Assembly: GCA_963721805.1 (NCBI GenBank)
Contig: CAVRJY010000004.1
Coordinates: forward strand, 256,001 to 320,000
Origin: Nitrospirota bacterium
Lineage (GTDB): Bacteria > Nitrospirota > Thermodesulfovibrionia > Thermodesulfovibrionales > JdFR-86
Direction of reading: 5' to 3'
DNA: 64,000 bases
The notes beneath the pieces are model-generated. The model saw nothing but the letters and a program-made list of their open reading frames with translations. It did no database searches and was not told the DNA's origin. Positions 1-64,000 of this stretch are shown here, piece by piece; positions within the stretch are counted from its first letter, which is position 1; every line of letters begins with the position of its first letter. A program made the translations under genes and the position numbers.

Positions 1-825
1 CCTTTGCCGCTTGAGCATCTCCTCGAGGCGCTCGCGGGTGATGTCGCCGCGCGCCACCAGTATCTCGCCAAGCCGCATGACCTCCTCGTCCTCCGCCACG
101 TCGTCGATGAGGTCGATGCGGACCTCCGAATCATCCGCGACGAATATGAAGACGTCCCTTATCGCGCCAATGCCGGTGTCCGTCGTGAGTATGACGTCCC
201 ACCACGCAAAGCAGCCCTCGGGCTCGATCTCATCGAGCGCCGGCACGTCGGTCATGTGCACGACGACCCTGCACTCGCCCAGGGCGCGCAGGTCGTTAAG
301 CAGGTATACGGGATTGCTCCCCTGCATGAAGATAGAGGCGGCGGGCTTGAAGCGGATCCTGTAGGTATGCATCCCTGAAGCGGCGGGCCCCTGCGCCGCC
401 GGGCCGGTTTCGAGCGCGGCCTCTGGCTTTTGATCGTCCGGCATCAGGGTCCGCAGGCCCTCGAGTATCGTGCGGCCGATGGCCGCATCGCCTTCGGATA
501 TCGCTCCCCGGTCCGCATCGAGCAGGACGCGGATGTGGTCGCGTGCGCCCAGGGTGAGGTTAACGAGTTCGCGGCTGACCTTCATCCGTCCGCCGCGTAC
601 CAGGTCATAGACCGTCTCTATGTTGTGCGTGAAGGCCGCGATGTCGTCATATCCGAACATCGCCCCGGAGCCCTTGATCGTGTGCATCGCACGGAAGACC
701 CGCCCTACGATGTCCATGTCCTCGGGCCGCTCCTCAAGCGCAAGCAGCGAGTCCTCGAGCTCCGAGAGGTATTCGAGGGCCTCGTCCCTGTATGCGTCCC
801 TGTGCTGGTCCTGTGGCGTGGGCAT
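1..825 (-). CDS. cheA: Chemotaxis histidine kinase CheA, N-terminal part (runs off window start)
   Basis: Not in the ORF track. Manual translation from ATG 825 gives MPTPQDQHRDAYRDEALEYLSELEDSLL...VFRAMHTIKGSGAMFG (P1/Hpt phospho-His motif); directly follows cheY and STAS genes. Confidence 0.92.
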   Translation of the reverse strand, partial: MPTPQDQHRDAYRDEALEYLSELEDSLLALEERPEDMDIVGRVFRAMHTIKGSGAMFGYDDIAAFTHNIETVYDLVRGGRMKVSRELVNLTLGARDHIRVLLDADRGAISEGDAAIGRTILEGLRTLMPDDQKPEAALETGPAAQGPAASGMHTYRIRFKPAASIFMQGSNPVYLLNDLRALGECRVVVHMTDVPALDEIEPEGCFAWWDVILTTDTGIGAIRDVFIFVADDSEVRIDLIDDVAEDEEVMRLGEILVARGDITRERLEEMLKRQR

Positions 826-831
826 ATCGGG

Positions 832-1182
832 TTATGCCGCCGGGGCCGGGTTCCAGCAGCACCGCACGGCGCCGCCGGAGAAGCAGCTGCGGCTGCGGGC
901 GAAGCCGATCTCGTCGGCAAGCGACTGGACGCAATCCCCTGAGTTTCCTGCGAGCGCGAACTCCCGGCCTTCCTTTACGGCCTTTTTGTGGGCCGCGCAC
1001 AGCAGCTGGAAGAACGACAGGTCAGCATGGCTCAGCTCGGAGAGGTCGACCGAGACAGGCCCCGGAGACTGAAACGCGCGGAGCAGGGCATCGCGGATAA
1101 GCGCCGCGGATCGCACCGTGGCCTCGCCGGAGATAATCACGTTCGCGCCCTCTACGCGCAGCCGTGGCGTATCAGAATCCAT
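832..1182 (-). CDS. STAS-domain (anti-sigma antagonist-like) protein of chemotaxis operon
   Basis: 116 aa with VDLSELSHADLSFFQLL STAS motif; lies between cheY and cheA. Confidence 0.8.
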   Translation of the reverse strand: MDSDTPRLRVEGANVIISGEATVRSAALIRDALLRAFQSPGPVSVDLSELSHADLSFFQLLCAAHKKAVKEGREFALAGNSGDCVQSLADEIGFARSRSCFSGGAVRCCWNPAPAA

Positions 1183-1200
1183 TTCCGCCCCGCATCGGAA

Positions 1201-1566
1201 TTACCTGAGGAATCTCTGCACAACGCTCAGGAGCTGTTCGGGCTTGAACGGCTTCACTATCCAGCCGCTTGCGCCAGCGGTCTTGCCCTCGGCCTTCTTC
1301 GTATCCTGCGACTCGGTCGTGAGCATCACGATCGGGGTGAACTTATATGCAGGCATCTGACGGAGCTGGCGTATAAGCTCGAGGCCGTCCATCTCAGGCA
1401 TGTTGAGGTCCGTCACGACCATATCGACCTTCGCGCCGGCCGCCTTGCCCACGGCGTCCCTGCCGTTTACGGCGGTGAGCACCGTATAGCCTGCGTCCTT
1501 GAGAGTGTAATCCACGAGCTGCCTCATCGAGGCGGAGTCGTCCACGATCATTACGGTCTTGCCCAT
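1201..1566 (-). CDS. cheY: Chemotaxis response regulator CheY
   Basis: MGKTVMIVDD...DLNMPEMDG...MLTTES...KPF receiver motifs; GAGGGG RBS favours ATG 1566. Confidence 0.9.
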   Translation of the reverse strand: MGKTVMIVDDSASMRQLVDYTLKDAGYTVLTAVNGRDAVGKAAGAKVDMVVTDLNMPEMDGLELIRQLRQMPAYKFTPIVMLTTESQDTKKAEGKTAGASGWIVKPFKPEQLLSVVQRFLR

Positions 1567-1601
1567 ATCCATCCCCTCATGATGTTGTGTTCCCCCCTGA
1601 G

Positions 1602-2822
1602 TCAAAACAGCGTGACGTTATCCTCGGCAGCCTCCCCGGCCGCCTGAACGCCCGGTGCGGCGGAGCCCGCCAGCGCCCGCTTCATCGCATCGCGCTCGGA
1701 TTCCATAGTATACTGGGTCTCGAGCCATTTTACATTATCTTCCGAGGCACCGTCCCATTCGCTAATCTTCACGCCGAGGCTCTTGAGCCGGCCGAGCGCC
1801 TCGCTGAAATCCTCGCGCATCGCCACCAGCGGGCCGCTGACGTGCTCGATCCTCTGGCGCGTGATGTCCTGAAACTGCATGCTCGTGATGACCGCGCTGA
1901 TGTCGTGGGCCAGGCCCTCGGCCTCGCGCTTGAGCGTGTCGAGGTCGGACTTGGTATCGGACATTATTCCGTCCATCTTGATCATCGTGTCCGAGACGAC
2001 CTCGGCAGCGCGGGCGATGTCCTCGTGCGACTCGTCCGAGATGGACGAGGTGCGGCGGTACATCGCGTCTACGTCGTGCTCGACCGACTGGATGAGCTTG
2101 CCTATGTCGCTGGCTGCCACGTTGGAGCGCGACGAGAGCTTCCTGACCTCGTCGGCCACGACCGCGAAGCCGCGCCCGTGCTCCCCGGCCCGCGCGGCCT
2201 CTATCGCCGCGTTGAGGGCCAGCAGGTTCGTCTGGTCCGCTATGTATTCGATATCCTGGAGTATCCGCCTGATGTTGACGACGTCCTTCTGCACGGCCTT
2301 CATATCCTCAATGGTCTGGGCCTCGGCCTCGGCCATCTTCGACACTACGGTCACGACATCGGTCAGCGCCGTGCGGCTGATGTCCAGCAGCGAGGTGTCT
2401 CCGTCGCCGCCCGTGAACCTGCCGAATGCGGACGAGGCCTGCCCGGCCTGCTCGCGCGCGCGGCCGGCGATGTTCATGAAACGCTCACCGATCTCTATCG
2501 ATGCCTGCTCGGTGTGGTCCGTGACCTCCTTGAGCTGCTCGACCATCACCGGGATGGCGTTCATGCGGCTCATGATCATCCCGCCAAGCGGGGCGACGTC
2601 ACCCCTCAGTTCGGACAGATGAGAGTGCTTCTCCTCCTCGTGCTGGCTGCGCTGCACCCCAATGCGGTGCGCCATCAGGGCGTATGCCGCCGCGCTGGCG
2701 GCCAGCATTATCAGAACGGTCAGCCCCGCCCTCAGCCACGTGCCGCCTATGAAAGAAACAGCGACAAACGGCACGAGCAGCAGTGCGACCTTGAGTATCA
2801 GTTTGTAGTCGGCCCTCTCCAT
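1602..2822 (-). CDS. Methyl-accepting chemotaxis protein
   Basis: Two N-terminal TM segments; [36 protein letters not shown] signalling hairpin; AGGAG RBS upstream of ATG 2822. Confidence 0.93.
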
Positions 2823-2875
2823 TTTCCCATCTCCTGACGCTAAGAATCCGTTAGTATACACGGCGTATTAAAGAA

Positions 2876-2904
2876 ATAATAGTATTGATTGTACACCATT
2901 GCAA
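2876..2904 (-). promoter_or_regulatory. Putative sigma70 promoter of chemotaxis operon
   Basis: TTGCAA-17 nt-TATTAT on minus strand in AT-rich intergenic region. Confidence 0.4.
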
Positions 2905-2931
2905 GTCCGGTCGAATGTGACCGGCGTCACA

Positions 2932-3909
2932 CTATCCCCCTATTGAGGACATCGAGACGTGGGATGCCCGCTCAGGGCCGTTTGAGAGGTAATTGCCCTC
3001 GGGCTTTGCGATTATAGCGAGGCCGAACAGCCTCGCGAGTTCCGCGTCATCGGCCCCGCGGCGCAGCGGGCCCAGGACGTCGATCTCGGTGCTTGAAAAC
3101 AGGCACGGCCTTATGCGGCCGGCCGCGCTGATCCGAAGCCTGCTGCAGCTTGAGCAAAACCCGTGGCTTACAGGGCTTATGAATCCGACCACGCCAGAGG
3201 CGCCCTTGATCCGGTAGTTTCTGGAGGTCCCGCCCCCCCTGAAAGGCAGCCGCTCCAGCGGCCCGTGCGCGGCCTCGACGCGCCCCATGATCTCAGGGAC
3301 GCGGACGCAGCGCTCTTCGCTCCAGCCCCGCCCGGCCGTGGGCATGAACTCGATGAACCGCACGTGCACCGGCTCTGCCAGGCTGAGGGCCGCAAACTCG
3401 GGTATCTCGCCGTCGTTCACCCCGCGCATCGGGACCATGTTGATCTTGACCGGCGTGAGGCCCGCGTCTTTAGCTGACGCGATCCCCTCAAGCACCCGCC
3501 CAAGCTCGCCGCCGCCCGTTACCGAGCTGAACCGCCCCGGCTCGAGCGAGTCGAGGCTCACGTTTACGCGGTCGAGCCCTGCCGCGGCAAGCGGCCCGGC
3601 CATCGCCCTGAGGCGCGAGCCGTTGGTCGTGAGGCTCAGGTCGCGCACGCCCAGGCGTTTTAAGCAAGAGACGATATCGATGATGTCCGGCCTCACGAGC
3701 GGCTCGCCGCCGGTGAGCCTGATCTTGCGGACGCCGAACCCCAGCGCGACCGAGGCTATGCGGCCGAGCTCTGCCGGGGTGTAGATATCGGCCTCGGCAA
3801 AGCGCGCCGGAGGCGCGGCGGGCATGCAGTAGACGCAGCCCATGTTGCAGCGGTCAGTGACCGATACGCGCAGGTAGTCTATCCTTCTGCCAAATCCGTC
3901 GATAGCCAT
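2932..3909 (-). CDS. moaA: GTP 3',8-cyclase MoaA (radical SAM)
   Basis: YLRVSVTDRCNMGCVYC, LTGGEPL, C-terminal FCSSCSRLR..C cluster and terminal IGG. Confidence 0.95.
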   Translation of the reverse strand: MAIDGFGRRIDYLRVSVTDRCNMGCVYCMPAAPPARFAEADIYTPAELGRIASVALGFGVRKIRLTGGEPLVRPDIIDIVSCLKRLGVRDLSLTTNGSRLRAMAGPLAAAGLDRVNVSLDSLEPGRFSSVTGGGELGRVLEGIASAKDAGLTPVKINMVPMRGVNDGEIPEFAALSLAEPVHVRFIEFMPTAGRGWSEERCVRVPEIMGRVEAAHGPLERLPFRGGGTSRNYRIKGASGVVGFISPVSHGFCSSCSRLRISAAGRIRPCLFSSTEIDVLGPLRRGADDAELARLFGLAIIAKPEGNYLSNGPERASHVSMSSIGG

Positions 3910-3914
3910 TATTG

Positions 3915-3943
3915 ATTCTACCTTAAACCGGACCGCATGACAA
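3915..3943 (-). promoter_or_regulatory. sigma70 promoter of moaA (apparently leaderless)
   Basis: TTGTCA-17-TAGAAT, then 5 nt to ATG; no SD. Confidence 0.6.
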
Positions 3944-3975
3944 AACGCCCCTATGTTCCATTATAAAAATTGCTT

Positions 3976-4016
3976 AAAAGGAAGGGGGGCCCTGAGGGGG
4001 GTAATCTCAGGGCCCC
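3976..4016 (-). terminator. Rho-independent terminator downstream of ftsZ
   Basis: 11-bp stem GGGGCCCTGAG/CTCAGGGCCCC followed on minus strand by CCTTCCTTTT. Confidence 0.65.
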
Positions 4017-4171
4017 GTTGTGGAAGCGTCCCGGCCTAATTCCAGCCACCCGGGAGGGCGGCCGTAATATGGACCTTGGCCGGGATGCGGGGTAAATATT
4101 AACTGTCAGCTATAAGCCGCGTCCCACCCCGCATGCCTTCCGCGGGGCGAACAATCTTTTCCCGTAACCGC

Positions 4172-5485
4172 CTACAATGACGTCGTGCGGGCCGCAGGAG
4201 CGGAGATCGGCTTGCGCAGGAAGGTCGGGATATCGATCGGGTCATCCGAGTCGAGATCAAACGCGAGCGACTTCGAGAGCACGCGGCCCGAGCCCTTAAG
4301 CGAGACATGTGGCTGAGCTATGCTGCGGCGGGGCGGCTCTGGGGTCACGTCCTCGACTATCACCCCGAGGGCCTCGGCCACGGCCTGAGATATCGAAGGT
4401 GCAGCGGGCTTCGCCTCGGCCTGTGCTACATGGGCTGCTACCTTCGCGGCCGTTGCGCTCAGCGCCTCGCGCGTCATCGGGGTCCAGGCCTTCACGGCAG
4501 GGACCTCGGCCTTGCGCGGGATGTCCTTAAACCCGGTGGCGATGACCGTCACGCGCATCTCGTCCTCCATGTTGGGGTCGATCACAGCGCCGACGATTAT
4601 GTTGGCCTCGGGGTCCGCGCTCTCGTGCACCATGCCCATCGCGTCCTGCACCTCGTCGAGCGAGAGGTCGAACCCCCCAGTGATGTTCACGAGTATGCCC
4701 ATCGCGCCCTCTATCGAGTTGTTCTCTATCAGGGGGTTTAAGATCGCACGCTTTGCGGCCTCGTGCGAGCGCTTCTCGCCCTTGCCCACGCCCATGCCTA
4801 TGACCGCGCGGCCCCGGTTTTCCATGATCGTCTTTACGTCGGCGAAGTCCACGTTTACGAGCCCAGTGCGCAGGACGAGGTCCGATATCCCGGCCACCGC
4901 GTTTCTGAGGACGTCGTTTGCGACCTCGAAGCACTTCAGTATCGGCGTGCCGCGCTCGACGACCAGAGAGATCTTGTCGTTGGGGACGATGATGATCGCG
5001 TCCACCCGGTTTTGGAGCTCGGCGATGCCGCGCTCTGCGTTGGCGCGGCGCCCTCCGCCCTCTATCGTGAAGGGCCTCGTTACGACCGCGACCGTCAGCG
5101 CGCCCATCTCCTTTGCGACTTCCGCGACCACCGGAGAGGCCCCGGTGCCGGTGCCGCCGCCCATCCCGGCCGTGATGAAGACCATGTCCGCGCCCTCGAG
5201 GCAGCGGGTGATCAGCTCGCGGTCTTCGAGCGCGGCGTCGCGGCCGACCTCGGGCTTCATGCCCGCGCCCAGCCCGCGCGTGACGGTGCTTCCGATATGC
5301 ACCTTGTGCGCCGCGAGCGAGGCCTCGAGCGCCTGGGAGTCCGTGTTTATCACGACGAACTCCACGCCGCCTATGTGCGAGGCTATCATGTTGTTTACGA
5401 CGTTTCCGCCGGCCCCGCCAACGCCTACGACCTTGATGTTGGCCACCAGCCCGCCTACGGAGTTTTCACCGAGCTCGAATACCAT
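4172..5485 (-). CDS. ftsZ: Cell division protein FtsZ
   Basis: GVGGAGGN, GMGGGTGTG tubulin signature, NVDFAD, C-terminal DIPTFLRK peptide. Confidence 0.98.
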   Translation of the reverse strand: MVFELGENSVGGLVANIKVVGVGGAGGNVVNNMIASHIGGVEFVVINTDSQALEASLAAHKVHIGSTVTRGLGAGMKPEVGRDAALEDRELITRCLEGADMVFITAGMGGGTGTGASPVVAEVAKEMGALTVAVVTRPFTIEGGGRRANAERGIAELQNRVDAIIIVPNDKISLVVERGTPILKCFEVANDVLRNAVAGISDLVLRTGLVNVDFADVKTIMENRGRAVIGMGVGKGEKRSHEAAKRAILNPLIENNSIEGAMGILVNITGGFDLSLDEVQDAMGMVHESADPEANIIVGAVIDPNMEDEMRVTVIATGFKDIPRKAEVPAVKAWTPMTREALSATAAKVAAHVAQAEAKPAAPSISQAVAEALGVIVEDVTPEPPRRSIAQPHVSLKGSGRVLSKSLAFDLDSDDPIDIPTFLRKPISAPAARTTSL

Positions 5486-5554
5486 CTTTTACTACCCCCT
5501 TGTATATGGTTAATGTCCAGAGCCGTCCCAATCCTGAGACAGGCTCATTAATGC

Positions 5555-6796
5555 CTATGCCTTGAGCGTCCGGCCTACAGCGCCCTTGATCGTCTTTATG
5601 TCGAAGAGCCCGCGGATAGAGGCCGCGCGCTCCCTGATGCCGTCGATGAAGCCGTCGTAAGAGTTCCGCTCGGTGCGCATCCCGTGCAGGACCAGCCCGA
5701 CCGCGGTCGAATAAAGCGGCGTCCTGGCCTCGTCCCCAAGCGAGAGCGAGAGGGCCTCGTACGGCGCGCCGCAGCGCACCGGCACACCGAAGACGAGCTC
5801 CGCAATGCGGTCCGCGCCGCGGAGCATCGAACCCCCGCCGGTGAGCACGACGCACGAGGGGCGGTCGCGGAGCATCTCGCCCTGCACCTCGCCAAGCAGC
5901 ATCCCCATGATCTCCTCGCAGCGCGGCCTGATGATCTCGGCGATCATCGAGGTGGCCATCGTGCGCCGCCTGCCGTCCATGCCTGTCACCTCCACGTGCT
6001 CCGGAAGGCCCGGCTCGAACAGCGCATACCCGCAGAGCTTCTTGATCCGGTCGGCCTCCTTGTGCGCTATGCGCAGGCCGATCGCTATGTCGTTGGTCAC
6101 GTTGTTGCCGCCGGCCGGCACGACCGAGGCGTGGCGCAGCATGCCGTCTTTATATAGCGCGAGGTCCGTCGTGCCGCCGCCCATATCGACTATCAGCACG
6201 CCCTCGCTCATCTCTTCCTCGGTGACCACCGCGCGCGCCGAGGCTATCGGCTCGAGCACGGTGTCCATAACTTGCAGCCCCGCCCGCTCGCAGCAGCGGA
6301 CGAGGTTTTCGACCGCCGAGTGCGCGGCCGTGATCACGCGGACATTTGCTTCAAGTTTGACGCCGGACATCCCAAGCGGCTGCACTATGCCGTCCTGGCC
6401 GTCGACTATGAAGTCAGACGGCAGCACGTGCAGGACGTCGCGGTCCAGCGGCACGTAGACCGACGATGCGGACTCTATCACCCGGTCGAGGTCGCGCGTC
6501 GAGATCTCGCGGCCCTTTATCCCGGTCGCCCCGAAGCTCTTCCTGCACTCGACATGGCCCCCGGCCACACCTATGTGCACGGTCTTGATCTCGACGCCGG
6601 AGCGCTCGGACGCGATTCGCACGGCCTCGGCCACGCACCCGGTCGCCGCGTCCATGTCCACGACCACGGCCTTCTTGATCCCCTGCGAGGGGGCCATCCC
6701 GACGCCTATGATCTCGGCGCGTTTGCCTCTGAGCGAGGCCACGACCGCGCATATCTTCGTGGTGCCTATGTCAAGCCCCGCTATATACCGGGTCAT
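5555..6796 (-). CDS. ftsA: Cell division protein FtsA
   Basis: GLDIGTTKI, DMGGGTTD, VLTGGGS actin-like motifs; dcw position. Confidence 0.97.
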   Translation of the reverse strand: MTRYIAGLDIGTTKICAVVASLRGKRAEIIGVGMAPSQGIKKAVVVDMDAATGCVAEAVRIASERSGVEIKTVHIGVAGGHVECRKSFGATGIKGREISTRDLDRVIESASSVYVPLDRDVLHVLPSDFIVDGQDGIVQPLGMSGVKLEANVRVITAAHSAVENLVRCCERAGLQVMDTVLEPIASARAVVTEEEMSEGVLIVDMGGGTTDLALYKDGMLRHASVVPAGGNNVTNDIAIGLRIAHKEADRIKKLCGYALFEPGLPEHVEVTGMDGRRRTMATSMIAEIIRPRCEEIMGMLLGEVQGEMLRDRPSCVVLTGGGSMLRGADRIAELVFGVPVRCGAPYEALSLSLGDEARTPLYSTAVGLVLHGMRTERNSYDGFIDGIRERAASIRGLFDIKTIKGAVGRTLKA

Positions 6797-7680
6797 ATCT
6801 TCCTCACCCTGGAGGGCCGGGCCTTCGTGGCCTTGTCCTTGGAGGATTTCCCCTTCGGGGATTTCTCGTTTGAGGGGTTCTCCCCGGGGTTCTTCTCCAC
6901 AGTTGCGTCTCCGGTCGCGTCGGCCGTGGCTATGTGCCGGACCACCACGCGGCCCTCGAACCTAAGGTCTACGTACTCAACAGCGATATCGAGCTTCGCG
7001 ATCTGGTCCTTGATCTCGTCGAACGCGGCGAGTTTTTCCTTAAAACGGTCCTCGCCGATCTTTATGTTGAGCCCGTTTAGGGTTATCGTAAGTTCGTGCG
7101 CCCCGTGCTCCATCCCGCTGATCTCGACCCCTCCGGTGTCCTTGCCCATGCCCATGTCGCGAAGCACGCCGGCAAGCTCCACGGCCTTGAGGTATGCCGC
7201 GGGGTTCGCGCCCCTGTCGCCGGTGATCACCGGCAGGAACACGGTCGGCCTGCCCGAGAGGCTCTGGAGCACCTTGCCATCGGCGTCAACAATGTAGGAG
7301 TTCCCCCGGTCCTGGAGCACGGCCTGCGGCGCGGACTCCTCGATCAGGAATATCATCCTGTGCGGGAACTCCTTGCGCACCCTGACCGAGCGGATCCATG
7401 GGGAGCTGCTCAGGCAGCCGGCGAGACTGGCAGAGGAGGTCCTGAAGATGTTCTCCCCGCCGTTTACGTCCATGAGCCTCATGAGTTCGGCATCCGAGAG
7501 ATAGCGGTTGCCGCGAAACTCGTAATCGCGTATCGAAAACAGGCTGCTCGTAAGCGCAAACCAGAGCACCCCGCCCGCAACAAGCGTGACGCCGGACGCA
7601 ACAGCGAGCCTGACCCACCAAGGCGTGCGCCTCGCGTTTTCGTTGGCCTTCGGGGCCTTCTTCGGTGCGCTCTTTCTCAA
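6793..7680 (-). CDS. ftsQ: Cell division protein FtsQ
   Basis: Single TM, POTRA domain (GNRYLS..PWIRSVRVRKEFP), YVDLRF motif. Confidence 0.9.
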   Translation of the reverse strand: MRKSAPKKAPKANENARRTPWWVRLAVASGVTLVAGGVLWFALTSSLFSIRDYEFRGNRYLSDAELMRLMDVNGGENIFRTSSASLAGCLSSSPWIRSVRVRKEFPHRMIFLIEESAPQAVLQDRGNSYIVDADGKVLQSLSGRPTVFLPVITGDRGANPAAYLKAVELAGVLRDMGMGKDTGGVEISGMEHGAHELTITLNGLNIKIGEDRFKEKLAAFDEIKDQIAKLDIAVEYVDLRFEGRVVVRHIATADATGDATVEKNPGENPSNEKSPKGKSSKDKATKARPSRVRKI

Positions 7681-8570
7681 CTTCGCAGCGCCTCTTTCAG
7701 GATCTCGTTAATCAGGGCCGGGAAGTCCAGCCCGGCCGATGCGGCTATCTTGGGCAGCAGGCTCGTCTCGGTCATGCCGGGTATCGTATTGACCTCAAGG
7801 ACGTACGGCGTGCCCGCCTTGTCTATTATCAGGTCCACGCGCGTGGCCCCCCGGCAGCCGAGCGCCTCGTGCGCGCCGAGCGCGGCGAGCTTCGCGGCCT
7901 CGTATGCCGCCGCGTCTATCGCGGGCGGGATTATGTAGTCCGTCCGGCCAGCGGTATATTTGTTTTCATAGCTGTAGAACCCCGAATGGGGCCTGACCTC
8001 GACCCCGCCAAGAGGCCGGCCGCCCATTATCGCTATCTGCACCTCGGCCCCGGCTATGTAGTCCTCGACCACAGCGCGGCCGTCAAACTCCGCCGCGGCC
8101 GCAAGCGCGGCCTTAAGCTCGTCCGGGCCGCTTACGATGAATACGCCGACGCTCGAGCCCTCGCGGCTCGGCTTCACGACGAGCGGGAAGCGCTCAGAGG
8201 CGTATGGCTCGCCCTTTGATACGACCGCGTAGCCAGGCACGTTGAGGCCGGCAGCGCGGAACATCACCTTCGATGCGGGCTTGTCCATCGCGAGCGCCGA
8301 GGCCAGCACGCCCGAGCCTGTATAGGGAATGCCCAGCACGTCGAGCAGGCCCTGTATGGAGCCGTCCTCGCCGACCCCGCCATGAAGCGCGATGAACGCG
8401 GCATCAATGGCCTCGGCCTTAAGCCGCGCGCATACGTCAGGGCCGGCGTCTATGTCGATGACCGTATAGCCGAGCCCCCGGAGCGCCTTCGAGACGGCCT
8501 GTCCGCTTTTAAGCGAGACCTCGCGCTCTGACGATGTGCCTCCCATCAGGACCCCGATGCGCCTCACCAT
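7677..8570 (-). CDS. ddl: D-alanine--D-alanine ligase
   Basis: GGTSSEREVS, LHGGVGEDG, GSSVG, EVNTIPGMT. Confidence 0.97.
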   Translation of the reverse strand: MVRRIGVLMGGTSSEREVSLKSGQAVSKALRGLGYTVIDIDAGPDVCARLKAEAIDAAFIALHGGVGEDGSIQGLLDVLGIPYTGSGVLASALAMDKPASKVMFRAAGLNVPGYAVVSKGEPYASERFPLVVKPSREGSSVGVFIVSGPDELKAALAAAAEFDGRAVVEDYIAGAEVQIAIMGGRPLGGVEVRPHSGFYSYENKYTAGRTDYIIPPAIDAAAYEAAKLAALGAHEALGCRGATRVDLIIDKAGTPYVLEVNTIPGMTETSLLPKIAASAGLDFPALINEILKEALRS

Positions 8571-9481
8571 CTTCCGACCATCCTTATCTCGGGCTCAAGC
8601 TCCACGCCCGCTGCCTCGGCCGCGCGCTGTGCGACCAGGTCCATCAGCCGCCGGAAGTCCGACGCTGTGCCCCGGCCCCTGTTTATGAAAAAATTCGCAT
8701 GAAGCGTGCTCACCTCTATATCGCCGACCCTCGCCCCCTTAAACCCGAGCGTGTCTATGACCTGCCCGGCGCTGAGGTCCGGGGGGTTTTTAAAGACGCA
8801 ACCCGCGGAACGCTCCCCAACCGGCTGCGTGAGTTTCTTTCTCGATAAATACCCGGCCATCCGCTCGCGGATCGCGGCCGGCGCGTCCGTCTTTAGCCTG
8901 AGCCTGGCGCCGAGCACCACAGAGCCCTGCGGGATCAGCGCCCGCCGGTACTCGAAGCGTATCTCGTCGAGCCCGGCCTCTCTTACGCTGCCATCGCGGT
9001 GGAAGATCGTCACGTTCGCGATGAAGTCCTTGATCTCGGCCCCGAACGAACCGGCATTGCCCGCTATCGCGCCGCCGAGCAGCCCGGGTATCCCGGCAAG
9101 CCCCTCGAGCCCGGCAAGGCCCGCACCGGCGGTGTAATTCAGCAGCCTCTGAAGCGGGACCCCTGCACCGGCATGCACCACGGCCGCATCCTCGTCGCGG
9201 GAGATGATTTCCACGCTATCGTTAAATCCCATCGCCAATACCACGCCCTCGATGCCCAGGTCGCTTACAAGGACGTTCGAGCCCCCGCCAAGCGGCGTGA
9301 CCTGCACACCATGGTGGGCCGCGAGCCTCATCAACTCAAGCAGCGCATCGGCGCTGTGCGGCGCGATAAACAGATCGGCCGGGCCTCCGATGCCGAGCGT
9401 CGTATGGCCGGACATCGGCTCCCCTGGCAGCGATGTCGCCTCCAGCGCGCCGAATACCTCTATCAGAGATGCGTCAGCCAT
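8564..9481 (-). CDS. murB: UDP-N-acetylenolpyruvoylglucosamine reductase
   Basis: HTTLGIGGPA, GGGSN, SAGCVFKNP, HANF, LEPEI. Confidence 0.96.
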   Translation of the reverse strand: MADASLIEVFGALEATSLPGEPMSGHTTLGIGGPADLFIAPHSADALLELMRLAAHHGVQVTPLGGGSNVLVSDLGIEGVVLAMGFNDSVEIISRDEDAAVVHAGAGVPLQRLLNYTAGAGLAGLEGLAGIPGLLGGAIAGNAGSFGAEIKDFIANVTIFHRDGSVREAGLDEIRFEYRRALIPQGSVVLGARLRLKTDAPAAIRERMAGYLSRKKLTQPVGERSAGCVFKNPPDLSAGQVIDTLGFKGARVGDIEVSTLHANFFINRGRGTASDFRRLMDLVAQRAAEAAGVELEPEIRMVGRW

Positions 9482-10847
9482 CGCCGAGCTCACGAAGGAG
9501 TTCCTCGCCCGCTGTGTATATGTTCCCGGCCCCGAGCGTCAGCACCACGTCGCCGGACTTCACTATGCCCAGCGCGATGCGCGCTGCCTCGTGCGGGTCC
9601 TTTGCATGATATGTCCCGGCGCCGGACTTGATCTTCCTGATAAGCGCCTCGGCCGTGACGCCCTCTATCGGGCGCTCGCCGGCCGGGTATATGTCGGTGC
9701 ATATGAGCACGTCGGCCGCGCCCTCGAACGCCGAGGCGAACTCGTCCATCAAATCGCGTGTGCGCGTGTAGCGGTGGGGCTGGAATATCACGACCAGCCT
9801 GCGATGGCCGAGCGCGTCCTTGGCCGCCCCGAGCGTGGCCCTGATCTCTGTGGGGTGGTGGCCGTAATCGTCATATACCATGATGCCTTTGGCCTCGCCC
9901 TTGAACTCGAAACGCCGCTGTATGCCCTCAAACCCGGCAAGCGCCTCTTTGATGCGCTCGGCGGGGATTTGAAGCTCGAGCGCGACCGCTATCCCGGCCA
10001 GCGCGTTACGGACGTTGTGCTCCCCGCTGGCAGGGATGCGGAACATACCGAGCTTAACTCCCTTGAACTCGACATCGAAATCCACGCACATAAAACCCTT
10101 CTTCAGGCTGGAGGCGCGGAGGTCCGCGTCGGCCGAGAGCCCGTACGTCAATACCTTGCGGTGCACCATAGGCAGGAGCTCGCGGACGTTCGGGTCGTCT
10201 ATGCAGAGCACCGATACGCCATAGAACGGGACCTTGTTCATGAACTCCAGAAACGCGGCCTTGAGCGCCTCCATCGTCTTGAAGTGCTCCATGTGCTCGC
10301 GGTCTATGTTGGTGACCACGCCTATCGTCGGGCTCAATTTCAGAAAAGACCCGTCCGACTCGTCAGCCTCCGCGACCATAAACTCGCCGCGGCCCAGGCG
10401 CGCGTTCGTGCCGAAGGCCTTCAGCCTCCCGCCTATCACGACAGTGGGATCAAAACCCGCCTTGGCAAGTATCGTTGCGACTATCGAAGTCGTGGTGGTC
10501 TTGCCGTGCGCGCCGGCCACGAGCACCGCGTATTTGAGCCTTCCGAGTTCAGCGAGCATCTCGGCGCGCGGGATGACCGGGATCTGCTGCCTGGTGGCCT
10601 CGACGACTTCCGGGTTGTCCTGCTTCACGGCCGATGAGATCACGACCACGTGCGCGCCGTTTACGTTCTCGGCGCGGTGGCCCTCGTATACCTTTACGCC
10701 GAGGCCGATCAGGCGCTCGGCGCTCTCGCCTATCTTCAGGTCCGATCCCGTGACCTCGTAGCCGAGGTTATATAGCACCTCGGCGATGCCGCTCATCCCG
10801 ATGCCGCCGATGCCTACGAAGTGTATGACCCTGTAGCGCTCAAACAT
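9474..10847 (-). CDS. murC: UDP-N-acetylmuramate--L-alanine ligase
   Basis: IHFVGIGGIGMSG, GAHGKTTT, EADESD, DDYGHHPTE. Confidence 0.98.
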   Translation of the reverse strand: MFERYRVIHFVGIGGIGMSGIAEVLYNLGYEVTGSDLKIGESAERLIGLGVKVYEGHRAENVNGAHVVVISSAVKQDNPEVVEATRQQIPVIPRAEMLAELGRLKYAVLVAGAHGKTTTTSIVATILAKAGFDPTVVIGGRLKAFGTNARLGRGEFMVAEADESDGSFLKLSPTIGVVTNIDREHMEHFKTMEALKAAFLEFMNKVPFYGVSVLCIDDPNVRELLPMVHRKVLTYGLSADADLRASSLKKGFMCVDFDVEFKGVKLGMFRIPASGEHNVRNALAGIAVALELQIPAERIKEALAGFEGIQRRFEFKGEAKGIMVYDDYGHHPTEIRATLGAAKDALGHRRLVVIFQPHRYTRTRDLMDEFASAFEGAADVLICTDIYPAGERPIEGVTAEALIRKIKSGAGTYHAKDPHEAARIALGIVKSGDVVLTLGAGNIYTAGEELLRELGDG

Positions 10848-11946
10848 TGCCGTGCCTCCCGCGGACTAAGGCCACGGCCATGTCGACTACGCGCGCGGCG
10901 GCATCCGGCCGGCCGAGGCTCTTCGCGTTTCGGACCATCTCGGCTCTCGCCTCCTCGCTCGATGCGATCTCGCGTATCACGGCCCCGAGCGACGGGCCGT
11001 CGAGGCGGGAGTCCCATATCACGCGGCAGGCCTCGGCCTCGAGGAGCTTTTTGGCGTTTAGCTCCTGATGCCCGCTCGCGTGCGGGTATGGCACGAGCAC
11101 CGAGGGCTTCCCGAGCGCGGTGAGCTCGGCGAGCGTCGAGGCCCCGGCGCGCGCCACCACGAGGTCGGCCACGGCGTATGCCTCGGCCATTTTATATATG
11201 AAGGGGGCGACCATCGCCTTAAACCCGAACTGCCTGTATGCGGAGCGGACCATGTTGTAGTCAGCCTCCCCGCTTTGGTGCAGAAACTGTATGTCGTCTT
11301 TGAGGTCCGCAAGCGTCCCGAGCGCCCCGGCTATCGCGGCGTTGATGCTGCGCGCCCCGAGGCTCCCGCCCATGATGAACACCGTAAAGCGGCCCTCGGC
11401 GAGCTCGAACAGCCTGAGGGCGGCATCGCGCCTTCCCTTGAGTATCGCCTGTCTGACCGGGTTGCCGGTCAGCCGCGTCCTGTCGCGCCTGAAGAACCCG
11501 GCGCTGTCGTGGTACGTGATAGCGACCCCTGAGGCCAGCCGCCCGAGGAACCTGTTGGCCAATCCGGGCATCAGGTTTTGCTCCATTATCAGTGTCGGGA
11601 TCGCCATGCTCCATGCGGCCACGACCGGAGGGACCGAGACATAACCGCCAGTACCCAGCACGATATCGGGTCTGACGTTGCGGAGTATTTCCCTCGCGCC
11701 GAAGACCGAGAGCCCGACGCCCAACATGGCCGAGAGCTTCCCGGCCAGCGAGCGGCCGAGCACGCCCTCGGCGCGGATGAACTGTATCGGGAAGCCCTCG
11801 CGCGGGATAACGCGCGCCTCGATCCCCCGCTCGGTGCCGATGAACATGACCTCGCCCTCGGGGTCGCGCCGCTTGAGCTCCTCGGCAACCGCGAGGCCGG
11901 GGAATATATGGCCGCCGGTGCCTCCACCGGCGATCACCATCCTCAT
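10840..11946 (-). CDS. murG: MurG N-acetylglucosaminyl transferase
   Basis: GGGTGGH, GGYVS, EQN, GGSLGA, HQELNA. Confidence 0.97.
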   Translation of the reverse strand: MRMVIAGGGTGGHIFPGLAVAEELKRRDPEGEVMFIGTERGIEARVIPREGFPIQFIRAEGVLGRSLAGKLSAMLGVGLSVFGAREILRNVRPDIVLGTGGYVSVPPVVAAWSMAIPTLIMEQNLMPGLANRFLGRLASGVAITYHDSAGFFRRDRTRLTGNPVRQAILKGRRDAALRLFELAEGRFTVFIMGGSLGARSINAAIAGALGTLADLKDDIQFLHQSGEADYNMVRSAYRQFGFKAMVAPFIYKMAEAYAVADLVVARAGASTLAELTALGKPSVLVPYPHASGHQELNAKKLLEAEACRVIWDSRLDGPSLGAVIREIASSEEARAEMVRNAKSLGRPDAAARVVDMAVALVRGRHGNV

Positions 11947-13127
11947 GGCGCCTCCCTGTATATCGAACGCCGGGCCTTCTTGCGCCGAAGCGCCATCACC
12001 GCGTCCGTCGAAGGGTCCTGTCCGAAAGGCATGTGCCTCGGCCTCGAGAGGTTCAGCAGGATGCCTACCGCCGCCATGTTGACGAGCAGCGACGAGCCGC
12101 CGTAGCTCAAAAATGGAAGCGGGAGCCCCTTGGTAGGGAGCATCCCGGTAACGACGCAGAAGTTTAGCATCGCCTGAAGCCCGACCATGATCGAGATGCC
12201 GAATGCCAGGTAGTGGCTGAATTTCTCCTCATTGCGCTGCGCCACGCGTATGCCCCTGATAAACAGGAACGCGAACAGGCCTACAACGATCACCGCGATC
12301 ACAAAACCGAGTTCCTCGCCCACGACCGAGAAGATGAAGTCCGTGTGCGCCTCGGGCAGGAAATCGAGCTTCTGGCGGCTCTTGCCCAGACCCACCCCGG
12401 CGAGCCCGCCGCTTCCAAGCGCGATGAAAGACTGCACTAACTGGAAGCCGCTCCCCGAGGCCTGCTCCCACGGGTTTAAAAACGTGGTCATGCGCTTGAG
12501 CCTGTAGGGCTCCATCGCGAGGTAGACGACCGCCGGGATAGCTAGCGTCATCAGGTATCCTATGTAGCGGAGCCTCACCCCGGCCAGAAACAGCATCGCT
12601 ATCGTGATGAAACCGAGGCTCATCGTCGCGCCGAAGTCCGGCTGTCTTATGCACACCGCCTGAAACAGGGCCATCACGCCTATAGGCACCAGGAAGCTCT
12701 TTAAGCTCTCCGGGTTGAACTTCGGCGACGAGAGGTACTTGGCAAGGAATATCACCATCGCGAGCTTTGCGAACTCCGAGGGCTGAAAGGTCGTCACGCG
12801 CAGGTTCAGCCACCGCCGCGCACCGTTCGCCTTCACCCCGATGCCGGGCACGAAGACCAGCGCGAGCAGGATGAACGCCACGACCATCAGCGCTGTGGAG
12901 TTCTTCCGGAACCACTCGGGCTCGACCCTGTAGAGCCCCATCATTATAAGCGCGCCCATAGCCATCGTGATCAGGTGCTTTTTGAAGTAGTAAAACTCGG
13001 TGATGTTCCTCTTTTGGAAGACCGGGGTCACGACCGAGGTCGAACTCAGGACCATGAGCGTGCCGAAGCCGATGAGGATCAGCGTCACGATCAGCAGCCA
13101 CCTGTCATACCTGTTTATCTGGATCAC
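11943..13127 (-). CDS. ftsW: Peptidoglycan polymerase FtsW (SEDS)
   Basis: GARRW, QPSEFAK, QPDFG, LPEAHTDFIF, LPFLSYGGSS; GTG 13127 overlaps murD stop. Confidence 0.96.
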   Translation of the reverse strand: MIQINRYDRWLLIVTLILIGFGTLMVLSSTSVVTPVFQKRNITEFYYFKKHLITMAMGALIMMGLYRVEPEWFRKNSTALMVVAFILLALVFVPGIGVKANGARRWLNLRVTTFQPSEFAKLAMVIFLAKYLSSPKFNPESLKSFLVPIGVMALFQAVCIRQPDFGATMSLGFITIAMLFLAGVRLRYIGYLMTLAIPAVVYLAMEPYRLKRMTTFLNPWEQASGSGFQLVQSFIALGSGGLAGVGLGKSRQKLDFLPEAHTDFIFSVVGEELGFVIAVIVVGLFAFLFIRGIRVAQRNEEKFSHYLAFGISIMVGLQAMLNFCVVTGMLPTKGLPLPFLSYGGSSLLVNMAAVGILLNLSRPRHMPFGQDPSTDAVMALRRKKARRSIYREAP

Positions 13128-14474
13128 AGCGCACCCACTATCCGCTTGAACTGCCGCCCACGGTCCTCGAAGTCCCGGAACATGTCGAAGCTCGCGCACG
13201 CGGGCGAGAGGAGCACCACGTCGCCGGGGCTGGCCATCGAGCGGGCCAAGGCTACCGCCTCATCGAGCGCCCCTGCATCGACGCACTTCGTCTTGCCCTC
13301 AAACGCGCGCCGGAGCTTCCCCTTCGCCTCGCCGATCAGTATGATCGCTTTTAATCTCTTGCCCACTGAACGGGCGAACGCATCGAAGTCACCTGCCTTG
13401 TCGCGGCCCCCGGCAATCAAGATCACCGGCTCCTTAAAGCCCTCGACGGACTTGATCGCGGCATCGACGTTAGTGCCCTTTGAGTCGTTTATATACCGGA
13501 CGCCGCCTACCTCGCGCACGAACTCCATGCGGTGCTCAAGGCCGGCAAAGGTGCGGAGCACCGAGGCTATCGCGTCGGGCTTCACCCCTGCCGCGCACGC
13601 CATAGCAGAGGCTGCCATCGCGTTTTCCAGATTGTGGACGCCGGGGATCGCGATCTCGGAGGTATCGATCACGAGTCCCCGGCCGTCCATATCGAATGAC
13701 ACCGAGTCGCGCTCGGCAAACACGCCCTTGACAGCCCCCCTGCGGCTGAAGAAAAAGACCTTGCCGCGCATTGAAGCCTTGCGGGCGTCGTATAGCGCCA
13801 TCGACAGCGGGTCGTCCGCGTTTAGTACCGCGAAGTCCTCTGCCGTCTGATTCATAAACACGTTGAACTTCGTAGCACCGTAGGATTCGATAGATCCGTA
13901 GCGGTCGAGATGGTCGGGCGTCACGTTTAAAAGCGCGGCCCCATGCGCGCGGAACTTAGAGATGGCCTCGAGCTGGAAGCTCGAGACCTCGACGACCACG
14001 CATTGCGGTCTCGCATCCTCCCCGATCCTCACTATCTCCTCAGAGAGGGCGTTTCCGATATTCCCGGCGATCAGGCTGCGCATCCCGGCGGCTTCGAGCA
14101 TCAGGTGCAGGAGCGTAGTCGTAGTGGACTTCCCGTTCGTCCCGGCGACGGCGTAATAAGGCACCTCGGGCATCGCGCGGTATGCGAGTTCTAGCTCGCC
14201 TATGACCTCGACGCCCGCGTCGATAGCGGCCTGCACCGCAGAGAGCGAGACCGGCACTCCGGGGCTCAGCACCACGAGGTCAGCGCCGGTGAATGCCTCC
14301 ACCGGGTGCCTGCCAAGTATGAGCCCGACCCCTTCGGGGAGCTCCGCGAGCCTTGTCCCGAGCGCCTCTTCGGTCCTCATGTCCGTTACCGTAACCTCCA
14401 TGCCGATCTTCCTCAATAACTTCGCGGCCCCTACTGCCGCTCCTTGCGAGCCCCACGACCAGCGCGCCCGGCAT
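13124..14474 (-). CDS. murD: MurD ligase, with apparent +1 frameshift near 14435
   Basis: MPGALVVGLARSG from ATG 14474 continues as VGAAKLLRKIG after removing one base; GTNGKSTT, DSKGTN, SPACASFD. Confidence 0.93.
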
Positions 14475-14475
14475 A

Positions 14476-15558
14476 TCAGCGCACCTTGAGCGTGGCGAGG
14501 CTCAGGAGCGCCAGCAGTATGCCCACGACCCAGAACCTCACTACGACCTTGTTTTCGGGCCAGCCCAAGAGCTCGAAGTGATGGTGTATCGGGGCCATCC
14601 TGAATATCCGTTTGCCGGTGAGCTTAAACGACGCCACCTGAAGCACGACCGATAGCGTCTCTACAACGAATATCCCGCCCACGACCAGCAGGACGAGCTC
14701 GTGCTTGGTTATCACCGCGAGGGTGCCGAGCGCTCCGCCCAGCGAGAGCGAGCCCACGTCGCCCATGAATACCTCGGCCGGGTGGCAGTTAAACCACAGA
14801 AACCCGAGCGCCGCGCCGAACATCGCGCCGCATACCACGGTCAACTCTCCGGTGCCGATCAGGTATAGCACCTGCAGGTAGTCCGAGAGCCCCTTGTGGC
14901 CCGAGAGGTATACCAGCACCCCGTTTGCGAGCACGGCGACCGCGACTAGCCCTATTGCCAGCCCGTCGATGCCGTCGGTGAGGTTAACCGCGTTGGAGCT
15001 GCCGACGATCACGAAAATCGCAAACGGCAGGTAGAACCATCCTAGGTATATAAGCCAGTTTTTGAAAAATGGCACGCTCAGCATATCGACGTACTGGTCG
15101 TGCGGGTTCATATAAAGGAACAGGCCAATGCCGAGCGCGATCAATACCTGCCCCAGGAGCTTGGTGCGAGCGCTCAGGCCCCTGGAGTTGCGCTTGCTGA
15201 CCTTCAGGTAATCGTCCGCGAATCCGATAGCCCCGAACCCCAGCAGCGAGCCTAACATCACGAGGACATAGGCGTTAGAAAGGTCTCCCCACAAGAGCAC
15301 CGAGACCGTGATCGAGAGTATTATCATGATCCCGCCCATTGTAGGGGTGCCTTCCTTTGAGAGGTGGCGCTGCGGGCCGTCGTCGCGGATATGCTGCGTG
15401 AGGCTGAGGCTGCGGAGCCACTCGATGATAGCCGGGCCCCATATAAAACAGATCAGCACCGAGGTGAGCACCGCAAGCGCGGAGCGAAACGTGATGTATC
15501 GAAATACGTTAAAAGGCGAGTAAAAGGCGCTAAGGCTGAAGAGGAGTTTATAGAGCAT
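14476..15558 (-). CDS. mraY: Phospho-N-acetylmuramoyl-pentapeptide transferase
   Basis: TPTMGG, NAVNLTDGIDGL, FMGDVGS, MAPIHHHFE. Confidence 0.98.
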   Translation of the reverse strand: MLYKLLFSLSAFYSPFNVFRYITFRSALAVLTSVLICFIWGPAIIEWLRSLSLTQHIRDDGPQRHLSKEGTPTMGGIMIILSITVSVLLWGDLSNAYVLVMLGSLLGFGAIGFADDYLKVSKRNSRGLSARTKLLGQVLIALGIGLFLYMNPHDQYVDMLSVPFFKNWLIYLGWFYLPFAIFVIVGSSNAVNLTDGIDGLAIGLVAVAVLANGVLVYLSGHKGLSDYLQVLYLIGTGELTVVCGAMFGAALGFLWFNCHPAEVFMGDVGSLSLGGALGTLAVITKHELVLLVVGGIFVVETLSVVLQVASFKLTGKRIFRMAPIHHHFELLGWPENKVVVRFWVVGILLALLSLATLKVR

Positions 15559-16888
15559 CTATCGCTCCCTCCATCGCCATGCCGCGCGAGCCCTTCACCA
15601 GCACTACGTCTCCGGGCCGAAGCTCGCTTGAAAGCAGCGCGCGCGCCTCAATCGCGCTCGAGGTCCTAAGCGCGCGGCCGCCCTTTGCCTCGAACTCTGC
15701 CGCTGCATGCGCCATGCCCGGCCCCACGGCTATGAGGCAGTCTACCGCGCCCTGCATCCATGCGCCGAGCTCCGCGTGTATGCGGTCACTGTCCGGACCG
15801 AGCTCTAGCATGTCGCCAAGTACGGCGATAGCGCGGCGCTGCCTCATGCGCGCAAGCTCGGTTATCGCCTCGCGCATCGAGCCGGGATTGGCGTTATATA
15901 CGTCCGCCAGCAGCACCGCGCCGTGATACTCGCTTCGCTCAAACCTCATGGGCACGGCTTGGAAGCCCTCAAGGGAGCGGCCGATCTCGGCGGCTGAAAG
16001 CCCGAAGGCCACCCCAACGCCCGCAGCGGCAAGCGCATTTAGGACATTGAACCGTCCGGTGACGCCGAGCCTAACGGCTGCGGAGCCGCCGGCTGTTATG
16101 AGAGTGAAGGACGCGCCGGTATCTTTAAGCTCGATATCCCGCGCGCAGACATCGGCGTTTTGGGCCTCGATCCCGAAGCCGATCGCTCGGCCCTTGTATG
16201 AGCGCGCCCCTTCGATCAGGAACGCGTCGTCCGCGTTGAGCACGGCCACCGGCACGAAGTCCAGCAGTTCGAGCTTTCCGGCGCGGACGCCATCGATGCC
16301 GCCGAAACCCTGGAGGTGCGCCTGGCCTATGTTCGTAATCACCCCGACGTCCGGGAGCGCTATCTCGCAAAGTCCGCGTATCTCGCCAATCGCGCTCGCG
16401 CCCATCTCGAGCACCGAAACCTCGTCCGCTGGCTCGAGCTTGAGCATGCTTTGAGGCAGGCCGATCTGGTTATTGAGGTTACCGGCGTTCTTGTGCACCC
16501 GCATCCTCGATGAAAGTATCGCTGCTGTCATTTCTTTAGTGGTGGTCTTGCCGTTTGAGCCGGTGATGCCGACGACCTTCATGCCCAGCTTCCTGCGCAT
16601 ATGTCGGGCGAGCGTCTGAAGCGCCCTAAGCGTATCGGGGACAAGGATGACAGCCCTGCCTGCGGGGGGCGCGACCGGCGGGACCGAGACCACGGCGCCA
16701 GCGCCAATGTGCAGCGCCGCGGCCACGAAATCATGGCCATCGAAACGGGGGCCGCGCAGGGCGAAGTACAGCTCACCGGGCGCGATAGTGCGCGAGTCGG
16801 TAGAGTACCCGTTCACCGGGCCATCGGCCCTGCCGTGTATGATGCGGCCGCCTATGGCCGCAGCTATCTCTTTTATCGTGAGTTCCAT
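15548..16888 (-). CDS. murF: MurF ligase
   Basis: TDSR, GSNGKTTTK, NNQIG, YNANP, GDMLELG, KGSRG. Confidence 0.97.
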   Translation of the reverse strand: MELTIKEIAAAIGGRIIHGRADGPVNGYSTDSRTIAPGELYFALRGPRFDGHDFVAAALHIGAGAVVSVPPVAPPAGRAVILVPDTLRALQTLARHMRRKLGMKVVGITGSNGKTTTKEMTAAILSSRMRVHKNAGNLNNQIGLPQSMLKLEPADEVSVLEMGASAIGEIRGLCEIALPDVGVITNIGQAHLQGFGGIDGVRAGKLELLDFVPVAVLNADDAFLIEGARSYKGRAIGFGIEAQNADVCARDIELKDTGASFTLITAGGSAAVRLGVTGRFNVLNALAAAGVGVAFGLSAAEIGRSLEGFQAVPMRFERSEYHGAVLLADVYNANPGSMREAITELARMRQRRAIAVLGDMLELGPDSDRIHAELGAWMQGAVDCLIAVGPGMAHAAAEFEAKGGRALRTSSAIEARALLSSELRPGDVVLVKGSRGMAMEGAIDAL

Positions 16889-16889
16889 A

Positions 16890-18348
16890 TTATCTTCGGT
16901 TGCCCGTTATTTCCTCTAGTGCCAGGCGCGCGGCCGCGCGGTCGCTAAACGGATGACGAACGCCCTTGATCTCCTGGTATTCCTCGTGGCCCTTGCCCGC
17001 GATCACTACCGAGTCCCCGGGGGCTGCCATTGCAATCGCCTCGCGGATCGCCTCGCCACGGTCCGGGATTGTCTTGTAGGTCGAGCCCGCGGCTACGCCC
17101 TCGACGATCTGGGCGATAATCGAGGCCGGCTCTTCGGAGCGAGGGTTGTCCGAGGTGATGATCGTTATGTCGCTGAGGCTCGTTGCGACAGCGCCCATGC
17201 GCGGACGCTTAGTGCGGTCGCGGTCCCCGCCGCAGCCGAATACCGTGATTACGCGGCTTGCGGTTATCTCCCGAACCGTGCGTATAAGCCGCTCGAGCGC
17301 ATCCTCGGTATGCGCGTAGTCCACGACGCAGAGGAACTCCTGCCCGGCCTCTACGCGCTCGAACCTCCCGGCCACCTGCGGCATTTGCTCAAGCCCGGAG
17401 GCTGCCTCATCGAGAGTCATCCCGAGCCCGCTCGCCGCGCCTGCCGCGGCGAGCGCGTTATAGACGTTCACGATGCCGGGTATCGGTACCCTTACGGATT
17501 TCTCTATTCCTTTATAGCGGAGCATCATGGACGAGCCTCGCGCGTCCATGCGCAGGTCCGATACGGTCAGATCGGCCGGCCCGTTTATCCCATATGAAAC
17601 GACATTGCCTTTATTAATCAGCAGACCCGCGAGCCTGGGCCCGTAAGGGTCGTCTGTATTGATGACCGCCGTGCCAGTCAGCAGTTCCGTAAAGAGCCGG
17701 GCCTTGGCAGCGAAGTACTCTTCCATAGTATGGTGGTAGTCGAGGTGCTCGGGGGTGAGGTTCGTAAATACCGCGACACTTAAACTCGGTGCCCTCGACC
17801 CGGGACTGCATCAGCGCGTGCGAGGAGACCTCGGTTACGGCGTGCGTGCATCCCGCATCCCGCATCCTCGCAAGCAGGCCCTGGAACTCGGGGGCCTCCG
17901 GGGTGGTGTGCGGCGCGGGTATGACCTCGCCGCATATATCGTATTCAATCGTGCCGATGAGCCCGGCCGAGCTTCCGGCGTGGTCGATGATAGACTTGAT
18001 CATCCGCGTGGTCGTCGTCTTGCCGTTCGTGCCGGTGACGCCGACGACCTTTAAGGCGCGTGACGGATAGCCGTAAAACGTGTTTGATATCCTCGCCATC
18101 GCGTGGCGCGAGGACTCGACAGAGACGTCCGGCACGCTCAGGGCCATCTGCCCCTCGTGCACCACGGCCGCCGCGCCCCTGGCTATCGCGTCTTCGATGA
18201 ATGCGTGGCCGTCGTACGCGCCGCCGCGCAGCGCGATGAACAGGTCGCCCTGCCTCACCCTGCGCGAGTCGTACGCTATGCCAAGCACCTCGGTATCCAT
18301 AATACCCCCACTCACGCCCGCTGCCTCTGCGAGCAGCCCGAGCCTCAT
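16890..18348 (-). CDS. murE: MurE ligase, with apparent +1 frameshift near 17779
   Basis: ORFs 17614-18348 (GTNGKTT, EVSSH) and 16890-17726 (DYAHT, DNPR, AGKGHE) join via VAVFTNLTPEHLDYH once one base is removed; DNPR suggests meso-DAP specificity. Confidence 0.93.
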
Positions 18349-20075
18349 TGCCCGGCCGCGGCCGCGGCGGGCCTTCCCTGAACCATCAGCGTGTTGTTTT
18401 TGAAGTCGTCGTCGCGCGGCACGTTTAGGTATGAAAGCGTCTGGTCCGCGATGCTCTTAAAGGTCGGGGCCGCGACGAGGCCGCCGTATATCCTGCCCTT
18501 GGGCTCGAAGACCACGACGATCAGGGCGATCTTCGGGTCGCTGACCGGCACGAAACCGACGAACGAGCCCACGTACTTGTTTTCGGAATAGCGGTGCAGC
18601 TTCGTATCAAAGAGCTTGGCGGTGCCGGTCTTCCCAGCGACGTCGTTGCCGTCGATCTCGGCGCCCTCGGCCGTGCCGCCCTTCTGCGTGACCGACGTCA
18701 GGATCTGCTTCATCGTGGCCGCGGTGCGCGCCGAGATGACGCGCTTCAGCTCGCCCTGTGCGAACTTGTACTGCTCGATGCCGTCCTGCGACACTATCGA
18801 GTCCACGACGTGGGGCTTGACGAGGTATCCCCCGTTGGCCACGACAGAGTACGCCCTGAGGATCTGCAGAGGCGTCACGGAGATGCCGTAGCCTATGCTC
18901 GATGAGGCGAGCGAGACGTCGGACCAGTTTTTAAGCGGCAGCACCAGGCCGCCGCTCTCGGCCGGGAGGTCCACGCCGGTCGGTGAGCCGAAGCCGTAGG
19001 CCTTGATGTATTTATAAAGCCTCTGCTTGCCGACCTTCATCCCTATCTGTATCGTGCCGACGTTTGAGGACTTCTGAATGATCTGGCTAACGGACATGTA
19101 GCCCATGCGGTGTACGTCCTTAATCGTGTGGCCGCCTACCGTGATAGAGCCTCGCGAGCAGTCGAAGTGCGTATCGGGCGTCACTACGCCCTCCTCCAGC
19201 GCGCACGAGCTCGTTACGACCTTGAAGGTCGAGCCCGGCTCGTAGGGGTCCGTCAGCGCGCGGTTGCGCCTGTTGTCCGCGTCCGTTTTCCCGGGAGCGT
19301 TGAGGTCGAACTCAGGGTCGTTGGCCAGCGCCAGGATCTCGCCCGTCATGGGGTCCATCATCACGGCCGAGACCGATGCGGCCTGCCAGGTCTCGCGCGC
19401 CTTCTTGATCTCGGTCTGGGCGATGTATTGGAGGCCCTCGTCTATCGTGAGGTGCACGTCGCTTCCGACGCTCTCGTACTCCACGCCGTCGGAGAGCGTA
19501 TTGCCGCCAGAGTCGCGCGCGACCTCGACCTTCTCGGCATGCCCGGCGAGGTACTTGTCATACCTGTGCTCGATGCCCTCGACACCCTTGTTGTCATACC
19601 CGACGAAACCTATGACGTGCGAGGCGAGCTCGCCCTTGGGGTATACCCTCTCGTGCTCGGTGATCATCCCGAGCCACGGGTCGCGCTTGGTGTCGACGGT
19701 AGCCGCGAAGGCCGGGGGGAGTTTTCTCTTTAGCCATACGAAGCCGCGCTCGGAGCGGAGTTTCTTTGCGGCCTCATCCGTGCTGAGGCCGGTGAGCCGC
19801 GCTATCTCGGACGCGGCGCGGTCGTGGTCCTGTGGGTCTATCTGCATCGGGTTGGCGAAGAGGGATACGACGTCGACGTTCACGGCGAGTTCGCGGCCCA
19901 TGCGGTCCAGTATCTTGCCCCTCATGGGGTCGATCTGCTGCTCGGCGTTCTGCTGGCCCTCGGCGCGGCGCATCAGGCCCTGGTGCTCAAGCAGCATCAA
20001 GTCCCCGAGCCTGAGCACGACGAGCGCGAAGCCGCACAGGATGCCGGCCACGAGGATCGATGCGCGCAGGCTCAT
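18345..20075 (-). CDS. ftsI: Division transpeptidase FtsI / PBP3
   Basis: RGKILDR, EPGSTFK (SxxK), SSN, KTGTA. Confidence 0.96.
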   Translation of the reverse strand: MSLRASILVAGILCGFALVVLRLGDLMLLEHQGLMRRAEGQQNAEQQIDPMRGKILDRMGRELAVNVDVVSLFANPMQIDPQDHDRAASEIARLTGLSTDEAAKKLRSERGFVWLKRKLPPAFAATVDTKRDPWLGMITEHERVYPKGELASHVIGFVGYDNKGVEGIEHRYDKYLAGHAEKVEVARDSGGNTLSDGVEYESVGSDVHLTIDEGLQYIAQTEIKKARETWQAASVSAVMMDPMTGEILALANDPEFDLNAPGKTDADNRRNRALTDPYEPGSTFKVVTSSCALEEGVVTPDTHFDCSRGSITVGGHTIKDVHRMGYMSVSQIIQKSSNVGTIQIGMKVGKQRLYKYIKAYGFGSPTGVDLPAESGGLVLPLKNWSDVSLASSSIGYGISVTPLQILRAYSVVANGGYLVKPHVVDSIVSQDGIEQYKFAQGELKRVISARTAATMKQILTSVTQKGGTAEGAEIDGNDVAGKTGTAKLFDTKLHRYSENKYVGSFVGFVPVSDPKIALIVVVFEPKGRIYGGLVAAPTFKSIADQTLSYLNVPRDDDFKNNTLMVQGRPAAAAAGQ

Positions 20076-20081
20076 CAGGCG

Positions 20082-20408
20082 CTAGTTTCGCCTTCTGAAG
20101 GATGCGGCCTGAGGCACGGCCGATGTATCGCGCTTTACGATGAAGACCTTGCGCCTGTCAGGGTCGGTCAGCGCCAGCTGGTTTTCGTCGACGCGCGAGC
20201 GGGCCTTCAGGGACGAGAGGTCGGCCTCCAGCCCCTTTTGCTCAGTGAGTGCGGCCACCCGCTGGTGCTCGAGCGCGCCGATGCGGTATTCCATCGACGT
20301 GACGTTGGAGCGCAGCATGATGAGCCCTATGACCGCGGCCGGCAGCACCGCGCAGCCCAGAAACGCGTTAAGGTACGGCACGAGCCTGTTGCGCACCGGA
20401 TGATTCAT
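20082..20408 (-). CDS. ftsL: Probable cell division protein FtsL
   Basis: Small TM + coiled-coil protein between rsmH and ftsI. Confidence 0.75.
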   Translation of the reverse strand: MNHPVRNRLVPYLNAFLGCAVLPAAVIGLIMLRSNVTSMEYRIGALEHQRVAALTEQKGLEADLSSLKARSRVDENQLALTDPDRRKVFIVKRDTSAVPQAASFRRRN

Positions 20409-21292
20409 CTGGTCACCTCCGCCGCCCTCAGCTTGGCGCTGCGCGCCGAGGGGTTTTCCCTTGTCTCGTCCTGCGATGGCACGATAGGTTTTTTAGTTAG
20501 CACGCGCAGCTCTCCGCGCTGCCCGCCGTCTTTCATGAAATGCTTGACCACCCGGTCTTCGAGCGAGTGGTACGAGATCACGACGAGCCTCCCCTGCGCC
20601 GCGAGCACGGAGACCGCCTCGCCGAGCGCATGCCGGAGCTGCCCGAGCTCGTCGTTAAGTTCTATCCTCATGGCCTGAAACGTCCGCGTGGCCGGATGCG
20701 ACCGGCCTCCGCCCTTGCCTACCGCCTGAAGCACGGTGTCGGCCAGTTCGCGGCAGGTGCGTATCGGGGCCTCGGCGCGGCGCGCCACTATCCGGCGCGC
20801 TATGCGCCTGGCGCGGTAGTCCTCGCCGTAGTCGCGTATGACGCGCTCAAGCTCCCGCTCCGTGTATTCGTTAACGATATCCGCGGCGGTCCTGTCAGTC
20901 GAGCGGTCCATCCGCATGTCCAGGGGCTCGTCGGTCTGAAAGCTGAACCCGCGTCCCTCGCCCTTTAGCTGGAACATCGAGACGCCGAGGTCCATCAGCA
21001 CCCCGTCGATCCTTCCAGCGAGTTCCAGCGAGCGGGCGACTTCACCGAGTTCGGAAAAAGGCGAATGCACCGGCCTGAACCTCTCCGGGTCCTGAATCCG
21101 CTGACGCGCGAGCGCGAGCGCCTCTTCGTCCCTGTCGATTCCGATCACCCTGCCCTCCGGGCCCACAAGCCGAAGGATTTCCCCGGAGTGCCCCCCGAGC
21201 CCCACAGTCGCGTCCAGATAAATACCCCCTGGACGCACGCCCAAAAACTCGACCACCTCCCCGGTCATTACAGGGAGATGCACTACCCCCAT
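20405..21292 (-). CDS. rsmH: 16S rRNA m4C1402 methyltransferase
   Basis: HLPVM, DATVGLGGH, DLGVS, PLDMRM, HSLEDR, ARSAKLR. Confidence 0.97.
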   Translation of the reverse strand: MGVVHLPVMTGEVVEFLGVRPGGIYLDATVGLGGHSGEILRLVGPEGRVIGIDRDEEALALARQRIQDPERFRPVHSPFSELGEVARSLELAGRIDGVLMDLGVSMFQLKGEGRGFSFQTDEPLDMRMDRSTDRTAADIVNEYTERELERVIRDYGEDYRARRIARRIVARRAEAPIRTCRELADTVLQAVGKGGGRSHPATRTFQAMRIELNDELGQLRHALGEAVSVLAAQGRLVVISYHSLEDRVVKHFMKDGGQRGELRVLTKKPIVPSQDETRENPSARSAKLRAAEVTR

Positions 21293-21301
21293 GAGCCGCT
21301 T

Positions 21302-21754
21302 CTACAGTCCCAGATCGCTGAGGGACTTTTCGTATGTCTCGTTGCCGGCTGCGTCGAACTCAGTGCTGCGCTCCCACGCCTGCCGGTCCCATACCTCTAT
21401 GCGCTCGAGCTGCCCGACGATCACAATATCGCCGGTTATGCCGAGGTCCTGCCTGAGCGAGGCCGGAAGCTGGATGCGGCCCTGCCTGTCACACGCGGCC
21501 TCGACCGCCGAGCCTATGACCTCGCGCATGAAGCGCTTGACGCTCTTGTCGTTGCGCGGAAGGGATCGAACCCGCCCGAGCAGCTCGATCCATTCCTCGT
21601 GCGGGTAGACCTGTATGCAGCTGTCCACCGCGGCTACGGTGACGTAGAGCTTGGGGCTTGGGGCCGAGGCAAGTATCTCCCTGAAGGCAGCGGGGATCAT
21701 CACCCTGCCCTTAGGGTCCACGTTGTAGTAATATTTTCCGGTAAACGCTGCCAT
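21302..21754 (-). CDS. mraZ: Transcriptional regulator MraZ
   Basis: DPKGRVMIP and DRQGRIQLP repeats; first gene of dcw cluster. Confidence 0.95.
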   Translation of the reverse strand: MAAFTGKYYYNVDPKGRVMIPAAFREILASAPSPKLYVTVAAVDSCIQVYPHEEWIELLGRVRSLPRNDKSVKRFMREVIGSAVEAACDRQGRIQLPASLRQDLGITGDIVIVGQLERIEVWDRQAWERSTEFDAAGNETYEKSLSDLGL

Positions 21755-21759
21755 GCTCA

Positions 21760-21824
21760 CCACTTTCAACCCTTATGTGACACTTTCTACCACTTACTAT
21801 ATAGGGAAGCACCTATAAAGTCAA
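21760..21824 (-). promoter_or_regulatory. dcw promoter with four MraZ-type boxes
   Basis: TTGACT-17-TATAGT (21824-21796) followed by AAGTGG-like repeats at exact 10-bp period (21790, 21780, 21770, 21760). Confidence 0.75.
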
Positions 21825-21922
21825 CGAATTTTTGGATGGCACTATATTTTGTGGTTAATTGGCCGAGTTGGCACTAAATATGGGATTGACGCAGAGGGTC
21901 GGGCGTAACAGCCCGGAGAGGC

Positions 21923-22756
21923 TCAAAAATCAGAAAACGGGACAGGCGTGAAGGTGATGACGAAGATAGCAAAAGCGCCCCACCCGGCGACCTTCCGGCT
22001 GAGGGGGAGCTCCGGCTCCCAGTCCGAGACAGGCGGGTGCCCAACGCCCAGAAAAAGCATGAGCACGGCCCATACCGCCCAGCCGGGCCAGTAATAATAC
22101 CCCAGCACCCCGAGCGCGACGACCAGCGCGATGCTCAGCTTCCTGTGGGCGCGGCCGAACATCGCGAACGCGACGTGGCCGCCGTCGAGCTGCCCTATCG
22201 GGAGCAGGTTTAAAGACGTCACGAAAAACCCTATCCATCCGGCGAACGCAACCGGATGGAGCAGGACGTCGAAGCCCTCGGGCACGCGGCCCAGGATCAT
22301 GCGCGAGAGCCCCGTAAAGAGCAACGAATCCCCGAGCGTGAGGCCTGGGTGGATCCCCCCGGCCGGGACGACCTTGGACATCGTAAGCCCTGCCACCGAA
22401 GCGACGCACGAAAACAGAAACCCTACTATCGGGCCCGAGGCCCCGATGTCCACGAGAGAGCGGCGGTCGGCTATCGCGGTCTTCATCTTTATAAACGCCC
22501 CGAAGGTGCCGATGAACGAGGGCGCGGGGATGAAATACGGAAGCGTTGCAACCGTATTGTGCAGCCTTGAGGCGAAGTAGTGCGAGAGCTCGTGGCTCAT
22601 CAGGATCAGCATCAGCGTGGCGGCAAACGGTATGCCCTCCACAACCCGCAGGGGCTGGCTGAATATGTCCACGCCCTGCTGGAGCGCACCGGCCACGGTC
22701 GTGGACATGCACGTCAGCAGAAACAGCGTTATGTGCAGGTACGGGGGCTTCTTCAT
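21923..22756 (-). CDS. Site-2 protease family (M50) membrane metalloprotease
   Basis: HELSH (HExxH) and NLLPIGQLDGGH. Confidence 0.92.
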   Translation of the reverse strand: MKKPPYLHITLFLLTCMSTTVAGALQQGVDIFSQPLRVVEGIPFAATLMLILMSHELSHYFASRLHNTVATLPYFIPAPSFIGTFGAFIKMKTAIADRRSLVDIGASGPIVGFLFSCVASVAGLTMSKVVPAGGIHPGLTLGDSLLFTGLSRMILGRVPEGFDVLLHPVAFAGWIGFFVTSLNLLPIGQLDGGHVAFAMFGRAHRKLSIALVVALGVLGYYYWPGWAVWAVLMLFLGVGHPPVSDWEPELPLSRKVAGWGAFAIFVITFTPVPFSDF

Positions 22757-24060
22757 GCGGGCTCGGACTCCAGGTCGTAGTCGAGCGCGCGGGTGATGCG
22801 CACATCGACGAAATCGCCGCGCTTAAGGGCACCGGGGTTGTGTATGACCGTCATGCCGTCGATCTCGTGGGCCTGTGTGGCGATCCTGCCTATCGCGGGC
22901 GCGCCGCCGCCCATCGCCTCCTCGACCAGCGCGCGAAGCGTCATCCCTACCAGCGCCTGGTTGGCCTCCAGCGAGATCCCCGCCTGCAGCGTCATCGCGC
23001 GATGAAAGCGCGCGTCCTTGGTGCGCTTCGGGACCTGGCCCTTGAGCCGGGAGGCGGGAGTCCCCTCCTCGCGCGAATATCTAAAGACGCCCATGCGGTC
23101 GAACCTGGCGGTCTCTATGAAATCCAGCAGCCCTAAAAACTCCTCCTCGGTCTCGCCCGGGAACCCTACGATGAAGGTCGTGCGCAGCGCCACTGCGGGC
23201 ACCGCGCGCCTGATGCGGCGCACGAGCGCAAGCAGGCTCCTGTGCGTCTCCGGACGGCCCATCGCCTTGAGCACGGTCTGCTCGGAGTGCTGAAGCGGCA
23301 TGTCGACGTACGGCACGACCTTTCCGCCAGCAGCGAAGACCTCAAGCAGCGCGTCGTCTATCCCCGAGGGGTGCAGGTACATCGGCCGCACCCAGAACTC
23401 CCCGCTGATCGAGGCTATCTCGCTGATTAGCTGCGCAAGCCCGTAGCCGGTGCCGCGGCCGTATGCTGTGAGGTCCTGCGCGACCAGCACGAGCTCGCGC
23501 GCACCGGCGCGGACGTACCGCTCGGCCTCGCGCAGTATTTCCTCCGGCTGCCGCGACGCAAACGGCCCGCGGATAGATGGTATGACGCAATAGGTGCATC
23601 TGCGGTCGCAGCCCTCCGCGACCTTTATCGGCACGGAGGGCGCGCTCAGGCCGCGCTCGAGCAAAAGGCTGCTGATGGCAGTAATTGAACGCGCCTTGGG
23701 CGCTTCGGCCCCTCCGCGCAGGTAGTCCACAATGGCGTCCTCGTCGGCCACGCCGAAGAAGGCGTCGACCTCGGGGAGCTCGGCCGAGAGCTCGGCCCCG
23801 TACCGCTTGGCCAGGCAGCCCATCACGATGAGCCTCTGGCCGGCGTGGCGCGTCGAGGCCGCGCCCAGAATCGCGTCTATGGATTCGCGCTTCGCGTCCT
23901 CGATGAACCCGCAGGTGTTTATAACGACCGCGTCGGCCATCCCGGGGTCGGACTCGTAGACGATACCGGCCTCCTCGGAGAGCCTGCGGATGAGCGACTC
24001 GGAGTCCGCGGTGTTCTTGGGGCAGCCAAAGCTTATGAGGCCTATACGCTTAATACCCAA
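22753..24060 (-). CDS. rimO: Ribosomal protein S12 methylthiotransferase RimO
   Basis: GCPKN, NTCGFI, AEGCDRRCTYC, C-terminal TRAM with EIDG; GGAGG RBS before TTG 24060. Confidence 0.93.
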   Translation of the reverse strand: MGIKRIGLISFGCPKNTADSESLIRRLSEEAGIVYESDPGMADAVVINTCGFIEDAKRESIDAILGAASTRHAGQRLIVMGCLAKRYGAELSAELPEVDAFFGVADEDAIVDYLRGGAEAPKARSITAISSLLLERGLSAPSVPIKVAEGCDRRCTYCVIPSIRGPFASRQPEEILREAERYVRAGARELVLVAQDLTAYGRGTGYGLAQLISEIASISGEFWVRPMYLHPSGIDDALLEVFAAGGKVVPYVDMPLQHSEQTVLKAMGRPETHRSLLALVRRIRRAVPAVALRTTFIVGFPGETEEEFLGLLDFIETARFDRMGVFRYSREEGTPASRLKGQVPKRTKDARFHRAMTLQAGISLEANQALVGMTLRALVEEAMGGGAPAIGRIATQAHEIDGMTVIHNPGALKRGDFVDVRITRALDYDLESEPA

Positions 24061-24081
24061 ACAATCCCTCCAGAAGGGTTC

Positions 24082-24106
24082 AAACAAAAGGGGCCTTCAC
24101 GGCCCC
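24082..24106 (-). terminator. Possible terminator after response regulator
   Basis: GGGGCC-GTGAA-GGCCCC then TTTTGTTT on minus strand. Confidence 0.4.
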
Positions 24107-24149
24107 CCGGCGATGCCACTTAAACTATATACCCCCGATGGCGCGGCGT

Positions 24150-24548
24150 CTACGCGTGCAGGCCGAGCTTCTTGATCTCGGAGAGCAACTCCCTGGTGTT
24201 GATCGGCTTGACCACATAAGAGGTCGCCCCGGCCCGGTACAGCGAGTCCACTACGGTCTTCGGATCGTTGAGCGCGGTGGTCATGATGACCTTTACCTCG
24301 TCTACGGCTGACACCCCCGAGTCCTTCTCGCTCTTGCGGATCGCCTTGAGCGCCGAGATGCCGTCTATGTGGGGCATCATGATATCCATGCATATGAGGT
24401 CATACGTACGGCCCTCGCCTGCCGCGAGCCTGACGGCCTCGATGGCCTCCCTGCCGTCCACCGCGATGTCGCACTCGCCGAATTGCGAGAGGGTCTTCTG
24501 CAGGAGCTTCCTGCTGATGAAATCGTCCTCTACGATCAGAATCCTCAT
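24150..24548 (-). CDS. Single-domain response regulator (CheY-like)
   Basis: MRILIVEDD...DIMMP...MTT...KP. Confidence 0.9.
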   Translation of the reverse strand: MRILIVEDDFISRKLLQKTLSQFGECDIAVDGREAIEAVRLAAGEGRTYDLICMDIMMPHIDGISALKAIRKSEKDSGVSAVDEVKVIMTTALNDPKTVVDSLYRAGATSYVVKPINTRELLSEIKKLGLHA

Positions 24549-24582
24549 TAGGCGGCCTTTCCTCTTGATCTGTTGCGGCGGC

Positions 24583-27500
24583 TTATGAGTCCGCAGGGCC
24601 GTGCCGCAGGCTGGCGCGGAGCACCTCTGTAAGTCTATCAAACTCAGAGTTCAGAAGTCCATGAACTACGGCGGCCGCAGCCTCGATGTCCCCGGCCGAC
24701 GCGGCGCGTTCAACCCCGGCCGAGGCCGCGCTCACCGCGGAGCCCCCGATGCTTGCGCTCGCGCCCTTGATCGAATGCGCGATGCGCCCGGCTGATGCGG
24801 CGTCGCCTTTTTCGATTGCCTCGCGCAGGATCCGCAGCTCGCCCGGCATCTTCTGAAGATAGTCGGCCCACAGCTCACGCAGGAGCCGCCCGTCGCCCTC
24901 TAACCTTTTTAGCGCGGCCCCGCTGTCGAGCACTGCCGGATGTCCGATCGAAAGCCCGTCTATGACCTCGGCCACCTCTCGCACGTGAAAGGGCTTGGGG
25001 AGGTAGGCCGAAAAGCCGCTCTCAAGCAGCCGCTCGCGGTCGCCGGCCATCGAGTAGGCCGTAAGGGCCACTATCGGTATCGCCGGATCATAGCATGGCG
25101 ACGAGGGGTCGCGGATCAGGCGAGTGGCCTCTACCCCGTCCATGAGGGGCATCTGTATGTCCATGAGTATCGCGTCGAAGCGGCCGGTTGAGAGCAGGTC
25201 AAGGGCCTCCTGCCCGTTAGCAACTATCACGGCCTCGTGGCCGAGGTTGCCAAGCACGCTTAGCAGCAGCTTTTGGTTTATTGTGTTGTCCTCGGCGACC
25301 AGTATGCGCCTTCCGGTGGCCCTGCGGCCGGGCCGGCGGGCGGGCGGCCTGCCCGCCTTCGCGTGTCTGCACCCCGAGCCGTCAGCGGCCTTCAGCAGCG
25401 CACCGCTGAGCTCGTCGATGAAGACTGGCTTGCTTACGCAGTCCCATACGCCAAGCTCGTGGCACCTCGCCGAATCGCAGCGCATCGAGGCCGGGGTGAC
25501 GAGTATGACCAGGGGCGGCTCCCTCCGGCTGTTAGGCTTGATCCGCGCTACGTCCATCGTGGCGTCCAGCAGCAGCGTGTCAGGAGCTTTTTCGAATGCG
25601 CATGTCAGCTCAAGGGCGTCCGAGACGTCGACCGCCTCGGTGACATCGGCCCCCCAGCCCTCGAGGGCCTCTCGGAGCATCGCGCGGACGTGGGAGTTGT
25701 CGTCGACCACGAGCGTGGAGCAGCCGTGCATGTCCGGCACGCTACTATGGGCACTTACATTGCCGTCTTCGGGGATGCCGAACGCGACGGTGAAGCAAAA
25801 CCTGCTGCCCTTCCCCTCCTCGCCCTCGGCCCATATGCGGCCGCCCATCGCCTCCACTATCCGGCGCGATATCGCAAGCCCGAGCCCGGTGCCGCCGAAC
25901 CGCCTCGTCGTCGAGCTGTCGGCCTGCGTGAAGGACTCGAATATTACCTCGCGCTTTGCGGCCGGGATGCCGATGCCCGTGTCGCTGACGCTGAACATAA
26001 GCCCTGCGCCAGAGGGGCCGCCTGCGCGTCCGTCCAGGCTGGCTTCGAGCAGCACATGGCCGTATTCCGTGAACTTCACCGCGTTGCCGACGAGGTTAAG
26101 GAGCACCTGTCTGAGGCGCGCCGCATCGCCTGATACGCGGCGGGGCACGTCCGGCCTCAGGTGCACGACCAACTCGAGCCCCTTGCCCTCGGCCTGAAAC
26201 GCGAGCGGCTCGAGCGCGCGGTCGACCGTCTCCCAGAGGTCGAACTCCTCCTGCTCGAGCTCGACCCGGCCGGACTCGATCCGCGAGAAGTCCAGGACGT
26301 CGTTTATGATCTTAAGGAGCGTGCCGGTGGAGTGCTTTATAAGCGAGACGTACTCCTGCTGCTCCTCGTCGAGGCTGCTTTCCACCAGCAGGTCCGTCAT
26401 GCCGATGATGCCGTTTAGGGGGGTGCGCAGCTCGTGGCTCATGTTGGCGACGAACTCGCCCTTGGCGCGGCTCGTGGCCTCGGCGATCTCCACGGCCTGC
26501 TGCAGGGCCTCCTCGGTGCGTTTGCGGGCCGTTATGTCGTCGAATATCCAGATCGAGCCCCGTGAGGGGTCATCGCTATCTATGACGGACTCCCGGATCG
26601 AGACCCAGAGCTGCGAGCCGTCCCTGGTCCTCATGCGCGCCTCGGAGCTGATCGAGGAGCCCTCTGCGGCGCGTTCGGCCCCGGCCCGCCCGAGCTTCCC
26701 GAATTCAGCGGCCGAGGCGAAGAACCCCTCCATGCCGAGGCTCGCGGCCTCCTTGCGCGGCCAGCCGAACATCTGCTCGAACCTCCTGTTTACGCGCACG
26801 ACCTGAGCGTCGCGCAGATAGGCTATGCCGACCCCGGCGTTCTCGAGTATTATGTTCAGCTCGACCAGGACGCCCTCCAGCGTCTCTTCCGCCTTCTTGC
26901 GCTCTGTGATATCGCGCACGATGCCGCTGAAGAAGACCTCGCCCCCGGAGCTCCACATCCCGAGCGAGAGGTCGACCGGAAACCGCCCGCCGCCCTTTCT
27001 GAGGCCCGCAAGCTCTACGGTCTTGCCGATCAGGTGCGGCGCGGCCGGCTGCGATCTGAGGCGGGACATGCCCTTGGTGTGCAGGTCGCGGTACTCATCC
27101 GGGATGATGGTCGTCAGCGGCATGCCGATGATCTCATCGGCCGCGTATCCGAAGATCGCCTCCGCGCCGCTGTTCCAAGAGACGACGCGCAGGTCCCTGT
27201 CCGCGATGATTATCGCGTCCGAGGCCGACTGCACGACCGAGCGGAACCGCTTCTCGGACGCGGCGAGCTCGGCCGACATCCTCCGGCGCTCGGTCACGTC
27301 CCGAAGCGCGAAGACCATGCCGTGCACCCTGCCGGACTCGCCGGCAATCGCCGATACCGTCAGGTCGACCTCGATCTTCCCGCCGTCGCGGTCTATCAAT
27401 ATATAGTCGCCCGTGAGCTCGTGGCCCTGTCCGCCGCAGGCCCTGGCGGTCAGGTCGTCGATGAAGACCGCAGCGCCCCCGGATTCGATCCTGAGGATGC

Positions 27501-28065
27501 CCTCGATATTCTTGCCCTCGGCCATGGCCATGTTTATGCCGAGCATGTTTTCGGCGAGCGGGTTTAGGTAGGTTATGAGGTCGTCGGTGTCGGTCGTGAT
27601 TATCGCCTCGTGTATGCTGCGCAGCGTCGCGGCCATCCAGCGCTCGCGCTCCTTGAGCTTGAGGTTGATCTCGTGGCGGCGCAGCGCGACCTCTATCGCT
27701 ATCCTCAGGTCGTTTTCCTCGAAGGGTTTTAGCAGGTAGGCGTCGGGCTCGGCCTCCTTGGCGCGCTGGAACGTCTGCTCCTCGGAGTTCGCGGTAAGGA
27801 AGATAACCGGTATGTCGCGCTCGCTGCGGATGGCCTTGGCCGCGTCGATGCCGTCCATCGGGCCCTTGAGCATGACGTCCATCAGGACGAGGTCCGGGGG
27901 GTCGGCCGCGGCGGATTTAATCGCATCGCCGCCGGAAGCGACCGAGTCCGTGACCCTGTAGCCCAAGCGCTCGAGGCGCATGGCTATATCGGCCGCAACG
28001 AGGCGCGAGTCCTCGACCACGAGGACCCGCGAGGGGTTGCCCTCTATCCTTATCCTGTCGGGCAC
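24583..28065 (-). CDS. Cytoplasmic hybrid histidine kinase REC-PAS-PAS-PAS-HisKA-HATPase-REC-REC-Hpt
   Basis: VEDS/DVM receiver; three PAS/PAC segments; MSHELRTPLN; NLVGNAVKFT, DTGIG, GGTGLGL; AEDN..DIQMP; AHSIKGAS Hpt. Confidence 0.93.
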   Translation of the reverse strand: MPDRIRIEGNPSRVLVVEDSRLVAADIAMRLERLGYRVTDSVASGGDAIKSAAADPPDLVLMDVMLKGPMDGIDAAKAIRSERDIPVIFLTANSEEQTFQRAKEAEPDAYLLKPFEENDLRIAIEVALRRHEINLKLKERERWMAATLRSIHEAIITTDTDDLITYLNPLAENMLGINMAMAEGKNIEGILRIESGGAAVFIDDLTARACGGQGHELTGDYILIDRDGGKIEVDLTVSAIAGESGRVHGMVFALRDVTERRRMSAELAASEKRFRSVVQSASDAIIIADRDLRVVSWNSGAEAIFGYAADEIIGMPLTTIIPDEYRDLHTKGMSRLRSQPAAPHLIGKTVELAGLRKGGGRFPVDLSLGMWSSGGEVFFSGIVRDITERKKAEETLEGVLVELNIILENAGVGIAYLRDAQVVRVNRRFEQMFGWPRKEAASLGMEGFFASAAEFGKLGRAGAERAAEGSSISSEARMRTRDGSQLWVSIRESVIDSDDPSRGSIWIFDDITARKRTEEALQQAVEIAEATSRAKGEFVANMSHELRTPLNGIIGMTDLLVESSLDEEQQEYVSLIKHSTGTLLKIINDVLDFSRIESGRVELEQEEFDLWETVDRALEPLAFQAEGKGLELVVHLRPDVPRRVSGDAARLRQVLLNLVGNAVKFTEYGHVLLEASLDGRAGGPSGAGLMFSVSDTGIGIPAAKREVIFESFTQADSSTTRRFGGTGLGLAISRRIVEAMGGRIWAEGEEGKGSRFCFTVAFGIPEDGNVSAHSSVPDMHGCSTLVVDDNSHVRAMLREALEGWGADVTEAVDVSDALELTCAFEKAPDTLLLDATMDVARIKPNSRREPPLVILVTPASMRCDSARCHELGVWDCVSKPVFIDELSGALLKAADGSGCRHAKAGRPPARRPGRRATGRRILVAEDNTINQKLLLSVLGNLGHEAVIVANGQEALDLLSTGRFDAILMDIQMPLMDGVEATRLIRDPSSPCYDPAIPIVALTAYSMAGDRERLLESGFSAYLPKPFHVREVAEVIDGLSIGHPAVLDSGAALKRLEGDGRLLRELWADYLQKMPGELRILREAIEKGDAASAGRIAHSIKGASASIGGSAVSAASAGVERAASAGDIEAAAAVVHGLLNSEFDRLTEVLRASLRHGPADS

Positions 28066-28069
28066 GCGG

Positions 28070-28897
28070 TTATTTTATGTCCCTTCTGAGGAAGGCGATA
28101 GTCCCTCCGGCGAGCACCATCGCCGCGCACAGCAGCTGCCCCATGCTGAAGGGGCCGACGATGAACCCAAGCTGGACGTCCGGCTCGCGGAAGAACTCAA
28201 GGACGAAGCGCACGACGCCGTACCCGGCGAGATACAGCGAAAGCTGGAATCCCGAAAACGGCCTCAGCCTGCGAAGCGGCCAGATCAGCAAAAACAGCCC
28301 GAGCCCCTCAAAGGTAGCCTCATACAGCTGCGAGGGGTGGCGCAGCTGGCCGGTCGGGTCGGAAGGGAAATACATCCCGAGCGGAGAGTCGGTCGGCCTG
28401 CCGTAGAGCTCGCCGTTTACGAAGTTGCCGAGCCTCCCGAACATATACCCAAGCGGTATCGCAGGGACGACGAAGTCCGCGAAGTCCCAAAAGTTCACCT
28501 TGTGCCGCCTGAGGCAGAGCCACCCGGCCAGCACGACGCCCACGAGACCGCCGTGGTATGACATCCCGGCGATGCCCGTGTACTTTATCCCCTCCGGCGT
28601 GTACTCAAACGGAAGGAACGCCTCGAGCGGGTGCGCGGCGTAGTATCCGGGGTTATAGATGAAGACGTAGCCTATCCTGGCCCCTGCGACGAGCCCTACA
28701 GCGACCCAGAAGATGAAGTCCTCGAGCACGCGGGGGTCAAACGGCGCGGCCTCGCGCTTGATCCTGTAAAGCGAGAGCAGGTATACGGTGGCGAAGGCCA
28801 GGACGTACATCATCCCGTACCAGCCGACGCGGAAGGATCCGATATGGATTATGTAGGGGTTCATATGCGACGGCAGGTCGCTCCACCACGTGTGCAT
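28070..28897 (-). CDS. lgt: Prolipoprotein diacylglyceryl transferase
   Basis: WYG, GARIGY, MSYHGG, GRLGNFVNGELYGR, HPSQLYE. Confidence 0.97.
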   Translation of the reverse strand: MHTWWSDLPSHMNPYIIHIGSFRVGWYGMMYVLAFATVYLLSLYRIKREAAPFDPRVLEDFIFWVAVGLVAGARIGYVFIYNPGYYAAHPLEAFLPFEYTPEGIKYTGIAGMSYHGGLVGVVLAGWLCLRRHKVNFWDFADFVVPAIPLGYMFGRLGNFVNGELYGRPTDSPLGMYFPSDPTGQLRHPSQLYEATFEGLGLFLLIWPLRRLRPFSGFQLSLYLAGYGVVRFVLEFFREPDVQLGFIVGPFSMGQLLCAAMVLAGGTIAFLRRDIK

Positions 28898-28899
28898 CG

Positions 28900-29379
28900 C
28901 TATTGCCCCTCCTCCTCGTCATCGTCGCGGCATCCGCCCTCGCGCCGGAGCCTGCACGCGGCCGCGTGCACCGCGAAGTATGACGCCACCGAAGCGATCA
29001 GCCCGACTATCGCGGTGCCGACCAGTATCGGGACGAACATCTGCCCGAGGCCGTCTATCATGTTGGTCACGTTGAAGATCGTCCAGTCGAGCTGCGGCAC
29101 GACGATGCTCCGGCCCATCACATAGAGCCCCACCCAGAGGCAGAACGAGTATATCGGGATCACGGTCCAGGGGTTGGTGACGAGCACCGCGGCGATGAGC
29201 ACCGCGCGGTTGAGGTTCAGCAGCCAGGATACGGCGAGCGCCAGGAGTATGTGCAGGCCGAAAAACGGCGAGAGTCCGATGAACAGCCCTATCGCAAAGG
29301 ACGTGGCGATGCGGCGGGGGCTGTCCTTGACGCCCAGGACGCCCCGTATACGGTCGGCTATCGTTATCCGCCCGCTCAT
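28900..29379 (-). CDS. DUF2062-like membrane protein
   Basis: SPRRIATSFAIGLFIGLSPFFGLH and NPWT motifs. Confidence 0.8.
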   Translation of the reverse strand: MSGRITIADRIRGVLGVKDSPRRIATSFAIGLFIGLSPFFGLHILLALAVSWLLNLNRAVLIAAVLVTNPWTVIPIYSFCLWVGLYVMGRSIVVPQLDWTIFNVTNMIDGLGQMFVPILVGTAIVGLIASVASYFAVHAAACRLRREGGCRDDDEEEGQ

Positions 29380-29386
29380 CGCGCGA

Positions 29387-30379
29387 TCACCCGAAGTGGC
29401 GGTAGCCCGCAGGCTTGAGCCGCGTTGTACGTCCGTCAGCGCGCCTTAGCCGCAGCCCGTCAGCCTGCGCCGTTATCCGGCCTATTGCCACCGCGCCCCC
29501 GGGCGGCCTGACGTTATGCGGCATCGTAAAGAGCAGCTCGTAGTCCTCGCCGCCGTCGAGCGCCAGAGTTAATGGATCCAGCCCAAGAGAGCCTGCGGCC
29601 TCGCGCAGCGCGCCGGAGAGCGGGACAGCCCCCTCCTCGATCCTCGCGCCGCGGCCGCTTTCCTCGCAGAGCCTGAACAGGTCTATCGAAAGCCCGTCGC
29701 TTATGTCCATCATCGCGTTAACTTTCCCCTCGGGCGCGCTTCTGGCCTCGGGCATCAGGTGCCTTGCGATCAGGGGCCTTACGACGTCCCACCGAAGCGA
29801 CCCGATGCGCTGCCTTCGCGCAAGCTCAACCGGCCTCCCGTGGCGCTTCATGAGCTGCAGCCCGCATGCGGCATCCCCCAGCGGGCCCGTCACATATATT
29901 ATATCTCCAATGGCGGCCCCGCTTCTGAGCACCGGCCGCCTGGCGTATCCTATCACCGTGGCCGAGAGGCAGATGCCCCCCGTCGAGGCCGAGACGTCGC
30001 CCCCGACTAACGCGATATTATACCGCCCAAGCCCTTCTGAAACGCCCTCGAATATGCGGTCTATCACGCGGGCGGCGGTATCTCCGGGTGCGGCGAGGCC
30101 GACCAGGAGCGCCGAGGTCGCGCCGCCCATCGCGCTTATGTCGCTTACGTTAGCCGAGACGAGCTTGATAGCCCGCCTGCCGGGGCGTGCAGTATGCGAG
30201 GTCGAAGTGCACGCCCTCGAGCATCATGTCCGTAGAGACCAGGAGCCTCATGCCCTGCGGCGGGCTCAGCACCGCCGCGTCATCGCCGATCCCGGTGAGC
30301 ACGCCAGCCGCACGGGCGCCGGAGGGAAAACCCTCGCGGATGCCGCGGACGAGCCGGAGTTCGCCCCGCTGAGAAAGCC

Positions 30380-30383
<4 letters not shown>
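29387..30383 (-). CDS. thiL: Thiamine-monophosphate kinase, with apparent +1 frameshift near 30167
   Basis: ATG 30383 [20 protein letters not shown] joins [28 protein letters not shown] after removing one base. Confidence 0.92.
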
Positions 30384-32875
<2,492 letters not shown>

Positions 32876-32914
32876 TTTGACCTCTTTTTTTATTTTCATG
32901 TTGTGCGCCCGCGC

Positions 32915-33790
32915 CTAGAGTGCGGCGGCCCGGCCCTTCAGGTATTCCCGGAACGCGGCGCTCAGCCTTTCGTCTACGAGTGCGAACTCAACCGTGGCCT
33001 TCAGAAACCCGAGCTTGTCGCCCGCGTCATAGCGCGTGCCTTCGAATATCAGGCCGTAGACCGGCCTCTTTCCGAGCAGCCGCTTTAAGGCGTCCGTCAG
33101 CTGTATCTCGCCGCCCCGGCCGGGCTTCTGTGTTTCGAGCATATCGAATATGTCCGGGGTGAGGATATACCTGCCTATGATCGCGAGGTCCGAGGGGGCC
33201 TCGCTGACCTTCGGCTTCTCGACCATGTCGGTGATCCTCACCACGCCATCGCCCTCCTCGACGCCAGCTATGACGCCGTAGTGGCTGACCTCGGAGCGGG
33301 GCACGCGCTGAAGCGCGACCACCGGGGCGTCGAGCCTGGCGTAGAGCTTTATCATGTCCTTAAGCAGCGTCTCGCCGGGCGGTATGATGTCGTCGCTGAG
33401 GATGACCGCGACGGCCTCGTCCTTGACGAACGGCCTCGCGCAGTATATCGCGTGGCCGAGCCCCAGGGGCGCGCCCTGCCTGATATAGGCGAAGTTTATG
33501 TTCTCGAGCCACTTGATCTCGGCCATCATGTGCATCTTATCGCTCTTTTTCAGGGATTCCTCGAGCTCCAGCGCCACGTCGAAGTGGTCCTCGATCGCGC
33601 GCTTGTTCTTCCCTGTGATGACCACGAACTCGTCGATCCCGCAGCCGATGGCCTCCTCGACGGCGTACTGTATCAGCGGCTTGTCCACGACCGCGAGCAT
33701 CTCCTTGGGGGAGGCCTTCGTAGCGGGCAGAAATCTGGTGCCGAGCCCGGCCGCGGGCAGTATCGCCTTTCTTACGGATCTTTTCGTCAT
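32915..33790 (-). CDS. galU: UTP--glucose-1-phosphate uridylyltransferase
   Basis: PAAGLGTRFLPATKASPKEM, VEKP, GEIQLTD. Confidence 0.96.
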   Translation of the reverse strand: MTKRSVRKAILPAAGLGTRFLPATKASPKEMLAVVDKPLIQYAVEEAIGCGIDEFVVITGKNKRAIEDHFDVALELEESLKKSDKMHMMAEIKWLENINFAYIRQGAPLGLGHAIYCARPFVKDEAVAVILSDDIIPPGETLLKDMIKLYARLDAPVVALQRVPRSEVSHYGVIAGVEEGDGVVRITDMVEKPKVSEAPSDLAIIGRYILTPDIFDMLETQKPGRGGEIQLTDALKRLLGKRPVYGLIFEGTRYDAGDKLGFLKATVEFALVDERLSAAFREYLKGRAAAL

Positions 33791-33980
33791 CAGGTGCGCG
33801 CAGACCTCCGCAGCCGGATTTTTGCCTTATTGTACTTGCATCTAGTCCTAATCGCAACTATAACATATAAGGCCTATATATGCACTAGGGGCAGAGCGTA
33901 AAGCGCGGGGAACTCCTTGAAACGTACTTCGAGGACGATCTGCGGCGGCTGACGGCGCATCACGCGCAATTGGCGCGCTT

Positions 33981-34748
33981 CTATTTAACCTCGCCCAGGA
34001 CGGATTTCAGCTTCAGGAGGGCCTTCCCGTGGAGCTGGCAGACGCGCGATTCCGTGAGGTCCAGCACCTTGCCGATCTCCTTCATCGTCAGCTCGTCCCA
34101 GTAGTAGAGCGAGAGCACGAGGCGCTCCTTTTCGGCGAGCTTCTTTATCTGCTCCGCGATGCGGTGCTGCATGTCGGCCTTTAAAAGTTCGCCCAGAGGG
34201 CTTACGGCCGCGGGGTCCGCGATGCTGTCGAGGATCTGCAAGCCGTCGTTGCCCTCGCCGAAGTCCTCAAACCGGATGGACATCGCGCCGCGGGCCTCCT
34301 GCATCGTTGCGTAAAAGTCGTCGAGCGTGATGCCCAGGGCCTCGGCTACCTCCTCGTCCTCGGGCGCGCGGCCGAGTTGGGCTTGCAGGCGGGTGTGGGT
34401 GCCCTTGAGGTCGTCGACGCGCTTCTTGGCGCTTCGGGGCAGCCAGTCCGCGGCCCGGATCTCATCGAGCATCGAGCCCTTGATCCGTTTTTCGGCGTAG
34501 GTCTTGAGCTTCACGCGGCCGGGCTCGAATTTTTCGAGCGCGTCCAGGAGCCCCATCAGCCCGGCGCTTATCAGGTCGTCCACGGTGAGCTGGGGCGGCA
34601 GCCTCCACTCCATCCTGTGAGCGGTGAACTTGATGTAAGGGAGGAACTCCTTGATGATGCGTTCCTTGTCTTCCTCCCCAAGGGAATGCGCGAACCCGTA
34701 CATGTTCCTGTACTGACCCTCCGCGTATGCGAACTGGCTTCTCAGCAT
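33981..34748 (-). CDS. fliA: Flagellar sigma factor FliA (sigma28); start may be 34703
   Basis: DDLISAG, RIKGSMLDEIR..DWLPRS, LTESRVCQLH. Confidence 0.95.
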   Translation of the reverse strand: MLRSQFAYAEGQYRNMYGFAHSLGEEDKERIIKEFLPYIKFTAHRMEWRLPPQLTVDDLISAGLMGLLDALEKFEPGRVKLKTYAEKRIKGSMLDEIRAADWLPRSAKKRVDDLKGTHTRLQAQLGRAPEDEEVAEALGITLDDFYATMQEARGAMSIRFEDFGEGNDGLQILDSIADPAAVSPLGELLKADMQHRIAEQIKKLAEKERLVLSLYYWDELTMKEIGKVLDLTESRVCQLHGKALLKLKSVLGEVK

Positions 34749-34785
34749 ATTGTATAGCTTTCCGCGCGGTTTTTCATGGGTTTCC

Positions 34786-35610
34786 TCAGGCTTCCGTGCG
34801 TCCCTTCAAAAGCGCGTTCCAGAAAAACTGTATAGAGCCCTTCTCGGGATTGACGGCCCCGGCGTCGAGCACAGCGGCGATCTCCTTGATCTGCTTGGCC
34901 GACGGGCTCAGCGGGAACTTGTCGATCACGGCGCCCTGCATGCGCACTGCCTTCCTTATCGACTCGTCAAACGGGATGTGGCCGAGGTAATCGAGCGATA
35001 TGCTCAAAAACCGCTCGGCCGCCATAGAAAGTTTCCTGAATACCTCGAGCGCCTCGTTGCGGTCTCTGACGGAGTTGATGATCACGTGGAAGCGCTTCTC
35101 CTGGTAGTTCTTGTAAAGAACCTTGATGAGCGCGTATGCGTCCGTGAGCGCGGTGGGCTCGGGCGAGGTCACGACCACGATCTCCTGCGACGCGGCGCAG
35201 AAAAACGCGACGTTTTGCGATATACCGGCCGCCGAGTCCACGAGCATCACGTCGATCTCGCCTTCATAGGAGTCAAACGCCTCGACGAGCATCATCTGCT
35301 GAAACTCGTCCAGGCTCGTGATCTCCTGGGTCCCGGACGTGGCGGGCAGTATCTTGATCCCGTGCGGGCCCTCGATGATGACCTCCGCAAGCGAGCGCTC
35401 GCCGCTGAGCACGTGGCTGATGTTGTACTTGGGCGAGAGGTTCAAGACTACGTCTATGTTGCTCAGGCCCAGGTCCGCGTCGAATACTAGGACCTCGCGC
35501 CCCATCTTTCTAAGCGCAATAGCGAGGTTCGCCACTATGTTGGTCTTGCCCACGCCGCCCTTGCCGCTGGCGACGGTTATGGTCTTAACCGACCGCTCCC
35601 TCGCCATCAT
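34786..35610 (-). CDS. flhG: MinD-like ATPase FlhG/FleN
   Basis: SGKGGVGKT, DADLGLSN, PEPTALTDAYA; follows flhF. Confidence 0.93.
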   Translation of the reverse strand: MMARERSVKTITVASGKGGVGKTNIVANLAIALRKMGREVLVFDADLGLSNIDVVLNLSPKYNISHVLSGERSLAEVIIEGPHGIKILPATSGTQEITSLDEFQQMMLVEAFDSYEGEIDVMLVDSAAGISQNVAFFCAASQEIVVVTSPEPTALTDAYALIKVLYKNYQEKRFHVIINSVRDRNEALEVFRKLSMAAERFLSISLDYLGHIPFDESIRKAVRMQGAVIDKFPLSPSAKQIKEIAAVLDAGAVNPEKGSIQFFWNALLKGRTEA

Positions 35611-36806
35611 GCCACCCCTTTCGCCGCTGCAACCGAGCCAAGCACCATAGAGGCAAGCTCGGCCGCGCCCGGAAACTCGATGTCGTCCGGGACCTTCTGC
35701 CCTGTCGTGACGTAGGCCACCGGCCTGCCGGTTATCTCGGCCATGTTGTATACCGCACCGAAGCGGCAGGCCTCGTCGGCCTTCGTCAGACCGAGCACGT
35801 CTATCGGAAGCTCGCTGTAACGGCGGCAGCTCTCGACCACGAACTCCTCGTCGCTCGCCGCACTCATCAGCAGGTGCACCTCGACGCCCATCGAGGCCAT
35901 GCGCCCGAGCTCGCCCAGGTACTTGGGGTCCTTCGGGTTTCGGCCCGTGGTGTCGATGAATACGAGGTCCTTGTCGGAGTGCATCAGAAGTACGTGCCCG
36001 AGGCCGTCGACGTCATGCGCGGTCTCGAGCGGGACGCCGAGGATGCGGGCGTAGATGCGGATCTGCTCGGCAGCGCCTATGCGGTAGGTATCGAGGTTTA
36101 CGAGCGCTATGCGCTTTCCGGCCCTCACCGCGCGCGCCGCCAGCTTCGCAATAGTGGTGGTCTTGCCGACCCCGGTCGGGCCGATGACCATGATCGCCTT
36201 CGTCGCGACCGAGCCGCATTTGGCGGTGCGGATCGAGGCGGAGATCAGGCCGTGGAGTTCGTTAGAGTCCGCCGCGCGCTCGCAGAGCTCGAAGGCAAGA
36301 GCCTCGGCCACGGCGTTTTTGCGCAGTATGGCGAACATCTCTTTCTTTGAGGCCGGTACGCTCATCTCGTAGCCCCTGCGGTGCATCGAGATCACCGCCT
36401 CGCGGAGCTCCGCGAGCTCGCGCGTGACGTTGTCGAGCCCGATTGACGCAGCAGGCGCCGCTGGCGCGGCCTGTGCGGCCTGCGCTATCGGTGCGGCCTG
36501 CTTCCTGAAGATGGCCTCGTGCCTGTGAGGCGGCGTGGCCTTATGGACCGGCTTAAGCGGCTGGCGGCTGCCGCCGTATGCCTGTGCCGCCGGGCCGGCT
36601 GCGATGGCAACCGCCGCGCTCGCGGCCTCTATCGCATGGCGGGCCTGGCCGGAGGACACGGACGGGCCTTCGTCTATGGCCGCGGTGACCTCGACGCGCC
36701 GGCCGTTTTCGGTCGAGGACATGATGATCGCATCGTCGCCGAGCTCGCGCCTTATCATGGCCAGCGCCTCGGTATAATTCCTCGCCTCGAATTTCCTAAT
36801 CCTCAT
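35607..36806 (-). CDS. flhF: Flagellar SRP-type GTPase FlhF
   Basis: ALAMIRRELGDDA, GPTGVGKTTT, DTYRIGA, DTTG, TKADE, GQKVPDD. Confidence 0.95.
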   Translation of the reverse strand: MRIRKFEARNYTEALAMIRRELGDDAIIMSSTENGRRVEVTAAIDEGPSVSSGQARHAIEAASAAVAIAAGPAAQAYGGSRQPLKPVHKATPPHRHEAIFRKQAAPIAQAAQAAPAAPAASIGLDNVTRELAELREAVISMHRRGYEMSVPASKKEMFAILRKNAVAEALAFELCERAADSNELHGLISASIRTAKCGSVATKAIMVIGPTGVGKTTTIAKLAARAVRAGKRIALVNLDTYRIGAAEQIRIYARILGVPLETAHDVDGLGHVLLMHSDKDLVFIDTTGRNPKDPKYLGELGRMASMGVEVHLLMSAASDEEFVVESCRRYSELPIDVLGLTKADEACRFGAVYNMAEITGRPVAYVTTGQKVPDDIEFPGAAELASMVLGSVAAAKGVA

Positions 36807-38829
36807 ATTTCACCATCCCAAGGGTATAGATTTTAGCCGCGGGCGCGATCTCGGCGCTCGAGAGCACGACGACGGCCGGCATGAACTTGTCCAGTATCTT
36901 GCGCATGAGCCTGCGGACCTGCGACGAGCAGAGTATCACGGGCTGTGCGCCGCGCAGCGTCTCGCTCTTGACCGACTTCTCGATGCCCTTTAAAAAACGG
37001 CTCACGAGGTCCGGGCTCACGGACTCGCCGGTCTGCATCGACTGCGACATCGCGCGCTCGAACCGGGGGTCTACGGTGAATACCGGGAGGCTCCCGTCCT
37101 GGCTTATGTATTTCTTCGTTATCTGCCGCGCCAGCGACTGGCGCACCTGCTCCGTGAGCAGCTCGGTGTCCTTCGTCATCGGCGAGAAGTCCAGCAGGCC
37201 CTCCAGTATCGTCACGAGGTCCTTGACCGGTATGCCTTCGCGCAGCAGGCCCTGCAGGACGCGCTGCACCTGCCCGAGGCTCAGGAGCGCCGGGATCAGC
37301 TCCTCGGAGAGCTTCGGGTAGACCTTGGCCACGTTATCGAGGAGGTTTTGGACCTCGCCGCGGGAGAGCAGCTCCCAGGCGTTGCGCTTGACCAGCTCTG
37401 TTATGTGCGTTACGATCACGGTCGCGGAGTCCACGACCATGTACCCGGCCATCTGGGCCTCCTCCACGGCGGCCTCCTCGATCCAGAACGCCGGCAGCCC
37501 GAACGCGGGCTCCTTCGTGGGGATGCCCTCTATGTGGCCGGCCCCCTCGGACTGCACCGCGAGGAAACTGCCGAGCATCAGCTCGCCGCGGCCGATCTCG
37601 ACCCCCCGAAGCAGGAAGCTGTACTCGTGCGGGCGGAGCTGGAGGTTGTCCTTGATATGGATGGGGGGCACGATGAACCCCAGCTCGGCCGCAAGGTTGC
37701 GGCGCATGCTCTTGAGCTTGCTCAAAAGGTCGCTCTGCTCCTCGACGAGCGGGATCAGGCCGTAGCCGATCTCGAGCGCGAGGGGGTCTAATTCCAGCAT
37801 CGACTCTATTCGGGGCTCCTCTGTAGCGGCGGGCTTGAGCGGGACCTCGGCGGCCTTCTCCTCAGCCTTGCCGGAGTTCGTCATCTGGTAGTAGGCGAAC
37901 CCGAGCGTGGCGCTGCCAAGAAGCAGGAACGGCACATGCGGGAGGCCGGGTATCAGCCCTATTATCGTGAGCATGCCGCCGGCCGTGAACAGGACCCTGT
38001 GGTTCGTAAACAGCTGGCGGCCGAGCGAGTTGCCGAATTCGCCGCCCATGCCGTTGCGGCTTACGATGATGCCCGCGCTCGTCGATATCATAAGGGCCGG
38101 GATCTGGGCTACCAGCCCGTCGCCGACCGTGAGGATCGTGAAGGTCTTGGCCGCCTCGGCTATCGCCATCCCGTGCTGCAGGGTGCCGATCAGGAGCCCG
38201 CCAAGGATATTGACGCCGACTATGATCATGGCCGCTTGGGCGTCACGCGCCACGAAGCGGCTCGCGCCGTCCATCGAGCCGTAGAAGTCCGCCTCCTGCG
38301 CGACGAGCTCGCGGCGGCGGCGGGCCTCGTTGTCGTCTATGAGCCCGGTGTTGAGGTCGGCGTCTATGGCCATCTGCTTGCCGGGCAGGGCGTCGAGGGT
38401 GAAGCGCGCCGCGACCTCGGCGATGCGGACCGCGCCGTGCGCTATGACGTAAAAGTTCACTATCGCGATAACGAGGAATACTACGATGCCGACGACGTAA
38501 TTGCCCCCGACGACGAACTCGCCGAAGGACTTGATGACCGAGCTTACCGCGTCCGGGCCCTCGCTGCCCTTAAGCAGGATCATGCGGGTGGCCGCGATGT
38601 TCAGCGCGAGGCGGTAGATCGTGGTCAAAAGCAGCAGAGACGGGAATACGCTGAAGTCCATCGGCTTGTCGACGAAGACCGCGGTGACCATCACCACGAC
38701 GCCCACCGAGATCGAGATCGAAAGCAGGATGTCGAGGATGAAGGGCGGCATCGGGAGAATCATGATCCCGAGCAGCACGACCACGAATATCGCGACCCAG
38801 ATGTTGGATTTGCCCCTTATCGCAGTCAT
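36796..38829 (-). CDS. flhA: Flagellar export protein FlhA
   Basis: RIAEVAARFTLDALPGKQMAIDADL, FYGSMDGA, GDGLVAQIP. Confidence 0.97.
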   Translation of the reverse strand: MTAIRGKSNIWVAIFVVVLLGIMILPMPPFILDILLSISISVGVVVMVTAVFVDKPMDFSVFPSLLLLTTIYRLALNIAATRMILLKGSEGPDAVSSVIKSFGEFVVGGNYVVGIVVFLVIAIVNFYVIAHGAVRIAEVAARFTLDALPGKQMAIDADLNTGLIDDNEARRRRELVAQEADFYGSMDGASRFVARDAQAAMIIVGVNILGGLLIGTLQHGMAIAEAAKTFTILTVGDGLVAQIPALMISTSAGIIVSRNGMGGEFGNSLGRQLFTNHRVLFTAGGMLTIIGLIPGLPHVPFLLLGSATLGFAYYQMTNSGKAEEKAAEVPLKPAATEEPRIESMLELDPLALEIGYGLIPLVEEQSDLLSKLKSMRRNLAAELGFIVPPIHIKDNLQLRPHEYSFLLRGVEIGRGELMLGSFLAVQSEGAGHIEGIPTKEPAFGLPAFWIEEAAVEEAQMAGYMVVDSATVIVTHITELVKRNAWELLSRGEVQNLLDNVAKVYPKLSEELIPALLSLGQVQRVLQGLLREGIPVKDLVTILEGLLDFSPMTKDTELLTEQVRQSLARQITKKYISQDGSLPVFTVDPRFERAMSQSMQTGESVSPDLVSRFLKGIEKSVKSETLRGAQPVILCSSQVRRLMRKILDKFMPAVVVLSSAEIAPAAKIYTLGMVKYED

Positions 38830-38837
38830 CGCATCGC

Positions 38838-39878
38838 CTATGCCGCCGCCATGCCCTTGAGCTTGTAGACGCGCGCTATGATCTTCGCGACGGCCTTGTA
38901 CAGCTCGGCGGGGACGAACGAGTCGAGTTCGAGTTTATAGAGCGTGCGGGCCAGGAGCTTGTCCTCTATCACCGGCACGCCGTGCTCCCTGGCGATCTCC
39001 TTGATGCGGGCCGCGAGGTGGTCCGCGCCCTTGGCGACGATCTTCGGCGCGCCCATGCCCTTTTCATAGAGCAGCGCTACGGCAAAGTGCGTGGGGTTGG
39101 TTATGACCACCGTGGCCTTAGGGACGGCCGAGAGCATGCGCTTGCGGAACATCTGGAACTGGAGCATGCGGATGCGGCGCTTGACCTGCGGGTCGCCGTT
39201 TAGCTCCTTGTTCTCTTCCTTTACGTCCTCCTTCGACATCTTCATGTCGTCGTTGTAGCGCTTGCGCTCCAAAAAGTAGCTTATGGCCGCGATTATCGCA
39301 AGCCACAGCAGGCCGGCCTTTATCAGCAGCACGGCCATTTCGTATGTCTTGGCCAACGCGGCATGCAGCCCGAGCGCGGTTAGCATCGGCAGGCTGAAGA
39401 CCATCTGCTTCATTACAAAGTAGAAGACGACCGTGCCGCTGACGAACTTCAGCACGCTTTTAAAGACCTCGTGCGCCCCCTCGGCCGAGAACTTCCGCTT
39501 GAGCCCGCTTATGGGGTCGAAGGCGTTGAACTTAAGCTCGAAGGGCTTCCAGACGAGCCCGCCCTGCGCCACGCTCGAGGCAATGCCGATCACGACCGCG
39601 GCCGCGAATATCGGCAGCAGGAGCATCATGCCGTCGAGCGAGGCCGCGCGCATCGCGTTTATCGGGTTAATGCCGTACTGCTGGCCGAGAGTTTTCGCCA
39701 TTATCTTTCCGAGGCCGTTGAATATGCCCCCGCCCTGATACTTAATCACCACGAAGGCGGCCGCGAGGACCGCGGCGCCAACGACCTCCTTGCTCCGGGG
39801 GATCTGGCCCTTCTCGAGGGCCTTCTTGATCTTGTGGGAGGACGCTTGTTGTGTTTTTCTGTCTTTGTCTTCGGCCAT
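38838..39878 (-). CDS. flhB: Flagellar export protein FlhB
   Basis: TNPTH autocleavage motif, GDPQVK. Confidence 0.96.
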   Translation of the reverse strand: MAEDKDRKTQQASSHKIKKALEKGQIPRSKEVVGAAVLAAAFVVIKYQGGGIFNGLGKIMAKTLGQQYGINPINAMRAASLDGMMLLLPIFAAAVVIGIASSVAQGGLVWKPFELKFNAFDPISGLKRKFSAEGAHEVFKSVLKFVSGTVVFYFVMKQMVFSLPMLTALGLHAALAKTYEMAVLLIKAGLLWLAIIAAISYFLERKRYNDDMKMSKEDVKEENKELNGDPQVKRRIRMLQFQMFRKRMLSAVPKATVVITNPTHFAVALLYEKGMGAPKIVAKGADHLAARIKEIAREHGVPVIEDKLLARTLYKLELDSFVPAELYKAVAKIIARVYKLKGMAAA

Positions 39879-39884
39879 CGCGCC

Positions 39885-40655
39885 CTATCTCCCGCCCGCG
39901 GCCATCAGGACGCCCATGAACGTCTCGCGGATGCCGGCGAACTGGCCGTCGAGTAGCGTCATGAAGACCGGCACGCTCAGGTACATCACGAAAACGCCGA
40001 CGAGGATGAAGATCGGGAAGCTCGTCATCATAATGTTCAGCGAAGGTGCGGCCTTGCCGATGAAGCCCATCGCTATGTTCGCAAGGAACGCGACCACCAT
40101 GACAGGGGCCGCGATCTTGAGCCCGAGGACGAGCACGCGGCCCCCCAGCGGCAGTATCTGCATCGCCACGGCCTTTATGTCGGCCCCTCCGGCCGGCACT
40201 ATGTCGTAGCTTTTCACGAACACGTACAGCAGGTCGTGGTGGCCGTTCATGGCCAGGAACTGAAGCGTCGCGAGCGCCCCCAGGAGCTGCGATATCTCCC
40301 CCGACTGCCCGAACATGGGGTCGAAGACCTCTCCGGCGCGGAGCCCCTTTGCGGTGGCGATCAGCTGCCCGCCCACGTTTACGGCCTCGAAGACGAACCT
40401 TGTGGCCGCGCCCATCGCCAGTCCGAGGACGATCTCCCTGACGACGAGCATCGCCATGCTAGCGCCCCCGGAGTGGAAGTTCACTACGGGCGTGAGCACG
40501 GCCGCGAGCGCCAGGGCCATGCCGACCCTGAACTGTATCGGGAAGGTGTCCTGCCCGAAGAGCGGCATGAACGCCATGAACATGCTCGTGCGCAGCAGCA
40601 CGTACAGGAACGTGGGCACGTAAATGTTAAGCGCTCCTAGGTCCAGGCCGTCCAC
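39885..40655 (-). CDS. fliR: Flagellar export protein FliR
   Basis: Hydrophobic, 256 aa, between fliQ and flhB; GKAAPSLNI. Confidence 0.92.
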   Translation of the reverse strand: MDGLDLGALNIYVPTFLYVLLRTSMFMAFMPLFGQDTFPIQFRVGMALALAAVLTPVVNFHSGGASMAMLVVREIVLGLAMGAATRFVFEAVNVGGQLIATAKGLRAGEVFDPMFGQSGEISQLLGALATLQFLAMNGHHDLLYVFVKSYDIVPAGGADIKAVAMQILPLGGRVLVLGLKIAAPVMVVAFLANIAMGFIGKAAPSLNIMMTSFPIFILVGVFVMYLSVPVFMTLLDGQFAGIRETFMGVLMAAGGR

Positions 40656-40667
40656 GGTTTCCTCTCC

Positions 40668-40940
40668 CTAGCTCTTTATGTACTCGGGTATGTGCTGGAT
40701 CAGGTTGGTCGTGAAGCTTACGAGCACGCGCGCCATCCACGGCAGGAGCGCGAAGATGGTGAAGAAGACCGCGAGCACCTTCGGCACGAACGCCACGGCC
40801 GTGTCGTTGATCTGCGTGATCGACTGGATCAGGCTCACGAGCAGGCCTACGCCCATCGATACGAGGAGCACCGGGCCCCCGACGATGATGATCGTCTTGA
40901 ACGTCTCGCCCGAGATCTGCTTTACGAGGTCAATTGTCAT
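40668..40940 (-). CDS. fliQ: Flagellar export protein FliQ
   Basis: QSITQINDTAVAFVPK. Confidence 0.95.
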   Translation of the reverse strand: MTIDLVKQISGETFKTIIIVGGPVLLVSMGVGLLVSLIQSITQINDTAVAFVPKVLAVFFTIFALLPWMARVLVSFTTNLIQHIPEYIKS

Positions 40941-41578
40941 TGGAAGCTCCTCACTATGGTGCCAGCCACCAGGCTCCAGCCGTCGACCAGCACGAATAAA
41001 AGCACCTTGAACGGCAGCGACACCATGACCGGCGGCAGCATCATCATGCCCATTGAAAGCAGTATGCTCGCTATCACCATGTCGATTATGAGAAACGGGA
41101 TGAATATCAGAAATCCGATCTCGAACGAGGTGCGCAGCTCGCTTATCACGAACGAGGGCACGATGATGCGGATCGGCAGGTCCATCGGGTTTGAGGGCAG
41201 CTCGACCTTGGCCATGCCTATAAACAGCGCCAGGTCCTTCTCCCTCGTCTGCTTCAGCATGAAGGCCTTCAGGGGCGGCTCGGCCTTCTGCACCGCCTCT
41301 CCAAGCGTGATCTTCTTGGCGAGGTAGGGGTCCAGCGCGTCATGGCTGATGACGTCTATCGTCGGGGCCATTATATAGAAAGACAGGAATATCGCGAGGC
41401 CGATGATTACGGTGTTCGGCGGCACCTGCTGCCCTATGGCATGCTTGACGAACGAGAGCATCACGACTATGCGCGTAAAAGACGTGAACATGATGAACAC
41501 GGCCGGCAGGAACGACAGCAGCGTCATGAAGACGAGCACCGATATAGCCGGGTTGGTCGCGTTCAGCAGGTTATCCAT
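40937..41578 (-). CDS. fliP: Flagellar export protein FliP
   Basis: TSFTRI, PPN, MGMMMLPP, PFKVLLFVLVDGW. Confidence 0.96.
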   Translation of the reverse strand: MDNLLNATNPAISVLVFMTLLSFLPAVFIMFTSFTRIVVMLSFVKHAIGQQVPPNTVIIGLAIFLSFYIMAPTIDVISHDALDPYLAKKITLGEAVQKAEPPLKAFMLKQTREKDLALFIGMAKVELPSNPMDLPIRIIVPSFVISELRTSFEIGFLIFIPFLIIDMVIASILLSMGMMMLPPVMVSLPFKVLLFVLVDGWSLVAGTIVRSFQ

Positions 41579-41951
41579 CGAGTGAGTCCTTCATCATGCG
41601 GAGCCGCCTTATGCGGTCCGCGATGGAAACGGGGGCGCCCGCCTGGGACTGAGACTGGGCCTGGGTGAGGCTGGCCGCGCCAGCGCCCGAGGCGGCGGCG
41701 GCAAAACCGGCCGTGCCGGCCGGGTAGCTGGTAAGCAGGCGGATTTCGGTGGCGGTGACGCCGAGGATCAGGACGTCGGGGCCGACGCGCATCGCGGTGA
41801 TGCCCTTCTTGGGCCCGAGCGAGCGGTAGCCGAGCATGTCGAACATGCCCGAGGCCCCGTTTTGCTTCTTGGCCGCGAGCCGCCCAAGCCCGATTATCAG
41901 GAGCACCACGGCCGCCGTGGCCAGGGCCATCTGGATTAACGTGCCGGTCAT
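41571..41951 (-). CDS. fliO: Flagellar protein FliO
   Basis: ATG 41951 [10 protein letters not shown]; single TM then LGPKK..LILGVT. Confidence 0.8.
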
Positions 41952-42367
41952 CTTAGCTGCTTCAGCCTCTCTGTTGGGCTGATGATGTCCGTCAGGCGGA
42001 TGCCGAATTTTTCGTTGACCACGACGACCTCGCCGCGCGCGACGAGCTTCTGGTTGATCAGTATCTCCATCGGCTCTCCGGCGAGCTTGTCGAGCTCGAC
42101 GACCGAGCCCTGCCCGAGCTGCAGCAGGTCGTTTATTATCATCTTGGTCCTGCCGAGCTCGACCGTGACGACCAGAGGTATGTCGAGCAGGAAGTCTATG
42201 TCCTTCGCCGGGCCGCCGCGCCTCTCGTCCCTGATCTCCTGGAACTGGGTCTTCTGGGCCGCGGCCGGCTGCGGCTTCGCAGCGGGTGCGGCCGGCTCGC
42301 CGCCGGTCTCCATCTGTGAAAGCCACTCCTCGGCCAGCTTGTCCTGGTCCACTTTCTCGTCAGCCAT
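41948..42367 (-). CDS. fliN: Flagellar motor switch FliN
   Basis: [28 protein letters not shown]. Confidence 0.95.
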
Positions 42368-43352
42368 TTCTCTCCGCCTTTCCCTCAATCATGTTTGTCA
42401 GTTTGAGCGCCTGCGCCCCCCGGCTGTAGCCCGGCACGCCGGCGAACTTCGGCACGCCCTCGACCCTCAGCAGCAGCGGGTCGCTCACGGCCTTCCCAAG
42501 CGGTATGACGTCGCCGACCTCGAGCTCTATGAGGTCGCCGACCGTTATCTCGACCTCGCCTATCTCGGCCGAAAGGTGGGCCACGGACTCCCCGAGCACG
42601 CCCTTGAGCCTCTCGACCCAGCGCGCGTCGGTCTCCATGCGGTCGCCCTTGATGCCGGAGAAAAGCTTGTCCTTTATCGGCTCGACCATCGAGTAGGGGA
42701 TGCAGAAGAAGACCTTCCCGGTGAACTCCTCGATGTCGACATGGACCTCGATCTTGATGACGCCCTCCGTGGGGGTCACGATCGTCACGAACTGGGGGTT
42801 CATCTCAAGGCTGATGTACTCGGGCTCTATGGCCTCGAGGCTCTGCCACGCCTCGCCGAGATCCCTGAGCGCGAGGCCCGAGATCTTGCGTATGACGCGC
42901 TGCTCTATCGGCGTGAAGTACCGGCCCTCGCTCTTGGTATAGAGCGAAGCTCCGCCGCCGAAGAAGTACTCTATCAGGGCGAAGACCATCGGGGCCTCCA
43001 TGACGTAAAGCGCGTAGCCGTTAAGGGGCTCCATCTTGAATATGTTTATGCTCGACGGCATCGGGACGGTCTTCATGAACTCGCTGAACATGACCATCTC
43101 GACCCCGTGCACGTTGACGTCGACGAACCTCATCAGGACAGAGGCCAGGGAATCGCGAAACAGGCGGGAGAACCGCTCGTTGGCCATCTCCAGTCCGGGC
43201 ATCCTGCCGCGGATGATGCGCTCCTGCGCGGTGAAGTCATAGGAGGGGTATCCGTCGGTCGGCTCGGGCCTCCCGGCCTCGGTGGCTATCTCGCCGGTAT
43301 CCACGCCCCTTAGCAGGGCATCGACTTCGTCTTGGGAGAGTATCTTGTCCAT
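42360..43352 (-). CDS. fliM: Flagellar motor switch FliM
   Basis: [11 protein letters not shown]heY-binding peptide, FGG, EMNPQF. Confidence 0.96.
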
Positions 43353-43357
43353 AAGCC

Positions 43358-43864
43358 CTATTGCATCACGAATTCTGTGAAGTAGATGTTCTTGACCGCC
43401 TCGCCGCCCAGGGCCTGGTTGACCCTGAAGAGCAATTCGTCCTTGAGCTGGAACTTGCCCTCGGGCCCGGAGACCGCGTCGGAGGACTTGCTGCTGAGCA
43501 CCGTGATTATCACGTCGCGGATCATGGCCATGTGCTGGTTAACGACCTCGACCTCGGCCGGATTTTTAAGTTCGAGGTGCATCGTGGCCTTAAGGTATCT
43601 TCCCGGGGCCGAGAGGTTCACGACAAAGGGCTCAAGCGGTATGATCGACTGGACCTTCCCGTCCTTGTCGCCGGACTTCGTCTCCTCGACCGCGGTCTTG
43701 TCACCGCCCTCGCCCCCGGCCGCTTTCTTGCCGATCCAGAGCTTGTACCCGCTGAAAGCGCCAATGCCGAACACCAGCACCGAGCCGCCGATGATTATCA
43801 GCATCTTGATATTTAGTTTTTTCTTGGGTGCCGGGGCCGGTGCCCCTTCAGTCTCTTCCGCCAT
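43358..43864 (-). CDS. fliL: Flagellar basal body protein FliL
   Basis: Single TM, FVVNL, IRD, YFTEFVMQ. Confidence 0.94.
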   Translation of the reverse strand: MAEETEGAPAPAPKKKLNIKMLIIIGGSVLVFGIGAFSGYKLWIGKKAAGGEGGDKTAVEETKSGDKDGKVQSIIPLEPFVVNLSAPGRYLKATMHLELKNPAEVEVVNQHMAMIRDVIITVLSSKSSDAVSGPEGKFQLKDELLFRVNQALGGEAVKNIYFTEFVMQ

Positions 43865-43905
43865 CGTGTGCTCCCTCCTCCTGACCCTGCGGTCATCCAT
43901 TTATA

Positions 43906-43999
43906 TTCAAAGACCATGCCTGGATCTAGAACTTGATATCCCATTGATTTCTAACGATTTTATTTTTGACGGTCCCACGCACTCCGTCAATCGGCTGAC
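43906..43999 (-). promoter_or_regulatory. sigma54-type promoter with IHF-like sites and upstream activator palindromes
   Basis: AGGCATGGTCTTTGAA (GG-N10-GA) at 43921-43906; TTGACGG-N11-CCGTCAA (43966-43990) overlapping GTCA-N6-TGAC (43986-43999). Confidence 0.6.
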
Positions 44000-44162
44000 A
44001 AAACGCTGGATTCCCAACTGGGGGCCGACTGGCCCCCCCTCACTATTCGCGTGGCCGACCGGCCCCGCTCATTACGGGGCTGCGCCCCACTTGCACCCCC
44101 TACGAATGAGGAACATAGATTGCCGGAGGGGATGCAAAAGTTACGGAAAGGAATTGAAGATT

Positions 44163-45809
44163 TTAGGAAGAGGTGCCCGTGGCACCCGTGGCACCTGTGG
44201 CCCCCTCGACGGGGAGGAGGACGCGGAAGGTGGTGCCCTTGCCTGTGGTGCTGCGCACCGTGATATCTCCGCCGTGGCGCTTGATGATGCCGTAGCTCAC
44301 CGGCAGGCCGAGGCCTGTGCCCTTCCCCACGGGCTTGGTCGTGAAGAACGGCTCGAATATCCGGCCGAGGTTTTCGTCAGCTATGCCCGGGCCGTTGTCA
44401 GTGAACTCGGCCTCGACGAAGTCCGCCCCCGATGCGTCCCTGGCCACCCGTGTGGTAATGTTCAGTTCGCCGCGGTTGTCCATCGCGTCTACGGCGTTTT
44501 GGATGATGTTCAGTATGACCTGCTGGATCTGGTTTGAGTCCGCAAAGACCCGCGGGAGCCCCTCGGCGTACGAGGTGGCGATCATCACCTCCCTGAACTT
44601 CGACTGGTTGCGCAGTATCGTGACCGAGGCCGCGATCAGCTTGTTTAGGCTCACTGCCGCGCGCTCGGCCGGGGCCATCCGCGCAAAGCCCAGCAGGTCG
44701 CGTATGATCCGGGCGCAGCGCTCGGTCTGCGTTATGATCGCATCGAGGTCCTCGTGGTCCTCGGGCCGGTCGGCGGGGGTGCGGGCCTTCAGCAGGTGGG
44801 CGAAGGTCAGCACCCCGGTAAGGGGGTTGTTGAGCTCGTGGGCCACGCCGGCCGCCATCCGCCCGAGCGAGGCGAGCTTTTCGGCCCCCAGCATCTGGTC
44901 GTGGGCGAGGGCTATCTCAGAGGTCTTGCGGTCGACCTCGGCCTGCAGTTGCTCGTTCCAGGTCTCGAGCTTCACGCGGTAGGCCCTGATATCAGAGGCC
45001 ATCGAGTTGAAGGCCGAGGCGAGGCGGCCCATCTCGTCGCGGCTTTGGATCCCGATCGGGTGGATGAGCTCGCCCGAGGCGAGCTCCTGCATCCCGCGCC
45101 CCAGCGCGGCCATCGGCTTGGTGACGAACCTGCGAAGGACGAGGTATATCGCCCCGAATACGATCAGCGAGAGCACGACCCCGTAGGCCGCAACGCCAAG
45201 CGCGAGCCTCCGCGTCCCGGCCGTGAGGCGCTCGGCCGATACCGTGAGCCTGAGCACCCCGAGCACAGGCAGGGCCTGGGGGTGCTGGTGGCATGCGGCC
45301 GTGAAGCACTGGGGCTCGTTCGCTATCGGCATGAAGTAGCGCACGACGGGCGCCCCGTCGCTGTCGGCGGCCGGGCCGGTGGCCGAATCCATCGGCGCGG
45401 TGACGGCCTCGGTCGTGCCAACGCGTCCGGCCGAGGAGCTGAACGTCACCCTGCCTGAGGGCGCGATTACGTCTATCGCGCGCACCTCCCTTGCGTTTAC
45501 CAGCTCCGAAAGCGTGGCCGAGATCTCGTTACGGAGCCCGCCGAGCATATCGCGCCTGAGGGCGTGGCCGGTGATGTCAGAGGCGAACCGAGCCTCGGCG
45601 CGGAGGTTTCCCAGCATCACGGACTTTTCGTGGTTGTAAAGCAGCAGGCAGAACACCGCGCCGAAACATGCAGCCACGAGCCCCACGCCTAGGATGAGCC
45701 TTCCGGCCAGAGAGTTTATGGGGTTGTTCACGCCCAATTCTCCCATATGGCTTGAGGCAACGTCAATATACAGGGAAAGCTGCTGCAATCGCGGGGGCGA
45801 CTGCCCCAT
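44163..45809 (-). CDS. Membrane sensor histidine kinase (periplasmic CxxxxCH domain, HAMP, HisKA, HATPase); true start likely about 45730-45750
   Basis: Two TMs, CFTAACH, DEMGRLASAFN, AHELNNPL, NAVDAM, FFTTK..GTGLGL. Confidence 0.92.
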   Translation of the reverse strand: MGQSPPRLQQLSLYIDVASSHMGELGVNNPINSLAGRLILGVGLVAACFGAVFCLLLYNHEKSVMLGNLRAEARFASDITGHALRRDMLGGLRNEISATLSELVNAREVRAIDVIAPSGRVTFSSSAGRVGTTEAVTAPMDSATGPAADSDGAPVVRYFMPIANEPQCFTAACHQHPQALPVLGVLRLTVSAERLTAGTRRLALGVAAYGVVLSLIVFGAIYLVLRRFVTKPMAALGRGMQELASGELIHPIGIQSRDEMGRLASAFNSMASDIRAYRVKLETWNEQLQAEVDRKTSEIALAHDQMLGAEKLASLGRMAAGVAHELNNPLTGVLTFAHLLKARTPADRPEDHEDLDAIITQTERCARIIRDLLGFARMAPAERAAVSLNKLIAASVTILRNQSKFREVMIATSYAEGLPRVFADSNQIQQVILNIIQNAVDAMDNRGELNITTRVARDASGADFVEAEFTDNGPGIADENLGRIFEPFFTTKPVGKGTGLGLPVSYGIIKRHGGDITVRSTTGKGTTFRVLLPVEGATGATGATGTSS

Positions 45810-45876
45810 TGCTTTGTGCCGTGAAAAAGTGAGCGGTACTTCAGCACCGCAATAGGGAGAGGTGCCCGTGGCACCC
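44169..45876 (+). repeat. 19-bp direct repeat pair with palindromic core flanking the kinase gene
   Basis: AGAGGTGCCCGTGGCACCC at 44169-44187 and 45858-45876. Confidence 0.8.
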
Positions 45877-45949
45877 CCTGTCCACCCGGATAAAAACGCC
45901 GGAATGAAAGGGGCCCTGGACGCCCCGCTGAAGCATGGTATAATTCCGC

Positions 45950-46963
45950 ATGCGGATAGAGTTTTTGATATTCGACCTCGACGGCACTTTAGTGGAGACC
46001 TCAGAGGACCTCAGAGACGCCGTAAACCATGCCGTGACGCCCTTCGGCGCTGGGCCTTACGACGCGCCCGCGACGATCTCGATGGTCGGCGCGGGCATCG
46101 GGGAGCTCGTTAGAAAGGCGCTCGGCCCGGCGCAGGCCGGCCATTACGACGAGGCGTTCGCGCTATTTATGGAGTACTACACCGCGCACGTCGCCGACCA
46201 CTCGAAGGCGTACCCGGGTGTGGAGGCCGCTCTGATAGCGCTGAAGGATCTGCGCAAGGCGGTGCTGTCGAACAAAAACGAGGCGCTCTCTAGGCTGCTG
46301 CTCGACAAGCTCGGGCTTTCGAAGCACTTCGACCTGATCGCGGGCGCGGATACGTATGCCGATCTAAAACCCTCGCCGCTTCCGATACTGCGGATGCTCG
46401 CCTCGCTCTCGGTGCCGATCAACCGCGCGATGATGATCGGCGACAGCTCGCAGGACATCGAGGCGGGCAGGCGCGCAGGGCTCCGCACGGTCGGCTGCGC
46501 CTACGGGTTTCGAGGCCGCGCCGCGCTCTCGGCCGCGGACTTCGTGATCGACTCGATCGAGGAGCTTCCGGGGCTGCTCGCCGCATACGAGGGCCCGGGC
46601 GAGAGGCGGAAAGAGGAGCGGCTCCGTCTGCCGGAACCGTTTCGGGAATACCTCAACGCGACCGTGCGCATCGGGGACGAGGACGTGCATGTCGAGGTCG
46701 ACGAACTGAGCGAGCACGGCCTGCGGATCTTCTGCCCGGTGCCGTTTGACGAAGGCACGAAGCGGACGCTGCGCGTCTCGATGCCGCAGTCGCACCAAAA
46801 AGAGGTCGGGATCGAGGCCCTGATCCACCACTGCTCGGACGCCTCCAACAGCACAAGCTTCCGCGCCGGCGGGCAGGTCACGCACGTCGACGACGAACTC
46901 CTCTACAGGGTATTTAAAAACACCTTGAGCTTCATCACGAACCGCGCGGGAAGGGTCTTTTAA
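45950..46963 (+). CDS. HAD phosphatase (phosphoglycolate phosphatase-like) fused to a C-terminal PilZ-like domain
   Basis: FDLDGTL, SNK, KPSP, IGDSSQD; then RRKEER..DELSEHG. Confidence 0.85.
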   Translation: MRIEFLIFDLDGTLVETSEDLRDAVNHAVTPFGAGPYDAPATISMVGAGIGELVRKALGPAQAGHYDEAFALFMEYYTAHVADHSKAYPGVEAALIALKDLRKAVLSNKNEALSRLLLDKLGLSKHFDLIAGADTYADLKPSPLPILRMLASLSVPINRAMMIGDSSQDIEAGRRAGLRTVGCAYGFRGRAALSAADFVIDSIEELPGLLAAYEGPGERRKEERLRLPEPFREYLNATVRIGDEDVHVEVDELSEHGLRIFCPVPFDEGTKRTLRVSMPQSHQKEVGIEALIHHCSDASNSTSFRAGGQVTHVDDELLYRVFKNTLSFITNRAGRVF

Positions 46964-47011
46964 GGGGGCGGCTGTCCCGCTCCTGAGAAACATCGCTAGT
47001 ACAAATATGCC

Positions 47012-47926
47012 CTAGATCGCGAGTGCGGCGCGGTTGGCCGCGATGAGCATCGAGCCCTTCTCTAATCCGAGCACGCGCGCGACGACCTCGCACTTCGACT
47101 GAAACAGGAATATGATCTCGGCCTGATCGTCCCCGAGGAGCGTCTCGAAGTTCCCCTGGCCCTTGCTTATGATCAGCGTGCCGGGGCGGCGGAAACGCTC
47201 GACGAACTCCGGAGGGCTCAGCTCAAGTATAGTCCCGACGCAGTCCGTGCCGTTGTCGATCACCTCGCACGCCTCGTCGAGCCCTATCGCGCGCGCGTCC
47301 TCCATCGTAGCGTCGTTGATGATCGGGCCGCCCTTTGCCACAGCGGTCACGCGCTTGCCCATCCCCGTAAGCGTCTCGATCAGGAGGCGGTCGAATACGG
47401 CCTCGCCGGTGTTGTCGAGCAGGTAGAGGATATCGTCGTGGCGCTTAAGCGCCGCAAGCAGCGCCGCGTATTCGTCGACCTCCAGAGGCCGCGTGAGAGC
47501 GCGCTCGACCGTGCCCTCTATATCGACCGTATCGTAAATACCAAAGTCGATCACGTTGCCGGCTACCGCGATGCGCACGGCGGTATGCAGCGGGTCCTCG
47601 CTTGCGTTGATGCGCGTCTTGAGGCTCGGGTACAGCGCCATGGCCTTGTGGTTGTATTCGTCCTTCACCGCGCGGTAAGGGTCCACGCCGAGGGCCTCGC
47701 GGATGGCGCGGTGCATGTACGTCGTGCCGTGGGCCGGGGTGGTAGAGATGTCGGTGCGGGTGGCGTGGGCGAGAGCGGCCAGTATAGCGGCCATCGCGCG
47801 CGGGTTGCCCTCGAGCTCGCCGCCGGTGCTAGCCCCCGCGAGCCTCAGCGCTATGACCGATTGCCTGATGAAGCACGGGAAGCAGTCCTCGTGCACCTTC
47901 ATCCGCCTGCCGTCGAGATATCCCAT
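47012..47926 (-). CDS. DUF89/ARMT1-like damage-control phosphatase
   Basis: CFPC, DPY..K, AGNVIDFG, DNTGE, NDAT, SKGQGNFE. Confidence 0.9.
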   Translation of the reverse strand: MGYLDGRRMKVHEDCFPCFIRQSVIALRLAGASTGGELEGNPRAMAAILAALAHATRTDISTTPAHGTTYMHRAIREALGVDPYRAVKDEYNHKAMALYPSLKTRINASEDPLHTAVRIAVAGNVIDFGIYDTVDIEGTVERALTRPLEVDEYAALLAALKRHDDILYLLDNTGEAVFDRLLIETLTGMGKRVTAVAKGGPIINDATMEDARAIGLDEACEVIDNGTDCVGTILELSPPEFVERFRRPGTLIISKGQGNFETLLGDDQAEIIFLFQSKCEVVARVLGLEKGSMLIAANRAALAI

Positions 47927-47957
47927 CAGATATTGTAATCGTACCAGCCGGAGGTAT

Positions 47958-48728
47958 TCAAACGCCGAACATCTGCGAGCATTCGTACCGGCTCGCGACG
48001 TGCAGGGCCGGGCCGCCCGCGCCGAGCACCTCGCGGTGGCACTTAAGCGCGTGGCGCGGGGTGTTGTTCGTCTCGGACAGATGCGCGAGGCAGGCCCATC
48101 TAAGGCTGCGGCCATGGGCGCTCAACAGTTCGGCGGCCTCGAGGTTCGATATATGCCCGCGCGGGCCCCGGATGCGGCGCTTGAGGTGCTCGGGGTACGG
48201 GCCCTCGTCGAGCATCTTGGGGTCATAGTTGCTCTCTAAAAACACGGCGTCGAGCCCGGCGATCAGCTCGCCCAAGCCCTCAAACACATGGCCCAGGTCG
48301 GTCAGCACCCCAAGCCTCCGGCCTCCGTATGAGATCACGAAGACCGAGCCCTCGGCAGCGTCGTGCGGGGTGGGGATGCTCTCGACAGTGACCTCGCCTA
48401 TGCGGATGGCATGGCCGCGCCTGAATGTGCGGACGTCAGAGAGCTTGCCGAGCGAGCCGGCGGCAGCGTCCATCGTCTTTGCGGTGGCGTAGATCGGCAT
48501 GCCGAACTTGCGCTGGAATATCCCGGCCGAGCTTATGTGGTCGCTGTGGTCGTGGGAGATGATGAGCGCGTCGACGCGCGTGATGTCCTCTCCGAGCGAG
48601 GCGAGCCGCTCCTTTGCGCGGATGCCGGAGAGCCCTGCGTCGATCAGGATTCGCACCCCGCCGGCGCGGACGAAGATCGAGTTTCCGTTGCTGCCGGACT
48701 GTACCGATGCGGCGTGGATGCGATGCAT
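47958..48728 (-). CDS. Metallo-beta-lactamase fold hydrolase (YycJ/WalJ-like)
   Basis: SGSNGN, DAG, SHDHSDH, PHDA, ESNYD, GHISN, AHLSETNN. Confidence 0.9.
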   Translation of the reverse strand: MHRIHAASVQSGSNGNSIFVRAGGVRILIDAGLSGIRAKERLASLGEDITRVDALIISHDHSDHISSAGIFQRKFGMPIYATAKTMDAAAGSLGKLSDVRTFRRGHAIRIGEVTVESIPTPHDAAEGSVFVISYGGRRLGVLTDLGHVFEGLGELIAGLDAVFLESNYDPKMLDEGPYPEHLKRRIRGPRGHISNLEAAELLSAHGRSLRWACLAHLSETNNTPRHALKCHREVLGAGGPALHVASRYECSQMFGV

Positions 48729-48739
48729 AGGGTAGATTA

Positions 48740-49483
48740 TCAGCTTTGCGGCGGCTGCATCAACTGATCCCCGGTGGTGCGCGCAAGCGCGATGGCCGTC
48801 ACCGATGCGGCCCCGGCGCGCCGGAGCGCGCGGCTGCACTCGCGCATGGTAGTGGTGGTCGTGATCACGTCGTCGAGCAGGATCAGGCGTCTGCCCTTGA
48901 CCGCGGGCGTCGCCTTAAACGCGCCGCGCACGTTTTCTATCCTCTGGTGGCGCGAGAGGCCGAGCTGCGGCAGCGTATCGCGCGTCTTTATAAGCGCGTC
49001 CATCCAAAGCGGCGCGCCGGTGATGCGCCCGAGCTCGCGGCCCAGCAGCGCGGTCTGGCTGAACCCGCGCGAAAGCAGCGCGGACTTCGTCATCGGCACC
49101 GGCACGACCGCATCGAACGCCCCGATTAGCGGCATCGTGGCCAGCAGCGCGGCCAGCGGGCGCGCGAGGCGGCGCACAGAGCGGAACTTAAGCTCCGCTA
49201 TCGCCGCGGCCATCGGCCCGTCATACGCACCATAGCACAGGGCCTGGTCGAATGCGGGAGGGTCGGCCATGCACTCAAGGCAGGTGTGCGCCCCGGCGGA
49301 GTGCAGGGGCTTTGCGCATATGCTGCATGAAGCGCCCTCAATCCTGCGGATGCCAGCCCAGCAGGCCGGGCATACAGGGGCGGTCGCATGTCCGGTGGCA
49401 GGGCCTCCGCAGACCGGGCAGCGGGCCGGGTATATGAGATCCAGAAGGAAGGAGGCTACGCGAGCTGGAGTTCTGCCTTGCAT
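48740..49483 (-). CDS. comF: ComF family protein (Zn ribbons + PRTase fold)
   Basis: Multiple CxxC pairs, RGFSQ, LLDDVITT. Confidence 0.88.
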   Translation of the reverse strand: MQGRTPARVASFLLDLIYPARCPVCGGPATGHATAPVCPACWAGIRRIEGASCSICAKPLHSAGAHTCLECMADPPAFDQALCYGAYDGPMAAAIAELKFRSVRRLARPLAALLATMPLIGAFDAVVPVPMTKSALLSRGFSQTALLGRELGRITGAPLWMDALIKTRDTLPQLGLSRHQRIENVRGAFKATPAVKGRRLILLDDVITTTTTMRECSRALRRAGAASVTAIALARTTGDQLMQPPQS

Positions 49484-50004
49484 CGTCCGCAGCGCGGCAG
49501 CAGGATGCCGACCCTGTCGAGGCGCACGCGGTTCTTCGTGCCGCAGGCCTGGCAGTCGACTATGATGTATTCGGGCTCGGCGGGGGGAGGCTCGGGCGTG
49601 TGCGGGTCGGGAGCGTGCGGGGCATCGAGGGTCGCCATGGCGGGCTCCGGCGCGGCCTCTGGGGGCGCATCGGTTTCGGCCTCGCCATATACGCCGAGTT
49701 CCGCGAGAAGCTCGATGAATCTGGCGTCGCGGCTGGTGAGCTCGACCCCCATCCCGTTTTTGACCATCGCAAAGCTCGTCCTCGTCGAGCGGCGCACGGT
49801 GCCGCTTATCGAGGAGCGGGTGCCGTCAGGGAAGATGAGTTCGATATTGGCCGTGCTGCCGACAGTCATTGGCGTGTGCGTGCGGATGAATATCCCGTGG
49901 GCGGAGATGTTGCTCGATATGCCCCTGATCGTGCGGCCATTCACCGTGAACTCAGCCTCGATCCGGCGCATGTAGCGCTTGCTGTCCTGCCTTTTCTGCG
50001 CCAT
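49456..50004 (-). CDS. PilZ-domain protein with C-terminal CxxC..CxxC zinc finger
   Basis: Arg-rich N-terminus + NISAHG; Pro/Glu linker; CQACGTKNRV...CGRC. Confidence 0.8.
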   Translation of the reverse strand: MAQKRQDSKRYMRRIEAEFTVNGRTIRGISSNISAHGIFIRTHTPMTVGSTANIELIFPDGTRSSISGTVRRSTRTSFAMVKNGMGVELTSRDARFIELLAELGVYGEAETDAPPEAAPEPAMATLDAPHAPDPHTPEPPPAEPEYIIVDCQACGTKNRVRLDRVGILLPRCGRCKAELQLA

Positions 50005-50114
50005 ACCCCCCCCCCGCTACAAAATTGTAACATTTATTTCTAGAGATAGAAATAGGGGTAGTGTGTATGCCATTTCATTCATGGCTTTATTGCTTCATTA
50101 CTCGCCTAAGGTAT

Positions 50115-51122
50115 TTACAGCCTTTCTGTGTTAATATCAGTGCTGGTTACTTTATAGGTAGTTGTCTCTTTGCATCTCACATACCCTTTTTCATTGAAAA
50201 TCACATAATTATCTCCGGTTGTCAATGAACTTTTAAATGTCACCCCATTAAACCCAAGATGCTTAAAGTACTCACAAAGATATTGACTTGGAAGATACTC
50301 AAGTGACGCCTCGCGTGGTAAAACTGGCTTGGAAAGCTCTTCACCAAAACTAATTAACATAGGCCTTAACTCATAAAGCTTTTTTAGATCTTCCTCTCCG
50401 ACTATAAAAGGTGATATTGCATATCTCGGGTTTCTCAGGTCTGCTAGATTTAAATCCTTAACTGATTTAAACTCCGCGACTGTAACGGTATCGCCTTTAT
50501 GAGGGCGCACTTCAGCAATAGCAGTTTTATAGTCAGACGAAGCGTATAGATATGGGATTCCAAAGGGGTTTGCCCTTCCACCTGATGTTTCATCAGAAGG
50601 GGGTTTACTCATTTCAGGGCAAGTATAACTTCGGTCTTCTAGGTTTATCCTTGCGCGAAATAGTTTTTTTGGCGATTCCTCATGTAAGTTGAAAAATAAT
50701 TCATCAAATTGACCGACATCAAATTTCTTTGGAAAATAGCGGTTTGAGTGTTTAAGTTCTTCTCGGAATTCATTCCATTGTATAATTTTACTTTGATCCT
50801 GAGATCTTGCAGGAATATATTTATTCCTTGTGAGCGTTTTGTCTTTAAAAATCTCCGATATAAGGCTGTTTATTGTAGACCTCTTTGGCAGCTTGAAAAT
50901 AGCCCAATCATCCTGAATTTGTTCGCTCAAATATTTTCCTTCAACTCCGTCAGACGTAACATATAAATCAATAATAGGCTGAAACAAATCGGATAGTGAA
51001 CTTGGATAAATTATTGGAGTTTTCTTAGTTCCACAGAATGAGCAGTCACCCTTTCCAATTTTCTTTCTTTTGATGAATTGTGACAGGAAATCATCACTGA
51101 AACATTCAGGGCAACAAAACAT
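50115..51122 (-). CDS. RES-domain protein with N-terminal zinc-binding domain
   Basis: CCPEC..CSFC; GGRANPFGIPYLYAS (R), AIAEVRP (E), FKSS (S); AT-rich. Confidence 0.88.
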   Translation of the reverse strand: MFCCPECFSDDFLSQFIKRKKIGKGDCSFCGTKKTPIIYPSSLSDLFQPIIDLYVTSDGVEGKYLSEQIQDDWAIFKLPKRSTINSLISEIFKDKTLTRNKYIPARSQDQSKIIQWNEFREELKHSNRYFPKKFDVGQFDELFFNLHEESPKKLFRARINLEDRSYTCPEMSKPPSDETSGGRANPFGIPYLYASSDYKTAIAEVRPHKGDTVTVAEFKSVKDLNLADLRNPRYAISPFIVGEEDLKKLYELRPMLISFGEELSKPVLPREASLEYLPSQYLCEYFKHLGFNGVTFKSSLTTGDNYVIFNEKGYVRCKETTTYKVTSTDINTERL

Positions 51123-51125
51123 AAA

Positions 51126-52067
51126 TTACCCCTTTCTCGTGATGAAATCTGCCATTAATTCGATATGGTGTTGCATGGAAAGCTTCTTAATGTATCCAAG
51201 GCCGGGGAAATGCTGTCTTTTATAGAGTTCTAAATATTCCTTAGCTGCGTCTGACTTAAACATGTGTGTGTTATGCCGCGAATATTCTTTGTGCAGTTTT
51301 TCCAATGCTTCGAAAAATTTCCCAGCAGTGTTTGTTGGGCTTTCGCCATGCTCAGAAACGAAATGTCTTATAAACATATCATTGTCATCGTCAATATATG
51401 TCATATGGATAGCCACTGCATATGCAGGGCCGCCCGATGTGCGATATTCATCGCCAACAATCAAAAAATCTCCAAACCCACTCATATTCTCGTCGGGAAA
51501 CGTTACATGTAAGTCGGAGAAATGTTCAACCTCTGGATAATCAATGTTCCTTTTTACATTACTTACATTAAACCCATCTCTAACCAGTACACAATTATGA
51601 TGGCTTTCAAAATGCTTACGATAAAGTTTTCCAGCGCTTTTCTCTCTAAATACATGTCGCTCAATGTGCGACAAGCCGCTTGTTATTTCAGATAAGTGTC
51701 TTCCTTCTTTATATCCATCGTGAATTAAGGTTATCCTCTGCCTTCGTTCAACAAAACTTTTGACATGATTAGGTATGCTTTTTTCGTTAACAATATAGCC
51801 CTTTGACATATTACTCTTGCCAGAGTGCTTATCAGCGAGCTCATCCAACTCAGATGACTTATTTGTTAGGTTGCCAACCTGCGGATTAACTATCAATACA
51901 AATTGAACTTTGCGCTTATTTAGCTCGTCAAGAGTACGTTCAAATGGCGGTGAAATTTCATTAACTGGTTCAATAATAGGGCAAATATTACTCGCGGCTA
52001 GAAGCTCAGCGTTTTCTTTTAAAAGAATTAGTTCGTACTGCTTTCCTCTTAAGTATGGATAGTACAT
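51126..52067 (-). CDS. sce7725-family / phage beta-protein-like protein
   Basis: MYYPYLRGKQYEL, PIIEP, GFGDFLIVGDEY..GGPAYAVAIH, FPGLGYIKKLSMQHH, recognised as characteristic of this family. Confidence 0.8.
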   Translation of the reverse strand: MYYPYLRGKQYELILLKENAELLAASNICPIIEPVNEISPPFERTLDELNKRKVQFVLIVNPQVGNLTNKSSELDELADKHSGKSNMSKGYIVNEKSIPNHVKSFVERRQRITLIHDGYKEGRHLSEITSGLSHIERHVFREKSAGKLYRKHFESHHNCVLVRDGFNVSNVKRNIDYPEVEHFSDLHVTFPDENMSGFGDFLIVGDEYRTSGGPAYAVAIHMTYIDDDNDMFIRHFVSEHGESPTNTAGKFFEALEKLHKEYSRHNTHMFKSDAAKEYLELYKRQHFPGLGYIKKLSMQHHIELMADFITRKG

Positions 52068-52076
52068 TTCGGTTAA

Positions 52077-52961
52077 TTATGCATGGATCTTATTCATTTT
52101 GCAACTGAGAATCTCACAGAACCTATTGGCATACCCTTCATCATTTGGTGATCCAAGCGCTAACGTCTTAAGCGATTTGGGTACACTATCAAGGAACCCC
52201 ATGAATCTTTTTTGATCTCTTCGCTTTAAAGTCTTAACCATGAGATCATGAACTATTTCAGGGGGAATAGCGCTAAACAATTTTTTGCATTCACTATAAA
52301 TTTGCGTATTTGGAACATTTGGTTCGAAGTCAAAGTATTCTCTAACGATCGAAAGATATTCATTCTTTCTAAGTGAATCAAAAATTACGCTAGGCTTCAC
52401 TTGCGTCTTCCCTGAAATGGGGTTCCTTATAGTCTTTAAAGTGTATCTCTCAGTTAGCACTATCAAGCCAATATTCTTTGCTATGACTCTGTCGATCCTC
52501 TCAGCTTGCGATTCAGAAGTTACGACATTTACTAAATCAAAAACACTTGAATACGCAGCGATTTGATTATCCAGCCTATCTAAAGAATCATAATCTGTCT
52601 TAATTTCATAAACTGTTGACGTTCCATTTAAAATAACAACATCTGCCTTGCAGTTGGCTGCTCTAAATTCAGTAAGCATGTATGATGTATTCAAGGAATG
52701 CCTGCCAAGCAATATTTTATTAGTGATAGCATTTTTATATACGTATTCATTCCGATAGGACTTAATAAGGTTATCGTGTAACCATTCAAAGAAATGACTA
52801 ATAGTTTCGCTATAAATATTCTTGGATATGTTGCTATTGGCAATTATTTCGGAAAAATATCTTGATTTGCGAGATTCGACTAAATCATTAATCACTACCG
52901 GTGAAAAAAGGGATGCAAGCGCTGGAAGGGCACTTTCTTCAAGAGAATACTCACGCGTCAT
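52077..52961 (-). CDS. sce7726-family protein, PD-(D/E)xK nuclease-like
   Basis: YRNEYVYKN, TEFR..KADVV..VYEIKT..DSLDRL..Q..Y restriction-fold motif. Confidence 0.8.
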   Translation of the reverse strand: MTREYSLEESALPALASLFSPVVINDLVESRKSRYFSEIIANSNISKNIYSETISHFFEWLHDNLIKSYRNEYVYKNAITNKILLGRHSLNTSYMLTEFRAANCKADVVILNGTSTVYEIKTDYDSLDRLDNQIAAYSSVFDLVNVVTSESQAERIDRVIAKNIGLIVLTERYTLKTIRNPISGKTQVKPSVIFDSLRKNEYLSIVREYFDFEPNVPNTQIYSECKKLFSAIPPEIVHDLMVKTLKRRDQKRFMGFLDSVPKSLKTLALGSPNDEGYANRFCEILSCKMNKIHA

Positions 52962-53074
52962 TCAAAATATTAGTATATAAATACTAATGAAATCAATTAG
53001 CGCAAATAAATTATTGGCAATACCGTGCTTCTGCCATTTGTATGCTTCTTGTGGTTCCCTTTTACACCCCGGTC

Positions 53075-54274
53075 TGTAAAGGTTACGCTCTTACCGGACA
53101 GTATCAGGCTGGAAAAAGCAGGCGGCAGCCAGCCCTTCCATCGGTTAGAATGTTTCACCACAAAACACAGACCGAAGGAGGAAGGGCATGACTGCCAAAG
53201 AAAAGATATCACAAGGGAGGCTTTCAATGCTTCAGCTGGCCGAGAGGCTCAGGAACGTGTCGGAGGCCTGTCGCCGCCGGGGGGTGAGCCGCAGCCAGTT
53301 TTACGAGTACAAGCGGGCGTTTCAGGAGCAGGGGTTTGCGGGGCTCGCGGACCTTCCGCCGATAGCGCGTAGCTGTCCCCACAAGACGCCTGAGGAGGCC
53401 CGCAAGCGAGTGATCGAGATGAGCCTTGCTCACCCCCGGTGGGGGAAGCAGCGCATCTTCGAGCACCTGCTTCTGGAGGGCATATTGGTGCGTCCCTCAA
53501 CTGTGTATCGCATCCAGGTTCGCGAGGGGCTGGAGTCGAAGGCCAAGCGCATCCTCCGGCTTGAGCAGGAGGCTAACGGCAAGGAGATCGAGCTAACGGA
53601 GGAGCAGGTCAAGCTCATCGAGCGGGCCAATCCGTGCTTCAGGGAAAGGCATGTGGAGAGCGCATATCCGGGCTATCTGCTCAGCCAGGACACCTTCACG
53701 GTGGGCAAGCTCAAGGGCATCGGGACCGTGTATCTGCAGGCCGTGGTGGACACGTACGGCTCTTATGCCTTCGGCAAGCTGTACACGTCGAAGAGGCCCG
53801 AGACGGCGGCCGACGTGCTCTACGACCGCGTGCTGCCGTTTTACGAGAACCATGGCATCAGGGTCCAGCATGTCCTGACGGACAACGGCTCGGAGTACTG
53901 CGGCAAGCTGCTGCGGCATCCGTACGAGCTGTTTCTGGCGCTTCACGACATCGCGCATCGAAGGACGAAGGTGGCGACACCGAGGACAAACGGATTCGTG
54001 GAGCGGTTTAATCGCACCATCCTGGACGAGTTCTTCTCGGAGACGTTCAGGTACCGGTTCTACGCATCGCTCGATGAGCTGCAGTATGACCTCGACCGGT
54101 GGCTGCACCACTACAACAACGAGCGCCCTCACAAGGGCTATCGCAACATGGGCAGACGGCCAATAGAAACTATCGAGCTGGGCAAAAAGCTAAGACAGAA
54201 AGCTGAGGAGGAGGCCGCCTGATCAGTGCGACCGATGAGATGGAAAACTGTCCGGAGAGCACTGGACTTTTACA
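53075..54274 (+). mobile_element. IS481-family insertion sequence (1200 bp)
   Basis: TGT...ACA ends; 28-bp imperfect IRs (TGTAAAGG...CCGGACAGT vs TGTAAAAG...CCGGACAGT, 20/28); single DDE transposase. Confidence 0.88.
53188..54222 (+). CDS. IS481-family transposase
   Basis: HTH (NVSEACRRRGVSRSQFY), QDT..DTYG, TDNGSEY, TNGFVERFNRT, YNNERPH. Confidence 0.95.
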   Translation: MTAKEKISQGRLSMLQLAERLRNVSEACRRRGVSRSQFYEYKRAFQEQGFAGLADLPPIARSCPHKTPEEARKRVIEMSLAHPRWGKQRIFEHLLLEGILVRPSTVYRIQVREGLESKAKRILRLEQEANGKEIELTEEQVKLIERANPCFRERHVESAYPGYLLSQDTFTVGKLKGIGTVYLQAVVDTYGSYAFGKLYTSKRPETAADVLYDRVLPFYENHGIRVQHVLTDNGSEYCGKLLRHPYELFLALHDIAHRRTKVATPRTNGFVERFNRTILDEFFSETFRYRFYASLDELQYDLDRWLHHYNNERPHKGYRNMGRRPIETIELGKKLRQKAEEEAA

Positions 54275-54316
54275 CTAGGAACTGGTTCCTAGGAACTGGT
54301 TCCCAGGAACCAGTTC
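54275..54316 (+). repeat. Three tandem 14-bp quasi-palindromic units
   Basis: CTAGGAACTGGTTC x2 then CCAGGAACCAGTTC. Confidence 0.85.
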
Positions 54317-54362
54317 CCATGGCGCAGTTCCGACCTGTTGGTTTATCATCGCGCATGATAAT

Positions 54363-54540
54363 GGCAGACTCTAAAAATAGCATCCTGCTGCGAGGGGCTC
54401 TGATCGCGGCATCCTGTGTCATCGGGACGAAAAACGTACTCAACGTAGCGCTGCTACGCCTCCGTTCCTTTTTCGCCCGCTTCCTTGTCTGCCACAATCT
54501 CGCTCCCTCTCGCTTACGAATACTATTTTCAGAGGCTGCC
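54363..54540. repeat. ERIC/MITE-like fold-back element
   Basis: 22-bp terminal IR (18/22), nested IRs, central CGTAGC-GCT-GCTACG hairpin. Confidence 0.65.
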
Positions 54541-54627
54541 TGTATACAGACTAATTTAGCGAGGTCGGAGATCGGGAGCGCCAAGCGCTCGATGGCTCGT
54601 AGAAATGGTTTGAGTGCTCGGCTGGCG

Positions 54628-54859
54628 CATCCGAACAAAACCCCAAAAACAGGCCAAAACATCCGAACATCCGAACACGGGCAAAATCAAAAAACTCGGT
54701 TTTCCGCTGGGTTACGCCCTATTTTGCGCCCAACATCCGAACAAAATCGGCAAAAACGCGCACGCACGCGCGCGGAATGCATATGTATACCTAAGCGCGA
54801 GCATCCGAACGGGCTTTTTCAGATCATGCCGTTGACCATTCCAATCATGCCGTTGACCA
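54628..54859 (+). repeat. Dispersed direct repeats (5x CATCCGAAC; 2x ATCATGCCGTTGACCA)
   Basis: 9-mer at 54628, 54660, 54668, 54734, 54802; 16-mer at 54823 and 54844. Confidence 0.85.
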
Positions 54860-55068
54860 CGAGGCGCGGAGGCAGCGGCTGGGCCGCGTACTTCGCCAAG
54901 CGCGAGAAATCGTGTCAGACTAGGAACGGCGAGGAAAACGTCCGAGGTGTACTGAGACGTACATTGAGGACGGATTTCCGAAGCCGTGACAACGTATCAC
55001 GCGAGTTTCGCGCGCTTTCCAAAAGGCTCCAATTGCATTCAACGAGTTCCGCCCGATATAATCGCACG

Positions 55069-55797
55069 ATGGCCGATAAACCAGATACCCATACAGAGCG
55101 GATCAGCAGAATGTTCGCCTCTATCGCTGGTAGATACGACTTCCTGAACCGCCTCCTGAGCCTCCGCCGCGACGTGGCATGGCGGCGCGCCTCGGCGCGT
55201 GCGCTGAGCTTCGGCACTACCAACCGCTTCCTCGATGTCGCGACCGGCACGGCGGACCTCGCGCTGGACGTGCTGCGCAGCCATCCGGGCGTGACCGCGC
55301 TCGGGGTGGACCTCGTGGAGGAACTCATGGAGATAGGCCGCGTAAAGGCCGCCCGCGCGAGGATGGCAGCGCGCATCAGCTTCGTCCGCGGCGACGCGCT
55401 TGCGCTGCCTGTCGAGGACGCCTCGTTTGATGCGGCCGGGATCGCCTTCGGCATCCGCAACATCCCGGATCGCGCCGCAGCGCTCCGCGAGATGAGGCGT
55501 GCGGTCGTGCCCGGCGGGACGGTGCTGGTGCTGGAGCTATCGGCATACGCGGTCGGGCCGTTTCAGGGGATGCACAGGTGGTATCTGAAGGCCGTGCTCC
55601 CGCGTCTGGCGCGGCTGTTCACGCACGACCCGGGCGCATACGAGTACCTGACTCGCTCGATCCTCGGGTTCCCCTCGCCGGAGGGCTTCTCGGCGATCAT
55701 GCGAGAGGCCGGGCTCGAGGCGGTGAGCGCCAGGCCGCTTACGCTCGGCGCGGCGTACCTCTATACCGGCAGGAGGCCCGCGCAAAAAACCACTTGA
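55069..55797 (+). CDS. ubiE: Demethylmenaquinone/ubiquinone methyltransferase (UbiE/MenG)
   Basis: MFASIAGRYDFLN, LDVATGTAD, GDALALP, AFGIRN, YLTRSI; TTGCAT-18-TATAAT directly before ATG 55069. Confidence 0.92.
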   Translation: MADKPDTHTERISRMFASIAGRYDFLNRLLSLRRDVAWRRASARALSFGTTNRFLDVATGTADLALDVLRSHPGVTALGVDLVEELMEIGRVKAARARMAARISFVRGDALALPVEDASFDAAGIAFGIRNIPDRAAALREMRRAVVPGGTVLVLELSAYAVGPFQGMHRWYLKAVLPRLARLFTHDPGAYEYLTRSILGFPSPEGFSAIMREAGLEAVSARPLTLGAAYLYTGRRPAQKTT

Positions 55798-55837
55798 CGT
55801 TTCGGGCCGCGAAAGCAGATAATGGATACCGGTTAAA

Positions 55838-56185
55838 ATGAAGCCAACAAAACCACACGATAAGGCGGTATACGAATTGCAGGCCGAGGTCTGCAAGACG
55901 ATCGCCAACCCTAAGCGCATCGAGATCATCCACTCGCTGAAGGCGGGGGAGCGCACGGTCTCGGAGCTCGTCGCGATATTGGGCGTGCCGAAGGCCAACG
56001 TCTCGCAGCACCTGGCGATGATGCGCAGCAAGGGCGTGCTCAAGGCCCGGCGCGAGGGAGTGAACATCTACTACAGCCTCACGAACCCGAAGGTCACGCA
56101 GGCCTGCCTGCTCATGCGCGAGGTCCTGACGGAGCAGATCAAGGAACGCAAGAAGACCCTCGTCAGAAGAAAGTCCGCGGACTGA
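55838..56185 (+). CDS. ArsR/SmtB family transcriptional regulator
   Basis: ANPKRIEII, VSEL, NVSQHL, RREG..IYYSL; TTGACG-18-GATAAT promoter upstream. Confidence 0.92.
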   Translation: MKPTKPHDKAVYELQAEVCKTIANPKRIEIIHSLKAGERTVSELVAILGVPKANVSQHLAMMRSKGVLKARREGVNIYYSLTNPKVTQACLLMREVLTEQIKERKKTLVRRKSAD

Positions 56186-56237
56186 GAACCCCTCACGCGG
56201 CAGCCTCAACCTCCCCGAGCAAAAAAGTGAATCCCCG

Positions 56238-56519
56238 ATGATAGTAGTGATCGAATCGCCGCCGCAATCCGTGCGCGCACAGGCCGGTGTGAGGGCCGCG
56301 GCCGACCTCACGGCGGACATCGCGCTCGTGGGCGATGCGGTGGGGCTCGCGAGGCGCGGGGCGCTGGAGGGGTTTTGCGGCACGGCGCACGCGCTTGAGG
56401 ACGACGTGCGCGAGCGCGGCATACCGGAGGGCGAGCTTGAGCGCGGGGTGCGGCTTATCGACCGGGCGGAGCTTAGGCGCCTGATCGAGGCCGAGGGCCG
56501 CGTGGAGGGCGAGTTCTAG
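56238..56519 (+). CDS. DsrH/TusB-like sulfur relay protein
   Basis: 93 aa; IESPP, LVGDAV, ALEDDVRERG, IDRAEL pattern. Confidence 0.6.
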   Translation: MIVVIESPPQSVRAQAGVRAAADLTADIALVGDAVGLARRGALEGFCGTAHALEDDVRERGIPEGELERGVRLIDRAELRRLIEAEGRVEGEF

Positions 56520-56528
56520 CCGGGCGGC

Positions 56529-56693
56529 CTATTTGGGACCCGGGTTGCGCACGCCGCCGACGGGAGCTGCGGATCCCGGCGCGCTATATTCGGGCGCGTC
56601 ATACCCGGGCCTGACCTCGATCGGCTTGGCGCAGCCAGCCACCGACACGATAAGGCCTATCACCGCCACCAGCACGATCAGCCGATTAGTCAT
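56529..56693 (-). CDS. Small lipoprotein
   Basis: MTNR + hydrophobic stretch + VAGC lipobox. Confidence 0.6.
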   Translation of the reverse strand: MTNRLIVLVAVIGLIVSVAGCAKPIEVRPGYDAPEYSAPGSAAPVGGVRNPGPK

Positions 56694-56752
56694 TTCCCGC
56701 ATCTCCTTTGCCACTCGGTTTCGACTTATCGTACCACGTTGCGGGGCTGCTG

Positions 56753-57121
56753 TCATCCCTTGAGCGCATCGGCTATCGCCTCGCGCACGGCAGGGTGCCG
56801 CTCGCTCTGAAGCGCAGCGCGCAGATGGGCCATCGCAGCATCGCTGCCGATCAGCTCGAGCAGGTACGCGGCGTCGCCCCTGATGGACGGGTTTTCGTGC
56901 GAGAGCCCGGCCGAGGCTATGGCGTCCACCGTGCGCTCGATCTCGTCCCGGAACTCGGGCAGGAGCTCGTCGACGAGCGCAGCCACGCCGATGCGCACGC
57001 GGCCGCGTTCGTCCGTGATGAGGGCGGGCAGGTGCTTGAAGAGAGCGGGATCGGCCCGGAACATATCGACGATGTTCTCAAGGAACCCGCCTTCCATGTA
57101 GCTGGATATCATATCAATCAT
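56753..57121 (-). CDS. HEAT-repeat protein
   Basis: DERGRVRIG, ENPSIRGDAAYLL, HPAVREA helical repeats. Confidence 0.7.
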   Translation of the reverse strand: MIDMISSYMEGGFLENIVDMFRADPALFKHLPALITDERGRVRIGVAALVDELLPEFRDEIERTVDAIASAGLSHENPSIRGDAAYLLELIGSDAAMAHLRAALQSERHPAVREAIADALKG

Positions 57122-57218
57122 GGGTTAATGATAAGCTTTTTCCCCGCTCTTAGGAAAGCGAGTGACGCATTAGGAATGCAACCACACCTCGAATAGGGGA
57201 GGGGCCAAGTCGGCCCCC

Positions 57219-59066
57219 CTACATCTCGACGCGCGCGGTGACGCCATGCAGCTTGTCCGGCGGCATGTTATGGAAGTGCACGAACGAGGGCGTGACGCGC
57301 TTGATCATCGCGAACAAGCCCCAGATCGGGTTCGTGGTCATGATCTCCTCGACGCCGTAAAAGATCGACTGGGTCCTGATCCCGTTTTCCTCAAGCAGGG
57401 CCGCGATGTCCGCGACCTCCATGTAGCCCATCTGTATCTCGAAGGAACGCAGGCCCTTGGCGAAGTCCTCCTTGAAGAACGCGGCCACGCCGTATGGGTC
57501 ATCGCGCTTGAGGATGTTTACGAGTATGTTGTCGTCGTATATGATCCCGTTGGTGAACATCGTGCGTATTATGTACGGGGGGATGAGCTTCGGGTCGCGG
57601 ACGAAGAAGAGCGCCGTCCCCTCGATCCTGCGGCGCACCCAGTACTCGCGCTTGTACGTCAGGAGGAACTGCTCGATCGAGATCGGCTTGATCGCCTCAA
57701 ACAGCCTCCGCTGGCCCTTGTGGTATACCGTCACTATCGTAAGCGGCACCGAGGCCAGAAGCAGCGACCAGTAGCCGCCGTACGGGATCTTGTGCATCGA
57801 GGAGCCGAGGTAGCACAGCCCCACCGCGGTGACGAGCACCGAGACCGCGAACTTCACGCGCGAGCCCTTTAAGTGGAATATCCACGACATGAATATCCCG
57901 GTGATGACCATCACGGCGTTGACCGCCAGGCCGTATGCGGCCGCCAGCCGCGCTGACTCGCCGAAGTATATCATCACAACCACGACAGCCACGAGAAGCA
58001 GCCAGTTGACCGAGCCTATATAGATCTGCGCCCGAAGTTCGGAGGAGGTGTTTTCCACCTTCATCAGCGGCATGATGCCGGTGTTGATCGCCTGGTATAC
58101 GACCGAGTACATACCGCTTATCATGGCCTGCGAGGCGATCGTAGTCGCGGCCACGCTCAGGAGCACAAACGGCACGTAGAGCAGCGGGGACTGGTGGCGG
58201 AACATCTCGAACATGATCGACTTCGTCTCGGGGTGGTCGAGCAGGTATGCGCCCTGGCCCATGTAATTTAGCACCAGCGCCACGACGACGAAGTACCAAG
58301 CCGTGACTATCGGCTTGCGGCCCATGTGGCCCATGTCCGCGTAAAGCGCCTCGCCCCCGGTCGCACACAGCAGGGCCTCGCTCAGCACGATGAACCCGGC
58401 GAGACCGTTTTCGGCGAGGAACCGCAAGGCGTACATCGGGTTTGCGGCCGCAAGCAGCTCCGGCCTGTCCATGAGCGCCCCGATGCCCGAGAACGCTATC
58501 ACCACGAACCATATGAGCATGATCGGCCCGAAGACCCCGGCCACGCGCTCTGTCCCCCGGTGCTGAAACACGAAGAGCAGCACCGCTATCACGATCGCGA
58601 TGAATACGATCGAGGGGCCTCCGAGGCCCTCCCAGCCGGGTATCAGGGCCGCGCCCTCCACCGCGCTTAAGATCGAGATCGCGGGCGTTATCACGCCGTC
58701 GCCGATCAGGAGCGATATCGCAAGGTAGCTAAGCGCGGTGACCACACCGGCGGCCTTCCCGGTCTTAAGCAGGCTGTGCAGGATCTCGCTCAGCACGATG
58801 CTGCCGCCCTCGCCCTTCCGGCTCAGGCTCATCGCAAGCCAGGCGTACTGCGTGCTTACCAATATCATGATCGTCCAGAACACGAGCGATACGACGCCCA
58901 TCACGTTGGCCTGCGTCGGCGGCAGTATAAGGAATATGACCGTGAGGGTATAGATCGGGCTCGTGCCTATGTCCCCGAACACGAGGCCGAGGGACTTCAA
59001 GGTCGCGGAGGCGAGATTGGGGCCGGGCTTAATGGCGGGGTCCTCCGCCGGGGCGATTATAAGCAA
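57219..59066 (-). CDS. kup: KUP/HAK/KT potassium transporter (start uncertain)
   Basis: GLVFGDIGTSPIY, GEGG, GDGVITPAISILSAVEG, EALYADMGH, AYGLAV. Confidence 0.95.
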   Translation of the reverse strand: MLIIAPAEDPAIKPGPNLASATLKSLGLVFGDIGTSPIYTLTVIFLILPPTQANVMGVVSLVFWTIMILVSTQYAWLAMSLSRKGEGGSIVLSEILHSLLKTGKAAGVVTALSYLAISLLIGDGVITPAISILSAVEGAALIPGWEGLGGPSIVFIAIVIAVLLFVFQHRGTERVAGVFGPIMLIWFVVIAFSGIGALMDRPELLAAANPMYALRFLAENGLAGFIVLSEALLCATGGEALYADMGHMGRKPIVTAWYFVVVALVLNYMGQGAYLLDHPETKSIMFEMFRHQSPLLYVPFVLLSVAATTIASQAMISGMYSVVYQAINTGIMPLMKVENTSSELRAQIYIGSVNWLLLVAVVVVMIYFGESARLAAAYGLAVNAVMVITGIFMSWIFHLKGSRVKFAVSVLVTAVGLCYLGSSMHKIPYGGYWSLLLASVPLTIVTVYHKGQRRLFEAIKPISIEQFLLTYKREYWVRRRIEGTALFFVRDPKLIPPYIIRTMFTNGIIYDDNILVNILKRDDPYGVAAFFKEDFAKGLRSFEIQMGYMEVADIAALLEENGIRTQSIFYGVEEIMTTNPIWGLFAMIKRVTPSFVHFHNMPPDKLHGVTARVEM

Positions 59067-59089
59067 TATGCATGGAGCGTGTCCCTTCC

Positions 59090-59202
59090 CGGGCCTGCGA
59101 GGTTAGCTGACGGGCTCGGGCTGGAAGTGCCCTATCCATTTCCGGAATGCGCCCCATTACTGCTGGTTCCCCCGCCCCACCTCTGCGGTGGGCTCGGCCA
59201 TC
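59090..59202 (-). ncRNA. c-di-AMP (ydaO/yuaA) riboswitch
   Basis: Minus strand GCCGAGCCC..GGGGCGGGGGAACC..TGGGGCGCATTCC..TAGGG..CCCGAGCCCGTCAGCTAACCTCGCAGGC matches the ydaO consensus; upstream of a K+ transporter; TTGACA-18-TAGCCT promoter at 59238-59209. Confidence 0.9.
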
Positions 59203-59384
59203 ACCCTAAGGCTAACGCAAGAGCCGTGTTCATGTCAATATGTTAAAGCGCGCCAAATCGTTTGGGGCCGCGTTTAAGGCCGCGGGCACAGTACTGCTGG
59301 CCTTCGCCGTGCTGTTCGGCATCACCTCCGCGCGTCGCGCATAGCGGCTATTGCTTCTTGTGCCTCATGCGTGCATAATGCCAT

Positions 59385-61307
59385 ATGCCCCGCGAGCACA
59401 CTGAGCTTAAGAGACGCTCCGCAGCCATCACGGCTGTTTTTTCCGTGCTCGTCTTCGCATCCCTGTTCAGGCTCTTTGGCGCGGGGGACCCGCGCGCATG
59501 CAGCTGGGTGCTCGACGCCTCGTGGCAGGCGGTGTTAGAATTCCAGGCCACGCACGGGCTCAGGTCAGGCACCGGCATAATCTTCACGTCCGGCCCGCTG
59601 GGCTATCTTTATACCGATGTCAGCTTCGGACACCTGATATGGCAGAAAGTGCTGTTTTCGCTGGCGTGGGCCGGGCTTCTGGCATGGGCCGCCTCGTGCG
59701 TCTTCAGGCGGCTCCCGCTGCTCGCCGCATGCCTGTTCGCGGCCTGGTGCCTGGCGCTCCCCTGGCTGAGCGACAGCATGCAGGACGCCTGCACGCTTTT
59801 CGTCATGGCATGCGCATGCTCGGTACTGGCGGCCGGCCCGCGCAAGCGCCGGTGGGGCGCGCTGGCCTCGGTCGCGGCGCTGGCGGTGTTTTCGCTGATC
59901 AAGTTCACTTTTTTCGTGGCGGCCGCGGCGGGCATCGCGCTGGCGGTCTTCGCAAGGCTCGTGCGCAGGGACGCGGGGGCAGCCGCAGCCATCGCCGCCG
60001 GGTATTGTGTGGCGTTTCTCTCGCTGTGGTTTTTATGCGGACAGGACGCCGGGGGGCTGCTTGCATGGATACGGGGCGGGCTTGAACTCTCGGCCGGGTA
60101 TTCTGCTATGGCGCATGAGCCCAAGGGCGGCGTGCTGGCGCTCTGCCTCGGGGCCGGCGCGGTATTTCTGTATTCGGCCCTGAGGGCGGCATGGCGCGGG
60201 GAGGCCGCGTATCCGCTGATCCTGGCCGCATACGCGTTTTTGTCATGGAAGCATGCCTTCACGCGCGCCGACAGCGCCCATGTCTTTGATTTCATCGTAT
60301 TCCTGCCGCTTGCCTCAGGGCTGCTCATGGCCTGGAGACGGCAGGCCGAGCCCGGCCGCACAAATGGCTCAGGAGGCTCAGGCGGCGGCCCGGCCTTTGT
60401 GCTGATAGTCGCGCTATGCGCCTCGGCCGCGGCGGCCCAGGGCGCCGGATTGGCCAGCCCCTCCGGGATCAAGGGCAACGCGGGGCTCATCGCCTCGCTC
60501 CTGAGCGGCCATGCCGCGGAGCACTTCGACGCCCTCAAGCCCAACGCCGCGCTCGATGCCTCCATGACCCTCCCCCTGGCGCGCTCCCTCATCGGCAACT
60601 CCACGGTGGACGTCATCAACTACAGGCAGCTCTATGCGCTTGCCGGAGGGTTTAATTACCGCCCCCGCCCGGTGTTTCAGGGGTATACGGCTTATACGAG
60701 CTGGCTTCAGCTGCTGAACCTCAAGTTTTACGAGGGCCCGGACGCGCCCGGCTATATCCTGCTTCGGATCGAGCCGGGGGACCGCCGCTTCGCCACGTTT
60801 GACGATGCGGCGCTGATGCCCTATGTGTTTCAGAACTACAGGCCGGTGGCCGAGGACCGGGGGTTCCTCGTGATGCGCCGGGCCGGGGGCCGCAGCCCGT
60901 ACCGTCTGAGCCTCATCCGCGAACAGGAGGTCTCGTTCGGCGAGCCGGTCAGCCTCCCGGCCCCTGAGGGCCGCATGCTGATCATGCAGGTCTCGATGCA
61001 CCCGACCGTCTTGGGCAGGCTCCTGCGCGCGCTCTACCAGCCCCCCCAGCTCACGATGACCGTGCGCGCGGGCGGGCCGGGCCGCATCTATCGCTTCGTC
61101 CCCGAGATGGCCGGGGCCGGTTTCATCATAAGCCCGCTCATCGAGGGCAACGCCGACGTGATCGGGCTGTATCAGGGCCAGGCAAGGCCTGTCACGGACG
61201 TCATATTCAACCGGCCAGAGGGCGCCGCCCCGCTGACCGGAGACCTGATAGGGGTGCGGCTCTATGAGACCGCGGCGCCCGGGGGCATGCCGGACCCTCA
61301 TAATTAG
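59385..61307 (+). CDS. Polytopic membrane protein with C-terminal extracytoplasmic domain (possible GT-C fold glycosyltransferase)
   Basis: LDASW..IIFTSGPLG in first loop, about 10-12 hydrophobic segments, RPRPVFQGY. Confidence 0.6.
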   Translation: MPREHTELKRRSAAITAVFSVLVFASLFRLFGAGDPRACSWVLDASWQAVLEFQATHGLRSGTGIIFTSGPLGYLYTDVSFGHLIWQKVLFSLAWAGLLAWAASCVFRRLPLLAACLFAAWCLALPWLSDSMQDACTLFVMACACSVLAAGPRKRRWGALASVAALAVFSLIKFTFFVAAAAGIALAVFARLVRRDAGAAAAIAAGYCVAFLSLWFLCGQDAGGLLAWIRGGLELSAGYSAMAHEPKGGVLALCLGAGAVFLYSALRAAWRGEAAYPLILAAYAFLSWKHAFTRADSAHVFDFIVFLPLASGLLMAWRRQAEPGRTNGSGGSGGGPAFVLIVALCASAAAAQGAGLASPSGIKGNAGLIASLLSGHAAEHFDALKPNAALDASMTLPLARSLIGNSTVDVINYRQLYALAGGFNYRPRPVFQGYTAYTSWLQLLNLKFYEGPDAPGYILLRIEPGDRRFATFDDAALMPYVFQNYRPVAEDRGFLVMRRAGGRSPYRLSLIREQEVSFGEPVSLPAPEGRMLIMQVSMHPTVLGRLLRALYQPPQLTMTVRAGGPGRIYRFVPEMAGAGFIISPLIEGNADVIGLYQGQARPVTDVIFNRPEGAAPLTGDLIGVRLYETAAPGGMPDPHN

Positions 61308-61446
61308 TATGCCGCCCGCCACGCCGGGGAAAGGGGCCTGGCCCCCTCATATGTTAAAGTATTAGACGCGCGCGCATCCCGCCGGGCAAAACTCATGCTG
61401 AAAATCGACCGGCGATGCTCAATTACGCGCCCATGGAGGACCGCAT

Positions 61447-62238
61447 ATGTTCAACACCAAGGTGGTCGAGACCGCGAGGCTCGACCTTGATACAAAGTTC
61501 AAGTTCCGCTGCCACAAGGACATAAAGTGCTTTACGCGCTGCTGCAGCAACATCGACATCATGCTGACGCCCTATGACGTCCTGAGGCTCAAAAACCGCC
61601 TGAAGATGGACTCCGAGGAGTTCATAATCAAGCATACGATCAAGCGCGAGGATGAGGCCACGTCGCACCCCTACGCCTACCTCCGCATGGCCGAGGGCGA
61701 GGACAGGCTCTGCCCGTTTCTAAACGGCACCGAGGGCTGCTCGGTCTACGAGGACCGCCCCGTGAGCTGCCGCTACTACCCGATCGGGCAGGCCACGCTT
61801 AAAAAGCGCGAGGGCGAGGAGATGGTGCACGAGGAGTTTTATTTCTTCGTCCGCGAGCCCCACTGCCTCGGGTATCAGGAAGACACCCAGTGGACCATCC
61901 AGAGCTGGCGCGACGACCAGGGCTCGGCCCTTTACGACGATATGAACCGCGGGTGGAAGGAGCTCCTCATGCGCCGGAACCTGCCGGGCAAGAAGGGCCT
62001 CGACCCCAAGAAGCAGGACCAGTTCTTCATGGCGAGCTACGACCTCGACCGCTTTCACAGGTTCGTCTTCGAGAGCAGGTTTTTGGAGATCTTCGATATC
62101 CCGGCCGCCGAGGTCGAGGCGATGCGCACCGATGAGGTCGCATTGATGAAATTCGGCTTCAAGTACATAAAGTTCGTTCTTATGATGGAAGAGAGCCTGA
62201 AGGTGCGCAAGGAAGCCCTGCCGCAGAAGAAAGCGTAG
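61447..62238 (+). CDS. YkgJ-family cysteine cluster (CxxCxxCC-type) protein
   Basis: FRCHKDIKCFTRCC, CPFL, CSVYEDRPVSCRYYP; GGAGG RBS. Confidence 0.88.
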   Translation: MFNTKVVETARLDLDTKFKFRCHKDIKCFTRCCSNIDIMLTPYDVLRLKNRLKMDSEEFIIKHTIKREDEATSHPYAYLRMAEGEDRLCPFLNGTEGCSVYEDRPVSCRYYPIGQATLKKREGEEMVHEEFYFFVREPHCLGYQEDTQWTIQSWRDDQGSALYDDMNRGWKELLMRRNLPGKKGLDPKKQDQFFMASYDLDRFHRFVFESRFLEIFDIPAAEVEAMRTDEVALMKFGFKYIKFVLMMEESLKVRKEALPQKKA

Positions 62239-62244
62239 ATCCAA

Positions 62245-63031
62245 ATGGGCGCGAGGCTCGGGCAGCACTTCCTCTTCGACCCGCAAATACTCGGGCGCAT
62301 AGCCGAGGCCTCCGGGGCCGGGCCCGAAGACACGGTCGTCGAGATCGGTCCGGGGCCGGGCTCGCTTACGAGGGTGCTCGCCCGGCGCGCAGCGCGCATC
62401 GTGGCGATAGAGCTGGACCAGACGCTCCATGCCCGGCTCGCCGCACAGCTTAAATCCGAAGGGATCGAGAACGTCGAGCTGCACCGCGGCGACGCGCTCA
62501 GGTTCAACTACTCCTCGCTCGGCCCTTTTAAGGTCTGCGCCAACATCCCCTACCAGATCACGACGCCTCTGATATTCCTGCTATTAGAACAGCGCGAGAG
62601 GCTTCTAAGCATGACGCTCACAATGCAGCGCGAGGTCGCCCGCCGCATCGCAGCGCCCCCCGGGCGGCCATAACTACGGCGTGCTCTCGCTCGCGGTGCA
62701 ATACCAGGGCGTCCCTGAGCTGCTTTTCAGCGTCCCCGCCTCCGCGTTCTCGCCCCCTCCCAAGGTCGAGTCCGAGTGCCTGCGCATAACCATGCGGGCG
62801 GAGCCCCCGGTCAATGTAAGGGACGAGGCGCTGATGTTCCGCGTCATACGCGCGGGGTTCGGGATGCGGCGTAAGACGCTCCATAACTCCCTCGGGCGGC
62901 TCGCGCCTGATATCGACGCGGTGCTTAGCCGCGCAGGGGTCGACCCCAAGCTGCGGGCTGAGCGGCTCGGCATGGCCGAATTCGCAGCGATAGCTGATGC
63001 GCTTGGGGACAGTTCTGATTTATCCAGATAG
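62245..63031 (+). CDS. rsmA: 16S rRNA dimethyltransferase RsmA/KsgA, with apparent +1 frameshift near 62660
   Basis: LGQHFL, EIGPGPG, ANIPYQIT, QREVA joins GHNYGVLS..FSPPPKVES..RRKTL..RAERL after removing one base in a C6-G3 run. Confidence 0.93.
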
Positions 63032-63039
63032 CTTTCTTC

Positions 63040-63162
63040 AAAGCGCTCCAAATCGCTTGATACTGCGTTGGGCTGCGAAGACTCGCCCTCTATGTACGTC
63101 CAAGTACACCATCGGGCGGTCTTCTTGCCCTGCCTTGTCTGAAGACGATTTGGGCGCGCTTT
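63040..63162. repeat. ERIC/IRU-like fold-back element
   Basis: Terminal IR AAAGCGCTCCAAATCG / CGATTTGGGCGCGCTTT; internal TGCGTTGGGCTGCG, GTAC-N6-GTAC, CTTGCCCTGCCTTGTCTG. Confidence 0.65.
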
Positions 63163-63288
63163 CGGGGTTAAACGCGGCCCAGCCGCTGGACCCCGCACCC
63201 CAAGGTCAAAGGCATAGATTGGAGTGAACGGGGAAGGGGCCCCGTGAATAAGTGAGCGAAGCGAATAGGGACAGGGGTCCGCGACCCC

Positions 63289-63510
63289 TTATTTGCTGCA
63301 AGAGGTGCACTGTGCCTTAGTGCACGAGGCGCACGATGCCGACGAGGTCCCGGCAAACGGCTTTTCGACCCCGCTCATCCCGAATACCGAGAGCTTCTTC
63401 TGCACCTGCTCGCTCTTGCACGCCGGGCACTCGATCTTTGTAGAGGAACTCATCACGAGCTTCTCGAAATCCGCGCCGCAGCCGCAGCACTTATACTCGT
63501 AGATCGGCAT
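63289..63510 (-). CDS. FmdB-family zinc ribbon protein
   Basis: MPIYEYKC..C..FEKL..CPAC..KKLS. Confidence 0.88.
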   Translation of the reverse strand: MPIYEYKCCGCGADFEKLVMSSSTKIECPACKSEQVQKKLSVFGMSGVEKPFAGTSSASCASCTKAQCTSCSK

Positions 63511-63523
63511 GGTTAATTGTACC

Positions 63524-63574
63524 AAAAAAAAGGCGCCTGCCGCAGGAGGAATGATCCCGGCGGCAGACGCTTTT
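63524..63574 (-). terminator. Rho-independent terminator
   Basis: GCGTCTGCCGC..GCGGCAGGCGC stem followed by T8 on minus strand. Confidence 0.75.
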
Positions 63575-63595
63575 CTGCTATTTAAGCGTTATTGC

Positions 63596-64000
63596 CTATT
63601 GAAGCTCGACCCCGCTGTTGGTGCAGCTGCTCTGGTCCTGGAAGCAGGCGTCCATCCCGACCCAGCCGCCCTCTATATCGCCGCCCTGGCCCTGGAACGT
63701 TATGTTGTAGCAGGCGTTCCCGCCGCAGTCGACCGGGCCGTTGACGGTAGCCGCCGGAATCGTGATCGTGAAGGCGTTCACCTGCCCCGGTATGGCGGAG
63801 CCCGAGACCCAGCTTCCGTCGATCAGGACGGTCGTGGCGTTATTGTTAGAGCCGCCGGGGCCCTCGTAATTGAAGTGCGGGGCGTCAGCGTTTCCCTTGA
63901 CCCAGATCGGGACGTATACCGATCCGTGCACCGTAGTGCCGCTCATGATCTGGCTCAGCCCCGGGGGGCTCGAGACGATGGCCCCTGACATCGAGGGGAA
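63596..64000 (-). CDS. C-terminal part of hypothetical beta-rich, Cys-paired (probably exported) protein; runs off window end
   Basis: Open frame from window edge to stop at 63596, followed by terminator; Gly/Asn/Thr-rich with Cys pairs. Confidence 0.6.
   Translation of the reverse strand, partial: FPSMSGAIVSSPPGLSQIMSGTTVHGSVYVPIWVKGNADAPHFNYEGPGGSNNNATTVLIDGSWVSGSAIPGQVNAFTITIPAATVNGPVDCGGNACYNITFQGQGGDIEGGWVGMDACFQDQSSCTNSGVELQ

Follow-up and report, generated by a model that had tools for sequence, protein, structure and literature searches.

A mobile three-gene cassette of a cII-like nuclease, an sce7725-family TIM barrel and an NTD1-RES protein in Nitrospirota, a probable RES-bearing anti-phage relative of Gop-beta-cII

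Three genes on the minus strand form a compact unit in the window, which is the whole stretch of 64,000 nucleotides analysed here from a Nitrospirota bacterium. Gene 1 (52077-52961, 294 aa), gene 2 (51126-52067, 313 aa) and gene 3 (50115-51122, 335 aa) are separated by gaps of 9 bp (52068-52076) and 3 bp (51123-51125), and the tight co-oriented packing described in a first-pass annotation of this DNA was confirmed from the minus-strand reading frames. The genes occupy a low-GC island (50040..53074, edges read from the sequence) with a GC content of 0.325-0.407 in 400-nt windows over 50000-53199, flanked by values of 0.62-0.70 to the left and 0.56-0.62 to the right. The genome has a GC content of 0.62-0.70 and the island measures about 3 kb. 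An IS481-family insertion sequence (53075..54274, plus strand) abuts the island; its transposase (53188-54222, plus strand) scored 270 bits on NCBIfam transpos_IS481 (cut-off 224) and carries Pfam rve and HTH domains, and imperfect inverted repeats of 28 nt with 71% complementarity lie at 53075-53102 and 54247-54274. The flanking genes are housekeeping-like, encoding ComF/GntX-like, MBL hydrolase, PilZ, MenG/UbiE, ArsR and Kup proteins. The earlier picture of an AT-rich island among housekeeping genes beside an IS481 holds on the GC windows, the transposase score and the flank genes, with the IS481 as the sole mobile neighbour and no defence island around the cassette in this genome.

No tRNA gene was found at the island boundaries, and a search for bounding direct repeats gave no convincing pair. 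An empty-site comparison showed that PilZ-ComF synteny was retained in 7 relatives and that the opposite flank was not; because one flank is unconserved and the flank proteins of these relatives are just ~30-50% identical, no insertion site could be reconstructed. In one genome (G003), the triplet and the PilZ gene lie on different contigs. The promoter scan gave 11 sites (9.3 expected) and the terminator scan 4 (2.7 expected), neither above chance. Beyond the three genes, the island holds no ORF of at least 60 aa except antisense overlaps, and an Xre-type antitoxin is therefore absent from it, in line with the first annotation, which had noted no Xre/MbcA partner.

Gene 1 encodes a PD-(D/E)xK nuclease of the sce7726 family, to which P4 cII belongs. 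It scored 195.4 bits on NCBIfam NF033832 (sce7726_fam; cut-off 70, E 8e-58), was matched by the PADLOC 'cll' model PDLC02989 at E 1.9e-23, and aligned with P4 cII by BLASTP at E 2e-13. The nuclease-type motif first read by eye proved genuine, since E98, D107 and E119-I-K121 do not vary among 16 homologues and give the restriction-endonuclease-like fold its D...(D/E)xK motif. The model (pLDDT 91) found PD-(D/E)xK nucleases as its top structural matches (3dnx, Z 9.8; PaqCI, Z 8.4), followed by XisH, Can2 and NucS at Z 6.6-7.4. It has a helical extension at the N-terminus, and its helical C-terminal region may be SAP/HeH-like, residues 184-250 resembling regions of this type weakly (Z 4.6-5.8). 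A Pfam search returned no family for gene 1, and its profile search matched solely an unrelated helical region (E 0.006).

Gene 2 encodes an sce7725-family protein, modelled as a TIM barrel and remotely homologous to P4 beta and the Pfam Beta_protein family ('TIM-B'). Its assignment to the sce7725 family, suggested in the first-pass annotation, is borne out by 320.5 bits on NCBIfam NF033831 (sce7725_fam; cut-off 60, E 1.5e-95), whereas the accompanying reference to phage T4 was mistaken; the beta protein concerned is that of satellite phage P4, and the link to it is remote. Profile-profile and structural comparisons are the evidence for this homology. Aligned by hhalign, the sce7725 and Beta profiles gave E 3.7e-5 and a probability of 71% over 303 collinear columns, with the motifs YxP..R/K..E, FGD and HH in common. 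The gene 2 model (pLDDT 86, pTM 0.88) had as its best BFVD match by Foldseek a 379-aa protein of Gordonia phage Powerball (E 2.4e-7, TMq 0.65), and Powerball gp33 (379 aa) matches Pfam Beta_protein at E 5e-37. Other searches did not bridge the families: no Pfam family, Beta_protein (PF14350) included, and no PADLOC model, beta and PD-Lambda-2_C included, matched gene 2 at E<=0.1; HMM-to-sequence searches gave no crossing between the sce7725 and Beta families; BLASTP against P4 beta found nothing; and a 17-sequence gene 2 profile aligned to P4 beta alone at E 0.1 over the N-terminus only.

Compared with solved structures, the gene 2 model matched TIM barrels at Z 10-12, the longest alignments being to the archaeosine tRNA-guanine transglycosylase 1iq8 (Z 11.6, rmsd 4.4, 239 residues) and to Cap10 (9ntn; Z 10.8, rmsd 4.2, 228 residues), with Z scores tied with those of many unrelated TIM barrels. 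The Foldseek PDB top list contained generic TIM barrels only (best E 7.9e-4, TMq <=0.43) and no transglycosylase, and a sequence search of the PDB with gene 2 gave 0 matches.

Gene 3 is assigned by its domains and residues to zinc-ribbon NTD1-RES proteins with the Arg/Glu/Ser signature intact. A four-Cys zinc ribbon within HEPN_RES_NTD1 (E 1.5e-7) covers approximately residues 1-130, and a RES domain (Pfam PF08808, E 1.5e-16, 61.2 bits against a gathering threshold of 23.2) covers approximately residues 162-313. The cysteine cluster and R-E-S residues noticed initially stand up to comparison: C4, C7, C27, C30, R183, E204 and S298 show no variation among 16 homologues, and every homologue opens with M-x-C-C-x-x-C. 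Against the ParT RES toxin, the gene 3 profile aligned weakly (E 0.075) at the GR.N..G...Y and E motifs, so that the Arg and Glu appear to align with those of ParT, and the Ser would be equivalent to the RES Ser on its motif. The score on NCBIfam Res_ParT_toxin was 13.9 bits against a cut-off of 110, and the closest Atlas clusters, of ~340 aa, are named 'RES family NAD+ phosphorylase'. Gene 3 had no match in the PADLOC search and no similarity to Gop by BLASTP or hhalign.

RES domains occur in type II toxin-antitoxin pairs with Xre partners, such as MbcT/MbcA and ParT/ParS, and gene 3 shares with these the RES domain and its Arg/Glu/Ser signature. Unlike them, the island lacks an Xre/DUF2384 gene and its RES protein carries the additional zinc-ribbon NTD1. 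A RES-Xre toxin-antitoxin reading was rejected, as the island has no such antitoxin gene and genes 1 and 2 contain no HTH. The idea of NTD1 as a dedicated TIM-barrel adaptor was likewise rejected, because 8 loci in the own-phylum sample encode NTD1-RES proteins with no sce7725, Beta or sce7726 ORF within 1.5 kb.

A predicted complex of the gene 2 and gene 3 products was graded 'weak support', scoring 0.41 against 0.00 for the best of 3 controls, with contact agreement of at least 92% between runs and a partner pLDDT of at least 83. In calibration, 116 of the 157 solved complexes cleared the mark, as did 2 of the 215 mismatched pairs; passing scores of 0.60 or below comprised 18 of the 157 solved complexes together with both of the passing mismatches.

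The cassette is conserved as a unit, as the first-pass annotation had proposed in describing a three-component conflict cassette of nuclease, beta-like and RES proteins. The ordered triplet was found in 18 of the 18 related loci fetched with gene 2, spanning several phyla, one gene being truncated by a contig end in 5 of them and gene 2 being split in 1. Among 401 genomes of the own-phylum sample, 4 were positive for NF033831 and the triplet was present in 4/4. A Pseudomonadota-centred sample of 401 genomes gave 7 positives, 5 of which had all three genes (one, L046, with gene 3 shortened by an IS), the other 2 being a locus cut by a contig end and a divergent one with neither partner. A Moraxella plasmid and an integrative conjugative element of Salmonella also carry the triplet, and the cassette is horizontally acquired and mobile. 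A profile search of 1.84 billion proteins returned ~1,500 clusters at 50% identity.

The three proteins diverge together: over 13 loci, their pairwise identities correlate with r 0.87-0.95, a level reached by 0 of 2000 permutations, and the tightest co-divergence is that of genes 1 and 2 (r 0.95). In most loci, genes 2 and 3 overlap or lie no more than 4 nt apart. The window cassette has three full-length intact frames that keep every residue invariant in 16-17 homologues, and its gene spacing matches that of functional-looking relatives.

The effector is the swappable part of the arrangement. On an E. faecium plasmid, sce7725 is followed by a GNAT gene in place of RES, and at a Beta_protein locus (L025) a different RES protein lies downstream. 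The nuclease extends across both kinds of barrel: sce7726_fam matches P4 cII (151 bits), the nuclease of locus L024 (183), Powerball gp32 (146) and gene 1 (195), and therefore one nuclease family partners beta-type and sce7725-type barrels. A convergent nuclease gene is seen in P4 and Powerball and also in 5 of the 7 Beta_protein loci. As for the surroundings of the triplet, 13 of 47 neighbouring ORFs were PADLOC-positive (E<=1e-6), in 8 of 17 related loci, these being raw counts, and a PADLOC-positive neighbour was absent in the other 9/17. The triplets of L002 and L016 are flanked by Type I restriction-modification specificity subunits, a UG19 reverse transcriptase and PDC-S01.

The first-pass annotation had presented this as a candidate uncharacterised system; described relatives do exist, given that the sce7726 family includes P4 cII and the PADLOC 'cll' model matches gene 1. 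As a control, 'cll' scored P4 cII at E 3e-113, and 'gop' and 'beta' scored P4 Gop and P4 beta. The PADLOC check once suggested for the locus succeeded in part, as it recognised gene 1 and gave no match for genes 2 and 3; with one of three genes detected by the defence-finding HMM sets, the sce7725-RES family is therefore under-annotated. The cassette resembles Gop-beta-cII of P4 in being a mobile three-gene cassette with a cII/sce7726 nuclease and a beta-like TIM barrel, beside whose gene a toxic effector (putative here) is encoded. It differs in its effector, a 335-aa NTD1-RES protein instead of the 133-aa Gop, in a barrel of the sce7725 subfamily that, unlike P4 beta, is invisible to Pfam Beta_protein and PADLOC beta, and in a nuclease gene that comes first and is co-directional, whereas that of P4 is convergent and overlapping. 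Similarly, gene 2 is remote kin to the Beta_protein-family third component of PD-lambda-2, while the HigB-like protein and Xre-peptidase fusion of that system are both missing from the island and PD-lambda-2 has no RES.

According to excerpts of Rousset et al. 2022 (PMC9122126), Gop-beta-cII guards against lambda and P1, and Gop is toxic without beta. A phage gene sets off cell death via Gop-beta-cII, as stated in part of a preprint (bioRxiv 10.1101/2023.04.06.535777). For PD-lambda-2, passages of Vassallo et al. 2022 (PMC9519451) describe the beta homologue PD-lambda-2C as needed for defence and as dispensable for toxin neutralisation, and the barrel may therefore be misdescribed as an 'antitoxin'. 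It is plausible, as first proposed, that the sce pair senses or cuts foreign or modified DNA and controls an NAD-consuming effector; the beta protein of the validated relatives, for its part, is a regulator or neutraliser and not a DNA sensor. A recent preprint (bioRxiv 10.64898/2026.10.19.760177, 22 Oct 2026) presents the beta domain as having a TIM-barrel fold and as being paired with alternative effectors, a RES-family toxin being listed among them from computation only; the nuclease of these systems is given helical extensions and a C-terminal HeH domain. The cassette is like these TIM-B systems in its beta-like TIM barrel adjoining a variable effector (RES or GNAT), and the preprint's text (section 33) matches genes 1-3 and their variants; that text defines TIM-B by PF14350 and has 0 occurrences of 'sce77'. 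Judged by title and abstract, the papers found to mention sce7725/sce7726 are all genome or omics reports, and among the matches listed, 'RES-NTD1' or 'PF18870' occurs in no paper and PF14350 in the TIM-B preprint only.

The cassette is a RES-toxin variant of the Gop-beta-cII (and PD-lambda-2) class in which RES replaces the Gop membrane toxin, and as kin of these validated systems it is therefore not an orphan. The locus is, on the combined analysis, probably a mobile three-gene conflict module of the Gop-beta-cII class, most likely acting in anti-phage abortive infection. For this variant we infer a defence activity, a trigger and a RES chemistry as follows. The gene 2 TIM barrel, the counterpart of P4 beta and a predicted regulator, would restrain the effector in uninfected cells, neutralising RES through binding, through an enzymatic product or modification, or through both, and the NTD1-RES protein would stand in for the small Gop toxin. 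Infection would free gene 3, whereupon NAD+ would be consumed or an essential target ADP-ribosylated and the infected cell would stop growing. The gene 1 nuclease with its putative DNA-binding tail may serve as a second effector or as a DNA-directed arm of the module. In this clade a beta/TIM-barrel protein is joined to a RES toxin with a readily measurable activity (NAD+ loss or ADP-ribosylation), and the triplet is kept as a unit that co-evolves tightly in several phyla. The clade is thus well suited to finding out if the barrel neutralises its effector by binding, small molecule or covalent modification, and what part the cII-type nuclease plays.

A tripartite addiction module of toxin-antitoxin type, stabilising its mobile elements and having no part in phage defence, is an unlikely explanation. 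It would suit the finding of the triplet next to IS/Tn elements and within plasmids and an integrative conjugative element, the toxin-antitoxin-like coupling of genes 2 and 3, the shortened RES gene of L046, which fits a costly toxin, and the first description of Gop/beta as toxin and neutraliser (excerpt of PMC9122126, citing Ghisotti 1990). However, both tested relatives protect against phages in the excerpts cited above, several related loci sit between restriction-modification and other defence genes, and simple addiction needs no third conserved gene for a nuclease.

Equally hard to credit, at low probability, is that the sce7725 barrel is an active transglycosylase-type enzyme that silences RES chemically, through a nucleobase-like group on the zinc ribbon or a small-molecule inhibitor, so that infection stops the reaction and NAD+ destruction ensues, the nuclease being controlled likewise. 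If so, beta-type barrels in general would work as enzymatic dead-man's switches on exchangeable effectors. The cassette is like the Cap10-type deazaguanine transferase that modifies a CD-NTase (PDB 9ntn) in having a TIM-barrel regulator of a defence effector, predicted here, and unlike it in lacking a QueC-like partner gene.

Rather doubtful is a restriction-modification-like pair, in which the barrel, provided that it is a true relative of the DNA deazaguanine transglycosylase DpdA, would label host DNA, the cII-type nuclease would cleave DNA lacking the label and RES would be a back-up suicide effector. The closest co-divergence being between genes 1 and 2, the presence of one nuclease family beside both barrel types, and the longest structural alignments of gene 2 being to the archaeosine enzyme and Cap10 would agree with it, as would part of the TIM-B preprint that relates TIM-B to the DNA deazaguanine transglycosylase family (bioRxiv 10.64898/2026.10.19.760177). 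Against this, the transglycosylase Z scores do not stand out from those of unrelated TIM barrels, barrel systems exist without the nuclease (PD-lambda-2, E. faecium sce7725 with GNAT, and L047), and P4 beta neutralises a membrane toxin in the excerpt of PMC9122126, unconnected to DNA marking. That the cassette is decaying and merely carried along, without function, in the IS-flanked island is very improbable, as the intact frames, retained invariant residues and relative-like spacing outweigh the small isolated island next to IS481 and the chance-level promoter and terminator signals.

The nuclease gene of L024 is convergent and lies beside a Pfam Beta_protein gene, whose product was matched by PADLOC PD-Lambda-2_C at E 9e-58. 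Loci combining an HTH-peptidase with Beta are also present in the phylum of the window.

Three intact open reading frames follow one another on the minus strand at 52077-52961 (gene 1, 294 aa), 51126-52067 (gene 2, 313 aa) and 50115-51122 (gene 3, 335 aa), with spacers of 9 and 3 bp, which bears out the tight, co-oriented trio described in the first-pass annotation. The GC content in 400-nt windows is 0.325-0.407 across 50000-53199 against 0.62-0.70 in the left flank and 0.56-0.62 in the right, and the reported low-GC island is therefore genuine. An IS481-family transposase gene at 53188-54222 (NCBIfam IS481 model, 270 bits, cut-off 224) belongs to an insertion sequence that directly adjoins the island and has imperfect inverted repeats of 28 nt on either side (53075-53102 and 54247-54274). 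The flanks are housekeeping-looking, as had also been noticed, with ComF/GntX-like, MBL hydrolase, damage-control phosphatase, PilZ, MenG/UbiE, ArsR and Kup genes. A tRNA gene and direct repeats bounding the island were looked for and none was found.

Gene 1 encodes a member of the sce7726 family (NCBIfam sce7726_fam, 195 bits, cut-off 70) that is matched by the PADLOC 'cll' model (E 1.9e-23), the model for cII of satellite phage P4 (E 3e-113 for P4 cII itself). P4 cII is labelled 'sce7726 family protein' in RefSeq and is recovered with gene 1 by BLASTP (E 2e-13), and the other two P4 proteins of the Gop-beta-cII system are matched by the PADLOC 'gop' and 'beta' models. PADLOC defence HMMs recognise only the nuclease among the three genes of the cassette. 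The nuclease-type motif proposed for gene 1 is well founded, with E98, D107 and E119-I-K121 invariant across 16 homologues, and its AlphaFold model (pLDDT 91.2) matched the PD-(D/E)xK nucleases 3dnx (Z 9.8, rmsd 5.0, 143 aligned), PaqCI (Z 8.4) and XisH-like, Can2 and NucS (Z 6.6-7.4). Residues 184-250 of the model recall DNA-binding helices of the SAP/HeH type, though weakly (Z 4.6-5.8).

Gene 2 was previously likened to the sce7725/T4 beta-protein family; membership of sce7725 is confirmed (NCBIfam sce7725_fam, 320 bits), while beta belongs to satellite phage P4. No Pfam family was matched and sequence searching returned no solved structure. In the predicted model (pLDDT 86.3, pTM 0.88), a TIM barrel carries a C-terminal hairpin and three helices; the model matched many TIM barrels at Z 10-12. 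The longest alignments covered 239 residues of an archaeosine transglycosylase (Z 11.6) and 228 of Cap10 (Z 10.8), both with Z scores tied with unrelated barrels. Profile-profile comparison of 20 sce7725 proteins with nine Beta_protein members including P4 beta gave E 3.7e-5 and a probability of 71%, with 303 collinear columns running end to end in both proteins, and a smaller profile set gave E 0.0014. Single-sequence and HMM-to-sequence comparisons did not cross between the two families, and gene 2 is therefore regarded as remotely homologous to P4 beta; the statistical evidence for this is moderate and the contextual evidence strong. Among the predicted viral structures of BFVD, the best match to gene 2 (E 2.4e-7, TMq 0.65) comes from Gordonia phage Powerball; the protein has 379 aa, and we infer it to be gp33, since the phage and the length are the same. 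Powerball gp33 (379 aa) matches Pfam Beta_protein (E 5e-37), and its gene and a convergent sce7726-family gene overlap.

Gene 3 combines HEPN_RES_NTD1 (hereafter NTD1; E 1.5e-7, residues 22-130) with Pfam RES (E 1.5e-16, residues 162-313). C4, C7, C27, C30, R156, R158, G182-R183-x-N185-P186, E204 and S298 are invariant, which upholds both the cysteine set and the R-E-S residues (R183, E204, S298) first picked out, and the four invariant cysteines fit a putative zinc ribbon. The gene 3 profile aligned weakly with the ParT RES toxin (E 0.075) at the Arg and Glu motifs, and the nearest Atlas clusters are 'RES family NAD+ phosphorylase' proteins of about 340 aa. RES toxins such as MbcT and ParT destroy NAD+ or ADP-ribosylate a target. 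No Xre-type antitoxin gene is present at the cassette, in line with the first-pass annotation.

The gop-beta-cII genes were shown to protect E. coli against lambda and P1, and the same paper cites Gop as toxic without beta (Rousset et al. 2022, PMC9122126). According to Silas et al. (bioRxiv 10.1101/2023.04.06.535777), a phage gene triggers cell death via gop-beta-cII. The third component of PD-lambda-2 is reported by Vassallo et al. (2022, PMC9519451) to be 'related to a P4 phage antitoxin' and to be needed for defence and dispensable for toxin neutralisation; the PADLOC PD-Lambda-2_C model matches a Beta_protein member at E 9e-58. TIM-B is the name given to the domain in a preprint of 22 October 2026 (10.64898/2026.10.19.760177), which considers it related to deazaguanine transglycosylases; neither sce7725 nor sce7726 is named in its text. 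Compared with these sources, the last at the level of that text, the cassette is a new candidate variant of the Gop-beta-cII/TIM-B class and not an orphan. The variant is marked by its RES effector, sce7725 barrel subfamily and co-directional nuclease, and its measurable effector gives it value for working out what beta-type barrels do.

Homologues of all three genes occur in the same order and strand in 18/18 loci fetched via gene 2; a contig end truncates one gene in five of these loci, and gene 2 of L017 is split into two ORFs. According to their record titles, the loci come from Neomarinimicrobiota, Victivallaceae, Bacteroidales, several deltaproteobacterial lineages, Shewanella, Xanthomonas, Gallionellaceae and Fibrobacter. 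In an HMM-based sample, sce7725 was found in 4/401 genomes of the window's phylum, all four with the triplet, which is present in only 2/41 close relatives. Of another 401 genomes, sampled around a Shewanella, seven had an sce7725 match: five with all three genes, one cut by a contig end, and one (L047) with a divergent member (123 bits) and neither partner. In one of these five gammaproteobacterial-sample genomes (L046), the RES match ends after about 46 codons, and the next gene is an IS3-like orfA encoding an HTH protein (L046:2448-2916); an IS has apparently disrupted the toxin gene, with the nuclease and barrel genes whole. Pairwise identities of the three proteins in 13 complete loci are correlated at r 0.87-0.95 (0/2000 permutations reached the observed value), a pattern that demonstrates inheritance as a unit and not physical interaction. 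Searching 1.84 billion proteins with a family profile recovered 1,532 cluster representatives at E<=0.001 and 750 at E<=1e-30. This is a real family, both rare and widely distributed.

The triplet is also found on a Moraxella plasmid beside a Tn3 transposase gene, where RefSeq names the products sce7726, sce7725 and 'RES family NAD+ phosphorylase', and on a Salmonella integrative conjugative element with an adjoining integrase. Homologues of gene 2 occur in 15 plasmid records, and the GC content of the cassette is below that of its surroundings in most related loci. In a Salmonella enterica subsp. houtenae contig (L062), the triplet is flanked by features at 2876-3841 and 9240-13006, with a caspase-like ('ICE-like protease p20') gene on one side and, on the other, an integrase gene and, after it, integrating-conjugative-element genes of the PFL_4703-4705 family.

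The partners of the barrel vary. On E. faecium plasmid p114-2 (L063:3108-5513), a GNAT acetyltransferase gene takes the place of RES behind an sce7725-family gene, and the ORF that precedes the sce7725-family gene has no match to the sce7726 profile. Across nine ORFs, record OR848224.1, deposited under the name 'Listeria phage LM 4-14-1' (UNVERIFIED_ORG), shares at least 99% identity with p114-2 and is thus probably not a Listeria phage. Pfam Beta_protein genes were present in 7/401 genomes of the same phylum as the window, preceded by HTH-peptidase M78 genes and followed in 5/7 by a short convergent sce7726-family nuclease gene. RES has been coupled to both barrel subfamilies, since one Beta_protein locus (L025:78-3828) carries an HTH-peptidase M78 gene, a Beta_protein gene and then a different, 437-aa RES protein in which no NTD1 was detected. 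The picture is of a conserved barrel, usually with a cII-type nuclease, combined with interchangeable effectors. NTD1-RES proteins of 360-440 aa are also encoded at eight loci of the same phylum (L049-L053, L055, L059, L061) where neither a barrel gene (sce7725 or Beta) nor an sce7726 gene lies within 1.5 kb, and NTD1 as a dedicated adaptor is therefore ruled out. In several of these loci an ORF of about 300-370 aa that looks conserved lies upstream.

Considering the kinship with known systems and the almost gapless arrangement of genes 2 and 3, the cassette is most likely an abortive-infection module. The gene 2 barrel would hold the RES effector inactive, infection would remove this control, and the freed RES would destroy NAD+ or ADP-ribosylate a target, with the gene 1 nuclease possibly acting as a second effector or a DNA-directed arm. 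PADLOC matches (E<=1e-6) were found among neighbours in 8/17 related loci (13/47 ORFs, a raw count with no background rate), and the loci L002 and L016 are clear defence islands. The predicted gene 2-gene 3 complex scored 0.41 against 0.00 for the best of three controls and was rated 'weak support': the mark is reached by 116/157 solved complexes and 2/215 mismatches, and passing scores at or below 0.60 include only 18/157 solved complexes and both passing mismatches. The complex runs agreed in at least 92% of contacts, with partner pLDDT of at least 83. Counting against abortive infection, there is no defence island around the cassette in the window genome, PD-lambda-2 makes clear that the barrel does not always serve as neutraliser, and the structural matches of gene 2 do not single out transglycosylases. 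Alternatively, the cassette may be a pure addiction module for mobile elements, or genes 1 and 2 may be a modification-restriction pair whose barrel marks DNA and whose nuclease cuts unmarked DNA. A decaying passenger is unlikely because every invariant residue is intact.

Several minor features surround the cassette. An inverted repeat of two perfect 8-bp arms and a 4-nt spacer (ATTAGTAT-ATAA-ATACTAAT) occupies 52969-52988, which is 8-27 nt ahead of the gene 1 start codon; it may be an operator, or a chance occurrence in AT-rich DNA. Between the IS481 element and menG/ubiE, about 750 bp of intermediate GC content (0.53-0.54; 54226-54990) yielded no convincing gene and is rich in short repeats, including four CATCCGAACA-type units, a 14-nt tandem CTAGGAACTGGTTC within nested palindromes (54275-54331) and a 21-nt tandem (54818-54859). 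The ORF at 49456-50004 matches Pfam PilZ (E 2e-08), with a weak zinc-ribbon match at its end (19.1 bits, below the cut-off of 27.1). In the ORF at 45950-46963 the NCBIfam match is confined to the HAD phosphatase part (about residues 1-210); judged by eye from the translation, its C-terminal third may be PilZ-like, and both nearby genes may thus carry PilZ-type regions.
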